Virus record (IMG/VR): IMGVR_UViG_3300014208_000027 | Span: 64,001-128,000 of that record | DNA from: a virus | Lineage: Duplodnaviria > Caudoviricetes | DNA: 64,000 nucleotides | Direction: 5' to 3' (one strand) | Shown here: piece by piece, positions 1 to 64,000 of the stretch | Position numbering within the stretch: the stretch's first letter is position 1 | How the letters are laid out: each line of letters opens with the position of its first letter | Made by a program: the position numbers and the translations under genes | Notes under the pieces: generated by a model | Told to the model about the DNA's origin: nothing | Databases searched by the model: none | The model's input: the letters and a program-made list of their open reading frames with translations, nothing else

Positions 1-600
1 TATGATGAAATAGACCAGTATTGTAAGCAAATAAACTTTTTGTGGTTTGCTTCCGCGTGGGATACTGAAAGTCAAGTTTTTCTAAGAAAATATGATCTGT
101 TATATAACAAAATTGCCTCGGCTCTTTTGACACATAAAAAGTTGTTAAATATGGTTGCAGAAGAAAAGAAATATACTTTTATTTCAACAGGCATGAGCGA
201 TTTAACACAGATCCGTGAGGCAGTAGAAGTTTTCAGATCTAAGGATTGTGAATTTGAATTGTTGCATTGCAACTCAACGTATCCAATGAAAAATGAAGAT
301 GCAAATTTAAGAGTAATAAAAACTTTAAGAAACGAATTTGGGTGTGATGTTGGATATAGTGGTCATGAAACGGGAAGGGTTGTATCAGTAGCAGCAGTGG
401 CTCTTGGGGCAACATCTATTGAACGACATATTACTTTGGATAAAACTATGTACGGGTCAGATCAAGCTGCTTCAATAGAAATTTCTGAATTAAAAAGACT
501 TGTCGAAGACATTCGACAAGTTGAATTGGCTTTAGGTTCTTCAGAAAAGAGGGTCTTGGAAACAGAAATTCCAATTATGAAGAAACTGCGAAAGAATTGA
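1..600 (+). CDS. neuB: N-acetylneuraminate/nonulosonate synthase (NeuB/PseI/LegI family), 5'-truncated by the window edge
   Basis: Frame is open from base 1. Motifs ISTGMS, LLHCNSTYP, NL..I..L, GYSGHE, GAT.IERH.TLD, G.DQ.AS. No C-terminal AFP/SAF domain. The exact product sugar is not determinable. Confidence 0.9.
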   Translation, partial: YDEIDQYCKQINFLWFASAWDTESQVFLRKYDLLYNKIASALLTHKKLLNMVAEEKKYTFISTGMSDLTQIREAVEVFRSKDCEFELLHCNSTYPMKNEDANLRVIKTLRNEFGCDVGYSGHETGRVVSVAAVALGATSIERHITLDKTMYGSDQAASIEISELKRLVEDIRQVELALGSSEKRVLETEIPIMKKLRKN

Positions 601-1301
601 TGATTTCTGCTTTAATACCCGCTCGCGGCGGAAGCAAGGGGATTCCTAAAAAAAATATTTTGAATATATTCGGGTATCCATTGATTGCGTATTCCATTTC
701 TGTTTGTAAAAAATGTAAAGATATAGATAAAGTTTACGTTTCTACTGACGATGAAGAAATTTCTGCCATTTCGGAGTTTTATGGAGCGACTGTTCTTAGA
801 AGGCCAAGTGAGCTTGCAATGGATCTTTCAAATGATTATGGTGTTGTAAAACATTTTTTTGATTGTTTCCCGTGTGAAGAAGTTTCTTACATTAGACCAA
901 CAACTCCTGCAAGAAACGTTGAAACACTCTCCAGTTGTATATCTTTTTATAAGAATAACAAATATAAATTAACTGGAGTTAGATCGGTTCATGAGTTGTC
1001 TGAGTCTCCATATAAATTTATAAAAATTGAAGATAGTGGATATTGTGGGGGTTTTTTTGAAAGTTTTAATGGGATAAAACAATATACAAATTTGCCAAGA
1101 CAGATGTTTCCAAAGGCGTACCACCCTAATGGTTATATCGATATACTTAAGAAAGAAACTATAGAAAAAGGAAGTGATTTTGGTGATAAAATTCTTCCAT
1201 TTTTGACTAGGAGAGTTTGCGAATTAGATATAGAAGAAGATATTGAATTCGTAAAAAATGATTTGGAAAGAAACGTAACTTTTGATATTTTTGAATCATG
1301 A
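600..1301 (+). CDS. neuA: CMP-acylneuraminate cytidylyltransferase (NeuA/PseF family)
   Basis: ALIPARGGSKGIPKKN, VYVSTDDEEI, RPSELA.D, PTTP.R, NG.I. ATG overlaps the neuB stop. Confidence 0.92.
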   Translation: MISALIPARGGSKGIPKKNILNIFGYPLIAYSISVCKKCKDIDKVYVSTDDEEISAISEFYGATVLRRPSELAMDLSNDYGVVKHFFDCFPCEEVSYIRPTTPARNVETLSSCISFYKNNKYKLTGVRSVHELSESPYKFIKIEDSGYCGGFFESFNGIKQYTNLPRQMFPKAYHPNGYIDILKKETIEKGSDFGDKILPFLTRRVCELDIEEDIEFVKNDLERNVTFDIFES

Positions 1302-2548
1302 TAAAAACTAAAAATAGAATAATTCAACCGGGGTTTGATGTTGAATCTTGTAGAATTCTTTCAGAAGAAAGAAAGAACATTGAAGATTATTCCGCTTGTT
1401 CTGAAATTCCGGTTTTATGGGATAAAGCGAAAAACTACTCTGTATATGACAACCTAGGAAACAAATGGATAGATTTAACTTCTGGAATTTTTGTCGCGAA
1501 TGCCGGACATTCAAATCCAAAAATCAAAAAAGCAATTAGAGAATGTCTTAAGAAAGATTTGTTATATTCTTTTTGTTATAATAATGAAATACGAGTGAAG
1601 TTTATAAAGAAACTTTTATCAATATCTCCTTCTTGTTTTAATAAAGCAATTATTTCTAATTCTGGGTCTGAAGCAACAGATACGGCTTACAAGTTGATAA
1701 AGGTATGGGGTAGACAATTTTCTCCACACAAAAATAGAATAATTTCATTTAAAGGCGCTTATCACGGAAGGTGTTTGAGTAGTTGTTTTCTTAGTAGATC
1801 AAAAGAGTATTCTGAATGGGCAGGCTTTGAGAACGATGTTACTTTCTTAGATTTTCCAGAAAGAGATGAAGATTTCCCGAGAGAATCTATAGGTGAAAAT
1901 GTAGCTGCGTTTGTAATTGAAACATATCAAGGCTGGAGTGCGTCGTTTTTACCAATTCAATATATGAAACAATTATATGAGTATGCTAAAGAGAAAGACG
2001 TTCTTATTGTTTTTGATGAGATTCAATCTGGGTTCTATCGAACTGGGAAGTTATATGGTTATATGAATTACGGCGAATATTTGGAGCCAGATATCATTAC
2101 TCTTGGCAAAGGTATTTCCTCATCGCTCCCAATGTCCGCTGTTTTGAGCAGAAAAGAAATTGTAGATATGGACAAAGGCATGGATTACTCTGGAACACAT
2201 CCAGGCGATCCTATTTGTTGTTATGCTGCTTTAGCAAATTTGGAGTTTCTTCATGAAAGTGTTTTCCAAAGAAAACTTAAAAACAAAATTAAAGTATTTT
2301 CTAAAATTAAAGAAATAGAAAAATATAATTGTGTGCAAAAAGTAAATGTCTTTGGTATGGTTGCCGGAATAATTTTTAGTTCAAAAGAGATTGCGGATAG
2401 AGTTGTGTATGGATGTATAAATAATGGAGTTTTCCCCGTGTATACTTATAAAAATTCTATAAAACTTGGACCACCTCTTACGATAAGTAATTCTGCAATA
2501 AAAGAAGCTTTTGGTGTTTTGGAAACGGAAATTAAAAAACATGAGTAG
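1298..2548 (+). CDS. Class III PLP-dependent aminotransferase
   Basis: D..GNKWIDLTSG, NSGSEA, F.GAYHG, FDEIQSGFYRTG, LGKGISS (PLP lysine). Confidence 0.9.
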   Translation: MIKTKNRIIQPGFDVESCRILSEERKNIEDYSACSEIPVLWDKAKNYSVYDNLGNKWIDLTSGIFVANAGHSNPKIKKAIRECLKKDLLYSFCYNNEIRVKFIKKLLSISPSCFNKAIISNSGSEATDTAYKLIKVWGRQFSPHKNRIISFKGAYHGRCLSSCFLSRSKEYSEWAGFENDVTFLDFPERDEDFPRESIGENVAAFVIETYQGWSASFLPIQYMKQLYEYAKEKDVLIVFDEIQSGFYRTGKLYGYMNYGEYLEPDIITLGKGISSSLPMSAVLSRKEIVDMDKGMDYSGTHPGDPICCYAALANLEFLHESVFQRKLKNKIKVFSKIKEIEKYNCVQKVNVFGMVAGIIFSSKEIADRVVYGCINNGVFPVYTYKNSIKLGPPLTISNSAIKEAFGVLETEIKKHE

Positions 2549-3197
2549 CATTTTAAAGTCTTCAAAATATCTTGAGGTTACCTATGAGAAAAGAGGCGTA
2601 GGATATCCTCGGGCTCTTTCAGGTTGGATTAAAAAGAATATTTTCAAGAAAACGGGTCGGTTACTTGATGTTGGTTATGGTCATGGGGATTATTTGCGTG
2701 CTTTTTCAGACTTACAATATAATGTTTGTGGAGCAGATCTTTCTCCGACTCTTATTCGTCCGTTTGATTGTAGAATAGTTGATATCGAAGAAAGACAATA
2801 CCCAAAAGAAGAATTTGATTTTGTATTTTCTAAATCCGTTATAGAACACGTAAAAAATGTTGACAATGCTACAAAGTTTCTGTATGATAGTCTTAAAGTA
2901 GGAGGAAAACTCGTTGTTATGACTCCATCTTGGGAATATACAAGTTTTGGCCCGTTCTATAATGATCACACTCACGTAACTCCATTTACAAAAACTTCTC
3001 TAGAAAATATATTGAAGATGCATAATTTCAAGAATATTCAAGTCGATTATTTCTATCAACTTCCGTTTGTTTGGAAATATCCATTCTTGAAATATTTTTG
3101 CAAACTTATCAATTTTTTAAAAATTCCATACAAAGATTCTAAATTGATTAGATTTTCTAGAGAAGTTATGTTGCTTGCAATTGCGGACAAATTATAA
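2541..3197 (+). CDS. Class I SAM-dependent methyltransferase
   Basis: LLDVGYGHG motif I, GADLS, FD.V.S..VIEHV, LK.GG.L. Start placed at the ATG overlapping the upstream stop. Confidence 0.85.
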   Translation: MSSILKSSKYLEVTYEKRGVGYPRALSGWIKKNIFKKTGRLLDVGYGHGDYLRAFSDLQYNVCGADLSPTLIRPFDCRIVDIEERQYPKEEFDFVFSKSVIEHVKNVDNATKFLYDSLKVGGKLVVMTPSWEYTSFGPFYNDHTHVTPFTKTSLENILKMHNFKNIQVDYFYQLPFVWKYPFLKYFCKLINFLKIPYKDSKLIRFSREVMLLAIADKL

Positions 3198-3198
3198 A

Positions 3199-3603
3199 AT
3201 GAAGATTAGACATGTCGGACTTGTTGTTAAGAACTTGGGAGAGTCTATCCTGTTTTATGAGTCAATCGGTTTTAGGGTTTTTAGTAACGAAATTGAACAA
3301 GGAAATCATATTTCCAATTTTTTCAGCGAAGAAGGGTTACAAGTTCATATAGCAAAACTTAAAAATGACTTTGGAGAGTGTTTGGAACTTTTGTGGTTTG
3401 GTAACGGCACAAAAAAGAAAAAAAATAGCTTGAAAAGTCTTGGACTCACGCATATTGCGCTAACCGTAAGAGACAGTGGAGACCTGTATAGCAGTTTTAA
3501 AAAATGTTGCGAAGTGCAAACAACGCCCACTGGTCACAAAGTTCTTTTCGTGCAAGATCCCAATGGCGTTTTTCTAGAGCTTGTTCAGGATCCAAGATGC
3601 TAA
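3199..3603 (+). CDS. VOC/glyoxalase-family protein
   Basis: HVGLVV.NL.ES..FY, LELL, THIAL.V, F.QDPNG.FLELV. Confidence 0.85.
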   Translation: MKIRHVGLVVKNLGESILFYESIGFRVFSNEIEQGNHISNFFSEEGLQVHIAKLKNDFGECLELLWFGNGTKKKKNSLKSLGLTHIALTVRDSGDLYSSFKKCCEVQTTPTGHKVLFVQDPNGVFLELVQDPRC

Positions 3604-4388
3604 ACGGCCTAGCAAACATCAACATAGAACTGACTGACATTTGTAACAAAAAATGTTGGATGTGTGGTCGGCGCAAGAGAGAAAAGCAATATCCAGATAT
3701 CATCAAGTCATACGGTTATATGGATTTTTCTTTAGTTGAACAAATTTCTAAACAAGTTCCCGCAAATATTATGGTTCAATTCCATAATAATGGTGAGGCA
3801 TTTTTGTACCCTCGTTTTGGGGAAGCAATTAGTTTGTTTGGGAAGCAAATTAAAAATGTTGTTACCAATGGGAAACTTCTTCTTGAAAAATATGATGAGA
3901 TAGTTAATAACCTTGATACGATAGCAATTTCTGTTTTTGAGAGTGACCCAGAAGCAGAAGAACAATATAAAATTGTTAACGAATTTGTGTCAAGAAAGGG
4001 TTTGAATAAGCCACTTATGATTATTAGAGCAAATGGAAATGTTGATATCCGCAGATATGAGCAGATGGGTTTGAAGGTTGCAAGGAGAATCTTACATGCT
4101 CCAGAAGGCTCGTTTAACTATGTTGGAAAGAATCCAACCATTCCAGAACACGGTATATGTTTAGATTTTCTTACGCACCTTGCAATTAGTAAAAATGGCG
4201 ATGTTTCAATTTGTGTTAGATATGATCCGAATAGAAAAGGTGTTCTTGGAAATATCAAAAATAATTCATTAGAAGAATTGTGGAATTCTGAATTGAGAAT
4301 GGAATGGATGGGATGTCATAAACAAGGTTGCAGAGATAAAATTCCTTTATGCTCCGGTTGTGAATTTTATGGAGTACCGACACAATAG
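3597..4388 (+). CDS. Radical SAM protein with SPASM/twitch domain
   Basis: IELTDICNKKCWMC (CxxxCxxC). C-terminal C...I..NGDV..C..D...LGNI...LEELWNS...C..C. The ORF-track start at 3504 is an upstream extension. Confidence 0.88.
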   Translation: MLNGLANINIELTDICNKKCWMCGRRKREKQYPDIIKSYGYMDFSLVEQISKQVPANIMVQFHNNGEAFLYPRFGEAISLFGKQIKNVVTNGKLLLEKYDEIVNNLDTIAISVFESDPEAEEQYKIVNEFVSRKGLNKPLMIIRANGNVDIRRYEQMGLKVARRILHAPEGSFNYVGKNPTIPEHGICLDFLTHLAISKNGDVSICVRYDPNRKGVLGNIKNNSLEELWNSELRMEWMGCHKQGCRDKIPLCSGCEFYGVPTQ

Positions 4389-4408
4389 TAATGTAATTTA
4401 TAGGAAAT

Positions 4409-5314
4409 ATGATGATTAAAAATTTTGATATAACAATAGAACTTATCGTAGATGCTATGCGAAATCAAGCTTTAGAAGCACACACCTCTAAGGCAGAGGT
4501 TGACATATCAGGGGGAGTAGATAGTGCTGTTGTTGCGGCATTATCTTGTAGAGCGTTTGGCAGGGAGAATGTAATTGGAGTTTACAGCTCTATTAATTCT
4601 TCTGACTCTTCACGTCGTCTTGCAAAAATGGTCGCTGACAAGTTTAAATTCCATTTTATTGAGCTAGATCTTTCCGAAGCTTACCGACAAATCACAATGC
4701 AAGTTATGGTTTCTTTTTGGAAAGCTGGTTTGGTTTGTCCGAATCAAGGAGACGTTGATTCTAAAAAAACATATGGTGGACTTAGAAGTTGTTTGCGTGC
4801 TCCTGTTGGAAGATTTATAAATAGGATGTTCGGCGGCGGAATACGAGAAGGTACTGGTAATCGCGATGAAGATGAACTGATTCGTTTTTATCAGAAAGGT
4901 GGAGATGGAGAAGTTGACAGTAATTGGATCGAAGGTTTGTTTAAGGGTGAGGTTTGGGAACTTGCGAAACATTTAGGAGTCCCTGATGAAGTTATCAACG
5001 CAACGCCAACACCTGATTTATGGGGTGGAGAGGTTCACAGTGATGAGAAAGAACTTGAAGACATCACTGGGGTGAAATTGACTTACACACGTCCTGGTGG
5101 ACCAATGGGAACGATTGAATGGGCAAGTCGAGAGAATTCGGAGAATGACTGTATCATAAATCAAGATCTCGACTTGAATGTTTTTGGTTATGATGAGAAG
5201 CAGCTTAAAATCATTAATGCAATGCGGAAATTAGAAAAATCAAGTCGACACAAGGGTTGTATGCCTCCGTATATTTGTAGAGAGGTTCTTATTGAAAAAG
5301 GAGCTGTGGAATGA
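4409..5314 (+). CDS. nadE: NH3-dependent NAD+ synthetase-like protein
   Basis: ISGGVDSAV PP-loop, GTGN..E, KGGDG, L.K.EV..LAK.LGVP..I...PT.DLW. No glutaminase domain. Confidence 0.85.
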   Translation: MMIKNFDITIELIVDAMRNQALEAHTSKAEVDISGGVDSAVVAALSCRAFGRENVIGVYSSINSSDSSRRLAKMVADKFKFHFIELDLSEAYRQITMQVMVSFWKAGLVCPNQGDVDSKKTYGGLRSCLRAPVGRFINRMFGGGIREGTGNRDEDELIRFYQKGGDGEVDSNWIEGLFKGEVWELAKHLGVPDEVINATPTPDLWGGEVHSDEKELEDITGVKLTYTRPGGPMGTIEWASRENSENDCIINQDLDLNVFGYDEKQLKIINAMRKLEKSSRHKGCMPPYICREVLIEKGAVE

Positions 5315-6513
5315 AGGTTTTGTTCGCTAATTTTTTTAATGATGAAGCTTACGGAATGAGAATTTTGCATTCTATTGTTTCAGAAAGGTATGATTGTAAA
5401 ATTCTTTTCATTAAAGAAAATAATGAACAATTAATAACGAAAGTTATTTCTAATTACTCTCCTGATGTGTTGTGTGTCAGTCTTACTTCCCCTAATTTTT
5501 GTTTGTACAAAAAACTTTATGAGGGTATTAGAAAATCTATGAATGGTGGTTTGATTGTTCTGGGTGGTTGGCATCCCACATTAAACCCAAATTCCTGTGC
5601 TCCATATTGTGATGTTGTTGTTCAAGGTGAGGCAGAAAAAAATATACTGAAGATTCTTGATGATATAGAAAGAAAATCTTTTTTAAATTTATATACGTTT
5701 TCGTCGCTTTCTAAAGATATTAATCACCCTCTTTTTGTATTTAATGGGAATAATTGCATAACAATTGAAAAAGGACAAATTCTTTTCGGTGAACCTTATT
5801 CTAGAAACGAACGCTATGGAACAATGATGGGTAGAGGTTGCCCTTATAGTTGTACTTATTGTTCTAATTCATTTATGAAAGAAAAATATAATAACTGGAC
5901 GAAAATTAGATATAGAAACTTTGAAAAGGTTTTGGAAGAACTTTTAGTGGTTCGTAAATTGTTTCCAAATATTAAAAAAATAAACTTCTATGATGAGGTA
6001 TTCTTTCAGACAGAACAGTATGATTCTTTTTTAAGGCAATATAAGCAGGAGATTGGTCTACCATTTTTTTGTATGTTTTACCCTGGAACTGTTTCTGAGC
6101 CTATGGTAGAAAAATTAAAAGAAGCAGGAATGGTCGGAGTATGGTTGGGTGTTCAATCTGGATCTGAGAGAGTTAGGAGACACGTCTTTGAAAGACGATA
6201 TTCAAACGAGAAACTAATGAAACAGATTCTCATGTTTAAAAAACATGACGTTGATGTAAGATATGATTTTATTTTCAGTAATCCGTTTGAAACCAAGGAA
6301 GAATATCAAGAGACAATACAGTTAATAAAAACATTTCCAAAGCCATTTTCCATTAATATGTTTGAACTTAAGTGGTTTCCAAATACAAAAATAACAAAAA
6401 TGGCTTTGGAAAGTGGTTATTCAATAACTACAGAAGATGAAATATTTTATGAAAACCCTTCATACTTGATAGATGAAGAAAAACAAAAAGAAATCTTACA
6501 GGAAATCGGTTAG
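5311..6513 (+). CDS. Cobalamin-binding radical SAM protein (class B methyltransferase-like)
   Basis: B12 domain (PDV..VS, VLGGWHPT, DVVV.GEAE) followed by GRGCPYSCTYC, F.DE.F, GVQSGSE. Confidence 0.9.
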   Translation: MKVLFANFFNDEAYGMRILHSIVSERYDCKILFIKENNEQLITKVISNYSPDVLCVSLTSPNFCLYKKLYEGIRKSMNGGLIVLGGWHPTLNPNSCAPYCDVVVQGEAEKNILKILDDIERKSFLNLYTFSSLSKDINHPLFVFNGNNCITIEKGQILFGEPYSRNERYGTMMGRGCPYSCTYCSNSFMKEKYNNWTKIRYRNFEKVLEELLVVRKLFPNIKKINFYDEVFFQTEQYDSFLRQYKQEIGLPFFCMFYPGTVSEPMVEKLKEAGMVGVWLGVQSGSERVRRHVFERRYSNEKLMKQILMFKKHDVDVRYDFIFSNPFETKEEYQETIQLIKTFPKPFSINMFELKWFPNTKITKMALESGYSITTEDEIFYENPSYLIDEEKQKEILQEIG

Positions 6514-6547
6514 TGTATAAAGCTATTTTTTTTAAGCTTATAGAAAA

Positions 6548-6967
6548 ATGATGGTACTTGAAGAAGACACTAGACGATGTACTCGATGTAGAAAAGTAAA
6601 AAGTATTATTGAATTTGATGAGAAGTCTACTGATGAACATTATAAATCTTGTTCAAAATGTCTTGATTATGAAAGAGAATATAAACATCGTAGAAACAAA
6701 GAAGTAACAAAGAAAAATAAGCGTACTAGAGATTTGAAAAGATTATATAATCTTTCTTTAGAAGAATATGAAAAAATGGTTGCATTACAAGGTGGAAAAT
6801 GTTATATTTGTCAAAGAGATAAAAAATTAGTAGTTGACCATAACCATTTAACCAATAAAGTAAGGTCGCTACTATGTGATAAGTGCAATAGAGGGTTAGG
6901 TTTTTTTGATGAAGATATTGGTTTTTTAATTGGCGCTATAGAGTATTTACAACTTCACAAGGGATAA
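6548..6967 (+). CDS. Endonuclease VII-type HNH nuclease (putative free-standing homing endonuclease)
   Basis: N-terminal CxxC zinc fingers, then QGGKCYIC...L.VDHNH...VR.LLC..CN.GLG. Confidence 0.85.
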   Translation: MMVLEEDTRRCTRCRKVKSIIEFDEKSTDEHYKSCSKCLDYEREYKHRRNKEVTKKNKRTRDLKRLYNLSLEEYEKMVALQGGKCYICQRDKKLVVDHNHLTNKVRSLLCDKCNRGLGFFDEDIGFLIGAIEYLQLHKG

Positions 6968-6971
6968 AAAA

Positions 6972-7151
6972 ATGAAAGTGTCTAGACAGTTTGCAAAAAG
7001 TTTAATGCTAGCAGTACAAAAAAGTATTATGGAACAAGTTGATATTCTTGAAACCTTGGAAGGATTTGAAGTCGTCGATACTGAAGATGGCCTAGTGGTA
7101 ACAAATCCGCCCATTTTGAAAGTTGATACTGTTACACCTGAAGAAGAATAA
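6972..7151 (+). CDS. Hypothetical protein, 59 aa (MKVSRQFAKSLMLAVQKSIMEQVDIL...)
   Basis: Hand-translated ORF below the track cutoff. Fills the gap exactly between two plus-strand genes. Confidence 0.7.
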   Translation: MKVSRQFAKSLMLAVQKSIMEQVDILETLEGFEVVDTEDGLVVTNPPILKVDTVTPEEE

Positions 7152-7153
7152 TC

Positions 7154-7411
7154 TTGCCTATCTACACCTACCATTGTTCATCTTGTTTAATAAATTTTTG
7201 TGTTTCTCATATGTTGTGTGAAAAAATCGAATATTGTGAATGTGGTGGTAAGGTAGAACGAGTTCCAAGTAATTTCTCAAGTTCTGGAGTTATACAAAGG
7301 CAGCAAAATAAAAAAGTTGGCGATGATACTAAGAAATTTATTGAAGAATCTCGGAAAGCATTACAATCCCAACGAGAAGAGTTAGAAACACAAAGAACCA
7401 CGGGTAGATAA
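7154..7411 (+). CDS. FmdB-family zinc-ribbon protein, C-terminus altered by IS insertion
   Basis: MPIYTYHCSSC...F...C..CGG.VERV. The last codons (GR*) derive from the element's left end. Confidence 0.8.
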   Translation: MPIYTYHCSSCLINFCVSHMLCEKIEYCECGGKVERVPSNFSSSGVIQRQQNKKVGDDTKKFIEESRKALQSQREELETQRTTGR

Positions 7412-7414
7412 CAG

Positions 7415-7444
7415 TTGACTAAACCATTTACATTGATATATAAT
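7415..7444 (+). promoter_or_regulatory. sigma70-type promoter inside the element left end, driving tnpB
   Basis: TTGACT-N18-TATAAT. Confidence 0.65.
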
Positions 7445-7457
7445 CACTTATAAATAA

Positions 7458-8633
7458 ATGCTAAGAGCCTATAAGACAGAATTAAACCCAAATAATAAAC
7501 AAAGGACGCTTCTGTTAAAGCACGCTGGCGCAGCCAGGTGGGCTTATAATTGGGGTTTAGCTAAAAAGATTGAAGAATATCAATCAACCGGAAATTCTCC
7601 TTCTGCAATTGATTTACACAAGCAGTTGAATTTACTGAAGAAAACTGAGATATCTTGGATGTATGAAGTCTCCAAAATGGCTCCGCAGGAGGCTTTGAGA
7701 AACCTTGATATAGCTTTTAAGAACTTCTTTAGAAATTGTAAGAAAGGTTCTAAACAAAAAGGTTTCCCAAGATTTAAATCTAAGAAAAATGGAGTTGGTT
7801 CGTTTACCTTTTCCATGCAAGTCCGAGTAATTAATGGAAAAATCCAGTTACCAAGATTAGGAAAGATTCGACTAAAAGAAACTGACTATTTTCCAACTAA
7901 TACTAAGATTAGGTCCGCAACCGTTTCGGAAAAAGCTGGCAGATGGTTTGTATCAATTTTAGTTGACGAAGAATTTACCAAAGAGCAAGGTGGTGAAATT
8001 ATTGGAGTTGATGTTGGAATCAAGACTTTGGCAACTTTGTCCAATGGAATTATTTTTGAAAATTCAAGGTCTCTAAAAAAACACGAAAGGAAACTGCGAA
8101 GACGAAGTAAATCAGTTTCTCGCAAAAAGAAAGGATCAAACAATAGAAAGAAAGAAGTCAAGAAGTTAGCGAAGCTACACTACAAAATCTCTTGTACCCG
8201 AAAAGATTCAATTCATAAAGCTACGACTGCGATAACCAAGCAGGCAAAAGTTTTGTGTATCGAAAACTTGAATGTTTCCGGCATGATGAAAAATCACAAG
8301 CTAGCGAAATCATTGTCGGATGCTTCAATGGGAGAATTTTTAAGACAACTGGAATATAAGGCAAGCTGGGCAAATATTCCAGTAATTAAAGCTGATCGAT
8401 TTTTCGCTAGTAGTAAGTTGTGTTCGAATTGTGGTTGTCTCAAAGAAACATTAAGTTTAGGTGAACGAATTTATTGTTGTGAACATTGCAATCTTTCTAT
8501 TGACCGAGACTTAAATGCAGCAATTAATCTAAAAACCTTGGCCGGTAGTTTACCGGACAATAAAAACGACTCTGGAGGCACTCGGTTGGTGTCGGTGAAA
8601 GAGGAAAAAAGCACAATTAGTAACAATTGGTAA
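7458..8633 (+). CDS. tnpB: TnpB RNA-guided endonuclease
   Basis: N-terminal HTH (AYKTELNPN..Q...L...AG.ARWAYNWGL), RuvC triad intact (IGVDVG, CIENL, DRD.NAA.NL), zinc finger C..CG...C..C. Confidence 0.95.
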   Translation: MLRAYKTELNPNNKQRTLLLKHAGAARWAYNWGLAKKIEEYQSTGNSPSAIDLHKQLNLLKKTEISWMYEVSKMAPQEALRNLDIAFKNFFRNCKKGSKQKGFPRFKSKKNGVGSFTFSMQVRVINGKIQLPRLGKIRLKETDYFPTNTKIRSATVSEKAGRWFVSILVDEEFTKEQGGEIIGVDVGIKTLATLSNGIIFENSRSLKKHERKLRRRSKSVSRKKKGSNNRKKEVKKLAKLHYKISCTRKDSIHKATTAITKQAKVLCIENLNVSGMMKNHKLAKSLSDASMGEFLRQLEYKASWANIPVIKADRFFASSKLCSNCGCLKETLSLGERIYCCEHCNLSIDRDLNAAINLKTLAGSLPDNKNDSGGTRLVSVKEEKSTISNNW

Positions 8634-8665
8634 GTCTTTTATAACGGAATACCAGTAAAGGTTAA
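8500..8665 (+). ncRNA. Putative TnpB omegaRNA scaffold plus guide (boundaries approximate)
   Basis: Overlaps the tnpB 3' end and right end. Hairpins CCGGTA-GTT-TACCGG (8542-8556) and GGCAC-N7-GTGTC (8577-8593). Guide expected from the flank starting at 8648, by family precedent. Confidence 0.55.
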
Positions 8666-8667
8666 CA

Positions 8668-8979
8668 ATGATATTTTTAAGCATATTTCTTGTTCTTTCC
8701 ATATCAATAAATATATTGCTGGTTTGGTATTGTAGAAAGGTTACTGAGCGTCTATATTATGTATCTGAAAATATGGGAGAATTTCATGAAAGAATTGCAG
8801 AGTTTGAAGAACATGTAAACGTAATTTCGACAATGGAAACATTTATTGGAGAACCTATTATAGAAAACTTACAGAAACATGCCAGAGCTATGGTAGAAGA
8901 AATTAAATCTTATAAAGAAGTTTATTCTTTAACACATGAAGTTCAAGGCGATCAAGTTGTCGAGGAATCTGAAGTTTAA
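8668..8979 (+). CDS. Small membrane-anchored coiled-coil protein
   Basis: N-terminal hydrophobic helix, SD-like AAGG upstream. Confidence 0.7.
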   Translation: MIFLSIFLVLSISINILLVWYCRKVTERLYYVSENMGEFHERIAEFEEHVNVISTMETFIGEPIIENLQKHARAMVEEIKSYKEVYSLTHEVQGDQVVEESEV

Positions 8980-9698
8980 TGGCTAGACCTAAAGGTTCTA
9001 CTAAAAGCGTAGCCAGGCCCGGTCAAGATAAAAAACAATATTTTACTAAAGATCATGAAAACGCTATTCTTGCTTATGTAAAAACTGATAGTCTTCCTAT
9101 TCGTACCAAACTTTATATTCAGTTCATAGAGCCTTCATTTTCAGAAATGGTAGAAAAGATTTCCTTCACTTATAAATTTAATTCTTTGCCTAACATAAGT
9201 TTTCTCAAAGAAGAATGTAAGATTTGGCTTGTGACTATTTTAGATAAATTTGATGTTAATAAGGGCTATAAAGCTTTTTCTTATTTTTCTATTATAACCA
9301 AGAATTGGTTTATAGCTAAGACAAAGAAGAACGCTAGTCAAAATAAAAAAGAGATTCAAGGTGAAGATCTTTCCAAAGAGTTAGAATACAAATACTATTC
9401 TGATAGTAATGAATACTTTGAGAAGCGTGAAGAGGCTGAATTTTGGATTCACTTCTTGCAAGAGTTAGATCGTTGGGACGACTTAGCTGTTAAGGAAAAT
9501 GAAGTAAAAGTATTAGATGGTATTAAAGTTTTGGTAGCAAACATAGAAGATATACCAATTTTTAATAAGAAGGCAATTTATTTTTTCCTTCGTGAAATTA
9601 CCAACCTATCAACCAAGCAAATCGTAGCATCGTTGAATAAGTTTAAAGCAGAATATAAGTTGTTCAAGAATGATTGGGATAACGGCGAAACTTTTTAA
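8979..9698 (+). CDS. Phage sigma factor-like late transcription protein (T4 gp55-like)
   Basis: Sigma region-2-like segment LDKFDVNKGYKAFSYFSIITKNWFI, preceded by YFT...E.AI..Y. Confidence 0.7.
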   Translation: MARPKGSTKSVARPGQDKKQYFTKDHENAILAYVKTDSLPIRTKLYIQFIEPSFSEMVEKISFTYKFNSLPNISFLKEECKIWLVTILDKFDVNKGYKAFSYFSIITKNWFIAKTKKNASQNKKEIQGEDLSKELEYKYYSDSNEYFEKREEAEFWIHFLQELDRWDDLAVKENEVKVLDGIKVLVANIEDIPIFNKKAIYFFLREITNLSTKQIVASLNKFKAEYKLFKNDWDNGETF

Positions 9699-9699
9699 C

Positions 9700-10044
9700 A
9701 TGGCAAAGAAAAATATATATTGTGTTGAAGTGCTAACAAAATTTGTTGTAGAGGCTGAGACAGAAGAAGAAGTTTATCACAAGTCTATAGACTATGCTAA
9801 GGAAGAAATTATAAATTCTGGAACGATAGAAAAAGTAGTTTTGATTTCTAGTCTGTCTGACCTTCCCAGCGATTGGAAAGAATTTCATTTGCCTTATGAT
9901 CAAAAAAATAGTATTACTATAGGTAACCATTTAAAAATACCTCCTAGAGTTATGGGCGAGTCAAAAACTTTTGAAAAACAAGTTGGATTACCTCACGATA
10001 TGGCATTAAAAATTTTCAATAATATGACAAAAAAAGGGGGCTAA
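9700..10044 (+). CDS. Hypothetical protein
   Basis: ORF, start adjusted to the ATG after the upstream stop. Confidence 0.6.
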   Translation: MAKKNIYCVEVLTKFVVEAETEEEVYHKSIDYAKEEIINSGTIEKVVLISSLSDLPSDWKEFHLPYDQKNSITIGNHLKIPPRVMGESKTFEKQVGLPHDMALKIFNNMTKKGG

Positions 10045-10046
10045 AA

Positions 10047-10265
10047 GTGCCGAATTATAATGGCAGCAAAGATTATAGCTCTAGAGATTTCAGAAAAGAG
10101 TTTATTAAAGTAAAAGAACTGAACCTTCATTATGATGAAGAGACGGGTACTTATTTTGATGTGAAGGAGTTTATTGAAGAATTACTTGAAGAAGTTGATA
10201 CCTTACGCTTAACAATTGATGTCAAAAATGGAGATATTCCAGAGGAGAATAGTGATGTGAAATAG
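10047..10265 (+). CDS. Hypothetical protein
   Basis: ORF in tight operon spacing, GTG start. Confidence 0.55.
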   Translation: MPNYNGSKDYSSRDFRKEFIKVKELNLHYDEETGTYFDVKEFIEELLEEVDTLRLTIDVKNGDIPEENSDVK

Positions 10266-10316
10266 AATATTTTTGTTGCCTTGTAAATCATTTTAACTTT
10301 TAAAGGAGATTTTGAA

Positions 10317-10517
10317 ATGTCACAACAAACATGTAAGAATTGTAAGTTTTATTGTTCTGAGCCACGAGAAGATCAACAAGTTCAAAAGGGTAAGTGTAAG
10401 CGTTTTCCGCCTTCAATGATGGTAACCGAGGAAAGGATCCGATACTATTTTCCTATTGTTACAGAATTTGATGCTTGTGGTGAGCATCTTGATAAGCCAG
10501 TTTTGCTGAACGATTAA
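10317..10517 (+). CDS. Small Cys-rich putative metal-binding protein
   Basis: CKNCKF...G.CKRFPP...FP.V...D.CGEH. SD AAGGAG. Confidence 0.7.
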   Translation: MSQQTCKNCKFYCSEPREDQQVQKGKCKRFPPSMMVTEERIRYYFPIVTEFDACGEHLDKPVLLND

Positions 10518-10539
10518 GTTTTTCCTTCCTTTTTTTTCA

Positions 10540-10568
10540 TTGACTTTCTCTACATCCTTTGCTATACT
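10540..10568 (+). promoter_or_regulatory. sigma70-type promoter with extended -10
   Basis: TTGACT-N17-TATACT with TGc before the -10. Confidence 0.75.
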
Positions 10569-10589
10569 TAATTTAGAGGCAAAATAAAA

Positions 10590-10748
10590 ATGCAAGTTTT
10601 TGTAGTTGTAGATGCTGTAATGGGTAGAATTTCTCACATAGAAGCAGTCTTTTCTACTGTAGAGTTAGCTAAGGAATATGTGGAAAAGAATAAACTTAAC
10701 GCTATGGGTAGGCTGGTTTATCAGCAATTCGAAGTGGACAAGGTGTAG
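10590..10748 (+). CDS. Hypothetical protein, 52 aa (MQVFVVVDAVMGRISHIEAVFSTVELAKEY...)
   Basis: Hand-translated. SD GAGG, directly downstream of the promoter. Confidence 0.7.
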   Translation: MQVFVVVDAVMGRISHIEAVFSTVELAKEYVEKNKLNAMGRLVYQQFEVDKV

Positions 10749-10750
10749 TC

Positions 10751-11140
10751 ATGTTGAATAGTTTTTTATTCTTTTTATCTGGGATATGCTGCTATGCTTT
10801 CCTTAGCAAGGTTATGCAATACTATCATATTACTAGTACTTTTTTTGTAACAAACTATTCTTGTTTGCGTCTTGCAAAATATGTTGAAGGAATTTATTAT
10901 AATACTTTGAGGCTTTCTCGTAAAAAAACGAGAGAGGTAGAAAAAATTAGCGAGGAAGAAGAAAAATATCTTGAGAAGTCTGATGATGCCATGGTAGAAG
11001 ATTGGAAGAACTTGTTTATTATTACCATGATGAATATGTATCCTCCTAAACTTAGAAAACATTTGCCATTTGAAACTTGGCGTCAAGCTATGAATTGGAT
11101 GGCAAAAGAAGAAAAAAGATATGGACTGGATAAAGTTTAA
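10751..11140 (+). CDS. Hypothetical membrane-anchored protein
   Basis: N-terminal hydrophobic segment. Confidence 0.6.
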   Translation: MLNSFLFFLSGICCYAFLSKVMQYYHITSTFFVTNYSCLRLAKYVEGIYYNTLRLSRKKTREVEKISEEEEKYLEKSDDAMVEDWKNLFIITMMNMYPPKLRKHLPFETWRQAMNWMAKEEKRYGLDKV

Positions 11141-11181
11141 AGAATTAGTGTGGCGATTATCAACTACATGGTTTGAGTGAT

Positions 11182-11439
11182 ATGAAAAAAATACTTCTCA
11201 CTGCATGCTTTCTGTTATCTTCCAGTGTAACATTTGCTGGAGAAAGTACAGATATAATAATTAATAACCCGAAATCTGCTAACGCGCTATTAGAAATTAA
11301 GTGTGATTTTCAATATAAATTAGGTACTTACAAGTTTTTTAATAGATTCTGGGTGATGAAAAAAAGTAATTCTCTTTTACCTGTTCCATATGGTATGAAG
11401 AATTGTGAGATCTGGGTTATAGATGTAAAGGTTTTCTAA
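11182..11439 (+). CDS. Putative secreted protein
   Basis: MKKILLTACFLLSSSVTFA signal-peptide-like N-terminus. Confidence 0.65.
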   Translation: MKKILLTACFLLSSSVTFAGESTDIIINNPKSANALLEIKCDFQYKLGTYKFFNRFWVMKKSNSLLPVPYGMKNCEIWVIDVKVF

Positions 11440-11458
11440 CAATTTAACAGGAGTCATA

Positions 11459-12109
11459 ATGCGTAGTCTAATCTTCCTTTCTCTAGTATGTTTTGCCTGT
11501 ACAACACCAAACTCTGGTGGTCAGCCCGAATTTGATCAAGGGGATCCTGCATCTGGTAACTACATGATCTTCCTTAATGAAATTTTAAATAGTTGTTCCG
11601 TAGATGGTCGTCAAGGTGCTCTTAGAGATCTTTTTGTTTCTCCTTTAGATACTGACGGTATGGGTCAAGGGAGTCTTGTTATGGGGAATGTTTATTTCGG
11701 ATTAAACATTCTTCAAACTCCAACGGGTTATAAATTTTCTTTAGTTAAAGAAGATTGCACATTTATGGATGGAAATTATTTGTCTGCCAAAACTTGTAAT
11801 TCTGTTAATGCTGTTCCAACTTTTGACGGAGAGTATAGTTTTGAAACAAATCGTTTGAGTGGGGTGGTTACTTTTGATTACTCTGGGGTATGCGGCGAAT
11901 CTGGCCTTGATAACGGGCAAAGTAAGTTAAAATTCGATGGTAATCGTGAAGCTTTTGCAACCGTTTGTAGGGAAGGAAGTTTTTATTGTTACACTGAGAA
12001 AGATTGCAAGGGTAAGCTACCGTGGTGTAAAATTCAAGAAGGTTTTTGTGTTGCTTGGAACGCTAAGAGTTATCGAGTGGTTGGAACTTCAGATTGTGTG
12101 AATTATTAA
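11459..12109 (+). CDS. Putative Cys-rich lipoprotein
   Basis: MRSLIFLSLVCFAC lipobox-like signal, SD AGGAG, many cysteines. Confidence 0.65.
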   Translation: MRSLIFLSLVCFACTTPNSGGQPEFDQGDPASGNYMIFLNEILNSCSVDGRQGALRDLFVSPLDTDGMGQGSLVMGNVYFGLNILQTPTGYKFSLVKEDCTFMDGNYLSAKTCNSVNAVPTFDGEYSFETNRLSGVVTFDYSGVCGESGLDNGQSKLKFDGNREAFATVCREGSFYCYTEKDCKGKLPWCKIQEGFCVAWNAKSYRVVGTSDCVNY

Positions 12110-12405
12110 ATCCTGCCTGGCTGGTTATATCGATACTGCATCATATCCGTGATTTCTTTATAAGGAAAAGTAGTTTTAATTTCTCTGTTAAAGTACTTTC
12201 CTTTAGACCCTGCTTTTTGTAATTCTTCCCAAATCCATACAGGTACTTGAGAGTATAAATACTTTCTACCATTTTGAAACGTGATAGTTAATTCTTTTCT
12301 ATCGGTTTCATAAACCATATCTAAGATATTAGTACTGTCCACATTTAACGCCTTTTCTATAGCTTCTTTAATAAGCGCATAGAATTGTTTAGTTGATAGC
12401 ATCAT
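12106..12405 (-). CDS. KTSC-domain protein with an extra N-terminal helix
   Basis: VDSTNI....YE.....L.I.F.NG..Y.Y..VP...WEEL..A.SKG.YFN..IK. Confidence 0.88.
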   Translation of the reverse strand: MMLSTKQFYALIKEAIEKALNVDSTNILDMVYETDRKELTITFQNGRKYLYSQVPVWIWEELQKAGSKGKYFNREIKTTFPYKEITDMMQYRYNQPGRI

Positions 12406-12407
12406 AA

Positions 12408-12430
12408 TAATTAGTCTTTTTCTCTATTTA
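12408..12430. promoter_or_regulatory. Divergent pair of putative late promoters
   Basis: CTAATTA on minus (12408-12414) and CTATTTA on plus (12424-12430), each 2-4 nt from an ATG. Confidence 0.6.
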
Positions 12431-12434
12431 CTGC

Positions 12435-12725
12435 ATGGCAAAGAAAAATAAAACTTCTCTTGTAGAGGAAACTGTTGAAAATTGTAGGTCTGATAGAGAA
12501 CAGGCTCAATGGCTTCTTACAAAACTTATTTATGTTTTAGGTCAAGAACATGATAAACATAGAGAGTATGGTTTAATAGCTGCAAAGTATTTAGAAACTC
12601 TTCAAAGATCTAATGAACAAATGGTTAAGATTGCACTGGTACAAAGTAAAAATGAAGTAGTAGATATGGAGTTGTCTGAAGAAGATCGCGAAGAATTGTT
12701 TGATAGTATAAAAGACGAAAAATAA
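12435..12725 (+). CDS. Hypothetical helical protein (late)
   Basis: ORF 4 nt after CTATTTA, no SD. Confidence 0.65.
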   Translation: MAKKNKTSLVEETVENCRSDREQAQWLLTKLIYVLGQEHDKHREYGLIAAKYLETLQRSNEQMVKIALVQSKNEVVDMELSEEDREELFDSIKDEK

Positions 12726-13808
12726 TTATTTAAAGTTTTCGTAAAAATCTTTTAAACTTGGATAGACTGGGATTTTCATATCTTTTGCTTGTTTAAGATA
12801 TTCCGGAATGTTAGTTATTATAAATTTAATGACAGATTCGGAAGGGATTAGCCAAAATTCTGTTCTTTTTGGCCTGTTGTGTAATTCTGTAGGATATCTC
12901 CTTCCAGTGGGTATGTTTATTTTTGACCATGTATCTACATCAAATTGATAATCGGATTTCCCATAAACTCCAATTATTAGTAATTTGTTCGGATCGTGTA
13001 TAAGAATATTTTCTCCGGGATTTGTAGAAGAAAAACATACTTCTCCTGTTATGTTTTTAAAAAGGAATAAAACTTCTTTCAAAGGTTTTTTTTTGTCAGC
13101 GCGTTGACTGTGCAGAAAGACCCCGGTTGCCGCTTTTTTTTGGTCAGAACTTAAAGTTTTTTCTCTGTCATACAGTTGCGCGATGTTTTTAGCCCAATCA
13201 AAGATGACTATATATTTTTTTGGAAGCGAATGGCTTATAATTTTTTCAAAGGTATAATTTCTATCAGTTTGATCTGTGTGACTTATATAATATTGTTTAA
13301 TTTTTGAGGGAATTTTAACTGATTTGTTTTTTACGAGTTCTTTCACAAAAGTGTTAATATCTTCGTATGTTGGGTCCTTTTCATCTATCGTATTATTTGT
13401 TTCGTCATTTTTTACGATATAATTTAATATACTTTGGATATCATTAGAAAGTTCATAAATAGCTTTTTTTACTTCTTCTTTGTTAAACCTAAAATGATGC
13501 CAATCAACTCTATCTGCACTCGGTCTGGCTAAGGTGACGCAAGCGCTTCCGGTCGGCTTTTCGTTATATTCATCTTTTTCTTTATATGAAAATAATATTG
13601 AGAATTTAACCTCTGGGTTTATTCTTGAGGTTATAATTATGTTATTTTTATCTAGAACTCCTGGGGTAAATTTGAAATCCCGATTAAATTTATTTTCTAT
13701 TTTTTTAGACATATCGTAAAATATGTCTAGTGCCATTGGTTCTGTTATCACAGAATCATTTTTAATCGCAATATATTCTCTCAGTATTTGTTTAAAATTG
13801 AATGACAT
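12726..13808 (-). CDS. Hypothetical protein, candidate internal head protein
   Basis: N-terminus MSFNFKQILREYI, late motif 4 nt upstream. Confidence 0.55.
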   Translation of the reverse strand: MSFNFKQILREYIAIKNDSVITEPMALDIFYDMSKKIENKFNRDFKFTPGVLDKNNIIITSRINPEVKFSILFSYKEKDEYNEKPTGSACVTLARPSADRVDWHHFRFNKEEVKKAIYELSNDIQSILNYIVKNDETNNTIDEKDPTYEDINTFVKELVKNKSVKIPSKIKQYYISHTDQTDRNYTFEKIISHSLPKKYIVIFDWAKNIAQLYDREKTLSSDQKKAATGVFLHSQRADKKKPLKEVLFLFKNITGEVCFSSTNPGENILIHDPNKLLIIGVYGKSDYQFDVDTWSKINIPTGRRYPTELHNRPKRTEFWLIPSESVIKFIITNIPEYLKQAKDMKIPVYPSLKDFYENFK

Positions 13809-13812
13809 GTAA

Positions 13813-13833
13813 TAAATAGTTGTTTTCTAATTA
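13813..13833. promoter_or_regulatory. Divergent pair of putative late promoters
   Basis: CTATTTA on minus (13813-13819) and CTAATTA on plus (13827-13833). Confidence 0.6.
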
Positions 13834-13841
13834 CTTATGTT

Positions 13842-16832
13842 ATGGCTAAGAATGAACCAACCACACCATTTTATCCTGCTCATGGCATATTAAATAAGTT
13901 AGAAAAACCTCAGGTATCTTCTAGAGTTAACCTTGAAAATTATGATGCCTTTACTACAAATAAAAACATCGTCAAGGAATTTTATGCTTATGATGCCGTA
14001 ACAAATACGGGACCATATAAAGGAATTGTTTTGAGATGGGAAGGAAATAATGTTCCTGAAGCTGGTGGATGGTTAGAAAGTTGGTTTAAAAATAAAGGTA
14101 CTGCTCCTACTCTAGTAAAGATAAAAGTTAGAATACCTGAACTTCATGCCATGCTACCTATACCTAAACAACTAGGTGGTGGTAACAATCCTGATAATGC
14201 AATTATTGATATGTATCCAACCTTCATTGCTCAAAACAATGGAGTAGAATTAGCAAATTACCCTGAGATAGCTTCGTTAGTTTGGGTAGATTATGGTAAC
14301 AAAGTAAATTTTTCTGATCCTATCTATCTTAGGCCTGTATCTATGGCTCAAGCTGGGGCTGGGGCAAAAGGAGATATTTCTGCTCAAGGCGCACATAATA
14401 ATAAATGTGGTGGCTTATTACAATCAAATCCTCCACCTGGTGATGAACTAGCTGGTAGAAATAAAGCACTATCTCACTCTGGATTGCCTTTACTACCAAG
14501 AAAATTATCTAATGCTAACATAGGTGAAGGTATTCTAAAAGGGCCACAAGTTAATTCTTTAACCGTTTCAACCTGGCAAAAAGAAATGAAGGCTTCTGGC
14601 ATACCTGGCATAACTTGGATAGGCAACATAAAATTTAATGGTATAGAAGACTCTACGCATGAAAACAATAAAAGAGAGACAATTATATTCTCTCCTAACG
14701 TCACGGACTATTCTGCACCATTAGAACTTATTTACTTTTTCCATGGAGCTACTGAATTTGACAAAACTAAAGATTTTCAAAAGCGTTATCCTGCTGCATT
14801 AAAAAGATTAGCAAGTGATAATAGAAACTTTATATTTGTTATGCCTGAGTTACCGTGGGGAAAATATGCTGGAGCTAACGCATTAAAAAATGTTAAGAAT
14901 GGTAATGTCTGGCAAGGTAATGATAACTTTGCTAGTTTTCATGGAGATGTGCTGGCAACAATAAAAAATTCATTCTCTGATAAAGTAAAAATAGAATATA
15001 TATCGGTTATAACAGTTAATAATGGTACGCTGGCATTATCAAACGCATTCAAAAATGGTATGGATAATGTAAAACCAAATAGGCTAGTTTTAACCGAGGT
15101 AACAAAGAATTTTTCTGATCTAGTAGCAACTGCTAAAGAATCTATCATACAAGTGGTAGTAAAGAAAAACTCTGAAGATGAGAAGAGATTTAATCAATAT
15201 GATGGTAAAGATAAAATAGATTTCAAAGCATTAGATAAGAGTAGCGAAGAAATAAACAATGAAGCCATATTTTATATTGGAAATAAAACAGATAGTCTAA
15301 AAAAAGAAGGACAAAAATTACCTGCTCCTAAAAATGCAGACAAATCACCAGGCATAAAAGAAAAAACTGTTATCAATGGGAATAAGGTAACTATAGAACC
15401 AGCAGAGGGGTTCAAAGAGAATAGAGTATACGTAGCTCAATTTGGCGTCCTAAAGGGCACTGAAGACGTTTTAGTGAAGGTACCCAGCGTAGGAGCACAA
15501 CAATTTTTGCACTCTCTAGCGGCCAAGAGACTAGCTCTAATGAGTGCAGCATGGCAACAAGAGAATGCAGGACAGCCAGAAATAAAAATAGCTTCGGGTT
15601 GGAGAGCAAATGATTTTGCCACTAAGGCTGATTGGGAAGCTTATCTAAGAGTACAATATAAGGGTGATGTAGAAAAAGGAAAAGGATTAAAAGCTTTCGA
15701 GTCTCCTCATAGTGCGGGCTTGGCTTTTGACATTGGAAATTTAGGATTAACTCCAAAGAGTACTACAAATGAGCAACAAAAACAAACTAAGTTACATAAA
15801 TGGTTAGTTAACAATGCTTATAAATTTGGTATTACACCTTACAAACTTGAGGCATGGCACTGGGAAGTTATGTTGCCTAGAGATAGTTGGGTTAGTGGCA
15901 AGGAGTTTACCGATAATCTAGCAGTGAGAGTACTTAATCCTGGTAAAGGAAATAATCTTCCAATGGCTAGCAACGATAATAAAGATTGTGTAGCAACCGT
16001 GGCAAGTGTCATGGGATCGTCACCTAACAATCCTAACGGAAGTTTAAATAAACCTGCTAGTGAAGATGGAGAAGTAAATCTTGTGTACACAGATTTTGCT
16101 AGGAAGAAGGCTCCACGACCGTCAATTCAAGGTTTGCTAGATGGCGCAAAAAAAGTAGATCAAAAATGGGGTACACTAATAAAAAAATATCAAGGTAATT
16201 TACCGTACGGGTTAACATGTGTTCGTATTGCTCATGAAAATGGAGTTGTTGCAAAATCTAAACCAACACCTCACGGTGAGACGGGATTATTTCAAATTTG
16301 GTGCGGTCCCGACTTTTATCAAGATTATGTAACATATGGAGTAGATGAAGCAGTGAAACGTGGAAATTTTCAACCTGGAAGATTGGGTGCAAAGTGTAAA
16401 AAAATAAAACCTGATTTTAATCCGTTTAATGCAGATGATAATATATGGGGTGGGTTAAGTGATTTTAATGTTCAAGCTAATAGATTGGCTTATGGAAAGT
16501 TACAAAGATATTTTCCTAAAGCAGATGTCCAATTTTGGGGATGTGTTAATATCCAGTTGAGTATTGGAGATGGAGCTTTTCCGTTTTTATTGAAGAAAGT
16601 TAATCCAACTCCAGGAAATGCTTTAAATGAGTTGTGCAATTATGTTGCAAATAATGGGGAAAGTCTGGTAGAATATGCCGAGAAGGGATTATTTGGGAAA
16701 GGAGTAACAGCTAATTCGGTAGTGTCGAGAGTTTTAGTCACTCCTTTTTGGATCAAGGCAGCTCAACAATTAACTGGTGAATCAGTGGCTACAGCAGATT
16801 ATGGTATGAAATCATTTTTAAATTTTGCTTAA
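13842..16832 (+). CDS. Baseplate hub-like virion protein with M15B peptidase and lytic transglycosylase-like domains
   Basis: M15B motifs ASGWR, HSAGLAFD (HxxxxxxD), EAWH. C-terminal IAHENG...GLFQI...NI.GG. Central LIYFFHG/FVMPELP alpha/beta-hydrolase-like region. N-terminal KIKVRIPELH OB-like region. Lies upstream of the spike gene. Confidence 0.7.
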   Translation: MAKNEPTTPFYPAHGILNKLEKPQVSSRVNLENYDAFTTNKNIVKEFYAYDAVTNTGPYKGIVLRWEGNNVPEAGGWLESWFKNKGTAPTLVKIKVRIPELHAMLPIPKQLGGGNNPDNAIIDMYPTFIAQNNGVELANYPEIASLVWVDYGNKVNFSDPIYLRPVSMAQAGAGAKGDISAQGAHNNKCGGLLQSNPPPGDELAGRNKALSHSGLPLLPRKLSNANIGEGILKGPQVNSLTVSTWQKEMKASGIPGITWIGNIKFNGIEDSTHENNKRETIIFSPNVTDYSAPLELIYFFHGATEFDKTKDFQKRYPAALKRLASDNRNFIFVMPELPWGKYAGANALKNVKNGNVWQGNDNFASFHGDVLATIKNSFSDKVKIEYISVITVNNGTLALSNAFKNGMDNVKPNRLVLTEVTKNFSDLVATAKESIIQVVVKKNSEDEKRFNQYDGKDKIDFKALDKSSEEINNEAIFYIGNKTDSLKKEGQKLPAPKNADKSPGIKEKTVINGNKVTIEPAEGFKENRVYVAQFGVLKGTEDVLVKVPSVGAQQFLHSLAAKRLALMSAAWQQENAGQPEIKIASGWRANDFATKADWEAYLRVQYKGDVEKGKGLKAFESPHSAGLAFDIGNLGLTPKSTTNEQQKQTKLHKWLVNNAYKFGITPYKLEAWHWEVMLPRDSWVSGKEFTDNLAVRVLNPGKGNNLPMASNDNKDCVATVASVMGSSPNNPNGSLNKPASEDGEVNLVYTDFARKKAPRPSIQGLLDGAKKVDQKWGTLIKKYQGNLPYGLTCVRIAHENGVVAKSKPTPHGETGLFQIWCGPDFYQDYVTYGVDEAVKRGNFQPGRLGAKCKKIKPDFNPFNADDNIWGGLSDFNVQANRLAYGKLQRYFPKADVQFWGCVNIQLSIGDGAFPFLLKKVNPTPGNALNELCNYVANNGESLVEYAEKGLFGKGVTANSVVSRVLVTPFWIKAAQQLTGESVATADYGMKSFLNFA

Positions 16833-16857
16833 TAAATTTTTTCACAAAGGAGAAATC

Positions 16858-17121
16858 ATGTTACGATTTACTGTTTACGGGGCCGTTTGGTGCCAAGGCT
16901 GTATAAAAATGCAACATATTATTTGGTCTGTCTTGAGAGAATTTAATCATATTGAGTATAGACACATCGATATAGACACAAGTGAAGAGCGAGATCTTTT
17001 CAAGGAAACTGGCAGTAGAACAGTTCCATTTTATACGCTTCAAAAAAATGACAAGATGATATGGTCCGGTGGTGGGGTGATGAGTAAAGATTATCTGAGA
17101 AGTGTGCTAGCGAGATATTAA
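16858..17121 (+). CDS. Thioredoxin/glutaredoxin-like protein
   Basis: WCQGC redox motif, TVP cis-Pro motif. Start chosen after SD AAGGAG. Confidence 0.85.
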   Translation: MLRFTVYGAVWCQGCIKMQHIIWSVLREFNHIEYRHIDIDTSEERDLFKETGSRTVPFYTLQKNDKMIWSGGGVMSKDYLRSVLARY

Positions 17122-17123
17122 AA

Positions 17124-18011
17124 ATGGGGTGGAAAAAAAGACCGAAAAAAACCGGCATTTGCGATTCTTGTAATGAAGAGAAACAGGTAATTACAAAAAG
17201 AAATGGACAATTAGAATGCCTTCTGTGTAACTCAAGAGCGGCTAGAGATAAGTATATAAATACTCACAGGAGAATTTGTTCGCTTTGTTTAGAGGAATCA
17301 ATTATTTTTGCAGAGAACGATGATAAATTTTATTGTCAAAATTGTTATAGAAATCATATTAAAAATAAAAATGTGTGTTTTTTTTGTAATGAAAAAAAGA
17401 TTTCTTATTTCAATAAAAAAATAGAAAAGTTTTATTGTTCGAATTGTCATTCAAAATATATACGTGGAAAAAAAGTATGCTCGATTTGTAATGAAGAAGG
17501 TATAGTTAATAAATATGATGATGGGAAACCCATTTGTTCTCGTTGTTATCATAAAAACTTTTATGAACCACCAACTGGAGAATGTTATGTTTGCCATAAA
17601 ATTGATTCTTTACCAGTTCCAGTTGACGATCAAAAAAGGATATGCAGAAATTGTGATTTAGCATGCAGAAGAAAAAACGATGCTAAATTTAATATAATAC
17701 AAAGATTAAGATCTCGTTTATCAAATGCTTTTAGAATTTATTCTAAAAATGGGAAGGTAAATTCATCTAAAGAATATGGCATAGATTATCAAGCTATTTT
17801 TGAATATATTGGCGAGTGCCCTGGAAATAGAAAAGATTATCATATTGATCATATAAAACCTTTATGTTTATTCGATTTTGATGACCCTGAACAAGTAAAA
17901 GAAGCATATCGGGCAGATAATCACCAGTGGATGTTAGCTTCTGAAAATATAAAAAAAGGTTGTAAATATATTGAACCCGTTTTAGGAGAGGAAGATAAAA
18001 AAAATGAGTAG
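17124..18011 (+). CDS. HNH endonuclease with tandem CxxC zinc fingers (putative homing endonuclease)
   Basis: Many CxxC pairs. C-terminal HIDHIKPL..FD......NHQWM.ASENIKKG. Confidence 0.8.
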   Translation: MGWKKRPKKTGICDSCNEEKQVITKRNGQLECLLCNSRAARDKYINTHRRICSLCLEESIIFAENDDKFYCQNCYRNHIKNKNVCFFCNEKKISYFNKKIEKFYCSNCHSKYIRGKKVCSICNEEGIVNKYDDGKPICSRCYHKNFYEPPTGECYVCHKIDSLPVPVDDQKRICRNCDLACRRKNDAKFNIIQRLRSRLSNAFRIYSKNGKVNSSKEYGIDYQAIFEYIGECPGNRKDYHIDHIKPLCLFDFDDPEQVKEAYRADNHQWMLASENIKKGCKYIEPVLGEEDKKNE

Positions 18012-18927
18012 CCTCAAAAAAGCATTAGATCGTGATGGTCTTTCCGATGAAACAAAAAAAATAATTGGTAACACTTCTTACTCTGCCAAAATAGATGCTC
18101 AAGGTATTGCTGGATCGACTTTATCTGAGCCAGTTCCGAACTATATTTCTACGCCTAGTGAAATTGTTTTATCAAACAAATCCAATAGTTGGATAGTGCT
18201 TGGTCGGGATCGTCCTGGATCCCGTCTATCCGGTTACGGTGGTCGGGGTGATTCTGGTGCAGCATCTATAGATCTTGTTGTAGGCCGTAATGGCAGTAAT
18301 GTAAAACAAGTTGATGTGAGTAACCAGCAACTCTGGACTGACTCTGATTTTGTTAATGATTCTGCCAGGATATACATTTCCGCTAAAGCCGACATTGACG
18401 ATTATTTAAAACTTGACGGTACTAATCATAAAACTAGATCGGCGGTCGGGATTAAAGCCGACCATATTCGAATAGTGGCTAGAGAAAAAATAAAATTAGT
18501 GACCGGCACTGACGACACGAATTCCCAGGGTGGTTTAATAAATGAATTATCTGGTATAGAAATTAACGCTGGTAACAATAGTGAATCCTTACAACCAATG
18601 GTCCTAGGTTCCAATGTTGTCTCTGCTTTGTCAGGAATTGTTAATCATATAGATTCTTTAGCGGGTATAGTAGATTCTTTAACCATGATTATTTTTGACT
18701 ACAATCAGCAGATCGCTACCCATTTTCATATTAGTCCGTTCTTCGCTCAGTGTACCACTCCCAGTGAAGTTCTTATTCCTGAAGGAACCAAAGCTAACAT
18801 TAATCTTCTTCAAAAGGTTAAGCGTAGTATTTTAAATTTGAAAATAAATTTGGGATCCTTTAAAATAACTCATCTCGAACAGGTAGGTAAAAATTATGTA
18901 TGCTCGCGTAGGAATAAGGTTAACTAA
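18004..18927 (+). CDS. Baseplate central spike-like protein
   Basis: Beta-rich repeats (IVLGRDR, IDLVVGR, RIYIS, IKADHIRIVARE.IKL), C-terminal HxH (THFH) typical of metal-binding spike tips, and its position. Confidence 0.6.
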   Translation: MSSLKKALDRDGLSDETKKIIGNTSYSAKIDAQGIAGSTLSEPVPNYISTPSEIVLSNKSNSWIVLGRDRPGSRLSGYGGRGDSGAASIDLVVGRNGSNVKQVDVSNQQLWTDSDFVNDSARIYISAKADIDDYLKLDGTNHKTRSAVGIKADHIRIVAREKIKLVTGTDDTNSQGGLINELSGIEINAGNNSESLQPMVLGSNVVSALSGIVNHIDSLAGIVDSLTMIIFDYNQQIATHFHISPFFAQCTTPSEVLIPEGTKANINLLQKVKRSILNLKINLGSFKITHLEQVGKNYVCSRRNKVN

Positions 18928-18934
18928 TTAACTT

Positions 18935-19861
18935 ATGCAACTTAAAAAACTTCTTGAATCATTTAACCAATTTTTAGAAGAATCCGTTACAGATGTTGTC
19001 TTCCATGGTACAGAATTTTCAACCTTGTTGGTAGTTTTAAAAAATAATAAGTTCACTACATCTGTTGCTAAAGGTATTTCTTCCGACGAAAGAGATAACA
19101 AAGGAAGAATTTATTATTTCTCTACCGCTCGGTCAATAACCAGCACCTATTTGACAGGTCTTGGTTCTAGGGCTGTTCTGCTTAAGCTAGATGGTCGGAA
19201 GTTATCTCAAAGATATAAGTCTACCCCAGTTGATTATTATAATAAGTTTGACAAGTCAACAGGGGGATATGATGAAATGGAAGACAGAATTGTAACAGAC
19301 AAGCCGTCAATCGATAATGCCTTAAGTTATATCCTAGAAATTCACTGTCTTGCAAAATATGCAGAGACCACAGAGCAAGCGCAAGATTATTATAAAGTCC
19401 AGAGTATCGCAAACAAAAATAACATTCCAATTTACTTTTACACCGATAGCGATTCTTTTTATCTCTTGAACAAGAAAAAGGCTTTGTCTGCTGAAAACGC
19501 CGTAAAGTTCATAGCTCAGAAACAAGGTGAGCCGAAAGAAAAAGAGAAGGATGCATATTGGGACAGCTTATCTTTTGACTCAACTGATGCAAAAGATCTT
19601 GTTAACATCCTAAAAGCAATTGAGGTTGGTAACAAAGATTTGATTTCTAGTGATAATCATTGGAAAAGATTTATTTTAAGTTATCCTAGAGATTTTAATA
19701 GTCACCTTCCGATAATGATTCAAAATGATAGAAAAAGTCCTAAAAATAGGAAATATATAGACGACATTCTTCACTATATGAAGAGTAAAAAACTGTCTAC
19801 TTTTGATGATTTTAGAGAATACTTGAAGGTTGAGTTGGAAAAGCTGTACACGGAAACCTAA
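18935..19861 (+). CDS. ADP-ribosyltransferase-fold protein, paralog 1
   Basis: VFHGT...YYFSTARS...LDG.KL...YK..PVDY...EMEDRI. N-terminus MQLKKLLESFNQFLEE. Confidence 0.55.
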   Translation: MQLKKLLESFNQFLEESVTDVVFHGTEFSTLLVVLKNNKFTTSVAKGISSDERDNKGRIYYFSTARSITSTYLTGLGSRAVLLKLDGRKLSQRYKSTPVDYYNKFDKSTGGYDEMEDRIVTDKPSIDNALSYILEIHCLAKYAETTEQAQDYYKVQSIANKNNIPIYFYTDSDSFYLLNKKKALSAENAVKFIAQKQGEPKEKEKDAYWDSLSFDSTDAKDLVNILKAIEVGNKDLISSDNHWKRFILSYPRDFNSHLPIMIQNDRKSPKNRKYIDDILHYMKSKKLSTFDDFREYLKVELEKLYTET

Positions 19862-20094
19862 CTTATTACCTCAATATATTTTGTTTGCCAGTCTGTTCCG
19901 CCACAAAGTTCACAGTATGAATTATCTGTAAGGTATACAAGTTCCTCATCTAAGTGTTCCCAATTAAAATTATACATTTTTATGTTTTGTTCTTGGTTTT
20001 TTGTTTTTTTATCATCAATGTGAAGTATTATATAAACATTGTCACATCTATACCAACTTGTGGGGAATTTGATTAAGTCTCCTATTTTTAGCAA
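19858..20094 (-). CDS. SH3/KOW-like microprotein (MLKIGDLIKF...)
   Basis: Family N-terminal [FLI]..G[DQM]L[VI] motif, SD GAGGAAGG. Confidence 0.6.
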   Translation of the reverse strand: MLKIGDLIKFPTSWYRCDNVYIILHIDDKKTKNQEQNIKMYNFNWEHLDEELVYLTDNSYCELCGGTDWQTKYIEVIS

Positions 20095-20265
20095 TTAACC
20101 TTCCTCTATTTCTGTTAATTCCCAAAATGGTTTAAGTTCTCTATCCTCTTCTTCATTTTCTTCTAGTAGTTCTTGCTCGTCTCTTTTATTTTTTCTTTCC
20201 CGCGAGTTCATAAAGTCTACACTTACATCACGTTCATTCCCTTTAAACTTACTACTCCTACTCAT
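20095..20265 (-). CDS. Hypothetical acidic protein, 56 aa
   Basis: Start adjusted to MSRSSKF after SD AAGGA. Confidence 0.6.
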   Translation of the reverse strand: MSRSSKFKGNERDVSVDFMNSRERKNKRDEQELLEENEEEDRELKPFWELTEIEEG

Positions 20266-20266
20266 T

Positions 20267-20707
20267 TCAGATTCCTTCTCCTTCAGACAGGTTATTGATT
20301 TCTTTTTTACAATTATTACAAACAAAAAATTTCTTGCCTAGTGCCCAATTTTCTTGTGGATTATTGCTATGACAATTACAAAACTTACTTACGCATTGTT
20401 TTTTTACATACTCTTTACCATCATTTTCCTTATCCCATTGATTGAGTAAATCTTTTATATCTACAGGTTCATCAGGTGTGGCTTCGTCAGGATCAAAAAA
20501 GTTAAAACTTGATTGTGGAACGCCTTGATAATTTCCTTGTGGTTTGTGACCCACAGAATTAAAAAATGTTTGTTCATATGCATCTACAAGTTCAATAAGT
20601 TTATCTAGTTCATCATATTCCGGCGTGTTTGGTTGTGCAGTCCAAAGATCGTCCATTCTTTGAAGTGCTTCATCATAATCTTGTTCATTGTTAATTTGCG
20701 TAATCAT
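20267..20707 (-). CDS. HigA antitoxin N-terminal-like domain fused to a C-terminal zinc finger, no HTH
   Basis: MITQINNEQDYDEALQRMDDLWTAQPNTPEYDELDKLIELVDAYEQ. C-terminal C....C.C......C..C. Start after SD AAGGA. Confidence 0.65.
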   Translation of the reverse strand: MITQINNEQDYDEALQRMDDLWTAQPNTPEYDELDKLIELVDAYEQTFFNSVGHKPQGNYQGVPQSSFNFFDPDEATPDEPVDIKDLLNQWDKENDGKEYVKKQCVSKFCNCHSNNPQENWALGKKFFVCNNCKKEINNLSEGEGI

Positions 20708-20711
20708 TTTT

Positions 20712-21242
20712 TTATTCCTTATTAGTGCTTCCAAATCCACCCCTAGATTTCCTACTAATATACATATTATTATAATCTTCCTTAGAAACTTCTTCAATCT
20801 TTCCAAATATATTAGCGCGCACAACAATTTGTACAAGTGGCTTTTTTTCGATATCTACATTATCCAAAAATTGATGACTACCTGTAGAATTATAGAAAGC
20901 AACTTTTAATTCGTCTTCAGGACCACAGTAGCTAGGGTCAATGAGTCCTACATGGTTAGCTAGTAAAAGTCCGGGGTAACGCTTTGGAGTGCTGCTACGA
21001 AGTAAAATTTCATAGTGGTAGCCAATTGGGGGAATTCCTACTAAACCTGTTGGGAGAATCTTAACTTCTCCAGGATCAAATCCATAACCTACTTTTTCTT
21101 GTTGCCATTCTTCATTAATGTACTCGCTTACATGTTTTTCCCCTGGCAATAAAAATAAATCCATACCTAGAGCTTGTTCTTCTGCTTGCCGAGGAAGTTT
21201 AGCTAAGGGATTAATTCTAACAAACCTGCAATCAACGTGCAT
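20712..21242 (-). CDS. dut: Trimeric dUTPase
   Basis: Motifs GMDL, I.PTG, LRSS, GLID..Y.G, VQIV, RGGFGST. Confidence 0.93.
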   Translation of the reverse strand: MHVDCRFVRINPLAKLPRQAEEQALGMDLFLLPGEKHVSEYINEEWQQEKVGYGFDPGEVKILPTGLVGIPPIGYHYEILLRSSTPKRYPGLLLANHVGLIDPSYCGPEDELKVAFYNSTGSHQFLDNVDIEKKPLVQIVVRANIFGKIEEVSKEDYNNMYISRKSRGGFGSTNKE

Positions 21243-21243
21243 G

Positions 21244-21522
21244 TTATTCTCCTAGAATTTCTAAAGCAATAATTTCTTTGCCATCGTCATATACATATGC
21301 TCTTAACTGTGAGTCAAAAGGCCTACAGTCAAATTCCCTAACAGTTTTTCCGACGTGAGTTCCAAAGTCGCATGTTCTTTTTATTTCTCTTTTCCAATTG
21401 CTTTCTTTGCATGCCAAAGATTCGTCCACTTTATCTCCTGCAAAAAGATTAGAAATATACCCATTATTATTTTTAACAAACTCTACAATTGCTTTTTTAC
21501 ACGTTTCAGTTGAAATTTTCAT
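21244..21522 (-). CDS. Hypothetical protein
   Basis: First gene after a sigma70 promoter, SD GAGGA. Confidence 0.65.
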   Translation of the reverse strand: MKISTETCKKAIVEFVKNNNGYISNLFAGDKVDESLACKESNWKREIKRTCDFGTHVGKTVREFDCRPFDSQLRAYVYDDGKEIIALEILGE

Positions 21523-21548
21523 TTCAATCCTCTGTGAATGTTAAATAT

Positions 21549-21576
21549 ATTATGACTGGTTTTAGAGAATTGTCAA
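21549..21576 (-). promoter_or_regulatory. sigma70-type promoter for the dut island
   Basis: TTGACA-N16-CATAAT. Confidence 0.7.
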
Positions 21577-21578
21577 GT

Positions 21579-21893
21579 CTATTTTTTCAGGAAAGCTGCC
21601 CAAATTGTAGCACTAAACCCTAGACTTGTTAGAGCAGAAAAAACAATCCAAAAAACTTTTGATGCATTTCTTTTCCACGATTCTACCACTTTTACTCTAG
21701 CATACAAACCTTTTTCAGGGTCTAGAATTGTATCGGCAAGTTTAACTGTATGTTCTTTAATTTCTTCAATAAATTTGTCTTGGTAGGAGAGTTTTTCTAG
21801 GATAACATCAAATTTATTTTCTACATCACATTTATTTTTTGGGAATAGCTGGCAGTTATTGTTGGAATTACGAACTGGTTCATGAGCAGCCAT
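21579..21893 (-). CDS. Small protein with C-terminal transmembrane helix (possibly lysis-related)
   Basis: Coiled coil followed by VFWIVFSALTSLGFSATIWAAF. Late-type motif CTATCTA 4 nt upstream. Confidence 0.5.
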   Translation of the reverse strand: MAAHEPVRNSNNNCQLFPKNKCDVENKFDVILEKLSYQDKFIEEIKEHTVKLADTILDPEKGLYARVKVVESWKRNASKVFWIVFSALTSLGFSATIWAAFLKK

Positions 21894-21953
21894 AACTTAG
21901 ATAGTCCGAAGTAGGAATAATTTCTATTTACCTTTGTCACTAAGGAGAAAAAA

Positions 21954-22865
21954 ATGGAGTTCAAAAAACTTATTGAATCATTTAAACAATTTCTAGAAGA
22001 AACGGTTACAGATATTGTTTATCATATTACAGATTTAGAGTCGGCTGCAAAAATATTGGAAACAAACAAATTTTTAACCTCTATTTCAAGAGGTGAAGAT
22101 ATGGAAAACCCGTCTAGCACTAAAATGAGTAAAGGAAAACAATATTATTTTTCAGTAGCAAGATCTACAATGAGTAGTTATTTTAAAGAATTCCATAGTC
22201 CCGCTGTGATTTTTGTGTTAGATGGAAACAAACTCTCCCAAAGATATAAAGGAATCCCAGTAGACTATAATAGTAGTTTGAGGTTTAAACATCACAGTTT
22301 TGATGAAATGGAGGATAGAATTGTTACCGATAAGCCGTTTATTGAAAATGCGAAGAATTATATTATGGAGGTTCATTGCTTTATTTGGGGTGAAGAATTT
22401 TATAGTCACGACGCTGACTTTTATCATGATGTGAAAAAAATAACAGAAGATAATAATATTCCTATTTTTTTATACATAAAAAAGAAACCATTTCTGTTTT
22501 TGAATAAAAGTAAGTCTATTCCATCGCACAAAATAGATTCTTTTTTGGTAAACAATTCCTTGGGCTGGAAGAAAGTAAGTCGTTATAATGATCCGTTTGA
22601 GAAGGAACTTGAATCTCTAGTAAATATAATCAAGAATTCTGAATCTGAAAATAAACAAAACATAAATAACGAATGGAAAGAAAGAATTCTTGCTGCACCG
22701 AGAGGGTGGGAGCAATATATTAGTTCTATTATCAACAATAGCGATATGCATCGTCACAAGAGAGAGATAATGGACTTTGTTATTTCATATATGAAAAAAA
22801 ATAAACTTTCTTCATATACAGAACTCGGAATCTTTTTAAAAAATAAATTAACAGGTAAAATTTAG
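21954..22865 (+). CDS. ADP-ribosyltransferase-fold protein, paralog 2
   Basis: VYHIT...YYFSVARS...LDGNKL...PVDY...EMEDRI. N-terminus MEFKKLIESFKQFLEE. Confidence 0.55.
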   Translation: MEFKKLIESFKQFLEETVTDIVYHITDLESAAKILETNKFLTSISRGEDMENPSSTKMSKGKQYYFSVARSTMSSYFKEFHSPAVIFVLDGNKLSQRYKGIPVDYNSSLRFKHHSFDEMEDRIVTDKPFIENAKNYIMEVHCFIWGEEFYSHDADFYHDVKKITEDNNIPIFLYIKKKPFLFLNKSKSIPSHKIDSFLVNNSLGWKKVSRYNDPFEKELESLVNIIKNSESENKQNINNEWKERILAAPRGWEQYISSIINNSDMHRHKREIMDFVISYMKKNKLSSYTELGIFLKNKLTGKI

Positions 22866-22874
22866 GAAATCTTA

Positions 22875-25800
22875 ATGTCTACCATTGATACCATTCCATC
22901 AAAAGTTTCCGATACTGCCATCAGGCCAGACGATACCGGCAACGCTGTTAAACTTATTCAAAGTTTTTTAAATAACCAGCCTGGTATGAAGGATCAGCAA
23001 GAACTTTTTCTTTCTACGGGTGGCGTTGATACTTCCTTAACAAGTGCAAAGATTTTCGGTACTTACGAAATTGAAACTCGTAAGGCTATTAGGGATTATC
23101 AAAATAACAACAAGTCTAGGATGAAAAAACTTTCTCAGGCTACCGATGCTGATATTGAGAAAGAAATAAACTTTGGATACATTTCATATATTACTGGTTT
23201 AGTTCTACAAGAAGACATGGGCTTGAAGCCTAATCCTGTGCAGGAAGAAATAAAAAAACCTGTCTTTGATACTCCAACTAAAAAACTTGAAGAGGTATTG
23301 TCTCCACCAGCCAAAATAGAAAGTGTTCCAGAAGCGACTTTTTATGTTAAGACAAAAAATCCTACGCATAGGTTAGCTCTACGTAAGGCTCCTGCTTATG
23401 TGAAGGTTTCTAAAGAAGCAGACCAGGATGAAGATAAAAAGGGTGAGCGAGTTGATATGATGCCTAATGGTACTCTATTAAAGGTTATAGAACCTCATGT
23501 AGGGTATAACTGTGAGTGGCATCAAGTTGAAGTAGTTGATCCAGATTCTAAATGGATTTGGGTTAAAGAAATACAGAAGGCAGATGATTTATTCTGTTAT
23601 GCAGAATTTGTTCAACCTAAAGATGAAAAAAATATTCTTATCCCTGTAAATTGTATTGATTGTACTGAAGTCATTACAGGATCAGAAAGAAAAACTCCTT
23701 TTCCTGATTGGACAAAGTTAACTGAATGTGAACCCTTTTATGACGAAGAGACTTGCAAATTTTACATCGTTGTACAATCTAGTGAAGAAAACACTACGGA
23801 AGAACGTATTATAGAACAAAAAAAAATTGCTGCCATAGATGGCGTTAGGATGTTGCTAGAGTTTTACGACAAACAATGGAGTAAAGAGACTCTTGATAAA
23901 TTAGTTTCATCTGTTGGTGATAAAATTATTGGTAGTAAAGATTACTTTCTTGATGGTAGACCAAGTTCACAGTTAAAATTTCTTGTTGGCATACCTGGAA
24001 AGTATTTTAGAGCTATTCCAAGAACAACTGAATTTTTAGAAAATATTCCTACGCTTGGAGGAATTTTACCTGAAGGTTGGCGAACTGTTTCTTTTAAGTA
24101 TGGAGATTTTAAAGCCAATCTTGAAGTAGTAACAAAAAGATTTGACGAGTACGCTATAGAAATTGATAACTTTGAAGGTGAAATTCTTGACTATGATATA
24201 AGGGAAGAAAATAAAAAACTCAAAGCATTTCCTAAAGTATTTGAACAATTCCTAAAATGGAATGATGTCCCTCCTTCTGATGATAATCAATTTGAAATTG
24301 GATTCTCTGGCCCATGCTTTCAACTTATTTATGTTTTATGGAAACAAGACGTTATTGGTACCCCTTTAAGAATTGGCTTAGAATGTTTTAAACAAACAGA
24401 ACCAGTTCCATTTGAAAGAACGATGGGTTATGTTTTCTACATGTTGGAAATGGGGAAGGACATAAAAAAAGAAAAGCGTAGGTGGATTAGTTTTATTAAC
24501 AGCTATACGTGTCCATTACCAAGAATTGTTATGTCTGCCCCACCAAAGAAAAATGTTGAGGTGGTTGCGAAACGCCATGACGAGAAACCAGTTAAAACCA
24601 CTAAAGAAAAAGAAGTAGAAGACCGTGAAATTGAAACTTTTAGAGATAAATTTATAAGTGTTCGTAATACGCTTATGGAATTTGTTGGTGATCCACTTTT
24701 AGCTTGTGATAATTCAGAAATAGATAAAATTTCTACGCTTGATGAGCTGTATGACAAAGTTTTAAACAAGATAAGTCTGAAGTCTCTTACATCGTTCATT
24801 GCATCTTGTGTAATGGCAAACTTGTCTATTCCAGATATCAATAAAATTATTTGTGATATGGTTTTGAAAGCGTTGCCACTTGATCAGTTAGAAAAACTAA
24901 ATTCTTTACTGGCTAATAATGCGTTTACTAAAGTTCAAGATAAACTTGCAAAATTATCTACCGATCCAAAATTTGCAAATGTTACACCTTCAATAAGATT
25001 AAAAACTGCTATTATTGATGGAGCAACAAAAGATGAAATTTGTAGTGCCATTAACATTTTAGACCCTGGCCTTATAGCATTCCAATTTGCAAAGTTATTT
25101 CCACACATTAACATAAGATTATTTATTCCACCTATTATTAACTTAAAAGATCTTTTACCTACGGCTGACACTCTTAGAGAAATCCGTGCTTTATTAGAAG
25201 AGGCTATCAAGCAAGCCATATCTGCTGCATTGTTGTCAGTAATTAAAAATTTATTTAAGACACTATGCAAATTATGCGCAGCTAGAGGTTTACCAAAAGC
25301 AGATGGAAATTTTGGAGATGTTAATCTTAGAGATGAGTTACCTCCTGGTATAGATCTTAGTAAGTTTGACATTCCTGAAAACATCGATGATTTTTTTGGT
25401 GATTTATCTTCTATTTTAACACCTAATGAGTTATGTGCTTTGTTAAATGGTGAAGCCCCAATAGAAGTTTTAAATGTTGTTAAGTCTCTTTTAAGACGTA
25501 AGTACCCTGATTTATTTATAAGTTTAGACGACACGAGCAAAATAAAAAGTTTATTTTTATACCTTGGAAAATTTGTAGATCCAAGTTTGTGTGCTGAAAT
25601 TGAAAAAGGAAGCACTACTGGGGTACCTTCAAGTCTTTGTGAAGAGAGGGAAAATATAAAAAGAAGTTTGCTTGATGGTAGAATGTCAGATGCTCAAATT
25701 CAAGAACAGATTGACACCGAAAAAGAAAGAAGCAAAGATTTACTTAAAGCACTTCTTGAATTAACTGATGATGGTATATTAGAAAAAATTCTTCCTCCTA

Positions 25801-28535
25801 TTACGAGAGACCCTTGTGATAAGTCTGGAAATAATACTCCAGCTTTGAGAAGCCTTGTACCTCATGACCCTCCATCAATACAAAAATTAAACGATCAAGT
25901 AATAGAAACGATGTATGGTAGTATTGAAAGTACATTCGATGCTGACCTAAAAGGCTTTATAAATTCTTTACAGATTACACCAAATTATCAGGTGAATAAA
26001 GAAGAAAGTGGAAAGTTATATGATCTCGAAAGAAAACTTTCTTCCGATCTTAGCGAGGAAGAAAAAAATAAAAAATTAGAATTAACAGTAAAACAAAATT
26101 CTGTTTCTGCTATTCCTGTTGTGCTTCCAGTTTTGCGAAGAAGTCTGAAGGATAAGAATAATTTCTTTATCAACACTAAAGGAAAACTATATAACAATTT
26201 AGAGTTTAGATATCCTATTCAAGATCCTGAAACCTTAGCATTGTTTGAAGATTTAAAGAAACGAGCACAAGCGTTGACAAAGGAAGAAATAAAAAAGATT
26301 GTAGCAGATACTCCATTGATTATGGACTTCTTTAATAATCTGAACAGTAATATGTTTCAATTAAACAGAGTTGGGAATACTTGCCCTGCTACTTTAGGGA
26401 GTTTTGATAATCCTTCACAACCTGAAGATGTGATAAGTCCTGACGCTATTATTTCTTATAGATTATTTTCTAAGGTGGGAGAAAATAAAAAAGATGATTA
26501 TCACTTCCGGATCTTAGATCCTATTTTTGGTCAAGATGGTGTCTTTACAAATTCTATTGATATTGACCAAGATATAAAAAATTACTTTGCAAACTTTGGA
26601 TTACCATTAGATGCTTCGCTACCTAGAGCAACTTTTGCAAACATGATTCAGAAGACATATCTTGACGTGGTTACGCCGGATAGCAAAGAAAAAATAAAAG
26701 CTAACGTAAAGTTATTTGCATATGCTTACAATGAATTATATGAAGAGATATTTGAAAATCTAGTAGAGAAGTGTACATTGCAAATATCAAATTCAGAATT
26801 GTTTGATGCTAACATTTTAAATAATGTGAAGTGGCAACCTGATAAAGAATTTGCTGAGGATTGTAAAACGAGTCCGAAAACAAGTTTGCTTGGTGTTGAA
26901 GATATTATGGAAAGCGTTAAGCAGCAATATGAACGCGAAATTGGTAAGTGTCCAGATTTATTAGATGAGATTGCTTCTAAAATGGAACCAATGGAACGTG
27001 CTGGTATAAGTGGTGCTGTTACGGCATACGTAAAAGTTGAAACCATAGAAGAACTTATGAGAAGCATATTTGTTTTTACTGAGTTTAAATCTGCCGATCT
27101 TTTTGCCGATCATTCATTTATTGACTATCTCGTTAGAAGGATTAAGCAAGGGATAGAATTAAAAGATCCTGATTTTTATAAAACTATTCTAAGGGAAAGT
27201 AAAAATATAGTTGCCTCCAAGGGTTCATCGATTAAAGACCCATTTGATACTGATGAAAGTATGAATACTAAAAAAATAGTTGATGATACTAACCCTGACT
27301 GGGTTGATGGTTCTGCCGCATTAGAATGGCTTATAAAAAACAACATTAAAAATATGTCCTCAAACCTTGAGGAAGTATTACAGTTTAACAAGTCTGAAAA
27401 TATCTATGAAAACTTATTTGACCAATGGTTCCCAATGAGAGGTTTAATAGAAAGCCATAGAGGATATGAAGATTATTTAAAAAATCCTTTAGGCGATTTT
27501 ACAAATGTATTGACAATTGGAGGAGCGGTAGAGAGTCTTGCAGTTTTGTTTCAAGATAACAACGCAAAAGGTAATTTTATAGTAGAGAAATATAAAAGAT
27601 TTTGCGAACCCTTGGATGGTAAAACTAGTGTAGCTACTGCTGATAAACAACAAAAAACAGATTCAAAATTTAGATACGGTTTACGTTTATCGTTTATCCC
27701 AAGTACGGCGGTAAACTTTAAGAATGATGTGTTGTCAATCTCTGTAGACCCTGCCCTGGCAACAAAAGAAAATAGTTACGCATTTATGTATAATACTGAT
27801 AGTTCTACAGGTGGAGAGTTTACTAAATCAAATAAAGAAACTCATGTTATTATACCATTGGCATTTGCTGAAGAGGAAGATTTAAGGGATGTAAACCTAA
27901 ATGGAGAGGAAGAAAAAAATAAGTTTGTTGAATTGAAGAAGAAGCTAGTCAATACTATAGAGTTTAGAACATTGTTTAACTTTGTATTCCCACTTAAAAG
28001 AATCTTATCATTAAGCGCAATATACAGCATCATCGGTACAGGGAAAGAAGCAAAGAATGCAGAATTTGCATTTGAGAATAGTAAAAGAGTAGTGAAAAAT
28101 TTAATCCAAATCCTTCTACCAACCAACGAGGAATGGTGGCAGAAAAAACTACCTGGTTCTGATAATGATGCGTTAAGAGAAAAATATAATAGTAACGTAA
28201 GCACGAGTGGGGCACCTGGGTATGAAGCATTAGCATTACAAGCTGTAGGACTTATAGCAAAAGGAATGGCTGGAAAATTTGATAGTTGGTATATTCTCGC
28301 GAAAAAATTATTTGATTTTGCTCCGGATGCGTTACCTGCTGGACTTTCACCTGCATCAATTTTAGGAATGCCCCCTGTTAATTTAATTCCGATTATTGGA
28401 GTCTTTCCACCCCTAACTATGCTTGGTATGGCAGCTCTTGCTTTTGGCCTGTTACCAGGGGAAAAGAAAAAAATGTTACAGAATAGTGAGAAAGAGAAAC
28501 AGAAACAATTAGAAAACTGTAAGGATAAAAAATAG
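22875..28535 (+). CDS. Large virion structural protein with N-terminal peptidoglycan-binding and SH3b-like domains
   Basis: G.AVKLIQ.FL...FG.Y..ET.KAIRDYQ (PG_binding_1-like), L.LRK.P...MPNGT.LKVIE...W..VEV (SH3b-like). Directly precedes the gp25-like gene. Confidence 0.6.
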   Translation: MSTIDTIPSKVSDTAIRPDDTGNAVKLIQSFLNNQPGMKDQQELFLSTGGVDTSLTSAKIFGTYEIETRKAIRDYQNNNKSRMKKLSQATDADIEKEINFGYISYITGLVLQEDMGLKPNPVQEEIKKPVFDTPTKKLEEVLSPPAKIESVPEATFYVKTKNPTHRLALRKAPAYVKVSKEADQDEDKKGERVDMMPNGTLLKVIEPHVGYNCEWHQVEVVDPDSKWIWVKEIQKADDLFCYAEFVQPKDEKNILIPVNCIDCTEVITGSERKTPFPDWTKLTECEPFYDEETCKFYIVVQSSEENTTEERIIEQKKIAAIDGVRMLLEFYDKQWSKETLDKLVSSVGDKIIGSKDYFLDGRPSSQLKFLVGIPGKYFRAIPRTTEFLENIPTLGGILPEGWRTVSFKYGDFKANLEVVTKRFDEYAIEIDNFEGEILDYDIREENKKLKAFPKVFEQFLKWNDVPPSDDNQFEIGFSGPCFQLIYVLWKQDVIGTPLRIGLECFKQTEPVPFERTMGYVFYMLEMGKDIKKEKRRWISFINSYTCPLPRIVMSAPPKKNVEVVAKRHDEKPVKTTKEKEVEDREIETFRDKFISVRNTLMEFVGDPLLACDNSEIDKISTLDELYDKVLNKISLKSLTSFIASCVMANLSIPDINKIICDMVLKALPLDQLEKLNSLLANNAFTKVQDKLAKLSTDPKFANVTPSIRLKTAIIDGATKDEICSAINILDPGLIAFQFAKLFPHINIRLFIPPIINLKDLLPTADTLREIRALLEEAIKQAISAALLSVIKNLFKTLCKLCAARGLPKADGNFGDVNLRDELPPGIDLSKFDIPENIDDFFGDLSSILTPNELCALLNGEAPIEVLNVVKSLLRRKYPDLFISLDDTSKIKSLFLYLGKFVDPSLCAEIEKGSTTGVPSSLCEERENIKRSLLDGRMSDAQIQEQIDTEKERSKDLLKALLELTDDGILEKILPPITRDPCDKSGNNTPALRSLVPHDPPSIQKLNDQVIETMYGSIESTFDADLKGFINSLQITPNYQVNKEESGKLYDLERKLSSDLSEEEKNKKLELTVKQNSVSAIPVVLPVLRRSLKDKNNFFINTKGKLYNNLEFRYPIQDPETLALFEDLKKRAQALTKEEIKKIVADTPLIMDFFNNLNSNMFQLNRVGNTCPATLGSFDNPSQPEDVISPDAIISYRLFSKVGENKKDDYHFRILDPIFGQDGVFTNSIDIDQDIKNYFANFGLPLDASLPRATFANMIQKTYLDVVTPDSKEKIKANVKLFAYAYNELYEEIFENLVEKCTLQISNSELFDANILNNVKWQPDKEFAEDCKTSPKTSLLGVEDIMESVKQQYEREIGKCPDLLDEIASKMEPMERAGISGAVTAYVKVETIEELMRSIFVFTEFKSADLFADHSFIDYLVRRIKQGIELKDPDFYKTILRESKNIVASKGSSIKDPFDTDESMNTKKIVDDTNPDWVDGSAALEWLIKNNIKNMSSNLEEVLQFNKSENIYENLFDQWFPMRGLIESHRGYEDYLKNPLGDFTNVLTIGGAVESLAVLFQDNNAKGNFIVEKYKRFCEPLDGKTSVATADKQQKTDSKFRYGLRLSFIPSTAVNFKNDVLSISVDPALATKENSYAFMYNTDSSTGGEFTKSNKETHVIIPLAFAEEEDLRDVNLNGEEEKNKFVELKKKLVNTIEFRTLFNFVFPLKRILSLSAIYSIIGTGKEAKNAEFAFENSKRVVKNLIQILLPTNEEWWQKKLPGSDNDALREKYNSNVSTSGAPGYEALALQAVGLIAKGMAGKFDSWYILAKKLFDFAPDALPAGLSPASILGMPPVNLIPIIGVFPPLTMLGMAALAFGLLPGEKKKMLQNSEKEKQKQLENCKDKK

Positions 28536-28537
28536 TC

Positions 28538-28933
28538 ATGGCTCAAGGTATTTCCTGTGCGTTACCATTAGTAATTGACACTAGCGATGGTGCGTATCAT
28601 TTAATTAAAAATTACAAAGACATGGTGCGTCAAAATTTAAAAATGCTCTTATTAACCTCGCCGGGTGAACGGGTTTGGGATGCCAACTACGGTGTAGGCA
28701 TAAAAAGATACTTATTTTTACATAACATTTCAAGTGTCCTAAATGATATCCACACCCGCATCATGACTCAATGTCAAAATTTTATGCCGTTCCTAGACAT
28801 TCAAGATATACAGTTTTTCACTTCGGATAATGATCCTAACGTAGATGTAAACGCTATAGTAATAAAGATATCTTACAGTATTATACCGTTGGGGGAAGAT
28901 GACACTTTAACACTTAATGAGAAGTTAAGTTAG
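28538..28933 (+). CDS. Baseplate wedge subunit, GPW/gp25 family
   Basis: VRQNLK.LLLT.PGER.WD.NYGVGI..YLF. Confidence 0.9.
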   Translation: MAQGISCALPLVIDTSDGAYHLIKNYKDMVRQNLKMLLLTSPGERVWDANYGVGIKRYLFLHNISSVLNDIHTRIMTQCQNFMPFLDIQDIQFFTSDNDPNVDVNAIVIKISYSIIPLGEDDTLTLNEKLS

Positions 28934-29109
28934 AGTTTATCGTAGTGGTTACTTAAATGACTTATCCATTCCCAGCCCTTGCAATTATCTGCAAAAGAGA
29001 ACATATTTATTTTAAAAACATTGTCATATCTTAATGGTTCACTTGTTACTAAATAAATATTTTTAGTGAGACGACTTTGAATCAAATCACCAACTTCAAA
29101 GTTTGTCAT
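28930..29109 (-). CDS. SH3/KOW-like microprotein, 59 aa (MTNFEVGDLIQSRL...)
   Basis: Hand-translated, family motif. Confidence 0.7.
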   Translation of the reverse strand: MTNFEVGDLIQSRLTKNIYLVTSEPLRYDNVFKINMFSFADNCKGWEWISHLSNHYDKL

Positions 29110-29488
29110 TTCTAAATCTTTCTCTCCATTTTTCTTCCGCTTCTTCTATAGATTCTTCACTTTCCCAATCATCGATAAGAGTTTTTGGATCGTCTGCATA
29201 TCCTAGTTGTTCTGCAAGATAGATAAGTGATGGATTATTATATTTTCTACCTCGACGAAAAATTCCATGGCTATAAACTTTTGATATCCACGTACCTTCG
29301 TTTTCAACTTCTATTCGTGCAAAAAGTACGTGAACATGTTTACCATCTTGTTCTTCTTTTATATATTTTAAACTTCCATCTGAATAATTATAATGATATT
29401 CATTAGCCGCTTCTTCTGGCGTTTCTGCTTCTATCGCCTTATAATTTGATATTGCTGGAATTACCATTCTACAATTAAAATTTGTCAT
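29096..29488 (-). CDS. Hypothetical protein
   Basis: ORF overlapping its neighbours in the island operon. Confidence 0.65.
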   Translation of the reverse strand: MTNFNCRMVIPAISNYKAIEAETPEEAANEYHYNYSDGSLKYIKEEQDGKHVHVLFARIEVENEGTWISKVYSHGIFRRGRKYNNPSLIYLAEQLGYADDPKTLIDDWESEESIEEAEEKWRERFRNDKL

Positions 29489-29691
29489 AATTCCTCAAAT
29501 ATACCTAAATGATCTTCTGGAATTAAAGTTTTGTGATTTTTCGTAACATTTAAAACACCAATCATTCTTTGATCTTCTACGACTTCCCAAAGCACATCAT
29601 CCCCACCATCGCCTAGAACTAGATATATGTCTGTATCAAATGGGCCTTTTATCTTTATAAGTTGCCCTTGTTTTAGTTCTTGTAACTTCAT
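29485..29691 (-). CDS. SH3/KOW-like microprotein (MKLQELKQGQLIKI...), leaderless
   Basis: Family motif, ATG 6 nt after the -10 box. Confidence 0.65.
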   Translation of the reverse strand: MKLQELKQGQLIKIKGPFDTDIYLVLGDGGDDVLWEVVEDQRMIGVLNVTKNHKTLIPEDHLGIFEEL

Positions 29692-29697
29692 TCATAC

Positions 29698-29725
29698 AAT
29701 ATACCATACTTACCAAAATTTTCAA
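29698..29725 (-). promoter_or_regulatory. sigma70-type promoter
   Basis: TTGAAA-N16-TATATT with TG extension. Confidence 0.65.
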
Positions 29726-29790
29726 GTGGCAACAAAAAAATAATCTATTCCAATTTGCTAATTACTACACAACAGTAAGGAAACTACACC

Positions 29791-31587
29791 TTGGCACAGA
29801 AAAGACGTAAAGTAGGAGTTGATTACTTATCTACCGATTTTAATAGTATTAAAAATTCTCTAGTAGAGTACGCTAAACGATATTACGAGAATAGTAATAA
29901 AGATTTCTCAGAAAATAGCTTTGGTAGTATGGTTACCGACATGACTGCATATGTAGGTGATATACTATCATATTACTTAACTTATTCTGTAAATGAAAGT
30001 TTTCTTGATAGTGCTTTAGAATATCAAAATGTTATAAAAATAGGAAGATCTCTAGGATACAAATTTAAAGGTGTTCCAACTTCATATGGCGTCTTAACGA
30101 CATACGTTATGATCCCGTCAGACGGTCAAGGAAGACCAGATATAAGATATTTTCCTACACTTATGAAAGGTTCAAGATTTAGTTCTAATGGTGGGGCAAG
30201 TTTTACACTTAGAGAAAATATAGACTTTAGCAAGAGTGACAATGAAATAATTGTTGCTGCTGTAAATGATAACGGGTCACCTGCTAGTTATGCCGTAAAA
30301 AGTTTTGGAACTGTTCTTAGTGGGGATTACAATGAAGAAATTATTAGCATTGGAAGTTTTCAAAAGTTTCTTAAAGTTAGATTAAGTGGCCAAAATATAG
30401 CAGAAGTGTTAGAAGTGGTAAGTCAAGAAGGTGACAGTTGGTATGAAACGGAGACGTTGAGCCAAAATGTCGTCTGGAAGGAAATAAATAATGTTAACGC
30501 TGCAACCGACGGTGCATTATCAATCTTAAAACCTATCACAGTTCCTAGAAGATTCTCAGTAGAACAAGATGGAAATGGGAATACTTTTCTACAGTTTGGA
30601 GCAAGTTCTGGTGAAGATATATTAGCAAATAATATTTTAGATCCTACCAATACTACGCTACAGCTTCTAGGAAGAGATTATATTTCAGATACGAGTTTTG
30701 ATCCGTCAGAATTGTTAACAGGTGATGGAATGGGAATAGCTCCGTCTAATACACAATTAAGAGTGCTAACAAGAAATTTAAGTATTCAAAACTCTAACGC
30801 TGCACAAAATAGCATAACGGAAGTAACAAGTCCTATATTTGAATTTAGGAATAGAGTAAGTTTAAATACAAATACTATAAATTCTGTTGTAAGTTCTCTA
30901 GAGGTTCTAAATGACGAGCCAATTTTAGGTGCAATATCTTTGCCTACTAGTGAAGAATTAAAACTAAGAATTGAAGGCAATTACGCTAGTCAAGATAGAT
31001 GCGTAACCGGACAAGATTTTAAGGCAGCAATTTATAACATGCCTGCTAAATTTGGAGCAATTAGACGCTGCAACGTGATGACGGATATCAACTCGTTCAA
31101 AAGAAATTTAAACATTTATCTGGTTAGTGAAAACTCTGATGGAACACTTGTTGCGCCATCAAATACTATCAAACAAAATTTGAAAAACTGGCTGGCAAGT
31201 AAAAAGTTAATTGGTGATACTGTAGATCTACTTCCCGCCATAATTGTGAATGTTGGTATAAACTTCGAAATCGTCGCGCAACCTGAAAAAAATAAATTTA
31301 GCGTTTTACAAATAGCTACTGATGAATTAATTTCTCAATTATCAACTGTGCAAGATATAGGTCAAAGTTTCGACGTAAGTGCAATATATCAAATATTGAA
31401 AAATATACCAGAAGTTTTGGATTGTGTTAGTGTAAATATTATAAATAAAAATGGCGGGAACTATTCTGACGTGTCTGTAAATATTGACCAATTACTTGAT
31501 CCAAGTGGAAGATTTGTACGTTGCCCCAACAATGTGATATTCGAAATAAAATATTTACGTAGTGACATTCAAGGATCTGTCTCCTAA
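29791..31587 (+). CDS. Baseplate wedge protein (T4 gp6/baseplate J-like)
   Basis: YLSTDFNSIK..L..YAK.YY...DFSE.S.G...D..AYVGD.LSYY, Q.R.VT.QDF..., late motif CTAATTA at 29758. Confidence 0.85.
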   Translation: MAQKRRKVGVDYLSTDFNSIKNSLVEYAKRYYENSNKDFSENSFGSMVTDMTAYVGDILSYYLTYSVNESFLDSALEYQNVIKIGRSLGYKFKGVPTSYGVLTTYVMIPSDGQGRPDIRYFPTLMKGSRFSSNGGASFTLRENIDFSKSDNEIIVAAVNDNGSPASYAVKSFGTVLSGDYNEEIISIGSFQKFLKVRLSGQNIAEVLEVVSQEGDSWYETETLSQNVVWKEINNVNAATDGALSILKPITVPRRFSVEQDGNGNTFLQFGASSGEDILANNILDPTNTTLQLLGRDYISDTSFDPSELLTGDGMGIAPSNTQLRVLTRNLSIQNSNAAQNSITEVTSPIFEFRNRVSLNTNTINSVVSSLEVLNDEPILGAISLPTSEELKLRIEGNYASQDRCVTGQDFKAAIYNMPAKFGAIRRCNVMTDINSFKRNLNIYLVSENSDGTLVAPSNTIKQNLKNWLASKKLIGDTVDLLPAIIVNVGINFEIVAQPEKNKFSVLQIATDELISQLSTVQDIGQSFDVSAIYQILKNIPEVLDCVSVNIINKNGGNYSDVSVNIDQLLDPSGRFVRCPNNVIFEIKYLRSDIQGSVS

Positions 31588-33047
31588 TGATTAAAAAATA
31601 TGTTTGTACCGCAGACAATGTTATAACCGACGCTTATCAAAGTAATAATAATTACCGCGCCACTTCGAGCAATCAAGGAAATTCGGATACATTACAAGTA
31701 TTTATGACATTTGGGCAACAATCTTCTAACTCTCGTGAACGGTCTAGAATTCTTTTAAAGTTCCCTACTGATCAAATTGCATTAGATCGTTCTCTTGGTA
31801 AAATACCAGCCAGTGGATCAGTTAACTTCTCTGTTAAGTTATTCAACGCACCACATCCATTTAGTCTGCCAAGAAATTATTATTTATGCCTGTCAGCTTT
31901 AAGTGGAGCACTTTTTGATGAAGGAATTAGTAATGATAGTGATGAGTTTTCTCAAGATGGAGTGAGTAACTGGATGACGTGTAATTCTTCTTCTACTGGG
32001 ATTGCATATTGGCAAAACCAAGGTGGTGATTTTTATCACGGAAATTATATCCCTAATTCAACTTTTCCATCTTATACTTCAAGCATTCAAACTTTGGGTA
32101 CGGAAGATTTAGAACTTCAATGTACAAGTTTAGTTGAGGAATACCTAACAAATAATAAACCTGACTATGGGATGGCTCTTTATTTGCACCCGACAAATGA
32201 AAATGCCATTAGTTCAAGCTACTATGTAAAAAAATATTTTTCTCGTTCCTCTGAATTTAGATTACAACTTCCAGTTTTAGAGGCGCAATTTGATGATTCA
32301 AAATTTGACCATCGTGGAAATTTCTTTGCATCGTCAAGTCTTTGTGATGTTGAGAACCTTAACACGATTTTTTTAACCAATCGTATCCGTGGCAGTCTTA
32401 AAACTATCCCAGGTACCGCTAGTGGCATTTATGTACGAGTATATGATGATGCCTCTTCAGGTTCTTTACTCACTCCTACAGTCATTACAGGTGGCTTAGT
32501 TTCGACAGGAGTGTACAGCGCATCATTTGCTTTAGCTACTACAAGTTCAGTAGTATATGATAGATGGTTAGATTCTACTCTTACTCAATGTTATTTTACA
32601 GGTGCTATTAATATTTCCAATTTTTCTTCTCAAGGTGATTCACAAGAGGAACAGTTTATTATTTCTATGCCAGGGCTAAAATCTTCCTATACTCCAACCG
32701 AGACAGCGCGTTTCAAAGTGTTTTGTAGAAATAAATCATGGTCTCCTAATTTGTATGCTGTAGCCGTACAAGATCAGTCATTTGAACTAAGTGGAGATTT
32801 ATATTATCAAGTTCGTAGAGTAGTAGATAAATTTATTGTTACAGACTTTCTTACAGGGTCTAATAGTATTCCTCCTGCTACACGTTTGTCACGCGATATA
32901 AGCGGTTCATATTTTAATTATGATATGGCTAACTTGATGCCAGATTTTGCATATGAAATAAATTTTCTTCACAAGAGACCAGATGGCATAAATTATGAAG
33001 AATTACCTTATAGTTTTAAATTTATGGTAGAAAGGGAGACTATTTAA
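31587..33047 (+). CDS. Baseplate-associated structural protein
   Basis: Translationally coupled to the gp6-like gene, Ser/Thr/Gly-rich beta-type composition. Confidence 0.55.
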   Translation: MIKKYVCTADNVITDAYQSNNNYRATSSNQGNSDTLQVFMTFGQQSSNSRERSRILLKFPTDQIALDRSLGKIPASGSVNFSVKLFNAPHPFSLPRNYYLCLSALSGALFDEGISNDSDEFSQDGVSNWMTCNSSSTGIAYWQNQGGDFYHGNYIPNSTFPSYTSSIQTLGTEDLELQCTSLVEEYLTNNKPDYGMALYLHPTNENAISSSYYVKKYFSRSSEFRLQLPVLEAQFDDSKFDHRGNFFASSSLCDVENLNTIFLTNRIRGSLKTIPGTASGIYVRVYDDASSGSLLTPTVITGGLVSTGVYSASFALATTSSVVYDRWLDSTLTQCYFTGAINISNFSSQGDSQEEQFIISMPGLKSSYTPTETARFKVFCRNKSWSPNLYAVAVQDQSFELSGDLYYQVRRVVDKFIVTDFLTGSNSIPPATRLSRDISGSYFNYDMANLMPDFAYEINFLHKRPDGINYEELPYSFKFMVERETI

Positions 33048-33051
33048 GATC

Positions 33052-33348
33052 ATGGGATTTAATTTTAGAAAAATATTAAGAGAAAACCTTGATGCGATTA
33101 AATATCCTGGAGACGACATAGAAGATGAAGAAGCTATAAACTACGCTCTAAAATATGGAAGGAGGGAGAGCGTGGGAATAGATAATGCAACAAAACCAAG
33201 TTACTCGTTAGAAATTGATAAGCTCCCAGAAGATATCTCTAGAAAACTTAAACTTTTGTACGATAATGATACTAAAATAGAAATTGATGATCATCTCTAC
33301 ACTGTAGACAAAATTCTTGGTAGTTATAAAATAAAACGCTGGCGGTAG
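33052..33348 (+). CDS. Small candidate internal head protein
   Basis: MGFNFRKILRENL N-terminus, CTATTTA 5 nt upstream. Confidence 0.5.
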   Translation: MGFNFRKILRENLDAIKYPGDDIEDEEAINYALKYGRRESVGIDNATKPSYSLEIDKLPEDISRKLKLLYDNDTKIEIDDHLYTVDKILGSYKIKRWR

Positions 33349-33361
33349 AAAAAGAAACTAT

Positions 33362-33532
33362 CTAGAGTAGTTTGAGTTGGTGTTCGTAGGCTTCTCCTAT
33401 AACGTCTGAATCGAGCCATTTTACTTTCCATAGCCCACGGAGATTATAATCTCTTGCCGGGCTTAGTAAAAGTGCAATATATTTTAAGTTGTTGTTCCAA
33501 ACTACTAAATCACCTATTTCAAATTTTGTCAT
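33362..33532 (-). CDS. SH3/KOW-like microprotein, 56 aa (MTKFEIGDLVVW...WKVKWLD...)
   Basis: Hand-translated, family motif. Confidence 0.7.
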   Translation of the reverse strand: MTKFEIGDLVVWNNNLKYIALLLSPARDYNLRGLWKVKWLDSDVIGEAYEHQLKLL

Positions 33533-33722
33533 AGTTTTGTTCTATAGAATGAGGTGAAAAAAATAATTTATTGCCAGTGGCTAACTCTACGAAGTGAACT
33601 ACTTCCATGGCTTCTAGATAAGCACCTTCCATGTAAGACACATCAATTGGTTTGCTGATGATTAAAATACATTGTTTTGGTCCACTTTTACTCCGCAAAA
33701 TCATTCCAGGCTCAAGAATCAT
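33519..33722 (-). CDS. SH3/KOW-like microprotein (MILEPGMILRSK...), leaderless
   Basis: Family motif, ATG 6 nt after the -10 box. Confidence 0.65.
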   Translation of the reverse strand: MILEPGMILRSKSGPKQCILIISKPIDVSYMEGAYLEAMEVVHFVELATGNKLFFSPHSIEQNYDKI

Positions 33723-33728
33723 ATTCAA

Positions 33729-33756
33729 ATCCTAGCACAGCTTTAAATTTTGTCAA
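33729..33756 (-). promoter_or_regulatory. sigma70-type promoter
   Basis: TTGACA-N16-TAGGAT with TGc extension. Confidence 0.65.
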
Positions 33757-33919
33757 GATGTTCTTCCCCGTATGTTGCACGATAAAGGGAATCAAAAAAT
33801 AAAACTTGGTATGGGAGCGTAAAAATTTTATTATCAAAAATGTTTATTATGACACCTATGCTGCCATGGTAAGAGGAGAGTTCAAGATTTAACTTAACTA
33901 AGTCTCCGATAGCAAGCAT
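33743..33919 (-). CDS. SH3/KOW-like microprotein, 58 aa (MLAIGDLVKL...GSIGVII...PYQVLF...TYGEEHL)
   Basis: Hand-translated. Classic GD.V / G.IG.I / Y.V.F / Y.EE.L pattern. Confidence 0.72.
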   Translation of the reverse strand: MLAIGDLVKLNLELSSYHGSIGVIINIFDNKIFTLPYQVLFFDSLYRATYGEEHLDKI

Positions 33920-34443
33920 CTTCCAGTCCCATCACAAAAATCGCATTTCCGAGTATCACGGTAGTTACCATTTTCGTTAGAAAAGTCTTCTTCAAAATAA
34001 CCTCTACCATCGCAGTCAGGACAAAATAATAGAGAATTTTCTACTTTGTTGCACGTATGAATTCTTTCATCGATTGGGTGTGGGACTTCTTCTGTTCCAA
34101 TTTCTGCTTCTATATTGCAAGCTTCACAAGAACCATGATATCCTTGATGACATTCATTTCTTTTTAATCTAATTATTTCTTTCAATAATCCGTCTTTATT
34201 CCAATAGTTGTGGTCGATTGGGTCAAGAATTTGTCGTAATTCTGCACATATATCAGTCCAGCCTTCGCTCCGACCTGAATTAAAAACTGGCCCGTCTGTT
34301 CCACAATATTCTTTTAAGGATTGCTCGACTTTTACAACAGCATCCATTCTTCTGTTCGATGTATAAATTGCGTCTGTTTTTCCATTACAAGCTTCAACGT
34401 AATTGTTGATTGCGTTCCACAGATTAATTTTTAACGAATTCAT
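33898..34443 (-). CDS. Hypothetical protein with DnaJ-type CxxCxGxG zinc finger
   Basis: CPDCDGRG...CDFCDGTG. Confidence 0.6.
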   Translation of the reverse strand: MNSLKINLWNAINNYVEACNGKTDAIYTSNRRMDAVVKVEQSLKEYCGTDGPVFNSGRSEGWTDICAELRQILDPIDHNYWNKDGLLKEIIRLKRNECHQGYHGSCEACNIEAEIGTEEVPHPIDERIHTCNKVENSLLFCPDCDGRGYFEEDFSNENGNYRDTRKCDFCDGTGRCLLSET

Positions 34444-34886
34444 TTTATGTTCCTTGTATTATATGATACAGTTTCAGTATCCCAAGGGACACTATCTAAG
34501 TCATCTTCCTGATTAAAATAATCTTTTTCATCCCACGGGCAAACGTTCTTTTGTATTGCTTTCCATTCTTTTTTTGATGGAACTCTAAACTTTCCGACCG
34601 GATGAGTGCTTCCATCTTGAGGGCACTCATATCCACCTGGTGTCCAAAGATATTTTCCCTCCCAGACGGAAATTCCTATTGGTGCATCATCTAGACCAAG
34701 ATCGGAAAGAGATCTAACTCCAGTTTCTTGCATTTCATGTTTTAGTGAAAACCCAACAGTAAATAATACAATTCCATCATATCCATCGCTAGCTAAAACA
34801 GCTTTGGAATTTTCTTCATAAGTTCTCGCTGAGTAATTTTCATAGAGTCTCTTACTTAAAGAAGTACCCGTTGGTTTAATTATCAT
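34440..34886 (-). CDS. Hypothetical protein, leaderless
   Basis: ATG 6 nt after TATAAT. Confidence 0.65.
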   Translation of the reverse strand: MIIKPTGTSLSKRLYENYSARTYEENSKAVLASDGYDGIVLFTVGFSLKHEMQETGVRSLSDLGLDDAPIGISVWEGKYLWTPGGYECPQDGSTHPVGKFRVPSKKEWKAIQKNVCPWDEKDYFNQEDDLDSVPWDTETVSYNTRNIK

Positions 34887-34892
34887 ATTATT

Positions 34893-34920
34893 ATTATAAT
34901 GGGTAGAATAGAAAAGTCAA
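34893..34920 (-). promoter_or_regulatory. sigma70-type promoter
   Basis: TTGACT-N16-TATAAT. Confidence 0.75.
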
Positions 34921-34923
34921 GTC

Positions 34924-35859
34924 CTACTTAAAATAATTTTTGATATATTCGACTAACTGTTTAATATCTTTGAGTTTTAAATATTTTATTGCGTTTCCAA
35001 TAAATTCAATGGAATTTCTATCAATAGATTTTGACTTAGAATTGTGGACCCAAGAAGAAAGAAGCGCCGCCCCGTCCATCCCAGATAGAGAACGAAGTAT
35101 TTTTTTTTGTTCATCTGACAGATCGGAATAAGACATATTATTTTTAATTGAATTTAATAGTTTTACAACCACTTCAAGAGCGCTGTTTGGTTTTTTAGGA
35201 AATCTTTTTTTGTAATCTTCTTGATCTTGGTCGATTGGCTTCACGCTATCTTTAACTTCCTTTGCAAATTGTTCAAAAGAAATTCCTTTACTCGCGATTG
35301 TTCTAAATGATTTTTCTGTGGTGTGGATAGAAATAGGGATATTTCTCTTTGTTAGTTCATCATTGATAAAACTTAATTCATTTATTGCTTCTTGACGAAC
35401 ACCAAAAGAGGTATTTGGGTTAAACGCGATTCTTACGCCTAAAATATATTTTGTTGCTTCTGGGATCCATGCTTTGTCTGTGAAGATTCTATCTTCTGTT
35501 TCAGCCATTTTTGGATTTTCTTTTCTGTATTCTGGCCCCCAATAATCAACCGGAGACCCTTTGTACTTTGTTCCTAGTTTTTGTCCATCTAAAATTAGTA
35601 AAACTTGTTCAACATCAACGCCAGACCCATAGTATCCTTGAGGCGTTCTCATGGTAGAGAAATAATAGAATCTACTTTTATTGATTTTATTGTCTGAAGA
35701 GGTTCCATAAGCTACAGAAGTCATAAATTTATCTGATTTTAAGATACTGGAAAGTGAGTCTAAATTTGTAAAATGATATACAATTTTTGAGATACCTTCT
35801 TGTAAAAGGTTTCTTTCTTCCAAAAACTCTTTTAGGACTTGCTTAAAAAGAAACGTCAT
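34924..35859 (-). CDS. ADP-ribosyltransferase-fold protein, paralog 3
   Basis: VYHFT...YYFSTMRT...LDGQKL..KYK..PVDY...ETEDRI. N-terminus MTFLFKQVLKEFLEE. Confidence 0.55.
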   Translation of the reverse strand: MTFLFKQVLKEFLEERNLLQEGISKIVYHFTNLDSLSSILKSDKFMTSVAYGTSSDNKINKSRFYYFSTMRTPQGYYGSGVDVEQVLLILDGQKLGTKYKGSPVDYWGPEYRKENPKMAETEDRIFTDKAWIPEATKYILGVRIAFNPNTSFGVRQEAINELSFINDELTKRNIPISIHTTEKSFRTIASKGISFEQFAKEVKDSVKPIDQDQEDYKKRFPKKPNSALEVVVKLLNSIKNNMSYSDLSDEQKKILRSLSGMDGAALLSSWVHNSKSKSIDRNSIEFIGNAIKYLKLKDIKQLVEYIKNYFK

Positions 35860-35864
35860 GTTGT

Positions 35865-35887
35865 TAAATAGGGTGTTATTCTAATTA
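35865..35887. promoter_or_regulatory. Divergent pair of putative late promoters
   Basis: CTATTTA on minus (35865-35871) and CTAATTA on plus (35881-35887). Confidence 0.6.
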
Positions 35888-35922
35888 CTACAACAATACT
35901 CCCTTATCAGAGGAATTAAACA

Positions 35923-38900
35923 TTGTCTATTAAAGAACTTTTCAATAAAAATAAATTACTAGCTCAAACTTCTATGGATGCGCTTACCTCTTCAGTTGAG
36001 TCAGCAGGCTACGTAACAGAATTTTTAGTTGACCGTGATAGAATCATTCCACAAGTAGATTTTAGTGATCCTTCTCAATTTTGCAAATTTGGCTCAGCAA
36101 AGAAATATTACGTTGATTCTATTCAGAACATTTATCAAAATTTCCCATTTGACGGTTCTGGCAAGGAAAAGTTAGAGTTTTATAATTCTTCTAGTGGCGT
36201 AGATCTCCATGTCCTAAACCAATGGTATCCAAAATTTACAGGTTATGCAAAATTTTCACCTAATGGTTATGGTTCTGTTTTAACTCAAAGTGATGGGTTT
36301 TCTAATCCTGCAACAAAAGAATATATTTTAGTACATGGTGGTCCTAATACAGGTTCGTTAGGTGGTTATCTTGGTGGTAACGTATACGACACTGGGTCCT
36401 TACGTGTTTCTAATTTACGATTTGGTGGTGACTATGGCAATACTGTAGAGTTCTGGTTAAAGAAAGGTGCTCCTGTTCTTGCTAGTTCTGCGAAGGAAGT
36501 TATTTTTGATGCCTGGAATAATGTGTCAGCTTCTCATGCAGCAGGAAGCACTTATGGTAGACTTTTAATTTATGTTGATGGCCAGGCTACCCTTGGAACA
36601 TCTTGTTTTAAAGTTTCATATGTTTCAGGTTCAGTTAGTGTTTGTACAGATTATTCTTTAGGTACAGTAGCCTTAACTGCAAGTTCAGTTTTAAATGATA
36701 CATGGAATCACTACGCTTTTTCTTTTAAGAATGCTGGTTCTGATCTTGCCGCGAAGGTTTATTTTAATGGTGCCTTGGATAGTTCTGTTATCATCTCGAA
36801 CGGCGCTATAAATGAGGTTCAAGGTGTCCTACACGGCTGCCTAGGCTCGATACTTACTTCTTCAGGTATGGATCATGTTCCACCTCAAGACCTAGGCTGG
36901 GGCAAGTTAAGTGGCTCTATTGATGAGTTTAGATTTTGGAAGAAAGAACGTACTCTTGGTGATATTGGTCGGTATTGGTTTACTCAAGTTAATGGTGGAG
37001 CAAACTCTAAAGATGGCAATACTAGTCTAGGTGTTTATTATAAGTTTAACGAAGGCATCAACTCTGTTACGGATAATAAAGTTTTAGATTATTCTGGTAG
37101 ACTTTCTCATGGCGCTTTTGTTGGGTACACTTCAGCTAATCGTTCATTAGATTCTGCAATTGATACTTATTTTTCTTCTTCCTCAGCAATTACTGAGGCA
37201 AAAGATCCGGTAGTTTATTCTTTCCACCCTGATGTAGTCTCCTTAGAATCTGAGAAGGCTCTTACAGGTAGTTTACATGATTTAGGTAACAGCACTAGTC
37301 TTTATTATTCTATGCCCTCTTGGATGATTGAAGAGGATGAAGAAAAAGAAAGATTTAATTTGTTAAATTTGACTCAAATTATGGGTCAGTATTTTGATAC
37401 GTTGTATATGCAAATTAGTGCTTCTGTTGGTATTCGAGACATCAATTATGATGGGTTGAGTGGTAGTAATAAGCCTTATCCGTTTGTTAATAAGATGTTA
37501 CAATCTAGAGGTTTTGATACTCCAGAGATTTTTTCTAATGTATCAACTTTAGAAAGTCTTGCTAATAGAAGTGATAAACTAGAATTTGAAGTGAAGTTAA
37601 ATGATACTAAAAATGTAATTTATCAGAACATTTATAATAATCTTTCTTACATCTATAAATCTAAAGGGACTCTTAATTCTATAAGAAACCTTATTAGATG
37701 TTTTGGTGTTGATGATGAGTTAGTACGATTTAATATCTACGCCAATAATACAACTCATCTTTTTAATGAGAACTTCAGAACTACCTCGGCAAAGAAAAAA
37801 TATGTTGATTTTAATAACGTAGACAGGTTTTACGGTACAGTTTATCAATATAGTTCTTCTAACAATGCTAATTCGTATTCTTATTTAACTTCTTCTGGTA
37901 CAAACCTTGAAGCTAGCGGATCAGCTTTAACAGCAGAAGCAAATATTATTTTTCCTAAGAAGTTTGAACAATCATCACCATTTTACTTTGAAACACCTTT
38001 CGTATCTTCTTCTCTATTTGGCGTTCACACTGTAAAGAAAAGTGCCGCTTCTTTATATGATACGTCGTGGGATAGTTCTGATACTTCTAACTTCCAAGTC
38101 TATGCGGTAAAAGAAGAAATAGACTCTAAGAATGTTTATTTTGTTCTTACAAGCTCTACAGGTGGACCATTACCTAGAATTTCTTCTGGTTTGATTACAA
38201 ATGTTTATGACAACAATCAATGGACTTTAGCTGTTAAAGTTCATCCTGAAAAATATCCCATTTTTGACGCAGTAAGTGGTTCTGGCGGAAACAACTTTAC
38301 TGTAGAGTTTTGCGGATACAATACAATTCTTGACACTGTAGTTAATTCTTTCTCCGTATCAAGTTCTTTAACTTACGCTCAAGGTGTGGCTTTCCTTGAC
38401 AATTCTAAGCGCTTTTACGTAGGAGCACATAAAAATAACTTTACAGGATCTAACCTTCAAGGAACAGATGTTAGAGTAGGAAATTTTAGAGTATGGTTAG
38501 ATAATCTCAGTAATGAGGAAATCCTTCATCACGCTTATGATAATTTAAATTATGGCGTAGATAGCCCTTATAGAAATATATCTCTACTAAAAAATTCTTA
38601 TGTTGGTAAAGAAATTCCTAAATTTGAAACTTTAGCACTTAACTGGAATTTTGAATTAGTAACCGGGTCTAATGCTTCAGGCCAATTCCAAGTTGTAGAC
38701 ATTTCTTCTGGTTCTAGTGATAATTTAAATCGTTATGGGTGGCTTAGTAATGTTACAGAAAAACAATTAGAAGGTCGTGGTGATGGATTCCTATCTAACG
38801 ACTCAAAAGTAACAAATGTAGAGTATATTTCTCGCGCTAAGTCAAGTTTGCCTGAAACTATTGGCGACGATGATATGATTCAAATTCTCGAAAGGGATGA

Positions 38901-41900
38901 TGAAACTTTCACAAGAGATACAAGACCTACACAATTCTTTTATACCGTAGAAAAGAGCATGTATCAAACCATTTCGGAAGAGATGGTAAAAATGTTTGCT
39001 TCTATTCTAGATTTTAACAATCTTGTTGGTCAACCTGTAAATCGATACCGAGCAGAATATAAAGATCTTGCCAAGTTACGACAATTATTCTTTGAGAGAG
39101 TATCAAATACGCCTGAAGTAGAAAAATATATTGATTACTTCAAATGGATTGATTCTTCTCTTATGAGAATGATTAAGCAGTTAGTACCTGCTTCAGCAGT
39201 TATGTATGATAATGTAGGCGACGTAATTGAAAGTCATATACTGGAACGAAATAAATATCAAACTAAGTTTCCAATTGTGGAATTTAAGCATGTTGATCCT
39301 ATCGAGGGAATGAAAGGAATAAATGAGTTAAAATATGATTGGAAAATTGGTCATGCACCTTTAAACGGGCTACAAAACAATAATTCTCTATACTGGAAGA
39401 AACGAGCCGTTAGAACTGATCCTGTACTATCATCATCTGTAGCTAGTGTAAATGATACTAGAGTAGGAATTTTTAACAACCTTCTTTCAACTTACGAGCG
39501 TCTAAAGACTACACCGTATGTTTTCTCCGGGGAACAAGAAAAAATAGTTGCTGGTGGTGCTAATCAAAGTAATCAAAAATCACCTACGCTACTAAAGAAT
39601 CTTGTTAATACTAAGGGAACATATGCAAGGGTAATTACAAGTTCTTTTGTTGATAATAATGATTATTCTGACCTAGGGCAAAAGAAAAAATACTCTTCTC
39701 AAATAATAAACAGTGCTACTGGAGATACATCTAAAGGAAACATTCTACCTTTCAGTATCTTTAGTTCGTCAGTAACGAGTGGTTATAATACTACTTCAAA
39801 TAACCTAAGCGTTGAAAATTTACACAATGATAGCTATCTTGATGGTGGTGAAGTTCCAATGCAAGGCCCATTTACTGAGCAACATGTAGGTGGACATCAA
39901 TATAGACATAATACTTTAAATACTGCTGGGACTGCTTCACAAGTTGACAGAGTAGAAGGATTTAAACTTTATCCTAATGCTAGTGGATATATGGATATCT
40001 ATAGTGGGGACACTTCTGGAAGTAATTTATATTCTAACCAACTACAAAAAGGTAATTATTTAAGAGATAGTGGAATTAAGAGTCCTGTCAATGTAAGAAA
40101 TATCAAAGGAGCTAACTTTGATAAAAACTACCAAGTAGTACAAACTTCTGGTAGGAAAACAAACAATAAAGCTTTTGTGGTAAGTGGTGGATTTGCTAAT
40201 CTAGTGAGTGCTTCTGCTACTGTAGCTGGAGTAATGGATTATCAATTACCCGATAGAGGTAGAAACGAAAGCGTATTCGTAGAAAGATTTAGTTGCCCTG
40301 GTGGACCCGAAACGGCTGGTGGCCCTAATGGTGGTTTTGGTTTAGATGTGAACTCTGCTGAATACTCTGTTTATAATTCATACAATTATAGAAATTTAAG
40401 AGTTAGAGACGCATTACAAACTTTATTAACAAGACATGCTGGACAGTTTGGAACAGATAGTTTATACGGAAATGTCAATTCAACTTATGAATCATCTGCA
40501 TCCTATCAAAAAACCAATAGAAATACGAGTTATGTCTTTACCTCTCAAAGTAATGGTACATATTTAACTGCTTCAAAATATGATAACTTTTTCATTAGTC
40601 ATGCTATACCCGCTAATGATAGACAGTATAGCTGGATCACTAGTTCTGCAATAACTGTGCCTTTTGGATATGCACTTAATAGTGATGATATAATTTTCAT
40701 TTCTTCAAGTGTAAGTTCATCCGCTACTGGAATAAGTGGAGTAGGAAATTTTGTAGGAGTAATGTCAAGTAGTTTAACTGCAAGTGATGGTTTAGACCTT
40801 AACTTAGTTTTAAATAATCGGGGTGCGGCTGGTAGAGGTTGGCCTTCTTGGAAGCAAATACGTTCGGGGGATACCCAACAAGCAAGAAATAATAGAGCAA
40901 AGAATATAATTGAAGTGCTTGATCCAAGTGCACCTATTACAACGGTTAAAAATGGACAAATGAACACCGTTCAAGCACTTCGATCATATAAAATAAGTTC
41001 ATACTTGGAAGCACCAATAAGTTCAAAATTTGCACCGTTAACTTATAATTTGAAAGTGAATAATGATGGATTAGTAGCACCACTAAGTTTGAAAGTAGCG
41101 TTTGGCAATCAAGTGCATAGTTTTGGCAATATTGAATTGGCTAATAAGTTGGGGATACAAGCAACTACACCTGCCTTATATAGTAGAATGTTGATGAGTT
41201 ATGCTGATGAAAATATTGGAGGTGATAATCAAGTTGATAGTTTCGAAAGTTTAAAATATAGCGAAACTGTATATCCAAGTGATATGTTTTCGTACACTGG
41301 CGATATTAGAAGTAGAAAAAATTATTCTGTAGATTATTGGACACATGCAAGAGAACATAGAAATACGGTAGCAACAAATTCACAAGGATATGTGGTATCC
41401 CAAAGTGTGTGGGGATTAGATGCAAGAAGTAATTTTACTTCTAGTATGCCGCAAACTGGGAGCGTTGGAAGCGAAGGAGAGTTACAGAATCTTTATTCAA
41501 TTTATTTTGCAACTAGCTCAATTGATCCTTGGTTAGCTGGAAATTATGTGAAATCGGTTACAAAATTTGGATATGCTTATGAAGTTGATGGTGTGCCAAC
41601 CGTTAATGCGGCAAACATCACAGATTATAATGACAGATTAGATGCTGGTCCTGCAGGCTACTGGAATTCTTATGTGGGTTATGATGGGACTAACCATTTG
41701 AGCATCTCAACTTGGGTTAATCCTATTCAATTTGTTGGGGCAAGTTTCCCAAATAGGCAACAAATAATAAGTTGGGGCACTGGTTCTATGGGACTGACCT
41801 TAGCAACTGGCTCAAGTGCAACAGATACACAAGTCTTATTCTATACTAGATGGGGCGTAGGAGCGGCTGCACCTGAAGTATATTGGGTCACTCATGGCAC

Positions 41901-44900
41901 ATCACTTTCATACAATAATTGGCATAATATTGTTGCTGTTTTCGATAAGGCGTTAATGTTAACAACTCCAGCCGTGGCAACAAAAATATATATTGATGGA
42001 GCATTGGCTTCAACTTATGGAGCACCAGCCGCCGCATATACTACACAACAAAAAATAGAAGGGGCAAATGCGTACATAGGAAATGATTGGTTATCCAGTG
42101 GTTCACACAGTTCCCCCTTAGAATCATATGTGTCTCACACTGCTATTTTTAGTGGATCACTTACAGCTACTCAAGTTAGTGAAATTTATAATAGCGGCAA
42201 ACCTTCTAGTCTATATCAGCATTCAGCAAGGAACAGTTTAATTAGCTATTGGCTTATGGGAGATGGAGTAGGAACTTTAAGTGGTAGTGGAGTATGTGGA
42301 GTTGTGCCACAATTAAATACTTTTGGTAGCGCCTCATTGATTAGTGATAGTTTAAGTAATACTGGGATTTATTTTGATATGGCTGGTTTGTCGTATCTGC
42401 GAAATACTAGCGATAGAATGAAAAATGAAGATACTTATTATAACAACGGCTCGGCAATAGATCACACTAAAGTTACACCTGGTAAACTAATTTTGAATTC
42501 TTCTTTAACTTCTCCGCTAAAAGGAATTGCTCAAGTTCGTGAGCCTAACTGGAGTGCAAACTTTAAACTTGGTTCTCTTTACGCAAGACCTGAGTATGTT
42601 TATGAGAATGTTACGCCATGGCAAAGAATAAAACTTTCTTCGAGTATTGGTTCTAACCCTTACTTTAGGGAAATTCATATAACTTCAAGTAAAACTTTAG
42701 CAGGATCGGCTGAATTTACTGCCAACCAGGGCAACAATGACCCAATGTTTAATTCATACTCTGAATATGCAAATGATTTGAGAAAGTATCAAGACTATTC
42801 TATTGTTCCAAGTTACAATTCATCGGATAGAATGGATTTCTATCTTAACAGTAAAAATTTTCTTGAGCCGGATGATGAGTTTTTGCAGCTCAAAGGTGGG
42901 ACATATTCTAGCAGTATTGAAAGTGGAATGTTTAAAACATACTCTATGGCAGAATTTTTGCAATACTTTGAAATATTGAAAAACGATCATGCACAATCAG
43001 GTGATGTTAAAACTCTGTCTTTAAAGTGTAAGGCTGCAATAAAATTATTACCTCATGATGGATTTTACCCAAACCAAAGAGTGGTACAATTAGCAGGTTT
43101 GTATTCTTCTAGTTATGGTGATTACGTAAGACCTTACAATCAAGGCGATGCATCATCAATGACGGCTTCTTTCCGTTCCTTCTTAACACCAGTGTGTATG
43201 CCTGGAATTCTAATGAATAGTTTGAAAGCATCTATTGCAACCGATCATCCTATTTGGACAGCACCTCCTAATACTTTTCAAGACTATAAATCAGGTAGAG
43301 GGAATTATTCGCCTACTGCTGATGGATGGCAAGACACGACACTTGCGCTTCTTGCTCCTTCTACATCAATTAGGAACAGGGAAATATTTGGAAGTGCTTA
43401 TAATGCGCAGACAGCTTCTTTCGTATCTTTTACCACGGGAATAGGTGGGTGCCATGTTGAACCAGCTTCTCTAAATTCATCTTCTTTTACAGTTATTGAC
43501 CCACTTGGGAATGATGACGGTATTGAATGGCAAAGTGTTTTGTTTGGGAATGTCAGCGAGAGGATTCCATTTGAAGCATTGGTAGCGCCTGAAAATTATT
43601 TAGCTAAACGTCCACTATATGACATAGAGTGTGATGCTTCTGCTAGTTTAAGGACGGATTTAACAGATCCTTCTACTAACATGGCATCATTTTGGGGAGG
43701 AGAGGGTAAACTAAATTATCGTTTAGCAATGTCGAACTTTTTGGCTTCAGTTCCAGATTTCTTTTTGAGCGAGGGAAAGCTTACTTCTTTTGTTAGTGAT
43801 CCGATTCCCTCTACTGGAGTTGTCATAACAGAAGAAGGAGCAAATTGTTATTATGGAATGGACGTTTCTCTAGCAGGTAGTCAAATTAGAAGTTTGAGTG
43901 ATTGGAATGCGAGAGTCCAACTTCCCGAATTTTCTGTGATAAGTAACTTATTCAATACCGGATTGACTGATGATGACTTAAATAACATTAAGGGTGTTCA
44001 CACGCAAACTTATACTCGTGCGAGTGCTTTTGGTCCACCTCAAGTCGCAGCACTTCCTGTTTTTACTGGCTCTGGAGATGTGTATAGATACCATTATGAT
44101 TATAGTACATTTACACCTAGTCACTTTGATGCGTTTTCTGTAGCCAGGTTATTGTTTTTCCCATATAAAGGCGCTGGAACGTATACGCTTTCTGAAATTC
44201 AAAGTCATACTACGGCAAGTTATATCAGAATGCCAGGAAGTAGAGTTGGAGTTGGAGCTTTATATAAAGTAAATCAATTACTTGAATTACAGACACTTAT
44301 TGCAAATGATAAAAATGTTCTTACTCCGGTATCTTCATCAGGGGCCCCCAGAATTTATGATTTAGCCTCACAGATTCTTACAGCTTCAGGAAATTGGTCT
44401 CAATTATCTTCTAGTATAGATTTATTTGGAGTTTCTAAGGTCAAGAATGCAAGTTTTGATAGAGGAACATCGCAAGAGTATAAAATTTCCTCTGTTTCAA
44501 ACGATAGTCCAAATCCTGACTACCAATGGGTGATTTCTAGTAAGTTTGAATCTCCAGTCTTAAACTTTAAGGATGCTAGTGTTAATCTTCCAACTTATGG
44601 AAGTTCAAGCATTTCTCGTGGTTTATGGCATCAAGCAGGGAGAGAATGTGTAGGAAATGAAGGATTGTGGATGAGTGTTTCTGATTTGCCAAGTTCTCCA
44701 TTAACAACTATTGGATGTGATGAATCTTCTGGAACTTGTTTATGGAATGGTAAAAGTGAAAATGTGATCAATATTGGAAATAAAAACGCTGAAGTAATTC
44801 TCTATGTCAATGACTATACGAAACTAACCGATTATTATTTGTATATTGATGGGACGTGGATGCCCTGCGCTAATGCTCTTGTACCCTCGCTTACACTTTA

Positions 44901-46002
44901 CTATGGTTACGTCGGATGGGAAAACGAAGTAAGCAATTATAAAACTTGTGTCAATATTGCAGCGTGTATAAATGATGTAAACGCTTATGGAATTGGGGGA
45001 ATATACAATAAAAGTTATAATGTTGTAGGTTCTACTGATAAGTTGATTGGTTTAGATAAACGATGCCACGCAGAAGCATTTCTTCCCGATATCCCTTCTG
45101 ACCCATTAAATCCTGTTGCGGCTGTTAGAATTAAAATAATTGATGTTGCAACACCGGACACAAATTACCCTGAATATTACAAATCTGGTAATTTAGGTAA
45201 TTCTTTAACAGTTTCTTGTACTCCTGATAGTAGCGCTTGGGGATTTGAAGGAAAGAGTTTAACTTCGGATAACATTATTGTTGCTTCTGAAGTTAGATTT
45301 CATGGTGGTGTAACTGGGGAATATAAGGTAAAAAGTTTTGCAGATCTTGTGAAGATCAAAAAAGAAAGTAAGCGTATTGGGCAAGTGGCTGAAGAAAAAA
45401 AGATTTATGAGGCAGTGGTGGCAATTCCTTATATTGAAAATAAAGGATATAGAGAGTTTTTCACGATTCCTAGACGACAAGTTGATATTGCATTAGGGAA
45501 AGTGGATGCTGCACCTGGAGAAAGCGTAGGTAAGAGTATAATGGATATGGTTACGAATATGCAAAAGTTCGTTTTCCCACCGCGCTTGGACTTCGTAAAA
45601 AATAGTTCTTTGGACGCATTTTCTATGTATATTTTTCCATTTAGCAAGACTCTGAATAAACAAGACTTGTTGAATATTTTTCAAGGTTTGATGCCAGCCG
45701 CGTCTCTTCAAATGGAGCATCAAGAATTGACGATGGCTCATGATTTAAGTGTAGGAGAATTGTTTAATGGTGATTTCCAAAATTGTCGATGGTTGATTTT
45801 TAAGGTAAAGCAAAAGGCAGCGTGGGATTATTATCAGACAACTCCAACGTCAATAGACGATAACAGATTTGTTTTTGATTTCCGGACTGGGAGAAAGTCT
45901 GCTCCTTCGGTTAGTTATAATTGGCCGTTTAGTGAGTGTGATTTGGTAGAGTTAGTTAAACTTGATGCGGGGATAACTATTGAAGGTAAGAAAAAGATTT
46001 AG
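35923..46002 (+). CDS. Giant (3359 aa) virion/baseplate protein with about three LamG/concanavalin-like domains
   Basis: TVEFWLK..WNHYAF..KVYFNG..SIDEFRFW..Y.FNEG; V.NFRVW...LSNEEI; STWV..WHNIVAVFD..IYIDG..L.A.QV..IY. Confidence 0.7.
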   Translation: MSIKELFNKNKLLAQTSMDALTSSVESAGYVTEFLVDRDRIIPQVDFSDPSQFCKFGSAKKYYVDSIQNIYQNFPFDGSGKEKLEFYNSSSGVDLHVLNQWYPKFTGYAKFSPNGYGSVLTQSDGFSNPATKEYILVHGGPNTGSLGGYLGGNVYDTGSLRVSNLRFGGDYGNTVEFWLKKGAPVLASSAKEVIFDAWNNVSASHAAGSTYGRLLIYVDGQATLGTSCFKVSYVSGSVSVCTDYSLGTVALTASSVLNDTWNHYAFSFKNAGSDLAAKVYFNGALDSSVIISNGAINEVQGVLHGCLGSILTSSGMDHVPPQDLGWGKLSGSIDEFRFWKKERTLGDIGRYWFTQVNGGANSKDGNTSLGVYYKFNEGINSVTDNKVLDYSGRLSHGAFVGYTSANRSLDSAIDTYFSSSSAITEAKDPVVYSFHPDVVSLESEKALTGSLHDLGNSTSLYYSMPSWMIEEDEEKERFNLLNLTQIMGQYFDTLYMQISASVGIRDINYDGLSGSNKPYPFVNKMLQSRGFDTPEIFSNVSTLESLANRSDKLEFEVKLNDTKNVIYQNIYNNLSYIYKSKGTLNSIRNLIRCFGVDDELVRFNIYANNTTHLFNENFRTTSAKKKYVDFNNVDRFYGTVYQYSSSNNANSYSYLTSSGTNLEASGSALTAEANIIFPKKFEQSSPFYFETPFVSSSLFGVHTVKKSAASLYDTSWDSSDTSNFQVYAVKEEIDSKNVYFVLTSSTGGPLPRISSGLITNVYDNNQWTLAVKVHPEKYPIFDAVSGSGGNNFTVEFCGYNTILDTVVNSFSVSSSLTYAQGVAFLDNSKRFYVGAHKNNFTGSNLQGTDVRVGNFRVWLDNLSNEEILHHAYDNLNYGVDSPYRNISLLKNSYVGKEIPKFETLALNWNFELVTGSNASGQFQVVDISSGSSDNLNRYGWLSNVTEKQLEGRGDGFLSNDSKVTNVEYISRAKSSLPETIGDDDMIQILERDDETFTRDTRPTQFFYTVEKSMYQTISEEMVKMFASILDFNNLVGQPVNRYRAEYKDLAKLRQLFFERVSNTPEVEKYIDYFKWIDSSLMRMIKQLVPASAVMYDNVGDVIESHILERNKYQTKFPIVEFKHVDPIEGMKGINELKYDWKIGHAPLNGLQNNNSLYWKKRAVRTDPVLSSSVASVNDTRVGIFNNLLSTYERLKTTPYVFSGEQEKIVAGGANQSNQKSPTLLKNLVNTKGTYARVITSSFVDNNDYSDLGQKKKYSSQIINSATGDTSKGNILPFSIFSSSVTSGYNTTSNNLSVENLHNDSYLDGGEVPMQGPFTEQHVGGHQYRHNTLNTAGTASQVDRVEGFKLYPNASGYMDIYSGDTSGSNLYSNQLQKGNYLRDSGIKSPVNVRNIKGANFDKNYQVVQTSGRKTNNKAFVVSGGFANLVSASATVAGVMDYQLPDRGRNESVFVERFSCPGGPETAGGPNGGFGLDVNSAEYSVYNSYNYRNLRVRDALQTLLTRHAGQFGTDSLYGNVNSTYESSASYQKTNRNTSYVFTSQSNGTYLTASKYDNFFISHAIPANDRQYSWITSSAITVPFGYALNSDDIIFISSSVSSSATGISGVGNFVGVMSSSLTASDGLDLNLVLNNRGAAGRGWPSWKQIRSGDTQQARNNRAKNIIEVLDPSAPITTVKNGQMNTVQALRSYKISSYLEAPISSKFAPLTYNLKVNNDGLVAPLSLKVAFGNQVHSFGNIELANKLGIQATTPALYSRMLMSYADENIGGDNQVDSFESLKYSETVYPSDMFSYTGDIRSRKNYSVDYWTHAREHRNTVATNSQGYVVSQSVWGLDARSNFTSSMPQTGSVGSEGELQNLYSIYFATSSIDPWLAGNYVKSVTKFGYAYEVDGVPTVNAANITDYNDRLDAGPAGYWNSYVGYDGTNHLSISTWVNPIQFVGASFPNRQQIISWGTGSMGLTLATGSSATDTQVLFYTRWGVGAAAPEVYWVTHGTSLSYNNWHNIVAVFDKALMLTTPAVATKIYIDGALASTYGAPAAAYTTQQKIEGANAYIGNDWLSSGSHSSPLESYVSHTAIFSGSLTATQVSEIYNSGKPSSLYQHSARNSLISYWLMGDGVGTLSGSGVCGVVPQLNTFGSASLISDSLSNTGIYFDMAGLSYLRNTSDRMKNEDTYYNNGSAIDHTKVTPGKLILNSSLTSPLKGIAQVREPNWSANFKLGSLYARPEYVYENVTPWQRIKLSSSIGSNPYFREIHITSSKTLAGSAEFTANQGNNDPMFNSYSEYANDLRKYQDYSIVPSYNSSDRMDFYLNSKNFLEPDDEFLQLKGGTYSSSIESGMFKTYSMAEFLQYFEILKNDHAQSGDVKTLSLKCKAAIKLLPHDGFYPNQRVVQLAGLYSSSYGDYVRPYNQGDASSMTASFRSFLTPVCMPGILMNSLKASIATDHPIWTAPPNTFQDYKSGRGNYSPTADGWQDTTLALLAPSTSIRNREIFGSAYNAQTASFVSFTTGIGGCHVEPASLNSSSFTVIDPLGNDDGIEWQSVLFGNVSERIPFEALVAPENYLAKRPLYDIECDASASLRTDLTDPSTNMASFWGGEGKLNYRLAMSNFLASVPDFFLSEGKLTSFVSDPIPSTGVVITEEGANCYYGMDVSLAGSQIRSLSDWNARVQLPEFSVISNLFNTGLTDDDLNNIKGVHTQTYTRASAFGPPQVAALPVFTGSGDVYRYHYDYSTFTPSHFDAFSVARLLFFPYKGAGTYTLSEIQSHTTASYIRMPGSRVGVGALYKVNQLLELQTLIANDKNVLTPVSSSGAPRIYDLASQILTASGNWSQLSSSIDLFGVSKVKNASFDRGTSQEYKISSVSNDSPNPDYQWVISSKFESPVLNFKDASVNLPTYGSSSISRGLWHQAGRECVGNEGLWMSVSDLPSSPLTTIGCDESSGTCLWNGKSENVINIGNKNAEVILYVNDYTKLTDYYLYIDGTWMPCANALVPSLTLYYGYVGWENEVSNYKTCVNIAACINDVNAYGIGGIYNKSYNVVGSTDKLIGLDKRCHAEAFLPDIPSDPLNPVAAVRIKIIDVATPDTNYPEYYKSGNLGNSLTVSCTPDSSAWGFEGKSLTSDNIIVASEVRFHGGVTGEYKVKSFADLVKIKKESKRIGQVAEEKKIYEAVVAIPYIENKGYREFFTIPRRQVDIALGKVDAAPGESVGKSIMDMVTNMQKFVFPPRLDFVKNSSLDAFSMYIFPFSKTLNKQDLLNIFQGLMPAASLQMEHQELTMAHDLSVGELFNGDFQNCRWLIFKVKQKAAWDYYQTTPTSIDDNRFVFDFRTGRKSAPSVSYNWPFSECDLVELVKLDAGITIEGKKKI

Positions 46003-47051
46003 TTTGTAGGTCTTGAAGACTTTACCCACGGGTTTCCGCTGCTAAGCAGAAGCTCTTGCAAAGAACTATCGGGTGTTGGATCACAAGCGTCGCCAAGAAG
46101 ATCTCCATCATAGTTCTTTTGGTCTGGGTTATATGCGTATGGACAGTTGTCATTTGCATTGTTGATTCCATCTTTATCGGTATCATCGACAGTATAACAA
46201 TACTTTTGTCCAGTTCCAGGTCTTGCCCATGTATTACTAAATTGTATCGCATCATCTCGCCAAAATCCGCACTTATCGCTGCCATCAAAGATGATTTTTG
46301 TTAGTTTGGATCCTCCCCATGAATTAGCTGCCAAGAATACCTTTCCGTTATCCTCATAACCCACAATACTTAGACTATGACCTGAACCATGTGGTTTGAT
46401 TACTCGACATTGCAAAGTATTTTTATCTCCATTAACTGGCATCATGTCAGACATTCTATCAATACCTACACGAACTGGCCCGCTGGCTAATAACGCCATT
46501 AAATTGATGCGCTTTTGTTCGGGGATCAGATACATTCCATTCTCACGGTTTATTTTGCTTGCTCCATAGAAGACCATTTCAGACATAGGAGTCATTCCCC
46601 ATTCAGTGGGATATTTTTTCATACAATTATTGCATTCAGATGGTAACCATAAGCCATCAGGAGAATATTTTCTCTCCATGACGCCATATTGCGTGAGGTA
46701 TCCTGCTAATTGGTTTGGATCAAATACTTCTTGTCGGGTACAATTAAAAACATTTTGTGAGGATAATTCTATAGTTGTTAACAGTTTATGATCGATTGAG
46801 TATTGAATCTGAAGTGTTGTGATTTCAGAATATAGGACACAACTTCCACCAATCTGATTTTTTAATGGGGGACAGTAATTTTCATACACACCATCATTAT
46901 TGGTATCAATATGACACCAATTTAAATTTTCTGGAAGGTATGGTTTGTATTCTTCTGGAGAGGGGTTTTCGATAGGTTGTTGTTGAGTTTCTATTCCCCC
47001 ACAAGCAGAAAAGGCCAGTGTTACAAATAGGATTAAGTTTTTCATCATCAT
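45999..47051 (-). CDS. Papain-like (C1A) cysteine peptidase lipoprotein with thrombospondin type-3 repeat
   Basis: Lipobox LAFSAC. Catalytic Q..GSC, HSLSIVGY, NSWG. DTDKDGI.N..DNCP...NPDQ.N.DGD..GDACD. Confidence 0.8.
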   Translation of the reverse strand: MMMKNLILFVTLAFSACGGIETQQQPIENPSPEEYKPYLPENLNWCHIDTNNDGVYENYCPPLKNQIGGSCVLYSEITTLQIQYSIDHKLLTTIELSSQNVFNCTRQEVFDPNQLAGYLTQYGVMERKYSPDGLWLPSECNNCMKKYPTEWGMTPMSEMVFYGASKINRENGMYLIPEQKRINLMALLASGPVRVGIDRMSDMMPVNGDKNTLQCRVIKPHGSGHSLSIVGYEDNGKVFLAANSWGGSKLTKIIFDGSDKCGFWRDDAIQFSNTWARPGTGQKYCYTVDDTDKDGINNANDNCPYAYNPDQKNYDGDLLGDACDPTPDSSLQELLLSSGNPWVKSSRPTN

Positions 47052-47088
47052 CTCTAGTTCAAAAGTTTTTTTGTTGCCTACAAATATA

Positions 47089-47116
47089 AGAATAGCAGGA
47101 AAAGGTGAGGTGTCAA
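47089..47116 (-). promoter_or_regulatory. sigma70-type promoter for the peptidase gene
   Basis: TTGACA-N16-TATTCT with TGc. Confidence 0.7.
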
Positions 47117-47117
47117 C

Positions 47118-48035
47118 CTACCAACCGACATATTCGTATTCATATGGGAAGTTTTCTTCAGGCAGATCATAAATTAATTTGTTACTCTTGCGAATATTTT
47201 CTATTGCTTCTAAAGGTTGCAAATTTTCTAAATTCCAAACTTTCAAGAAATTAGGATGATCCATAGAGTCATATGGATAAAGAGATTGAGGAAAATATTT
47301 ATGGTCTAGTTGCCAAGTTGGTTTATCTTTGTTATAATTTCCATGATTTTCCCAAGACATCCACGGTTCAAATTGAGACTCAAGGTGCGCTTTTAATTCT
47401 TCTATGGTATACGGAAGGCAATCTAAGATAGAACCTCCGTTTTTACTTCCGTTTTGTATTCGGAGAGCGCTATATACTGAAGAAGATATTTTTTTTCTTA
47501 ATCGGAAACATGGGTTTAACTTTTTTTCTTTCTCCCACTCATTTTGTCTAATACGAATTTTTTCTTTATTCTGTTCCCTGTACTTTACGCCGTATAGATA
47601 ATATTTTTCTCTATTTTTCTCTCGTAATTTCTTTTCTGTTTTATTCTTCTTTTCTTTATTGTTTTTTCGATATCTTTTTCGGTACTCTTTAAGGCTTTCT
47701 ATAATATTCTTTTGGTATTTTGTATTCTTAATTGTTGTGCACAAGATGCAATAAGTTGAAATTTTTTCATTACTGATATAGAATTCTTTGGTTTCTTTTA
47801 TTTCTTTACAGTCTGGACATCTCTTGAGGTTTTTTTGTTTTAGTTGTTGTAGTTCAATTGTTTTTTGCGGGTTTGTACTTCTACACATTGCGCAATAACA
47901 TTTTAGCCCATCTTTAGTTTGCTTACTCCTATGGAACTCCCCTATTTCTTTGATTTCCCCACATTTGCTACACTTCTTCTTCCCTTTTTCTAACAGTTTT
48001 TCTTTTTCTTCCCTTTCTTCTTTTGTTAGTGTCAT
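47118..48035 (-). CDS. HNH endonuclease with zinc-finger repeats (putative homing endonuclease)
   Basis: KKCSKCGEIK...EF, RCPDCKEIK. C-terminal L...LE.QF...MSW.N.G..WQLDH...NLQPL...ENI.KSN. Confidence 0.8.
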   Translation of the reverse strand: MTLTKEEREEKEKLLEKGKKKCSKCGEIKEIGEFHRSKQTKDGLKCYCAMCRSTNPQKTIELQQLKQKNLKRCPDCKEIKETKEFYISNEKISTYCILCTTIKNTKYQKNIIESLKEYRKRYRKNNKEKKNKTEKKLREKNREKYYLYGVKYREQNKEKIRIRQNEWEKEKKLNPCFRLRKKISSSVYSALRIQNGSKNGGSILDCLPYTIEELKAHLESQFEPWMSWENHGNYNKDKPTWQLDHKYFPQSLYPYDSMDHPNFLKVWNLENLQPLEAIENIRKSNKLIYDLPEENFPYEYEYVGW

Positions 48036-48037
48036 AT

Positions 48038-48730
48038 CTAAAGTTCTCCTAGTTTTTTATTTATTATAGTTGTGAAAATTTCCAGATATTGTTTTGCTAC
48101 TCCTTCGGTAAATCTTTTCATGCTTGATGAATCTATTATGCATAGTTCGATATTTTTTTCTAAGCAAGCTTGTATTTTTCTATCATCATTAGATTGTATT
48201 TTATCTAACTTATCTTTTCCATATATTGGTTCATAGTGAAAGATTCCGTTAAGTTCAAAAGCCAAGTTTAGACTAGGCATATAAAAATCCAACTCAGAAT
48301 TGATAGTATTCTTCCCGTTGTAAATTATCTCTAAGTTTGGGTAAGTTATTTTTATTTGTTCCTCTAGCCAAATTTCAAGTTTGGAGCGCCTATTTCCAGT
48401 TTGTTTATGAGTATTATTATAAATTGCAGCACAAGAGCTACAGCAGAAGAAGTTGTTTGATTTATTTTTTTTAAGTTCTTTAGGTGTTCTTCTCACATCT
48501 TTGCTACATTGAGCACAAGGCTTTATTATTGCTTCTCCTATATGTTTTCCTCTACAGGTTTGTGAGCAAAACGTAGCAATAGTAGAATTGTTTTTTGCGT
48601 CTTCTAAAGAGCGGATTATATGAGATTTTTTACGGGAGAAAGGTTTAGAACAATGGTCGCAGATTAGTTTTATGTAACTATCGTAGTAATTCAGAAGGAT
48701 TGGATCAATTAAAAAATCTTGTTGTTTCAA
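48038..48730 (-). CDS. Vsr/DUF559-like nuclease with zinc-finger repeats (putative homing endonuclease)
   Basis: C..C..FCS..C repeats, then SKLE...ELDFY.P....FE.NG.FHY...D..K...C. Confidence 0.75.
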   Translation of the reverse strand: MKQQDFLIDPILLNYYDSYIKLICDHCSKPFSRKKSHIIRSLEDAKNNSTIATFCSQTCRGKHIGEAIIKPCAQCSKDVRRTPKELKKNKSNNFFCCSSCAAIYNNTHKQTGNRRSKLEIWLEEQIKITYPNLEIIYNGKNTINSELDFYMPSLNLAFELNGIFHYEPIYGKDKLDKIQSNDDRKIQACLEKNIELCIIDSSSMKRFTEGVAKQYLEIFTTIINKKLGEL

Positions 48731-48767
48731 AGAGACACCTCGTGAGGTTAGCGTGTCTCTTAAATAG
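48730..48767 (-). promoter_or_regulatory. RBS-occluding hairpin overlapped by a late promoter
   Basis: 9-bp inverted repeat AAGAGACAC/GTGTCTCTT (48753-48761 / 48730-48738) covering the SD and first base of TTG. CTATTTA at 48761-48767. Confidence 0.6.
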
Positions 48768-48801
48768 TCTCTAATTCCTCCTTTCTCTTATTATATTTTC
48801 T

Positions 48802-48987
48802 CTATGCTATCACTTTAAACAGGCAGAAACTTGCTTCATAAATTATATATAAGGTATTAGTATCTAATTGCATTGTCTCCATTCTTACACCATATATTCT
48901 TTTTTTTGCTTTAATAATTTTTAAAACTAAAAAACAGTCTTTAAACATTTTTCCTTGTATTATCTGTCCAACTTTAAAGTTTTTCAT
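48802..48987 (-). CDS. SH3/KOW-like microprotein (MKNFKVGQIIQ...)
   Basis: Family motif, clear paralog of 49220-49405. Confidence 0.7.
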   Translation of the reverse strand: MKNFKVGQIIQGKMFKDCFLVLKIIKAKKRIYGVRMETMQLDTNTLYIIYEASFCLFKVIA

Positions 48988-49213
48988 AATTATTCTTTAA
49001 TTCATAATCGGATATATTTCCTTTAAAATTAAGTTTAAAAACAAAACATGAAAAATAACCTAAGTATTCTAACTCTGGAAAGTCAGGGTCTTTTAATTCT
49101 TCTAAAACCAGGATGATGCGTGTAGGATCTATTTTTGATTTTAATAACATTCCAGGTTTTCGATGCTTCCTACAAAAATCTAGTGTAGAAATATATTTTT
49201 CATATTTCGACAT
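48974..49213 (-). CDS. SH3/KOW-like microprotein (...KPGMLLKSK...)
   Basis: Family motif after a short extension. Confidence 0.62.
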   Translation of the reverse strand: MSKYEKYISTLDFCRKHRKPGMLLKSKIDPTRIILVLEELKDPDFPELEYLGYFSCFVFKLNFKGNISDYELKNNYEKL

Positions 49214-49219
49214 AGTTTT

Positions 49220-49405
49220 TTACGCTATTATTTCGAACATATTAAAACCAGCTTCATAAAACTTATATATTGCATTATCATCCATTTGTATTACTTCTAA
49301 TCTCTCGCCGTATATTCTTTTTGGTGTTTCAATCACTTTTAAAATTAAAAAACATTTTTTAGATCGTTTATGTTGAATAAGTTGTCCTACTTTAAAATTC
49401 ATCAT
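49220..49405 (-). CDS. SH3/KOW-like microprotein (MMNFKVGQLIQ...)
   Basis: Family motif, start adjusted. Confidence 0.7.
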   Translation of the reverse strand: MMNFKVGQLIQHKRSKKCFLILKVIETPKRIYGERLEVIQMDDNAIYKFYEAGFNMFEIIA

Positions 49406-49577
49406 AGAAATTTCCATCATACCAGCGTTCTGTTTTCGATGTTTCAAAATTATAAATTGTGAAAATTTTTTGTGGCAGAGAATTAGATATAGAACCAGGT
49501 AGATGTTGTTTTAAAATAACACCTAGATGTCCAATATTAATTATTTTTACAAGATCCCCTACTTTATATTTCGACAT
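49392..49577 (-). CDS. SH3/KOW-like microprotein (MSKYKVGDLVKI...GHLGVIL...)
   Basis: Family motif, start adjusted. Confidence 0.7.
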   Translation of the reverse strand: MSKYKVGDLVKIINIGHLGVILKQHLPGSISNSLPQKIFTIYNFETSKTERWYDGNFYDEF

Positions 49578-49737
49578 AGTTTTTATCATGCAAATTTATA
49601 TGAAAACTTGTTTTTTGACCTTCGTGAAAATTAAAAACTTCGTATGTCGTCCAATCTCCAAGCGTTCCAAAACATTCTAAAATCAAACAAACTTCATTAT
49701 CGTCATAATATCTTACTAAGTCGCCTGGCTTAAGCAT
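49564..49737 (-). CDS. SH3/KOW-like microprotein, 57 aa (MLKPGDLVRYY...)
   Basis: Hand-translated, family motif. Confidence 0.7.
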   Translation of the reverse strand: MLKPGDLVRYYDDNEVCLILECFGTLGDWTTYEVFNFHEGQKTSFHINLHDKNYVEI

Positions 49738-49746
49738 TATATTTCT

Positions 49747-49932
49747 TTACGCTATTTTCTTATAATACTTTTCTAACGTTGAAAGATACATGTGACATGT
49801 TTTATTAGTTTGTAAATTTAAACAACGACAAATGATTTCTTTTGTATCACTTGAAAGCTGGGAGTTTTTAAGAAGAACAATTATATGTTTTGATTCGTTA
49901 TATCTTTGTAGCATATCACCTGGCTCAAACAT
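49747..49932 (-). CDS. SH3/KOW-like microprotein (MFEPGDMLQRY...), leaderless
   Basis: Family motif, ATG 6 nt after the -10 box. Confidence 0.68.
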   Translation of the reverse strand: MFEPGDMLQRYNESKHIIVLLKNSQLSSDTKEIICRCLNLQTNKTCHMYLSTLEKYYKKIA

Positions 49933-49938
49933 ACCATC

Positions 49939-49966
49939 ACTTTAGCATATATTCAGGATTTGTCTA
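49939..49966 (-). promoter_or_regulatory. sigma70-type promoter for the six-microprotein array
   Basis: TAGACA-N16-TAAAGT with TGc. Confidence 0.62.
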
Positions 49967-50006
49967 GGCGTAACTTTTTTTATTTTATGCCTTGGCTAAT
50001 TACTTC

Positions 50007-50942
50007 ATGGCATTTTTAGATCCCAAAGAACAGGTTCTAGACGTTCAGTTGACGCAGTATGGCAAAATATTATTAAGTAAAGGTCAATTAAAGCCTGCTT
50101 TTTACAGTTTTGATGATTCTACTATTCTATATGATTCTTTGTATGCCGGTATAACCTCTAGTCAGGGTGAAAATGTTGATAGGATCAAATCATCCCCTCA
50201 GTTTGATACCCAATATATTCTTCAAGGCGTAGAGTCTTCTTTTAAAAATTTAAAACATGACCTAGTAAGTGGAACTCCTACACGACTTGACAAACCAGAA
50301 GAAAACTTATTTTCTCCAATAGGGGATAGTAGCCCAAATTATCAAACTCTACCAGCTTTAGCTGCATATTTTTTAAATGGTCAAATTAGTGGATCAGTAA
50401 ATTATTTATCTTCTAGCTTAATGCCTAATGTTAGAATACCTCAACTTGATGCAGACATAACTTTCAATATCTTCACAGGTACAAGTGATGATAGTGGAAC
50501 GGTTATCGAGGCAGACCGTAGAGATTATGATGATGGCACGTTTATAAGTGTAGAACAAAACTATATTTTGCTTGAACTAGAAGAAGTGAATACAAATTTT
50601 GAGAATGAGAATTTTGAGATTGAAGTATTTGAGGTAAGTAATGAAAAACTTGTTCAAAATTTATTTGCGCAACTAAAAGATCCCATTGGAGATTTACTAA
50701 TAGTAGAGCCGCTAGGTAACAAAAAAAGAATTATACTAGAAACAAATGACGTGGAGTACTCTTGGAATATTCTAGTAGATTCTGAAATTGATCAGCAAAT
50801 TATCTGTAAGTCTTTACAGAATAGAAAAAATAGTTCCATATTTGTTCCTAGTAATCCATTCTGCAAGGATAAAAAGCCTTTACAGGATCAAAATATTTAT
50901 AAGACGCCTGCTGATGATTTTGACGAAGAGTGTGAATTCTAA
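50007..50942 (+). CDS. Tail/baseplate structural protein, N-terminally paralogous to 57776-58687
   Basis: MAFLD....VLD..LT..G...L..G.....F...D..I.Y shared N-terminus. CTAATTA 4 nt upstream of ATG 50007. Confidence 0.6.
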   Translation: MAFLDPKEQVLDVQLTQYGKILLSKGQLKPAFYSFDDSTILYDSLYAGITSSQGENVDRIKSSPQFDTQYILQGVESSFKNLKHDLVSGTPTRLDKPEENLFSPIGDSSPNYQTLPALAAYFLNGQISGSVNYLSSSLMPNVRIPQLDADITFNIFTGTSDDSGTVIEADRRDYDDGTFISVEQNYILLELEEVNTNFENENFEIEVFEVSNEKLVQNLFAQLKDPIGDLLIVEPLGNKKRIILETNDVEYSWNILVDSEIDQQIICKSLQNRKNSSIFVPSNPFCKDKKPLQDQNIYKTPADDFDEECEF

Positions 50943-51115
50943 TCACAAATTAGTTTACAATCTTGTTTGATAAACAGTTCAGTTTGCTGAGACTTTTTTC
51001 CATCTGAAAACCAAAAAACGTTTGCAATTTTTATGTCTATGATCCGTTCCGTACTAAGAATAAGTATGTATTTACCGCCTGCATATAACCATATTTGACC
51101 AGGATTAAGTTCCAT
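50939..51115 (-). CDS. SH3/KOW-like microprotein, 58 aa (MELNPGQIWLY...), leaderless
   Basis: Hand-translated, ATG 6 nt after the -10 box. Confidence 0.68.
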   Translation of the reverse strand: MELNPGQIWLYAGGKYILILSTERIIDIKIANVFWFSDGKKSQQTELFIKQDCKLICD

Positions 51116-51121
51116 TTTTAT

Positions 51122-51150
51122 AGGCTAGCATAGTTTCCTAGTTGCGTCAA
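51122..51150 (-). promoter_or_regulatory. sigma70-type promoter
   Basis: TTGACG-N17-TAGCCT with TGc. Confidence 0.58.
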
Positions 51151-51206
51151 TTCAACATCTTTCTTTTCTTTCTAATTATCATTAACCATTAAAGGATTTT
51201 TATTAT

Positions 51207-54200
51207 ATGCCCTTAGATATAAATTCGATTGTACCTCAAGTTGTCATAGACCGTATTGTTTTAGATACTTCGCACGCTATAGAGTCCAAAAATGATTCTT
51301 CCCTTACCGTTGCAGAAGCTAACTTTATCAATTCGCAAACAAACAAAGTTACTCGGGTGGGTAGACCTACAGATGTTTCTAAAAAGTCTAATGATTCCTT
51401 GCCATTTCTTGTAACAGTTAATTTTGTTATTAAGCAAAAAGTTGATGCAGGCCAATTAAGTGTATGGTTTGAAGAAGCATCTAATCAATCCTTTACAAAG
51501 TATTTTAAACTTCGTATATTAGCTTCAACAGATGAAGCATTGACAAACTTTATTCTTGAGTCTCCATCGTTTATAGATATTCGCAGTAGTTCTGTTGACT
51601 TTATGTCAAAAGATATAGAGTTGTCATCATATTTCACAGATAAATTACTTCTTGAAAGGTACATAGTAGAACTACCAGATGGTTCACGAGAGTATGATAT
51701 TCCAGTAGTTTTTCGAGTAAACTTTAAGTCTTCTACTATAAGACATTTATCATTATTTTCATCTTGTTATCTTGATGTAGCACAAATGTCAAAAGATTTT
51801 AATATGGCAATGGATTCTTCTATTCCATCTATTCAAGGAAAGGTGAATTCTGAGATTATCATTAGAGATTTTGATACAGTTGACGAGTCGTATTTATTCT
51901 TAGACGAGTTTGGTATGCCGTGGGAAGGCTTGGTAACGAAGAAAATTGACAAGGTAGAAATAAAAAAAGGTGATACGGTAGTAGATGTGGTTACTACTAC
52001 AAAATATGTAGCTGGTGACGGATCTGACACCACAAATGTGAAATATCTTACATTAAATCAAATTCCAAACCACAAGGTTCAAGATTTTAGAGTTAAAACC
52101 GAACTAGAAAAGAATATTTTAGATTTTTCTATCCTTGAAAATGAAATTAACCCTAAAATTCCTAACGTTTCTCCACAATCTTTAATTATTTCCTCTACTA
52201 TATCTCCCAAGAAAGCATATGTTTCTAACTTGTATCTTACAGGTGATAAATTAGGTCGTGCTCGTTACCTTTTTGGCATCAATGTGTTAGATTTTGCTAA
52301 AGAAAATGCTTTTTATGGTAAATTATTTAAAGATAATAACATAGAGTTGATGAATTTCATTAAAATCACTTCTATGAAAATAAAAAGAGTACGAGTTAGC
52401 CCTCATAAAGACGATATTAAAAATGAGTTTGGTTATGCACCTTTTAATTCAGACGATCCCTGTGATTTAATAGGAATTTCTAATGAAAAGGACCCTAACC
52501 AGTTTTCAGTAGGCAAGTTAAAAAATGGTACGCTTCGTGAAGTTGATTTAGATGTTGAAAATGGTATGAGGTTTTTTACAGGTGTTGATCATGACATGGG
52601 ATCGGTTACGTTTGGACTTTATCAATATGGAGTAGAAGTAGAATTTGAAGATATGACTTTAGATTTCCTAAAGGATAGAATAAATATTCTTCTCAACGCC
52701 TATGAAGGTTTAAAAGATTATAATTCCGATGGTTCTAAGATAAATAACTTTGATGCTAGCGTAGGACGATTCATTTTACCGTTTATTACGCAACAGGAAA
52801 ACTATTATAAGTCCAAACCAGAGTCTTCACCTTGGTCACGAGTTGTATCAGCTTATTTAGGTGTATTAGATTTGTTAGTAGATAAGTTAGATACAGAAAA
52901 ATATTCTAAAGCCTTGCTAACCTTCATTCACCCGAGAACTGGTTCATTAGACGGTATTTCTACGGTCCTGAAGCTCTGTGAAGACCTTTTAATGAAACTT
53001 GGGCAGGTGACTGACATATCTTCTACAGCGAGCCTTAGGAGCAAGATAAAGAGCACTGGTACGATTCCTAGTAGTACGATAAGAACTAGAGCTGAAGTAT
53101 TGGGTGGAGGTAGAAAACTAAGAATAGAAAAATACTTTGATTCTGTGTTTGACAGTGACCTACCTAAGAACACGGGTTATGATTATCTTTCTTCGGATGG
53201 TATAGAACAAGAGCCAAATGATGATGGCTTGTTAGTCGTTTCTAGTGTTAAGTTTGAGCAAAGAACTAACGAGGAAACAATAAAATATTTTAAAGCTGTT
53301 GATATTGATATCAACTTGAAGACCTCTACTAAACAATATACTGTAGATGATAAGATTTTAAATTCCAAGTATAGGTTTCTAACTCCTTCCTTTGTTGAGT
53401 TAAAAGGTGGAGAGAGTATATCTATGAAGAATCGGGGTACTGGCCTGTTAGGGAGTAAACAATATGAATCGTTTCTTTCTCAGGTTATGAATTTTAACTA
53501 TATGAAGAAGTCTCCTAGAATACCTGTTAGACAAAGTGCTCCTAATCAGGCTTCTAACTTGGTAGTTCAAGACCAGGTAACAAAAAATAATCTTGCCAAT
53601 GTAGCTTTTGCTGCTGGAATCATGTTAAACAATGAAGTTCCTGTAATTTCTATGAGTAGAGTTAAAGCTACTGATGTGGTTGGGTTATCTTCTAAATTTG
53701 CTGGTGAAAATATCGCCAAAGAACAATCTATGCCTGGTGGTACAAAAACAAATCCTGAACCAAATGCTACAGTTAATCCTAATGCAATATTTTTATCCTT
53801 ACTTATGCCAGAGATGGTTACAGGCGTTCATAAATTTAGTCCTACGGCTATTAAGCAAAATACTAATACTATCAACAATTTTAATCTGAATAGTAAAAAC
53901 AATGTTGTGGATAGATTGGCAAATGCTAAAATTAAAGATTTACCAAATCAGTTAAAATCTTTAATGGTATCAAGTGTTAATTCTGATGCTACAAGATTTA
54001 ATTTTATTGCCGAACAAAGTGATGTTGTTAAGAATCCTAAAAAATCTTTAGGGTTTAAGATGAATTATAATATGATCAATGAGGTGGAAGTTTTTAGTGG
54101 TTTTGTAGGTACTGAAAAAGATGATGAGGGAAACATTAGAAAACTTGTGAAGAATCCTGTATGGGTTAAATTAACTCCTGAAAAATTTACTGAGGCATCA

Positions 54201-54542
54201 AATAAAAATTTGTTCTGTAGAATGAGACGATATGAAAATAAAGATATGGGTGTCGAAATCCAAAATGGACTAGAACTTCCAACTTACAATGAATATTTTA
54301 TTTTAAGTCCTGAAGCACATTTAAACATCACAACGAAATTTCAAAGACCTGCTAACGCTAAGATCTTAGAAGTTCAAAACAAAGTTCAACAGGTAGAAAA
54401 AAATATATTTAATGCTGCCACAATGAACATGCAACATGCTAACTCATTGATTACAACAATTATAGCGAAGAAACCTATTCCAGAGTTAGAATCTAAAACG
54501 ATAAGTTCTAATGTTGCATCGAGAATAGTAGGAAGGAAATAA
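51207..54542 (+). CDS. Large putative virion structural protein
   Basis: 1111-aa ORF in the late module, CTAATTA at 51173. No recognisable domain. Confidence 0.55.
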   Translation: MPLDINSIVPQVVIDRIVLDTSHAIESKNDSSLTVAEANFINSQTNKVTRVGRPTDVSKKSNDSLPFLVTVNFVIKQKVDAGQLSVWFEEASNQSFTKYFKLRILASTDEALTNFILESPSFIDIRSSSVDFMSKDIELSSYFTDKLLLERYIVELPDGSREYDIPVVFRVNFKSSTIRHLSLFSSCYLDVAQMSKDFNMAMDSSIPSIQGKVNSEIIIRDFDTVDESYLFLDEFGMPWEGLVTKKIDKVEIKKGDTVVDVVTTTKYVAGDGSDTTNVKYLTLNQIPNHKVQDFRVKTELEKNILDFSILENEINPKIPNVSPQSLIISSTISPKKAYVSNLYLTGDKLGRARYLFGINVLDFAKENAFYGKLFKDNNIELMNFIKITSMKIKRVRVSPHKDDIKNEFGYAPFNSDDPCDLIGISNEKDPNQFSVGKLKNGTLREVDLDVENGMRFFTGVDHDMGSVTFGLYQYGVEVEFEDMTLDFLKDRINILLNAYEGLKDYNSDGSKINNFDASVGRFILPFITQQENYYKSKPESSPWSRVVSAYLGVLDLLVDKLDTEKYSKALLTFIHPRTGSLDGISTVLKLCEDLLMKLGQVTDISSTASLRSKIKSTGTIPSSTIRTRAEVLGGGRKLRIEKYFDSVFDSDLPKNTGYDYLSSDGIEQEPNDDGLLVVSSVKFEQRTNEETIKYFKAVDIDINLKTSTKQYTVDDKILNSKYRFLTPSFVELKGGESISMKNRGTGLLGSKQYESFLSQVMNFNYMKKSPRIPVRQSAPNQASNLVVQDQVTKNNLANVAFAAGIMLNNEVPVISMSRVKATDVVGLSSKFAGENIAKEQSMPGGTKTNPEPNATVNPNAIFLSLLMPEMVTGVHKFSPTAIKQNTNTINNFNLNSKNNVVDRLANAKIKDLPNQLKSLMVSSVNSDATRFNFIAEQSDVVKNPKKSLGFKMNYNMINEVEVFSGFVGTEKDDEGNIRKLVKNPVWVKLTPEKFTEASNKNLFCRMRRYENKDMGVEIQNGLELPTYNEYFILSPEAHLNITTKFQRPANAKILEVQNKVQQVEKNIFNAATMNMQHANSLITTIIAKKPIPELESKTISSNVASRIVGRK

Positions 54543-54545
54543 TTT

Positions 54546-57290
54546 ATGGCTACTTGTGAAAATAAAAAAGTTGACGGTAAATTAGAAGTAGCTAATCAAA
54601 AAAGTGACTACCTTGATAAATTAAAGTTTCAAGGTACTGCAAATTTAAATGAGGCTGTTCAGATTATACAGAATCAAACTGTAGCCGATCTTAAAGGTAA
54701 TCTTCTCCCTCAACAATATAATTCTTCTATCTCTGATAAAGCCTTTGCGCTTGGCAAAAGAATGATGGTATTAGATAAAAGTATCTATGGTCCATCTCTA
54801 CAAACTATTAAGAATCAAAAAGTGCTTTCGTCTGATACTCTGGACAATTTTAGGTTGAATAGCCTAAAGTATTGGACAATTGATGAGACTAGACAAAATA
54901 TAACTTATCTTAAAGAACCTGCTAAGCACCAAATAACCAGTTACAATTATTTTCATCGGTTAACTAAAGATAACAAGCCTAAAGATCCAAATGCAACTCA
55001 ACAATGGATAATAATCTCCCCTGATAGGGCAAAGTTTTTTGATGCTGTTGTTCCGAAGTCAGTTGCTTCTAAACTTCCCGCTGGCATTGCTGCCTATCAA
55101 AAGGCTAATTCTGGTGTGGTTGTAGTAGACGATAACGCATCTGCTATTTCTGCCAATTCTGTTAATGTGCCTCAAGGCATGGCAGTAGCATATAATCCTC
55201 AACTATGGAAATTATATGTTAATGGTGGAGTAAGTTCTGATGGATTTGTTTATCCTTCTCTATTAAAAACAAATGTAGAATATTTTGATCATGCCTTTGA
55301 GTTGAACGTACCATTTTTTCACGAAGAAATAAATGAATCCGCTCTTTTCGTCAAACCTTTGATATATGATGTTAATTTTGATTATAACTTTTTTGTGAAG
55401 GAATATGAAAAAAACATTGTTACTGTATCTGAACGTGACCTACCAAATTTTTATATTTTAGAATCCGAAATGGAACTAGAAGGCTCTAATCCTGAATATG
55501 CAAAAATGATTACTCTAGGCGGTGTAATGAATATTAAAGACGTTACATTATCTCAACCTAAAGAAGGTACAAACGCTAGGGGTAATAGTAAAAATTTCTT
55601 TGCTAGTTATGGTTTAAATGTCAAAACGGCTAGACAAGCCCAACAAGAGAAAAATGCTGTTCATGAGGGTTTGCAATATGTGAACGATAAACATTTTAAT
55701 CTGATTGTTCCTTTTGATAACATTCAAATTTTAAACAAATTTTATGGTCAAAAGAACATGTTCCCAATGTCTGTAGATTTAAGCTTTTCTACTGATAGAA
55801 CAACTTCTATATCAACTATCTTAAATGACTGTCGGTTAGATAAGACGTTTATAAAAGATGTAATTTTTGGTACGCATGAAAAATTTCAAGATTTCGTAGA
55901 AGATCTAGAGACTACCGTACAAACTAAAAATGATCAAGGTGGTTCAACATTAAATAAAGGTTCTAATGCAAGTTTTAATTCAAGAAGAACGTGGAACATT
56001 ACTGATTGGCTAATTGATGTTAGTAAGCGATTAGATGTTCCTGTCCTAACTAACGGAACAATTTTATTTAACCAAACTTCTACCGCTCAAGATAATGTTA
56101 CTGGAATCATGCGCAACCTGCTTCAAATGATTTTCACTGGCAAACTAAAAAAACTTATTAAAGACAAGTCTAGAACCTATGAAGATGTATTAAATGGTAA
56201 GTTAGCATATTCAGAAACTATGATGTATAGGATAGAAAAAAGATTAGCTGATGAACAAGGTAATCCAGTCGGAGACCCTATTCAAAATTACTACGTGGCT
56301 AATTCAAATCTAATAGATACGCTTAAGTTAATTGATATTCAGGTAAAATATAATACACGATACAGATATGATGTATTTGCTTTCCAATTAGTCATAGGCA
56401 ACAAATATAAATATAATAACATAGGTCTAGATGATAACAATGCTGTAATAGAAGTTGAATCTTCACCATCTGTACTTGTTGTAGAAGTACCCTACTTTAG
56501 TCATGCTAACATAATTTTAGACGATCCACCTGTTAGACCCGATGTGGACATTGTATCTTATAAAGATATTGATAATGAATTACTTTTACGCTTTAATGGT
56601 AACGTAGGTCAATACTATGAAATGCCTATTATTATTGATGTTGAAGACAGAAGAAAGGTAGAAGAGTATAGGCAAATAAAAAAGATTGCCTCTGATAAGC
56701 CATTTAGGTTTAGTTCTGACGATCATGCAAGTATATTTCAAATTTATAGAACCGAAGAAGAACCAAAAGATTACTCTAGTTTTGCCGGTAAATTAAGAAT
56801 AGCCGTACAAACTGACGTATCTCCTTTAACGGCTCAATCGGCTACTTCTGCGGCATATAAAGATAAAATAAAGCCTAATAGAAAGTATTGGTATACGTTT
56901 AGATCGGTAGATAATCATGGGCACTTATCGCAACCAAGTAATGTATTTCAAGTAGAAATGGTTAATAATCATGGCACAGTTTATCCAATTATAGAAGACT
57001 ACGAATTTAAGAAGGTACAAAATAAAAAAGTTAGCAAACCAATGAGAAGATATGTTTATATTGCTCCTACCATGATACAAAGTTTGATAGATGAAGAAAA
57101 AAGTAATATGATTGGCATAGAAAGTGCAAAAGATATAGACGTAAGCAAGGTTACATTAGGACTAGAAGATCAAGGTGTGTGGAATAAAAGATATAAGATT
57201 AGAATAACAAGTAAAAAGACTGGTAAAAAAATAGATATTAATGTCATGCCAACATATAAAGGCGTAAGGAAAGAAAAAAAAGAAGATTAA
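54546..57290 (+). CDS. Large putative virion structural protein
   Basis: 914-aa ORF. C-terminal Fn3/Ig-like pattern (Y.IYR...D..KPN.KYWY.FRSVD..G..S.PS.V). Confidence 0.55.
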   Translation: MATCENKKVDGKLEVANQKSDYLDKLKFQGTANLNEAVQIIQNQTVADLKGNLLPQQYNSSISDKAFALGKRMMVLDKSIYGPSLQTIKNQKVLSSDTLDNFRLNSLKYWTIDETRQNITYLKEPAKHQITSYNYFHRLTKDNKPKDPNATQQWIIISPDRAKFFDAVVPKSVASKLPAGIAAYQKANSGVVVVDDNASAISANSVNVPQGMAVAYNPQLWKLYVNGGVSSDGFVYPSLLKTNVEYFDHAFELNVPFFHEEINESALFVKPLIYDVNFDYNFFVKEYEKNIVTVSERDLPNFYILESEMELEGSNPEYAKMITLGGVMNIKDVTLSQPKEGTNARGNSKNFFASYGLNVKTARQAQQEKNAVHEGLQYVNDKHFNLIVPFDNIQILNKFYGQKNMFPMSVDLSFSTDRTTSISTILNDCRLDKTFIKDVIFGTHEKFQDFVEDLETTVQTKNDQGGSTLNKGSNASFNSRRTWNITDWLIDVSKRLDVPVLTNGTILFNQTSTAQDNVTGIMRNLLQMIFTGKLKKLIKDKSRTYEDVLNGKLAYSETMMYRIEKRLADEQGNPVGDPIQNYYVANSNLIDTLKLIDIQVKYNTRYRYDVFAFQLVIGNKYKYNNIGLDDNNAVIEVESSPSVLVVEVPYFSHANIILDDPPVRPDVDIVSYKDIDNELLLRFNGNVGQYYEMPIIIDVEDRRKVEEYRQIKKIASDKPFRFSSDDHASIFQIYRTEEEPKDYSSFAGKLRIAVQTDVSPLTAQSATSAAYKDKIKPNRKYWYTFRSVDNHGHLSQPSNVFQVEMVNNHGTVYPIIEDYEFKKVQNKKVSKPMRRYVYIAPTMIQSLIDEEKSNMIGIESAKDIDVSKVTLGLEDQGVWNKRYKIRITSKKTGKKIDINVMPTYKGVRKEKKED

Positions 57291-57454
57291 ATATGATTTA
57301 AAGATAGAGGGTGGATGAAGGCGATTTCCTGATTTGTAAAGCTAAATATTAGGATTAGTGGGCCACGACTAGGTAGAACAATTCCAATTTCATTGTAAAA
57401 ATAATGTGAAGGATTAACATTTTTAACTAAATCACCAACTTCAAATTTAGTCAT
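57287..57454 (-). CDS. SH3/KOW-like microprotein, 55 aa (MTKFEVGDLVKNV...EIGIVL...)
   Basis: Hand-translated, family motif. Confidence 0.7.
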   Translation of the reverse strand: MTKFEVGDLVKNVNPSHYFYNEIGIVLPSRGPLILIFSFTNQEIAFIHPLSLNHI

Positions 57455-57489
57455 AACATTTTCCAAGGCATAAAAAAAATAACAAATAG

Positions 57490-57561
57490 TCCGCCATCAA
57501 GGTTATGCTCCTTGTACTATCGCTTATAAGGCGATTGCTTTACTGATTAAGCTAATGGCGA
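57490..57561 (-). tRNA. tRNA-Ile(UAU), 72 nt, non-canonical T-loop, CCA not encoded
   Basis: Acceptor TCGCCAT/ATGGCGG, D stem GCTT/AAGC, anticodon stem ATCGC/GCGAT with loop CT-TAT-AA, T stem CAAGG/CCTTG, discriminator A. Confidence 0.85.
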
Positions 57562-57575
57562 ATATTAAATTTTAG

Positions 57576-57648
57576 TAGCTCCTATCGGATTCGAACCGAT
57601 ACTTGACAGATTTTGAGTCTGTTGCCTCGACCGTTGGGCTAAGGAGCC
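57576..57648 (-). tRNA. tRNA-Leu(CAA), 73 nt, short variable loop, CCA not encoded
   Basis: Acceptor GGCTCCT/AGGAGCT, anticodon stem ACAGA/TCTGT with loop CT-CAA-AA, T arm ATCGG-TTCGAAT-CCGAT, A73. Confidence 0.92.
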
Positions 57649-57660
57649 ATTCATAGAATA

Positions 57661-57688
57661 ACATTAGCATGGTTTGAACAGTTGTCAA
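57661..57688 (-). promoter_or_regulatory. sigma70-type promoter for the tRNA pair
   Basis: TTGACA-N16-TAATGT with TGc, 12 nt upstream of tRNA-Leu. Confidence 0.68.
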
Positions 57689-57775
57689 GTGATAAGAATT
57701 TTCACAGGCATAAAAAAATAATCTCTTGCCTAATTATCATGTAACTGATACTATACAATAGGAGTATTAAAATAC

Positions 57776-64000: not shown

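Follow-up and report, generated by a model that had tools for sequence, protein, structure and literature searches.

The window analyzed here, a 64,000-nucleotide stretch of DNA, belongs to a 203,498-bp record that also carries a T4-type major capsid protein (Gp23, 185.8 bits), and its source is a T4-like groundwater jumbo phage. Positions 1 to 6513 hold eight genes, all on the plus strand, and Pfam and NCBIfam searches confirmed the domains that a preliminary description had named in them (Table 1); their tight spacing and continuity with phage genes are likewise confirmed. Given the likely start codons of the methyltransferase, VOC, and radical S-adenosylmethionine (SAM)/SPASM genes, adjacent genes abut or overlap by 4 to 8 nt, the sole exception being a 20-nt gap before the NadE gene. 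GC content is even across the window (0.33 to 0.35 in this block), and a baseplate wedge gene lies on the same contig at window position 29791.

Table 1. Genes at the left end of the window and beyond the right boundary of the glycan island (window coordinates)
Feature	Position	Strand	Remarks
Short NeuB-family ulosonic acid synthase, C-terminal 199 codons	1..600	+	PF03102
NeuA-type CMP-ulosonate synthetase (cytidylyltransferase)	597..1301	+	PF02348 (CTP_transf_3), 79 bits
Class III (omega-type) PLP aminotransferase	1298..2548	+	PF00202 (Aminotran_3), 234 bits
Class I SAM-dependent methyltransferase	2541..3197	+	Methyltransf_23, 75.5 bits; open from 2511, likely ATG 2541
VOC-fold protein, glyoxalase I/methylmalonyl-CoA epimerase type	3199..3603	+	PF00903, 30.6 bits; open from 3175, likely ATG 3199
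BtrN-like radical SAM protein, SPASM/twitch domain, putative sugar dehydrogenase	3597..4388	+	Open from 3504, likely ATG 3597
NadE-like PP-loop ATP pyrophosphatase	4409..5314	+	PF02540 (NAD_synthase), 95.3 bits
B12-binding-domain radical SAM protein	5311..6513	+	PF02310, 43.1 bits; PF04055, 74.6 bits
Endonuclease VII-family protein	6548..6967	+	PF02945, 74.5 bits; marks the right island boundary, outside the pathway
First conserved flank gene, 85 aa, function unassigned	7154..7411	+	ORF cluster 20
TnpB, IS200/IS605-type RNA-guided nuclease	7458..8633	+	NF040570, 322.8 bits (cut-off, 100)

A concern raised with the preliminary description was that the block might be host DNA misassembled onto a phage contig. 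In the probable source run, Logan contigs do break within NeuB (window positions 109 to 128), and no single contig spans the break. However, the NeuB open reading frame (ORF) passes through the join intact and in frame, read depth matches on the two sides (10.2 and 10.3), and each half continues into phage genes, the two contigs measuring 36.9 and 22.6 kb. The stretch also occurs in an independent groundwater run from 2022 (80% of words, with identical pieces), GC content is uniform, and a glycan island occupies the corresponding place in more than 30 related viral contigs. A chimera is thus exceedingly improbable.

While the eight genes are real, the unit to which they belong extends beyond the 6.5 kb described earlier. 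They represent the right end, about a third, of an island of soluble glycan enzymes of approximately 23 kb (genome positions 47,548 to 70,513). In the related viral contigs, the left flank of the island comprises PhoH, a PD-(D/E)XK nuclease, a GT4, and a 662-aa glycosyltransferase, and the right flank has the same small genes as in the present phage; the 85-aa flank gene occurs downstream of glycan genes in 13 loci, marking the right end of the variable island. The TnpB gene, with OrfB_IS605, Cas12f1-like TNB, and HTH domains, is inserted just to the right of the island.

A glycosyltransferase had been anticipated to the left of the window, and five are encoded there: a GT4, a 662-aa GT1/GT2, an RXYLT1-like protein, a weak GT2, and a GT29-fold sialyltransferase. 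The last, 0.9 kb upstream of NeuB, scores 50.4 bits in Pfam and contains sialylmotifs L and S as well as the HxxxxE motif, and sialyltransferases account for all of its first 41 fold matches in the PDB; related phages have MptE/Maf-like proteins in its place. A LegC/PseC-like DegT aminotransferase is encoded 7 kb upstream (TIGR04181, 287 bits; PseC, 263 bits). The suggested search for an upstream NeuC or epimerase did not bear fruit: the phage genome contains no PseB/LegB-type dehydratase, PseG, NeuC, or LegG, its sole NeuC/LegG-family signal being at chance level (11.9 bits). Among the island ORFs scanned, none has an N-acetyltransferase domain; no island protein has a transmembrane segment, and the island contains no flippase, polymerase, or initiating transferase.

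The complete NeuB ORF encodes 278 aa and starts at genome position 63,764, 236 nt to the left of the window. It matches PF03102 with 247.6 bits (207.7 bits for the part within the window) over profile positions 1 to 241 of 241 but lacks the SAF domain. The two curated NCBIfam cut-offs available for comparison, those of NeuB_NnaB (score, 248.5; cut-off, 399.65) and PseI (score, 201.2; cut-off, 340.25), are both missed, and its best PDB match is PseI (8h2c, 1.8e-38). In a phylogeny, the protein lies apart from annotated synthases: it falls within a large clade of short, SAF-less forms (173 rows; SH-like support, 99) that excludes two sequences annotated as PseI, two NeuBs belonging to Leg-type clusters, and a further annotated NeuB. 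In the family alignment, E11, H201, and H222 are invariant, while the near-invariant His of the NHNG motif is replaced in the phage protein by Ala, a change shared by 5 of 209 rows, all viral.

Short NeuB has 218 relatives in IMG/VR. Its commonest cellular neighbors are genes for a GmhA-like isomerase, a KdsC-like phosphatase, a short-chain dehydrogenase (SDR), and a sugar-phosphate-epimerase-like TIM barrel protein. All four are absent from the phage, and the NeuB precursor must therefore be supplied by the host. In related phages, a 4,6-dehydratase and a DegT gene adjoin short NeuB. In Azospirillum thermophilum, a complete Leg cluster, which includes a long NeuB, adjoins a second cassette with short NeuB and a second cytidylyltransferase.

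NeuA most closely resembles a CMP-N-acetylneuraminate synthetase in the PDB (6ifd, 1.4e-30) and PseF in NCBIfam (99.4, below the cut-off of 205.7), and in 68 of 81 viral loci its gene adjoins short NeuB. In the PDB, the aminotransferase is closest to acetylornithine aminotransferase (2ord, 6.4e-48); K271 and the D240-E241-x-Q243 stretch, which we take to be the PLP-binding lysine and motif of the family, are invariant among 11 homologs. The VOC family profile matches glyoxalase I (6bnn, 7.4e-15) and methylmalonyl-CoA epimerase (4e-9), with an invariant putative metal site (H5, E63, H85, and E127). Aminotransferase and VOC genes occur in 16 and 21, respectively, of the 81 viral loci, always beside NeuB, and all 16 aminotransferase loci have VOC; these counts, like the locus counts below, include near-duplicate viral contigs and therefore do not represent independent events. 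In every viral locus examined, no more than about 4 kb separates the aminotransferase gene from NeuB and NeuA. The closest cellular relatives of the aminotransferase reside in NeuB/NeuA cassettes, all three genes being adjacent in the best-matching loci.

The radical SAM/SPASM protein (SPASM, 42.1 bits) has an invariant CX3CX2C motif and invariant C-terminal cysteines. Its best PDB sequence match is BtrN (4m7t, 3.5e-8), which is also the best fold match of the predicted model (pLDDT, 78; E, 6e-12; TM, 0.66/0.70), followed by EpeE, BlsE, DesII, and SpeY. The B12 protein, with a CX3CX2C motif at residue 177 and AprD4 as its best PDB match (6fd2, 1.3e-8), is a putative C-methyltransferase or, alternatively, an AprD4-like dehydratase. 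Its homologs (47% to 55% identity) are found in glycan islands.

Seven of the eight genes, all but NadE, form a conserved cassette common to phage and anaerobic or microaerophilic bacteria. The order NeuB-NeuA-aminotransferase-VOC-methyltransferase, together with both radical SAM genes, recurs in Desulfobacteraceae (locus L174), in Leptospirales (L178), and on a 286-kb bacterial contig (L260, whose B12 protein is among the homologs mentioned above). An Elusimicrobia locus (L087) has the seven genes in permuted order, and viral locus L044 has six of them, the B12 radical SAM gene not being detected; the methyltransferase gene accompanies the cassette in 11 viral loci as well as in the four bacterial ones (L087, L174, L178, and L260). 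Thus, NeuB, NeuA, and the tailoring enzymes are a phage-borne set that travels together, as the preliminary description had supposed, while the enzyme mix that it regarded as atypical is no phage peculiarity, being conserved in several bacterial phyla. Among 29 loci with NeuB and the aminotransferase, near-duplicates included, 23 have only an SDR (adh_short) and 6 only a radical SAM/SPASM protein; none has both or neither. Class III aminotransferases within nonulosonate clusters have already been recorded in Aeromonas (PMC7874193), and a Leptospira cluster includes a PLP-dependent aminotransferase of unstated class (PMC4758666). In the literature, we found no published description or biochemical study of the cassette's pathway.

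NadE, counted as a pathway member in the preliminary description, is probably no part of the set formed by the other seven. It exceeds the TIGR00552 nadE cut-off (90.9 versus 63.65), has an SGGVDS PP-loop at residue 34, and is not a member of the PseA/WbpG amidotransferase family as tested with NCBIfam. No copy was found at any other NeuB locus examined. Because its closest relatives (64% to 69% identity) reside in nonglycan neighborhoods, it is probably an independent NH3-dependent NAD synthetase inserted into the operon rather than a sugar-tailoring enzyme. The gene overlaps its downstream neighbor by 4 nt, a spacing that is also compatible with pathway membership.

Considering these data, we find it reasonably probable that the cassette, NadE apart, makes a CMP-activated, nonclassical ulosonic acid, with phage structural proteins as the probable acceptor. 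Judging from the gene content, the product is probably an activated sialic-acid-like sugar with amino and methyl decorations. The earlier view of an unusual sugar is thus partly supported; the early enzymes of the Pse, Leg, and Neu routes are absent from the phage. In the proposed scenario, for which we infer the NeuB substrate, the aminated carbon, and the order of steps, short NeuB would join phosphoenolpyruvate (PEP) to a host-supplied aldose or aldose phosphate, generating an ulosonic acid other than classical Neu5Ac, legionaminic acid, or pseudaminic acid. The BtrN-like enzyme would then turn a hydroxyl into a ketone, a step for which most relatives have an NAD-dependent SDR instead, and the VOC protein would isomerize or epimerize beside the carbonyl via an enediolate, after which the aminotransferase would replace the carbonyl with an amine. 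Methyl groups may be added, or oxygen removed, by the methyltransferase and the B12 enzyme, and NeuA would generate the CMP-activated donor. Finally, the GT29-fold enzyme and the four other soluble glycosyltransferases would load the sugar onto an acceptor in the cytoplasm, most probably structural proteins of the phage that await assembly. Cytoplasmic glycosylation, and with it virion proteins, is favored because the island lacks any membrane or export protein.

Other products have to be weighed. In an ordinary Pse/Leg pathway, NeuB would act as PseI or LegI on host-made 2,4-diacetamido-2,4,6-trideoxyhexose, and the downstream genes would merely vary N-acyl groups (acetamidino, N-methyl, and so forth, like ptmG and ptmH in Campylobacter). 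The upstream DegT gene, the PseF and PseI matches, and the dehydratase and DegT genes of related phages are consistent with this pathway, which we nevertheless consider rather unlikely. NeuB falls far below the PseI and NeuB cut-offs, branches away from the PseI and Leg-cluster sequences, and is devoid of the SAF domain, whose arginine canonical PseI requires (the R322A variant is inactive; PMC7591256). Furthermore, A. thermophilum has short NeuB in addition to a full Leg pathway that is separate from it, the cellular neighbors of short NeuB are of other kinds, the phage has no PseB/LegB, PseG, NeuC, or LegG, and NadE lies outside the PseA/WbpG family. Less likely still, the aminotransferase, VOC, methyltransferase, and radical SAM genes may make a separate small molecule, for instance an amino-acid-like acyl group that is then joined to the sugar, or a product with no relation to the sugar. 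The aminotransferase is indeed closest to enzymes handling amino acids (acetylornithine, ornithine, and GABA transaminases), and unusual N-acyl nonulosonates are known in Campylobacter (PMC3068675). However, the gene set has no conserved ligase, acyl carrier, or acyltransferase partner, the aminotransferase gene keeps close to NeuB/NeuA, and the SPASM protein most resembles a carbohydrate dehydrogenase in structure, with the sugar-tailoring BlsE, DesII, and SpeY among the next matches.

Two further readings concern the acceptor. The same sugar may recoat the infected cell (flagellin, pilin, S-layer, or lipooligosaccharide), blocking superinfection or hiding receptors and leaving the virion undecorated. 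Phage-borne enzymes are known to change host nonulosonate capsules (PMC12053666, PMC6586298), and the MptE/Maf-like proteins of related phages belong to the family of flagellin nonulosonate transferases. We regard recoating as unlikely, though less so than the alternatives above, since the island encodes no flippase, polymerase, initiating transferase, or other membrane protein, and five phage transferases suggest a self-contained glycan on an acceptor of the phage's own choosing. T4-like phages are expected to be lytic, a lifestyle that leaves little time for surface remodeling to be of benefit. Very improbable is a role in DNA hypermodification, as in the glucosylated DNA of T-even phages and diverse phage DNA glycans, although the phage is T4-like and virus transferases reportedly add diverse glycans to DNA (Pyle et al. 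2024, cited in PMC12619734). The phage genome has no thymidylate-synthase-family hydroxymethylase for 5-hydroxymethyl pyrimidines, and the targets of GT29 and Maf-type transferases are glycans or proteins. We know of no case of CMP-ulosonate transfer to DNA.

The preferred reading, a tailored ulosonic acid on virion proteins, shares elements with several known systems. As in bacterial nonulosonate pathways (NeuB/NeuA for Neu5Ac, PseB-C-H-G-I-F, LegB-C-H-G-I-F), the gene for a PEP-dependent NeuB-family synthase precedes that for a CTP_transf_3 cytidylyltransferase, with a sialyltransferase-fold enzyme and a LegC/PseC-like aminotransferase nearby. In contrast to them, the phage has a subthreshold, SAF-less NeuB and no 4,6-dehydratase, and its amine is apparently introduced not at the level of a nucleotide hexose but via dehydrogenase, VOC protein, and class III transaminase. 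Some room for a Pse- or Leg-like product is kept by the 287-bit DegT match upstream and by PseF and PseI as best NCBIfam and PDB matches of NeuA and NeuB, respectively.

Another parallel is the animal-type Kdn-9-phosphate route (BT1714/BT1713 of B. thetaiotaomicron). In cellular members and many phage relatives, short NeuB neighbors a HAD protein resembling KdsC and Kdn-9-phosphate phosphatase and a sugar-phosphate isomerase; these neighbors point to a phosphorylated substrate. A route of this type was proposed for NeuB2-aminotransferase-NeuA2 of Leptospira, where a synthase is likewise paired with a PLP aminotransferase and a second NeuA (PMC4758666). However, the present phage encodes neither a HAD protein nor an isomerase; in its relatives, the HAD and SIS proteins score below the Kdn-9-phosphate phosphatase and GmhA cut-offs. 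Moreover, the Kdn route does not include aminotransferase, VOC, methyltransferase, or radical SAM genes. Group I polar flagellin glycosylation islands of Aeromonas combine nonulosonate genes with a class III aminotransferase, a reductase, a HAD hydrolase, a methyltransferase, and a nearby Maf-type transferase, but they are bacterial, carry canonical pseB, pseC, pseF, and pseI, and lack radical SAM genes (PMC7874193).

In mycobacteriophages, soluble glycosyltransferases of phage origin reportedly glycosylate capsid and tail-tube proteins in the cytoplasm (Freeman et al. 2023, PMC10527164, cited in PMC12619734). Soluble phage-encoded glycosyltransferases are also what the present phage has, its glycan being predicted from the genes. 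To our knowledge, those mycobacteriophages encode no CMP-ulosonate pathway.

For the tailoring steps, an analog is aminoglycoside biosynthesis (BtrN followed by transamination; the B12 radical SAM enzymes GenK and AprD4), given that the nearest matches of the phage enzymes are BtrN and AprD4. This likeness is known from sequence and model, identity is only about 18%, and the presumed phage substrate is an ulosonic acid or precursor, not an aminocyclitol. Nevertheless, the proposed oxidation and subsequent transamination would mirror 2-deoxystreptamine biosynthesis, which employs an NAD-dependent dehydrogenase or BtrN, depending on the organism. This alternation resembles the pattern of SDR versus radical SAM enzyme in the cassette.

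At the right end of the glycan island lies a genuine but biochemically uncharacterised variant of nonulosonate biosynthesis. It is carried here by a phage and recurs elsewhere, being unique neither to this phage nor to phages in general. Pfam and NCBIfam searches confirmed the domains that the preliminary description had named for the eight plus-strand genes of window 1-6513; with their likely starts, these genes abut or overlap by 4-8 nt, except for a 20-nt gap before NadE. The unit proved to be larger than the block first described, as co-oriented glycan genes begin at genome position 47,548, and the glycosyltransferase suspected to lie left of the window is indeed there, in the form of GT4, GT1/GT2, GT29-like and other genes. 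Promoter and terminator scans over window 1-9000 came out at or below shuffled expectation and defined no operon boundary. For the 465-aa protein encoded between the 662-aa glycosyltransferase and the RXYLT1-like gene, neither a Pfam match nor a relative in the 80 related loci was found; it may be a new type of transferase or serve to bind the acceptor.

Genes of the glycan island, of its right edge and of the major capsid protein, in genome order
Feature	Position	Strand	Support or remark
GT4	left island, gene 1
662-aa GT1/GT2	left island, gene 2
465-aa protein, no family	left island, gene 3; genome 52,353-53,750 (6353-7750 in L002, the phage's own DNA left of the window)
RXYLT1-like	left island, gene 4
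DUF6165	left island, gene 5
DegT, LegC/PseC-like	left island, gene 6		287 bits
DegT, RfbH-like	left island, gene 7
GT2	left island, gene 8		weak
First B12 radical SAM	left island, gene 9
Nucleotide-sugar dehydrogenase	left island, gene 10
Methyltransferase	left island, gene 11
GT29-like protein	left island, gene 12
Another methyltransferase	left island, gene 13		NeuB next
NeuB ORF, 278 aa	starts 236 nt left of window	+	PF03102, 247.6 bits, profile positions 1-241 of 241
CTP_transf_3 cytidylyltransferase (NeuA)	window 1-6513	+	Pfam/NCBIfam
Class III aminotransferase	window 1-6513	+	Pfam/NCBIfam
Class I methyltransferase	likely start ATG 2541	+	Pfam/NCBIfam
VOC/glyoxalase-fold protein	likely start ATG 3199	+	Pfam/NCBIfam
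Radical SAM with SPASM domain	likely start ATG 3597	+	Pfam/NCBIfam
NAD_synthase-family PP-loop protein (NadE)	window 1-6513	+	Pfam/NCBIfam
B12-binding radical SAM protein	window 1-6513	+	Pfam/NCBIfam
Endonuclease VII-family gene	window 6548-6967		right edge of island
Conserved flank gene	window 7154-7411		right edge of island
TnpB, full length	window 7458-8633		322.8 bits
Gp23-family major capsid protein	genome 162,424-163,938		PF07068, 185.8 bits

The virus record (203,498 bp) is rated complete by CheckV. PHROGs recognised few of its large ORFs, and a 996-aa neighbouring phage protein found no tblastn match in INPHARED; phage identity is settled by the Gp23-family capsid protein, which marks a T4-like myovirus, and a baseplate wedge gene lies inside the window itself. 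The block might still have been misassembled or chimeric host DNA, a concern raised at the outset, but several observations argue that it is not. GC is even over the region. Logan contigs of 36.9 and 22.6 kb, from what is probably the source run, together cover it with no mismatch, and their depths are equal (10.2 and 10.3). They join inside NeuB by a 20-nt overlap at window 109-128, and the reading frame of NeuB continues through this point. Of the words sampled, 80% also occur in another groundwater run, belonging to a separate study, where the pieces to the left and right are identical, and a glycan island occupies the same position in more than 30 related viral contigs, flanked on the left by PhoH, a PD-(D/E)XK nuclease, GT4 and the 662-aa glycosyltransferase and on the right by the same small genes. 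The contig break at window 109-128 may itself reflect a graph branch from a related NeuB or strain variant in the sample.

The NeuB of this phage matches its family profile over the full length. The family alignment shows no variation at residues E11, H201 and H222, the histidines being 21 residues apart, and by analogy with the N. meningitidis enzyme we take them to be the catalytic glutamate and the metal-binding histidine pair. The nearly invariant histidine of the NHNG motif is replaced by alanine (NANG) at residue 16, as it is in four further viral NeuBs (L016, L036, L039 and L078), while 172 rows of the alignment carry histidine. The protein scores below the equivalog cut-offs both for N-acetylneuraminate synthase (TIGR03569, 248.5 bits versus 399.65) and for PseI (TIGR03586, 201.2 versus 340.25), and it ends at residue 278 without the SAF/antifreeze-like domain of PseI. 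In a canonical PseI, that domain supplies an active-site arginine that is essential, the R322A mutant being inactive (PMC7591256); substrate binding in the short form must be achieved differently. In a FastTree phylogeny of 209 sequences, a branch with an SH-like support of 99 separates 173 short forms, including the phage NeuB, from two annotated PseI, two NeuBs from Leg-type clusters, one other annotated NeuB and the long second copies found in some loci.

Short NeuB relatives are widespread, occurring at 46-65% identity in at least 218 IMG/VR contigs and giving more than 590 matches among species-representative bacterial and archaeal genomes, of which the best 80 are 48-66% identical. Cellular holders include Pelagibacteraceae, Lachnospiraceae, Nitrosopumilaceae, Acidobacteriota and Leptospirales. 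INPHARED yielded no isolate with this NeuB, the best match being two uncultured records at 42% identity. A plasmid of Azospirillum thermophilum CFH 70021 (L169, NZ_CP029359.1, 107,876-136,694) carries side by side a full Leg cluster (LegB, LegC, NeuC and a 358-aa NeuB) and a second cassette, in which a short NeuB about 56% identical to that of the phage is accompanied by a HAD protein, three SDRs, a TIM-barrel protein, methyltransferases, a radical SAM protein and a second cytidylyltransferase. This pairing argues that the short NeuB defines a pathway of its own, and since the cultured A. thermophilum carries the SDR variant, the core pathway is directly testable. Many related phages, such as L020, L030, L046 and L059, carry two NeuB paralogues, one short and one long (323-503 aa), which suggests two different ulosonic acids per phage. 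The adjoining NeuA qualifies as a CMP-ulosonate synthetase (CTP_transf_3, 79 bits versus a cut-off of 22.6; best PDB match 6ifd, 1.4e-30) and falls under the PseF equivalog cut-off (99.4 versus 205.7).

The tailoring genes also recur as a set. NeuB, NeuA, the class III aminotransferase, VOC and methyltransferase genes follow one another in this order, together with the radical SAM/SPASM and B12 radical SAM genes, in a Desulfobacteraceae MAG (L174), a Leptospirales MAG (L178) and a bacterial contig of 286 kb (L260, where a GmhA-like gene precedes them) and, slightly permuted, in a groundwater Elusimicrobia MAG (L087). In the viral contig L044 we detected no B12 radical SAM, but the other six of the seven genes are present, with NeuB following the methyltransferase and a GmhA-like gene beside it. 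Of 81 viral loci, 16 have the class III aminotransferase and 21 have VOC, among them all 16 with the aminotransferase. A single-protein search of genome contigs with the aminotransferase gave only one distant match; an alignment query retrieved more, and the best cellular homologues found with the profile sit in the matching cassette. K271 and the D240-E241-x-Q243 stretch, which we take to be the PLP lysine and PLP motif, are invariant in the family. Among the 29 examined loci with both short NeuB and this aminotransferase, 23 have an adh_short SDR only, six have the radical SAM/SPASM gene only, and none has both or neither, counts that overstate independent events because several viral loci are near-duplicates. 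The aminotransferase closest to that of the phage (52% identity) lies with NeuA, SDR and TIM-barrel genes on L147 (JANLHG010000020.1, 181,649 bp, binned as Patescibacteria), whose size and content raise the question of a mis-binned jumbo phage.

The CX3CX2C motif is intact in both radical SAM proteins. In the SPASM protein, cysteines 16, 20, 23 and 188, 206, 252, 255 are invariant in seven homologues, and BtrN, which acts as a radical SAM dehydrogenase in the making of butirosin, ranks first both by sequence (3.5e-8) and, for a model with a pLDDT of 78, by fold (E 6e-12, TM 0.66/0.70), followed in the fold search by EpeE, BlsE, DesII and SpeY. Motif, cysteines of the kind that bind an auxiliary cluster and nearest structure class it as a putative BtrN-type (twitch/SPASM) dehydrogenase, with two-electron oxidation of a secondary alcohol as its putative reaction. 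The B12 protein, with its motif at residue 177, has class B architecture (PF02310, 43.1 versus a cut-off of 32.1; PF04055, 74.6). Its best PDB match is AprD4 (1.3e-8), and both methyl transfer and AprD4-like dehydration were considered; the best NCBIfam matches are uncharacterised B12/radical SAM families, below their cut-offs. Homologues at 47-55% identity lie in glycan islands, among them those of L260 and of a 207-kb relative of this phage, where a GT29-like gene likewise accompanies a cytidylyltransferase. The VOC protein alone found no PDB sequence match, so that a family profile was needed, and this reached glyoxalase I (7.4e-15) and methylmalonyl-CoA epimerase (4e-9), enzymes that move a proton next to a carbonyl. 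We read its invariant H5, E63, H85 and E127 as a probable 2-His/2-Glu metal site.

A complete Pse or Leg pathway requires a dehydratase and a hydrolase or 2-epimerase, and the phage encodes neither. The whole 203-kb genome contains no PF01370 or PF02719 match for the 4,6-dehydratase PseB/LegB, and the search for a NeuC/epimerase, which the preliminary description had suggested looking for upstream, returned for the PseG/LegG/NeuC side only a PF02350 match of 11.9 bits inside a 1076-aa ORF, dismissed as chance-level; most control genomes contained each of these three families. With the LegC family model, the upstream DegT protein reaches 287 bits, against a cut-off of 420, and with PseC 263 (cut-off 423.5). 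A Kdn-9-P route would have a KdsC/Kdn-9-P-phosphatase-type HAD protein beside the synthase; the HAD and SIS proteins of relatives (e.g., L090 and L008) have no tblastn match in the phage genome. In the surroundings of 80 cellular short NeuBs, the most frequent neighbours are NeuA in 40 loci, SDR in 37, a GmhA-like SIS isomerase in 33, an L-ribulose-5-P 3-epimerase-like TIM barrel in 22 and a KdsC/Kdn-9-P-phosphatase-like HAD protein in 18. This neighbourhood points to a sugar-phosphate route like the Kdn or animal Neu5Ac pathway, and this idea has also been put forward for the NeuB2-aminotransferase-NeuA2 genes of Leptospira (PMC4758666).

We propose the following route. Since SIS, HAD, SDR, TIM-barrel, cupin, Maf-like and 4,6-dehydratase genes are absent anywhere in the phage genome, the host would supply an aldose or aldose phosphate, which the short NeuB would join to PEP. 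The BtrN-like enzyme would then oxidise a hydroxyl, the VOC protein would isomerise or epimerise beside the new carbonyl, and the class III enzyme would transaminate that carbonyl. The methyltransferase and the B12 radical SAM may methylate or deoxygenate the product before NeuA converts it to the CMP donor, from which the GT29-fold enzyme and other soluble transferases would build a glycan on a cytoplasmic acceptor.

What this acceptor might be is suggested by the transferases. The GT29-like protein (PF00777, 50.4 versus a cut-off of 23) shares with three homologues the sialylmotifs L, S and HxxxxE (VS), and the top 41 PDB fold matches of its moderate-quality model (pLDDT 68) are all GT29 or GT42 sialyltransferases. 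No membrane anchor appeared in its hydropathy scan, and among the 22 island proteins scanned, the sole transmembrane-like stretch is a short one inside a soluble DegT enzyme; the island is thus without flippase, polymerase or initiating transferase. At the place of the GT29-like gene of this phage, relatives carry MptE/Maf-like genes, whose family comprises the nonulosonate transferases of flagellin. Together with the solubility of all parts, this makes virion proteins the most economical acceptor. If the sugar served DNA glycosylation instead, the acceptor would be the phage genome, which is unlikely because a thymidylate-synthase-family hydroxymethylase is lacking from it. For virion proteins, there is a precedent in mycobacteriophage virion glycosylation (PMC10527164, as cited in PMC12619734).

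Seven of the eight genes fit the cassette; the eighth, NadE, is probably unrelated to it. It has SGGVDS at residue 34 and scores above the NadE cut-off (TIGR00552, 90.9 versus 63.65) and under that of NF010587 (106.3 versus 255), and among the viral and cellular NeuB loci that we scanned, only this one showed such a gene. The relatives closest to it, at 64-69% identity, are found on huge-phage-like contigs among Cpn60, Thg1, IF3, peptide deformylase and thioredoxin genes, and one in a Desulfobacterales MAG adjoins CobU; glycan genes are absent from the contexts of these closest relatives. We also considered and rejected a PseA/WbpG-type acetamidino-forming amidotransferase, as TIGR03573 is not among its matches and its close relatives lie outside glycan loci. 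It is probably an NAD synthetase whose place in the operon is incidental.

Sialic-acid-like sugars shape recognition among microbes, phages and immune systems, and the Neu, Leg and Pse pathways dominate textbook accounts of their bacterial synthesis. The locus described here belongs to a further family, with its own cytidylyltransferase, in a variant that has an oxygen-independent radical SAM enzyme in place of an NAD-dependent dehydrogenase and a B12 radical SAM in addition; it provides a concrete, testable hypothesis on how new amino-ulosonic acids are made. In the literature, we found no paper characterising the short NeuB, the cassette or its occurrence in phages, and those on phage nonulosonates concerned only host receptors or prophage modification. 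Class III aminotransferases of unknown function occur inside Aeromonas pse islands (PMC7874193), and Leptospira carries a NeuB2-aminotransferase-NeuA2 trio (PMC4758666).

These threads could be drawn together further, in a scenario that we consider rather improbable. The cassette would be the missing route to a new ulosonic acid class, in which the extra amine would arise through radical-SAM or SDR oxidation, VOC isomerisation and class III transamination, and the B12 radical SAM would lengthen or branch the carbon skeleton, unless this is built from heptose phosphate via the GmhA-like isomerase. The product could correspond to CMP-linked C10 ulosonic acids, so far unexplained, that a 2026 preprint reports from Magnetospirillum with unknown genes (bioRxiv 10.64898/2026.04.20.719630), and environmental T4-like phages would use the hypervariable island to vary the glycan coat of their own particles. 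That a C-methylating B12 radical SAM or a heptose-phosphate substrate could give a C10 skeleton is a lead only.

The position of the island is consistent with such variation. A 207-kb phage contig from a relative of this phage (L258, Logan SRR18595301) shares the GT4 and 662-aa glycosyltransferase flank, and its island contains a different set of genes: a B12 radical SAM, a C-methyltransferase, two DegT, two epimerases, a GT29-like protein, a cytidylyltransferase and a radical SAM/SPASM protein. Because content differs despite the same flank, the island behaves as a hypervariable locus, and a fixed site of this kind in a T4-like phage group, beside conserved glycosyltransferases, is the pattern expected for virion glycan diversification. 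The endonuclease VII-family and TnpB genes are lodged at the right edge of the island, near the conserved flank gene; no TnpA was seen, and TnpB is an IS200/IS605-type RNA-guided nuclease.

Follow-up and report, generated by a model that had tools for sequence, protein, structure and literature searches.

A phage tRNA-Ile(UAU) gene with a non-canonical D-loop/T-loop elbow that covaries across phage tRNAs

The window analysed here, a 64,000-nt stretch of a phage record from groundwater (203,498 bp, 34% GC, rated complete, with baseplate genes), contains on its minus strand a tRNA-like gene with the anticodon UAU, whose D-loop and T-loop depart from those of canonical tRNAs. This locus raises the questions of whether the gene encodes a working tRNA, whether its elbow is connected with the reading of AUA, and why such an elbow exists.

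The tRNA-Ile(UAU) gene and its cassette

ARAGORN called a tRNA-Ile(tat) at 57489-57561(-), and Rfam RF00005 matched 57490-57561(-) with 50.7 bits, above its gathering score of 29. The minimum-energy fold of the latter interval was a full cloverleaf with four stems of 7/4/5/5 pairs (z = -3.37). The features of the gene are as follows.

57490..57561, minus strand: tRNA-Ile(UAU), 72 nt, CCA not encoded (ARAGORN, Rfam, fold, identity elements)
57541..57548, minus strand: D-loop AAUCAGUA with A18-G19; A15 at 57547 without a Levitt partner (direct reading; covariation)
57526..57528, minus strand: anticodon UAU in the loop CUUAUAA, without a U33-C34 step (ARAGORN and direct reading)
57515..57518, minus strand: variable loop AGUA, 4 nt, last base A48 (direct reading)
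57503..57509, minus strand: T-loop A54 G55 C56 A57 U58 A59 A60 (AGCAUAA) (direct reading; covariation)

In the D-loop, A18 and G19 lie at 57544 and 57543; in the T-loop, A54, G55, C56, U58 and A60 lie at 57509, 57508, 57507, 57505 and 57503. The first pair is U1-G72 and the discriminator is A73. The anticodon, A18-G19, AGCAUAA, the intact stems and U1-G72 had been reported in a preliminary description of this DNA, and all of them were confirmed by direct reading, ARAGORN, Rfam and the fold. Two features had been overlooked there: the 15-48 Levitt pair is missing, with A15 facing A48, and A73 is followed by CUA. Compared with a canonical class I bacterial or phage tRNA (RF00005), including phage tRNA-Ile(UAU), the gene shares the cloverleaf, U8, A14, G19-C56, U33, R37 and G53-C61, but differs in A18, A54, G55, U58, A60 and the absence of R15-Y48. 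Thus G18-U55, U54-A58, Y60 and R15-Y48 are all replaced, and G19-C56 is the canonical elbow contact that is kept. The rewired elbow is not an assembly error, since a contig from a second groundwater study (2022) spans 57334-57732 with 0 differences.

Using the bacterial tRNA-Ile identity element table (PMC9976931) for comparison, we found that A73, C4-G69, U12-A23, C29-G41, A35, U36, A37 and A38 are present, while the minor D-loop determinant G16 is replaced by U16. Position 34 is U34, where bacterial tRNA-Ile has G34 or lysidine-modified C34.

Rfam found two tRNA genes in the 203-kb genome, and a relaxed ARAGORN search over the genome returned noise only, with no further tRNA. The other features of the two-tRNA cassette are as follows.

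57576..57648, minus strand: tRNA-Leu(CAA) with a canonical elbow and a 5-nt variable loop, 14 nt upstream of the Ile gene (ARAGORN, Rfam)
57661..57688, minus strand: sigma70-type promoter-like site TTGACA-13 nt-TGCTAATGT, 12 nt before tRNA-Leu (motif class count)
57459..57478, plus strand: imperfect 20-nt direct repeat (TTTTC..AGGCATAAAAAAA), copy 1, flanking the cassette
57699..57718, plus strand: imperfect direct repeat, copy 2, flanking the cassette

The class of the promoter-like site was counted at 20 sites in the genome versus 0.9 in shuffles; a strict promoter and terminator scan of the minus strand found nothing and missed this site. The site would drive tRNA-Leu(CAA) and then tRNA-Ile(UAU), and the two genes are probably co-transcribed. 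Among the public sequencing runs listed as containing the sequence, none was of RNA, a result that bears in neither direction on expression. The cassette lies antisense between two large genes, and in 10 related phages the slot holds no tRNA. The direct repeat around the promoter and the two tRNAs may have been left by an insertion or may serve as a signal in transcription, and no joint skipping the cassette was found among the contigs. A Plastid-ycf2 match from Rfam, which fell below its gathering score and overlapped tRNA-Leu, was rejected.

Several minor observations concern the cassette and other parts of the window. The 5-nt variable loop of tRNA-Leu(CAA) replaces the long arm of bacterial leucine tRNAs, and a similar short-arm Leu(CAA) occurs in one of our collected loci (L055). 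Both window tRNAs end in A73-CUA rather than CCA. The motif CTAATTA is found at 57730-57736 (+), upstream of the gene at 57776, and an IS605-type TnpB gene (7458-8633, +) and a GIY-YIG-type homing endonuclease gene (58687-59805, +) lie among the structural genes.

Covariation of the elbow across phage tRNAs

The preliminary description had regarded the loop changes as coordinated and had proposed covariation in homologous phage tRNAs as a check. We searched with the anticodon and the T-loop fixed and the D-loop left out of the query. The results showed 36 matches, of which 4 were real tRNA-Ile(UAU) genes, and all 4 of these viral genes carried A18-G19 on very different stems. A metagenome scan yielded 3 more rewired tRNA-Ile(UAU) genes. 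Among the 8 distinct rewired UAU tRNAs, 98.8% of the stem positions were paired, and 20 of 21 pairs were changed on both sides. In a second scan, A18-G19 was fixed and positions 54, 55 and 58 were left free; 42 of the 43 distinct phage tRNAs obtained had G55, and their 54/58 letters were U/A (18), A/U (16), G/G (5), C/A (3) and A/A (1).

A structure-only parser was then applied to all collected loci and gave 789 distinct tRNAs. Counted as sequences rather than as independent events, with kin sharing letters and loci sampled by pattern, A18 was found in 125 of 127 G55 tRNAs, C56 was kept in 125 of the same 127, and U58 occurred only together with A54 (60/60). The position-18 labels were checked by eye, as the automatic labels were wrong for AGG and AAUAGG loops and had to be corrected. 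The same covariation was present in the subset of 656 tRNAs picked up by none of the search queries. The coordinated changes thus do covary in homologues, which argues for a maintained and folded tRNA.

The parsed tRNAs also included single-swap intermediates, with A18/G55 alone in 50, A54/U58 alone in 17, and G54/G58 with G55 in about 22. In the 43 tRNAs that combine both swaps, as the window gene does, A60 was found in 42 and a 4-nt variable loop in 40, and the R15-Y48 pair was found in none of the 43, compared with 436 of 507 canonical tRNAs. Because A60, the 4-nt variable loop and the loss of 15-48 accompany the swaps, the whole tRNA core appears to be remodelled, not two pairs only. We infer the tertiary pairings A18-G55 and A54-U58 from this covariation. 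G18, U54, U55 and A58 have been treated as near-universal; natural covariation reveals a second solution that keeps only G19-C56, and which may indicate the elbow contacts that translation really needs.

How such an elbow might be built is suggested by riboswitches. Where a T-loop of the FMN or cobalamin riboswitches has G at position 2, the intercalating base is an adenine in 99.96% of cases (bioRxiv 10.1101/2022.12.26.521914). The window T-loop resembles these YGNRA loops in its G at position 2, its 7-nt length, its two predicted extruded bases and, as judged from sequence and covariation, its intercalated A, but it has A/U instead of Y/A at positions 1/5, and its receptor is a tRNA D-loop. 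By analogy, A18 would intercalate between 57 and 58 and contact G55 like the adenine receptor of the YGNRA loops, A54-U58 would stand in for U54-A58, A60 and the loss of 15-48 would remodel the core, and the RNA would fold into an L. It is mainly the face formed by G19-C56 that is recognised by the ribosome, RNase P and T-boxes (PMC4810234). Since this pair is kept, the window tRNA should present its ordinary flat face to the ribosome, to RNase P and to the CCA enzyme. In a review of T-loop conservation, the A54-A58 of eukaryotic initiators is the sole exception listed, and no G55, A18 or U58 is included (PMC7912444); our literature search, which lay mostly outside subscription journals, found no description of an A18/G55/U58 tRNA elbow or of non-canonical phage T-loops. 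Within that search, the elbow is an undescribed version of the tRNA core, and its function is predicted.

An alternative is that the gene is decaying, or that its RNA does not translate and instead acts as a decoy for tRNA-binding defence proteins. The unencoded CCA, the weak U1-G72 pair and the missing 15-48 pair of the window gene would fit such a gene, as would the failure of ARAGORN to detect some rewired family members (L013, L033). Against it, all stems are intact with compensatory changes, isotype identity elements fit the anticodons across the family, CCA is encoded in most of the family members listed, and a promoter-like site is present; a decoy, moreover, should retain the motif that it mimics rather than drop it. 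We regard decay or a decoy role as very improbable, and the RNA as probably a folded and working tRNA.

Anticodons, decoding and charging

To what extent the elbow is linked with the UAU anticodon can be judged from its distribution. The full module is carried by 16 anticodons and G55 by 31, and a scan blind to the anticodon returned 22 genes, 19 of them Thr(UGU). Canonical-elbow phage UAU tRNAs gave at least 119 matches, representing at least 84 distinct genes, versus the 8 distinct rewired ones, and one related phage has a tRNA-Ile(UAU) with a canonical elbow. Since most phage UAU tRNAs have normal elbows, the elbow is not part of a TilS bypass, and the connection with UAU and TilS implied by the preliminary description is not supported. 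That description had also called UAU rare, which is correct for bacterial chromosomes but not for phages, in which it is common; by itself, this anticodon is nothing unusual in a phage.

The elbow could still be supposed to adjust decoding, letting U34 read AUA but not AUG. This idea is compatible with the rewired UAU genes, with the inspection of the elbow in the A site (PMC4810234), and with the lack in the window tRNA of both sites at which the nuclease Cash, described below, cuts host tRNA-Ile(CAU). It conflicts with the spread of the module over other anticodons, chiefly Thr(UGU), with the many canonical UAU tRNAs, and with the finding that a UAU tRNA with a canonical body already tells AUA from AUG (PMC3919564). 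We consider such tuning highly improbable, and we are confident that the elbow is independent of the UAU anticodon.

The stems of the rewired UAU genes were no more similar to each other (identity 0.449) than to those of canonical UAU genes (0.446), and the nearest neighbour of the rewired gene in L013 was a canonical UAU gene (85%). Together with the 16 anticodons, this suggests from sequence comparison that the module arose repeatedly in phage tRNAs. An origin of the UAU genes from rewired Thr(UGU) through G35A was rejected, as the stem identity was 0.40, below that to canonical UAU.

The G55 elbow is a minority type among phage tRNAs: at loci not selected for the module, 16 of 306 tRNAs lacked UUC and 3 had G55. 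In 185,579 prokaryote genomes the module gave 2 matches, one in a prophage and one in a short tRNA-array contig, a count that applies to the single fixed geometry scanned and so does not imply absence from cells. Among cultured phages, Aeromonas phage phiWae14 carries an unannotated tRNA-Thr(UGU) with the full module (L372 7994-8065, corresponding to LC778249.1 about 62909-62980). Salicola phage SCTP-2 has both single-swap types in unannotated tRNAs, including a Lys with A18/G55 and a Thr and a Pro with A54/U58 (L371 6801-6873, 11994-12065 and 19887-19959; MF360958.1). A blastn search of cultured phages with the window tRNA found no full-length relative, and those that started from L036, L013, L351 and L343 gave no relative carrying the module. 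Because rewired genes can escape annotation, as in phiWae14, L013 and L033, phage tRNA sets are likely undercounted. Amber (CUA) tRNAs were also seen in arrays that hold rewired tRNAs (L351 7229-7303; L334), and a contig of 18% GC carries a tandem duplicated rewired tRNA-Ile(UAU) (L346 3469-3677), whose second copy is one base short at the junction of the variable loop and the T-stem.

For the window gene itself, the predicted path to decoding is as follows. Maturation of the tRNA would rely on the host's RNase P, 3' trimming and CCA addition, and charging on a UAU-tolerant host IleRS; its unmodified U34 would read AUA much better than AUG, giving a TilS-independent capacity for the 1207 AUA codons of the phage. 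An unmodified U34 is a strong reader of AUA and a weak one of AUG both in B. subtilis (PMC3919564) and in Mycoplasma mobile (PMC3575796). For UAU to be charged, the IleRS must have a basic residue, Arg or Lys, where the E. coli enzyme has Trp905, although an enzyme of the eukaryote type might also serve; IleRS of the E. coli type, with Trp905, is poor at charging UAU (PMC3575796), which counts against charging should the host enzyme be of that type. The window tRNA resembles the TilS-independent tRNA-Ile(UAU) of M. mobile (PMC3575796) and of the B. subtilis tilS suppressor (PMC3919564) in its UAU anticodon, its Ile identity elements and its predicted lysidine-free reading of AUA; it differs from them in being phage-borne, with no cognate IleRS gene and a non-canonical elbow, and neither paper mentions such loops. 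In the phage genome we found no TilS-family, IleRS, CCA-adding or poly(A) polymerase, or TruB gene.

Of the Ile codons, 29% are AUA (20 per 1000 codons, in 186 of 209 ORFs), and in this respect the earlier view of an AUA-rich genome stands. The share falls, however, inside the A-ending share of the four-fold boxes (0.28-0.40), and it is not higher than in relatives without tRNA-Ile(UAU) in the slot (0.19-0.40); the genome is thus rich in A and T in general, not in AUA specifically. The window gene is a real phage tRNA and most likely reads AUA. The fuller reading, in which it is a working AUA-reading phage tRNA-Ile on an alternative elbow and the elbow is a general, anticodon-independent module of phage tRNAs, appears likely.

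Possible reasons for the elbow

TrmA, TruB and TrmH make T54, Psi55 and Gm18, respectively (for TruB, PMC4810234), and an elbow with AGCAUAA and A18 cannot receive these modifications. The expectation that the window tRNA might evade T-loop-recognising enzymes or nucleases is borne out to the extent that the three target bases and the UUC nuclease motif are gone from its sequence. One such nuclease is Cash, a Schlafen enzyme belonging to type III CRISPR systems. It cleaves the UUC motif on the 5' side of U55, and single changes of U54 or U55 abolish the cutting (PMC13462974). Cash cuts 28 host tRNAs, with tRNA-Ile(CAU) cut in both loops, and the same paper leaves open whether phage tRNAs are cut (PMC13462974). 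The window tRNA-Ile(UAU) has neither site, with no UUC in its T-loop and no UC in its anticodon loop. Other phage tRNAs drop UUC by different covarying routes, namely A19-U56, U19-A56 and C19-G56, and such multiple routes are what diversifying selection would give.

Evidence against escape was also found. The tRNA-Leu(CAA), the only other tRNA of the phage, retains both the UUC of the T-loop and the U33-C34 step, and as Cash cuts 28 host tRNAs, two tRNAs could not rescue translation. Nor is UC missing more often from the anticodon loops of non-UUC tRNAs (56/136 vs 175/520, p = 0.11). Escape from UUC-reading host nucleases may nevertheless be the main selective cause of the elbow across phages; we place this at somewhat under an even chance because the neighbouring tRNA-Leu is canonical. 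A broader proposal, which we offer tentatively, is that phages repeatedly evolved a second complete tRNA core (A18-G55, A54-U58, A60, no 15-48) that functions in translation with an unmodified T-loop and is immune to UUC-reading nucleases such as Cash, and that the window gene would be a nuclease-proof replacement of the host AUA decoder.

Phage T5 offers parallels. Its tRNA-Lys reportedly lacks the host motif that the PARIS defence nuclease reads, and the defence-evading changes of T5 tRNAs are said to lie in the anticodon arm. Likewise, T5 tRNA-Tyr is described as lacking the host motif read by the nuclease of retron-Eco7 PtuAB (Azam 2024, as cited in PMC13462974). Unlike the tested T5 cases, the window tRNA is changed in the elbow, and its escape is predicted, against Cash. 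Whether phage tRNAs are cut could be addressed directly with the module, which phiWae14, a phage in culture, carries in full.

Nuclease escape could also be a side effect of modification independence, in which the elbow would fold stably without T54, Psi55 and Gm18 and so work at once in the infected cell, or in a host without TrmA and TruB. The loss of all three targets and the phage's own lack of TruB agree with this, and unmodified riboswitch T-loops share the G at position 2 and the intercalated A (bioRxiv 10.1101/2022.12.26.521914), while UAU is itself a modification-free solution (PMC3919564). The neighbouring Leu, however, is canonical, as are most tRNAs of the same arrays, and we judge modification independence rather unlikely as the main cause. 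A tRNA body that is both modification-independent and nuclease-resistant would suit engineered tRNAs.

Finally, the elbow might be an equally good alternative reached by compensatory drift in redundant phage tRNAs, the phage having merely picked up a cassette that carries it. The stepwise intermediates, the side-by-side occurrence of rewired and canonical genes, the empty slot in the 10 relatives and the canonical UAU tRNA of one relative are all consistent with drift. On the other hand, the same seven T-loop letters, A60 and the 4-nt variable loop recur on unrelated stems, the stem identities given above point to repeated convergence, and the fixed geometry occurred only twice in the prokaryote genomes, once in a prophage. 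We regard drift as unlikely.

As a further observation on T-loop diversity, A19-U56, U19-A56 or C19-G56 instead of G19-C56 was seen in L069, L269, L299, L311, L165, L066 and L293, in many cases in Arg(UCU/UCG) tRNAs and in some in Pro or Ala tRNAs. In the arrays of L308, L318, L334, L337, L341 and L293, the fraction of parsed tRNAs with a non-UUC T-loop ranges from one third to all of them.
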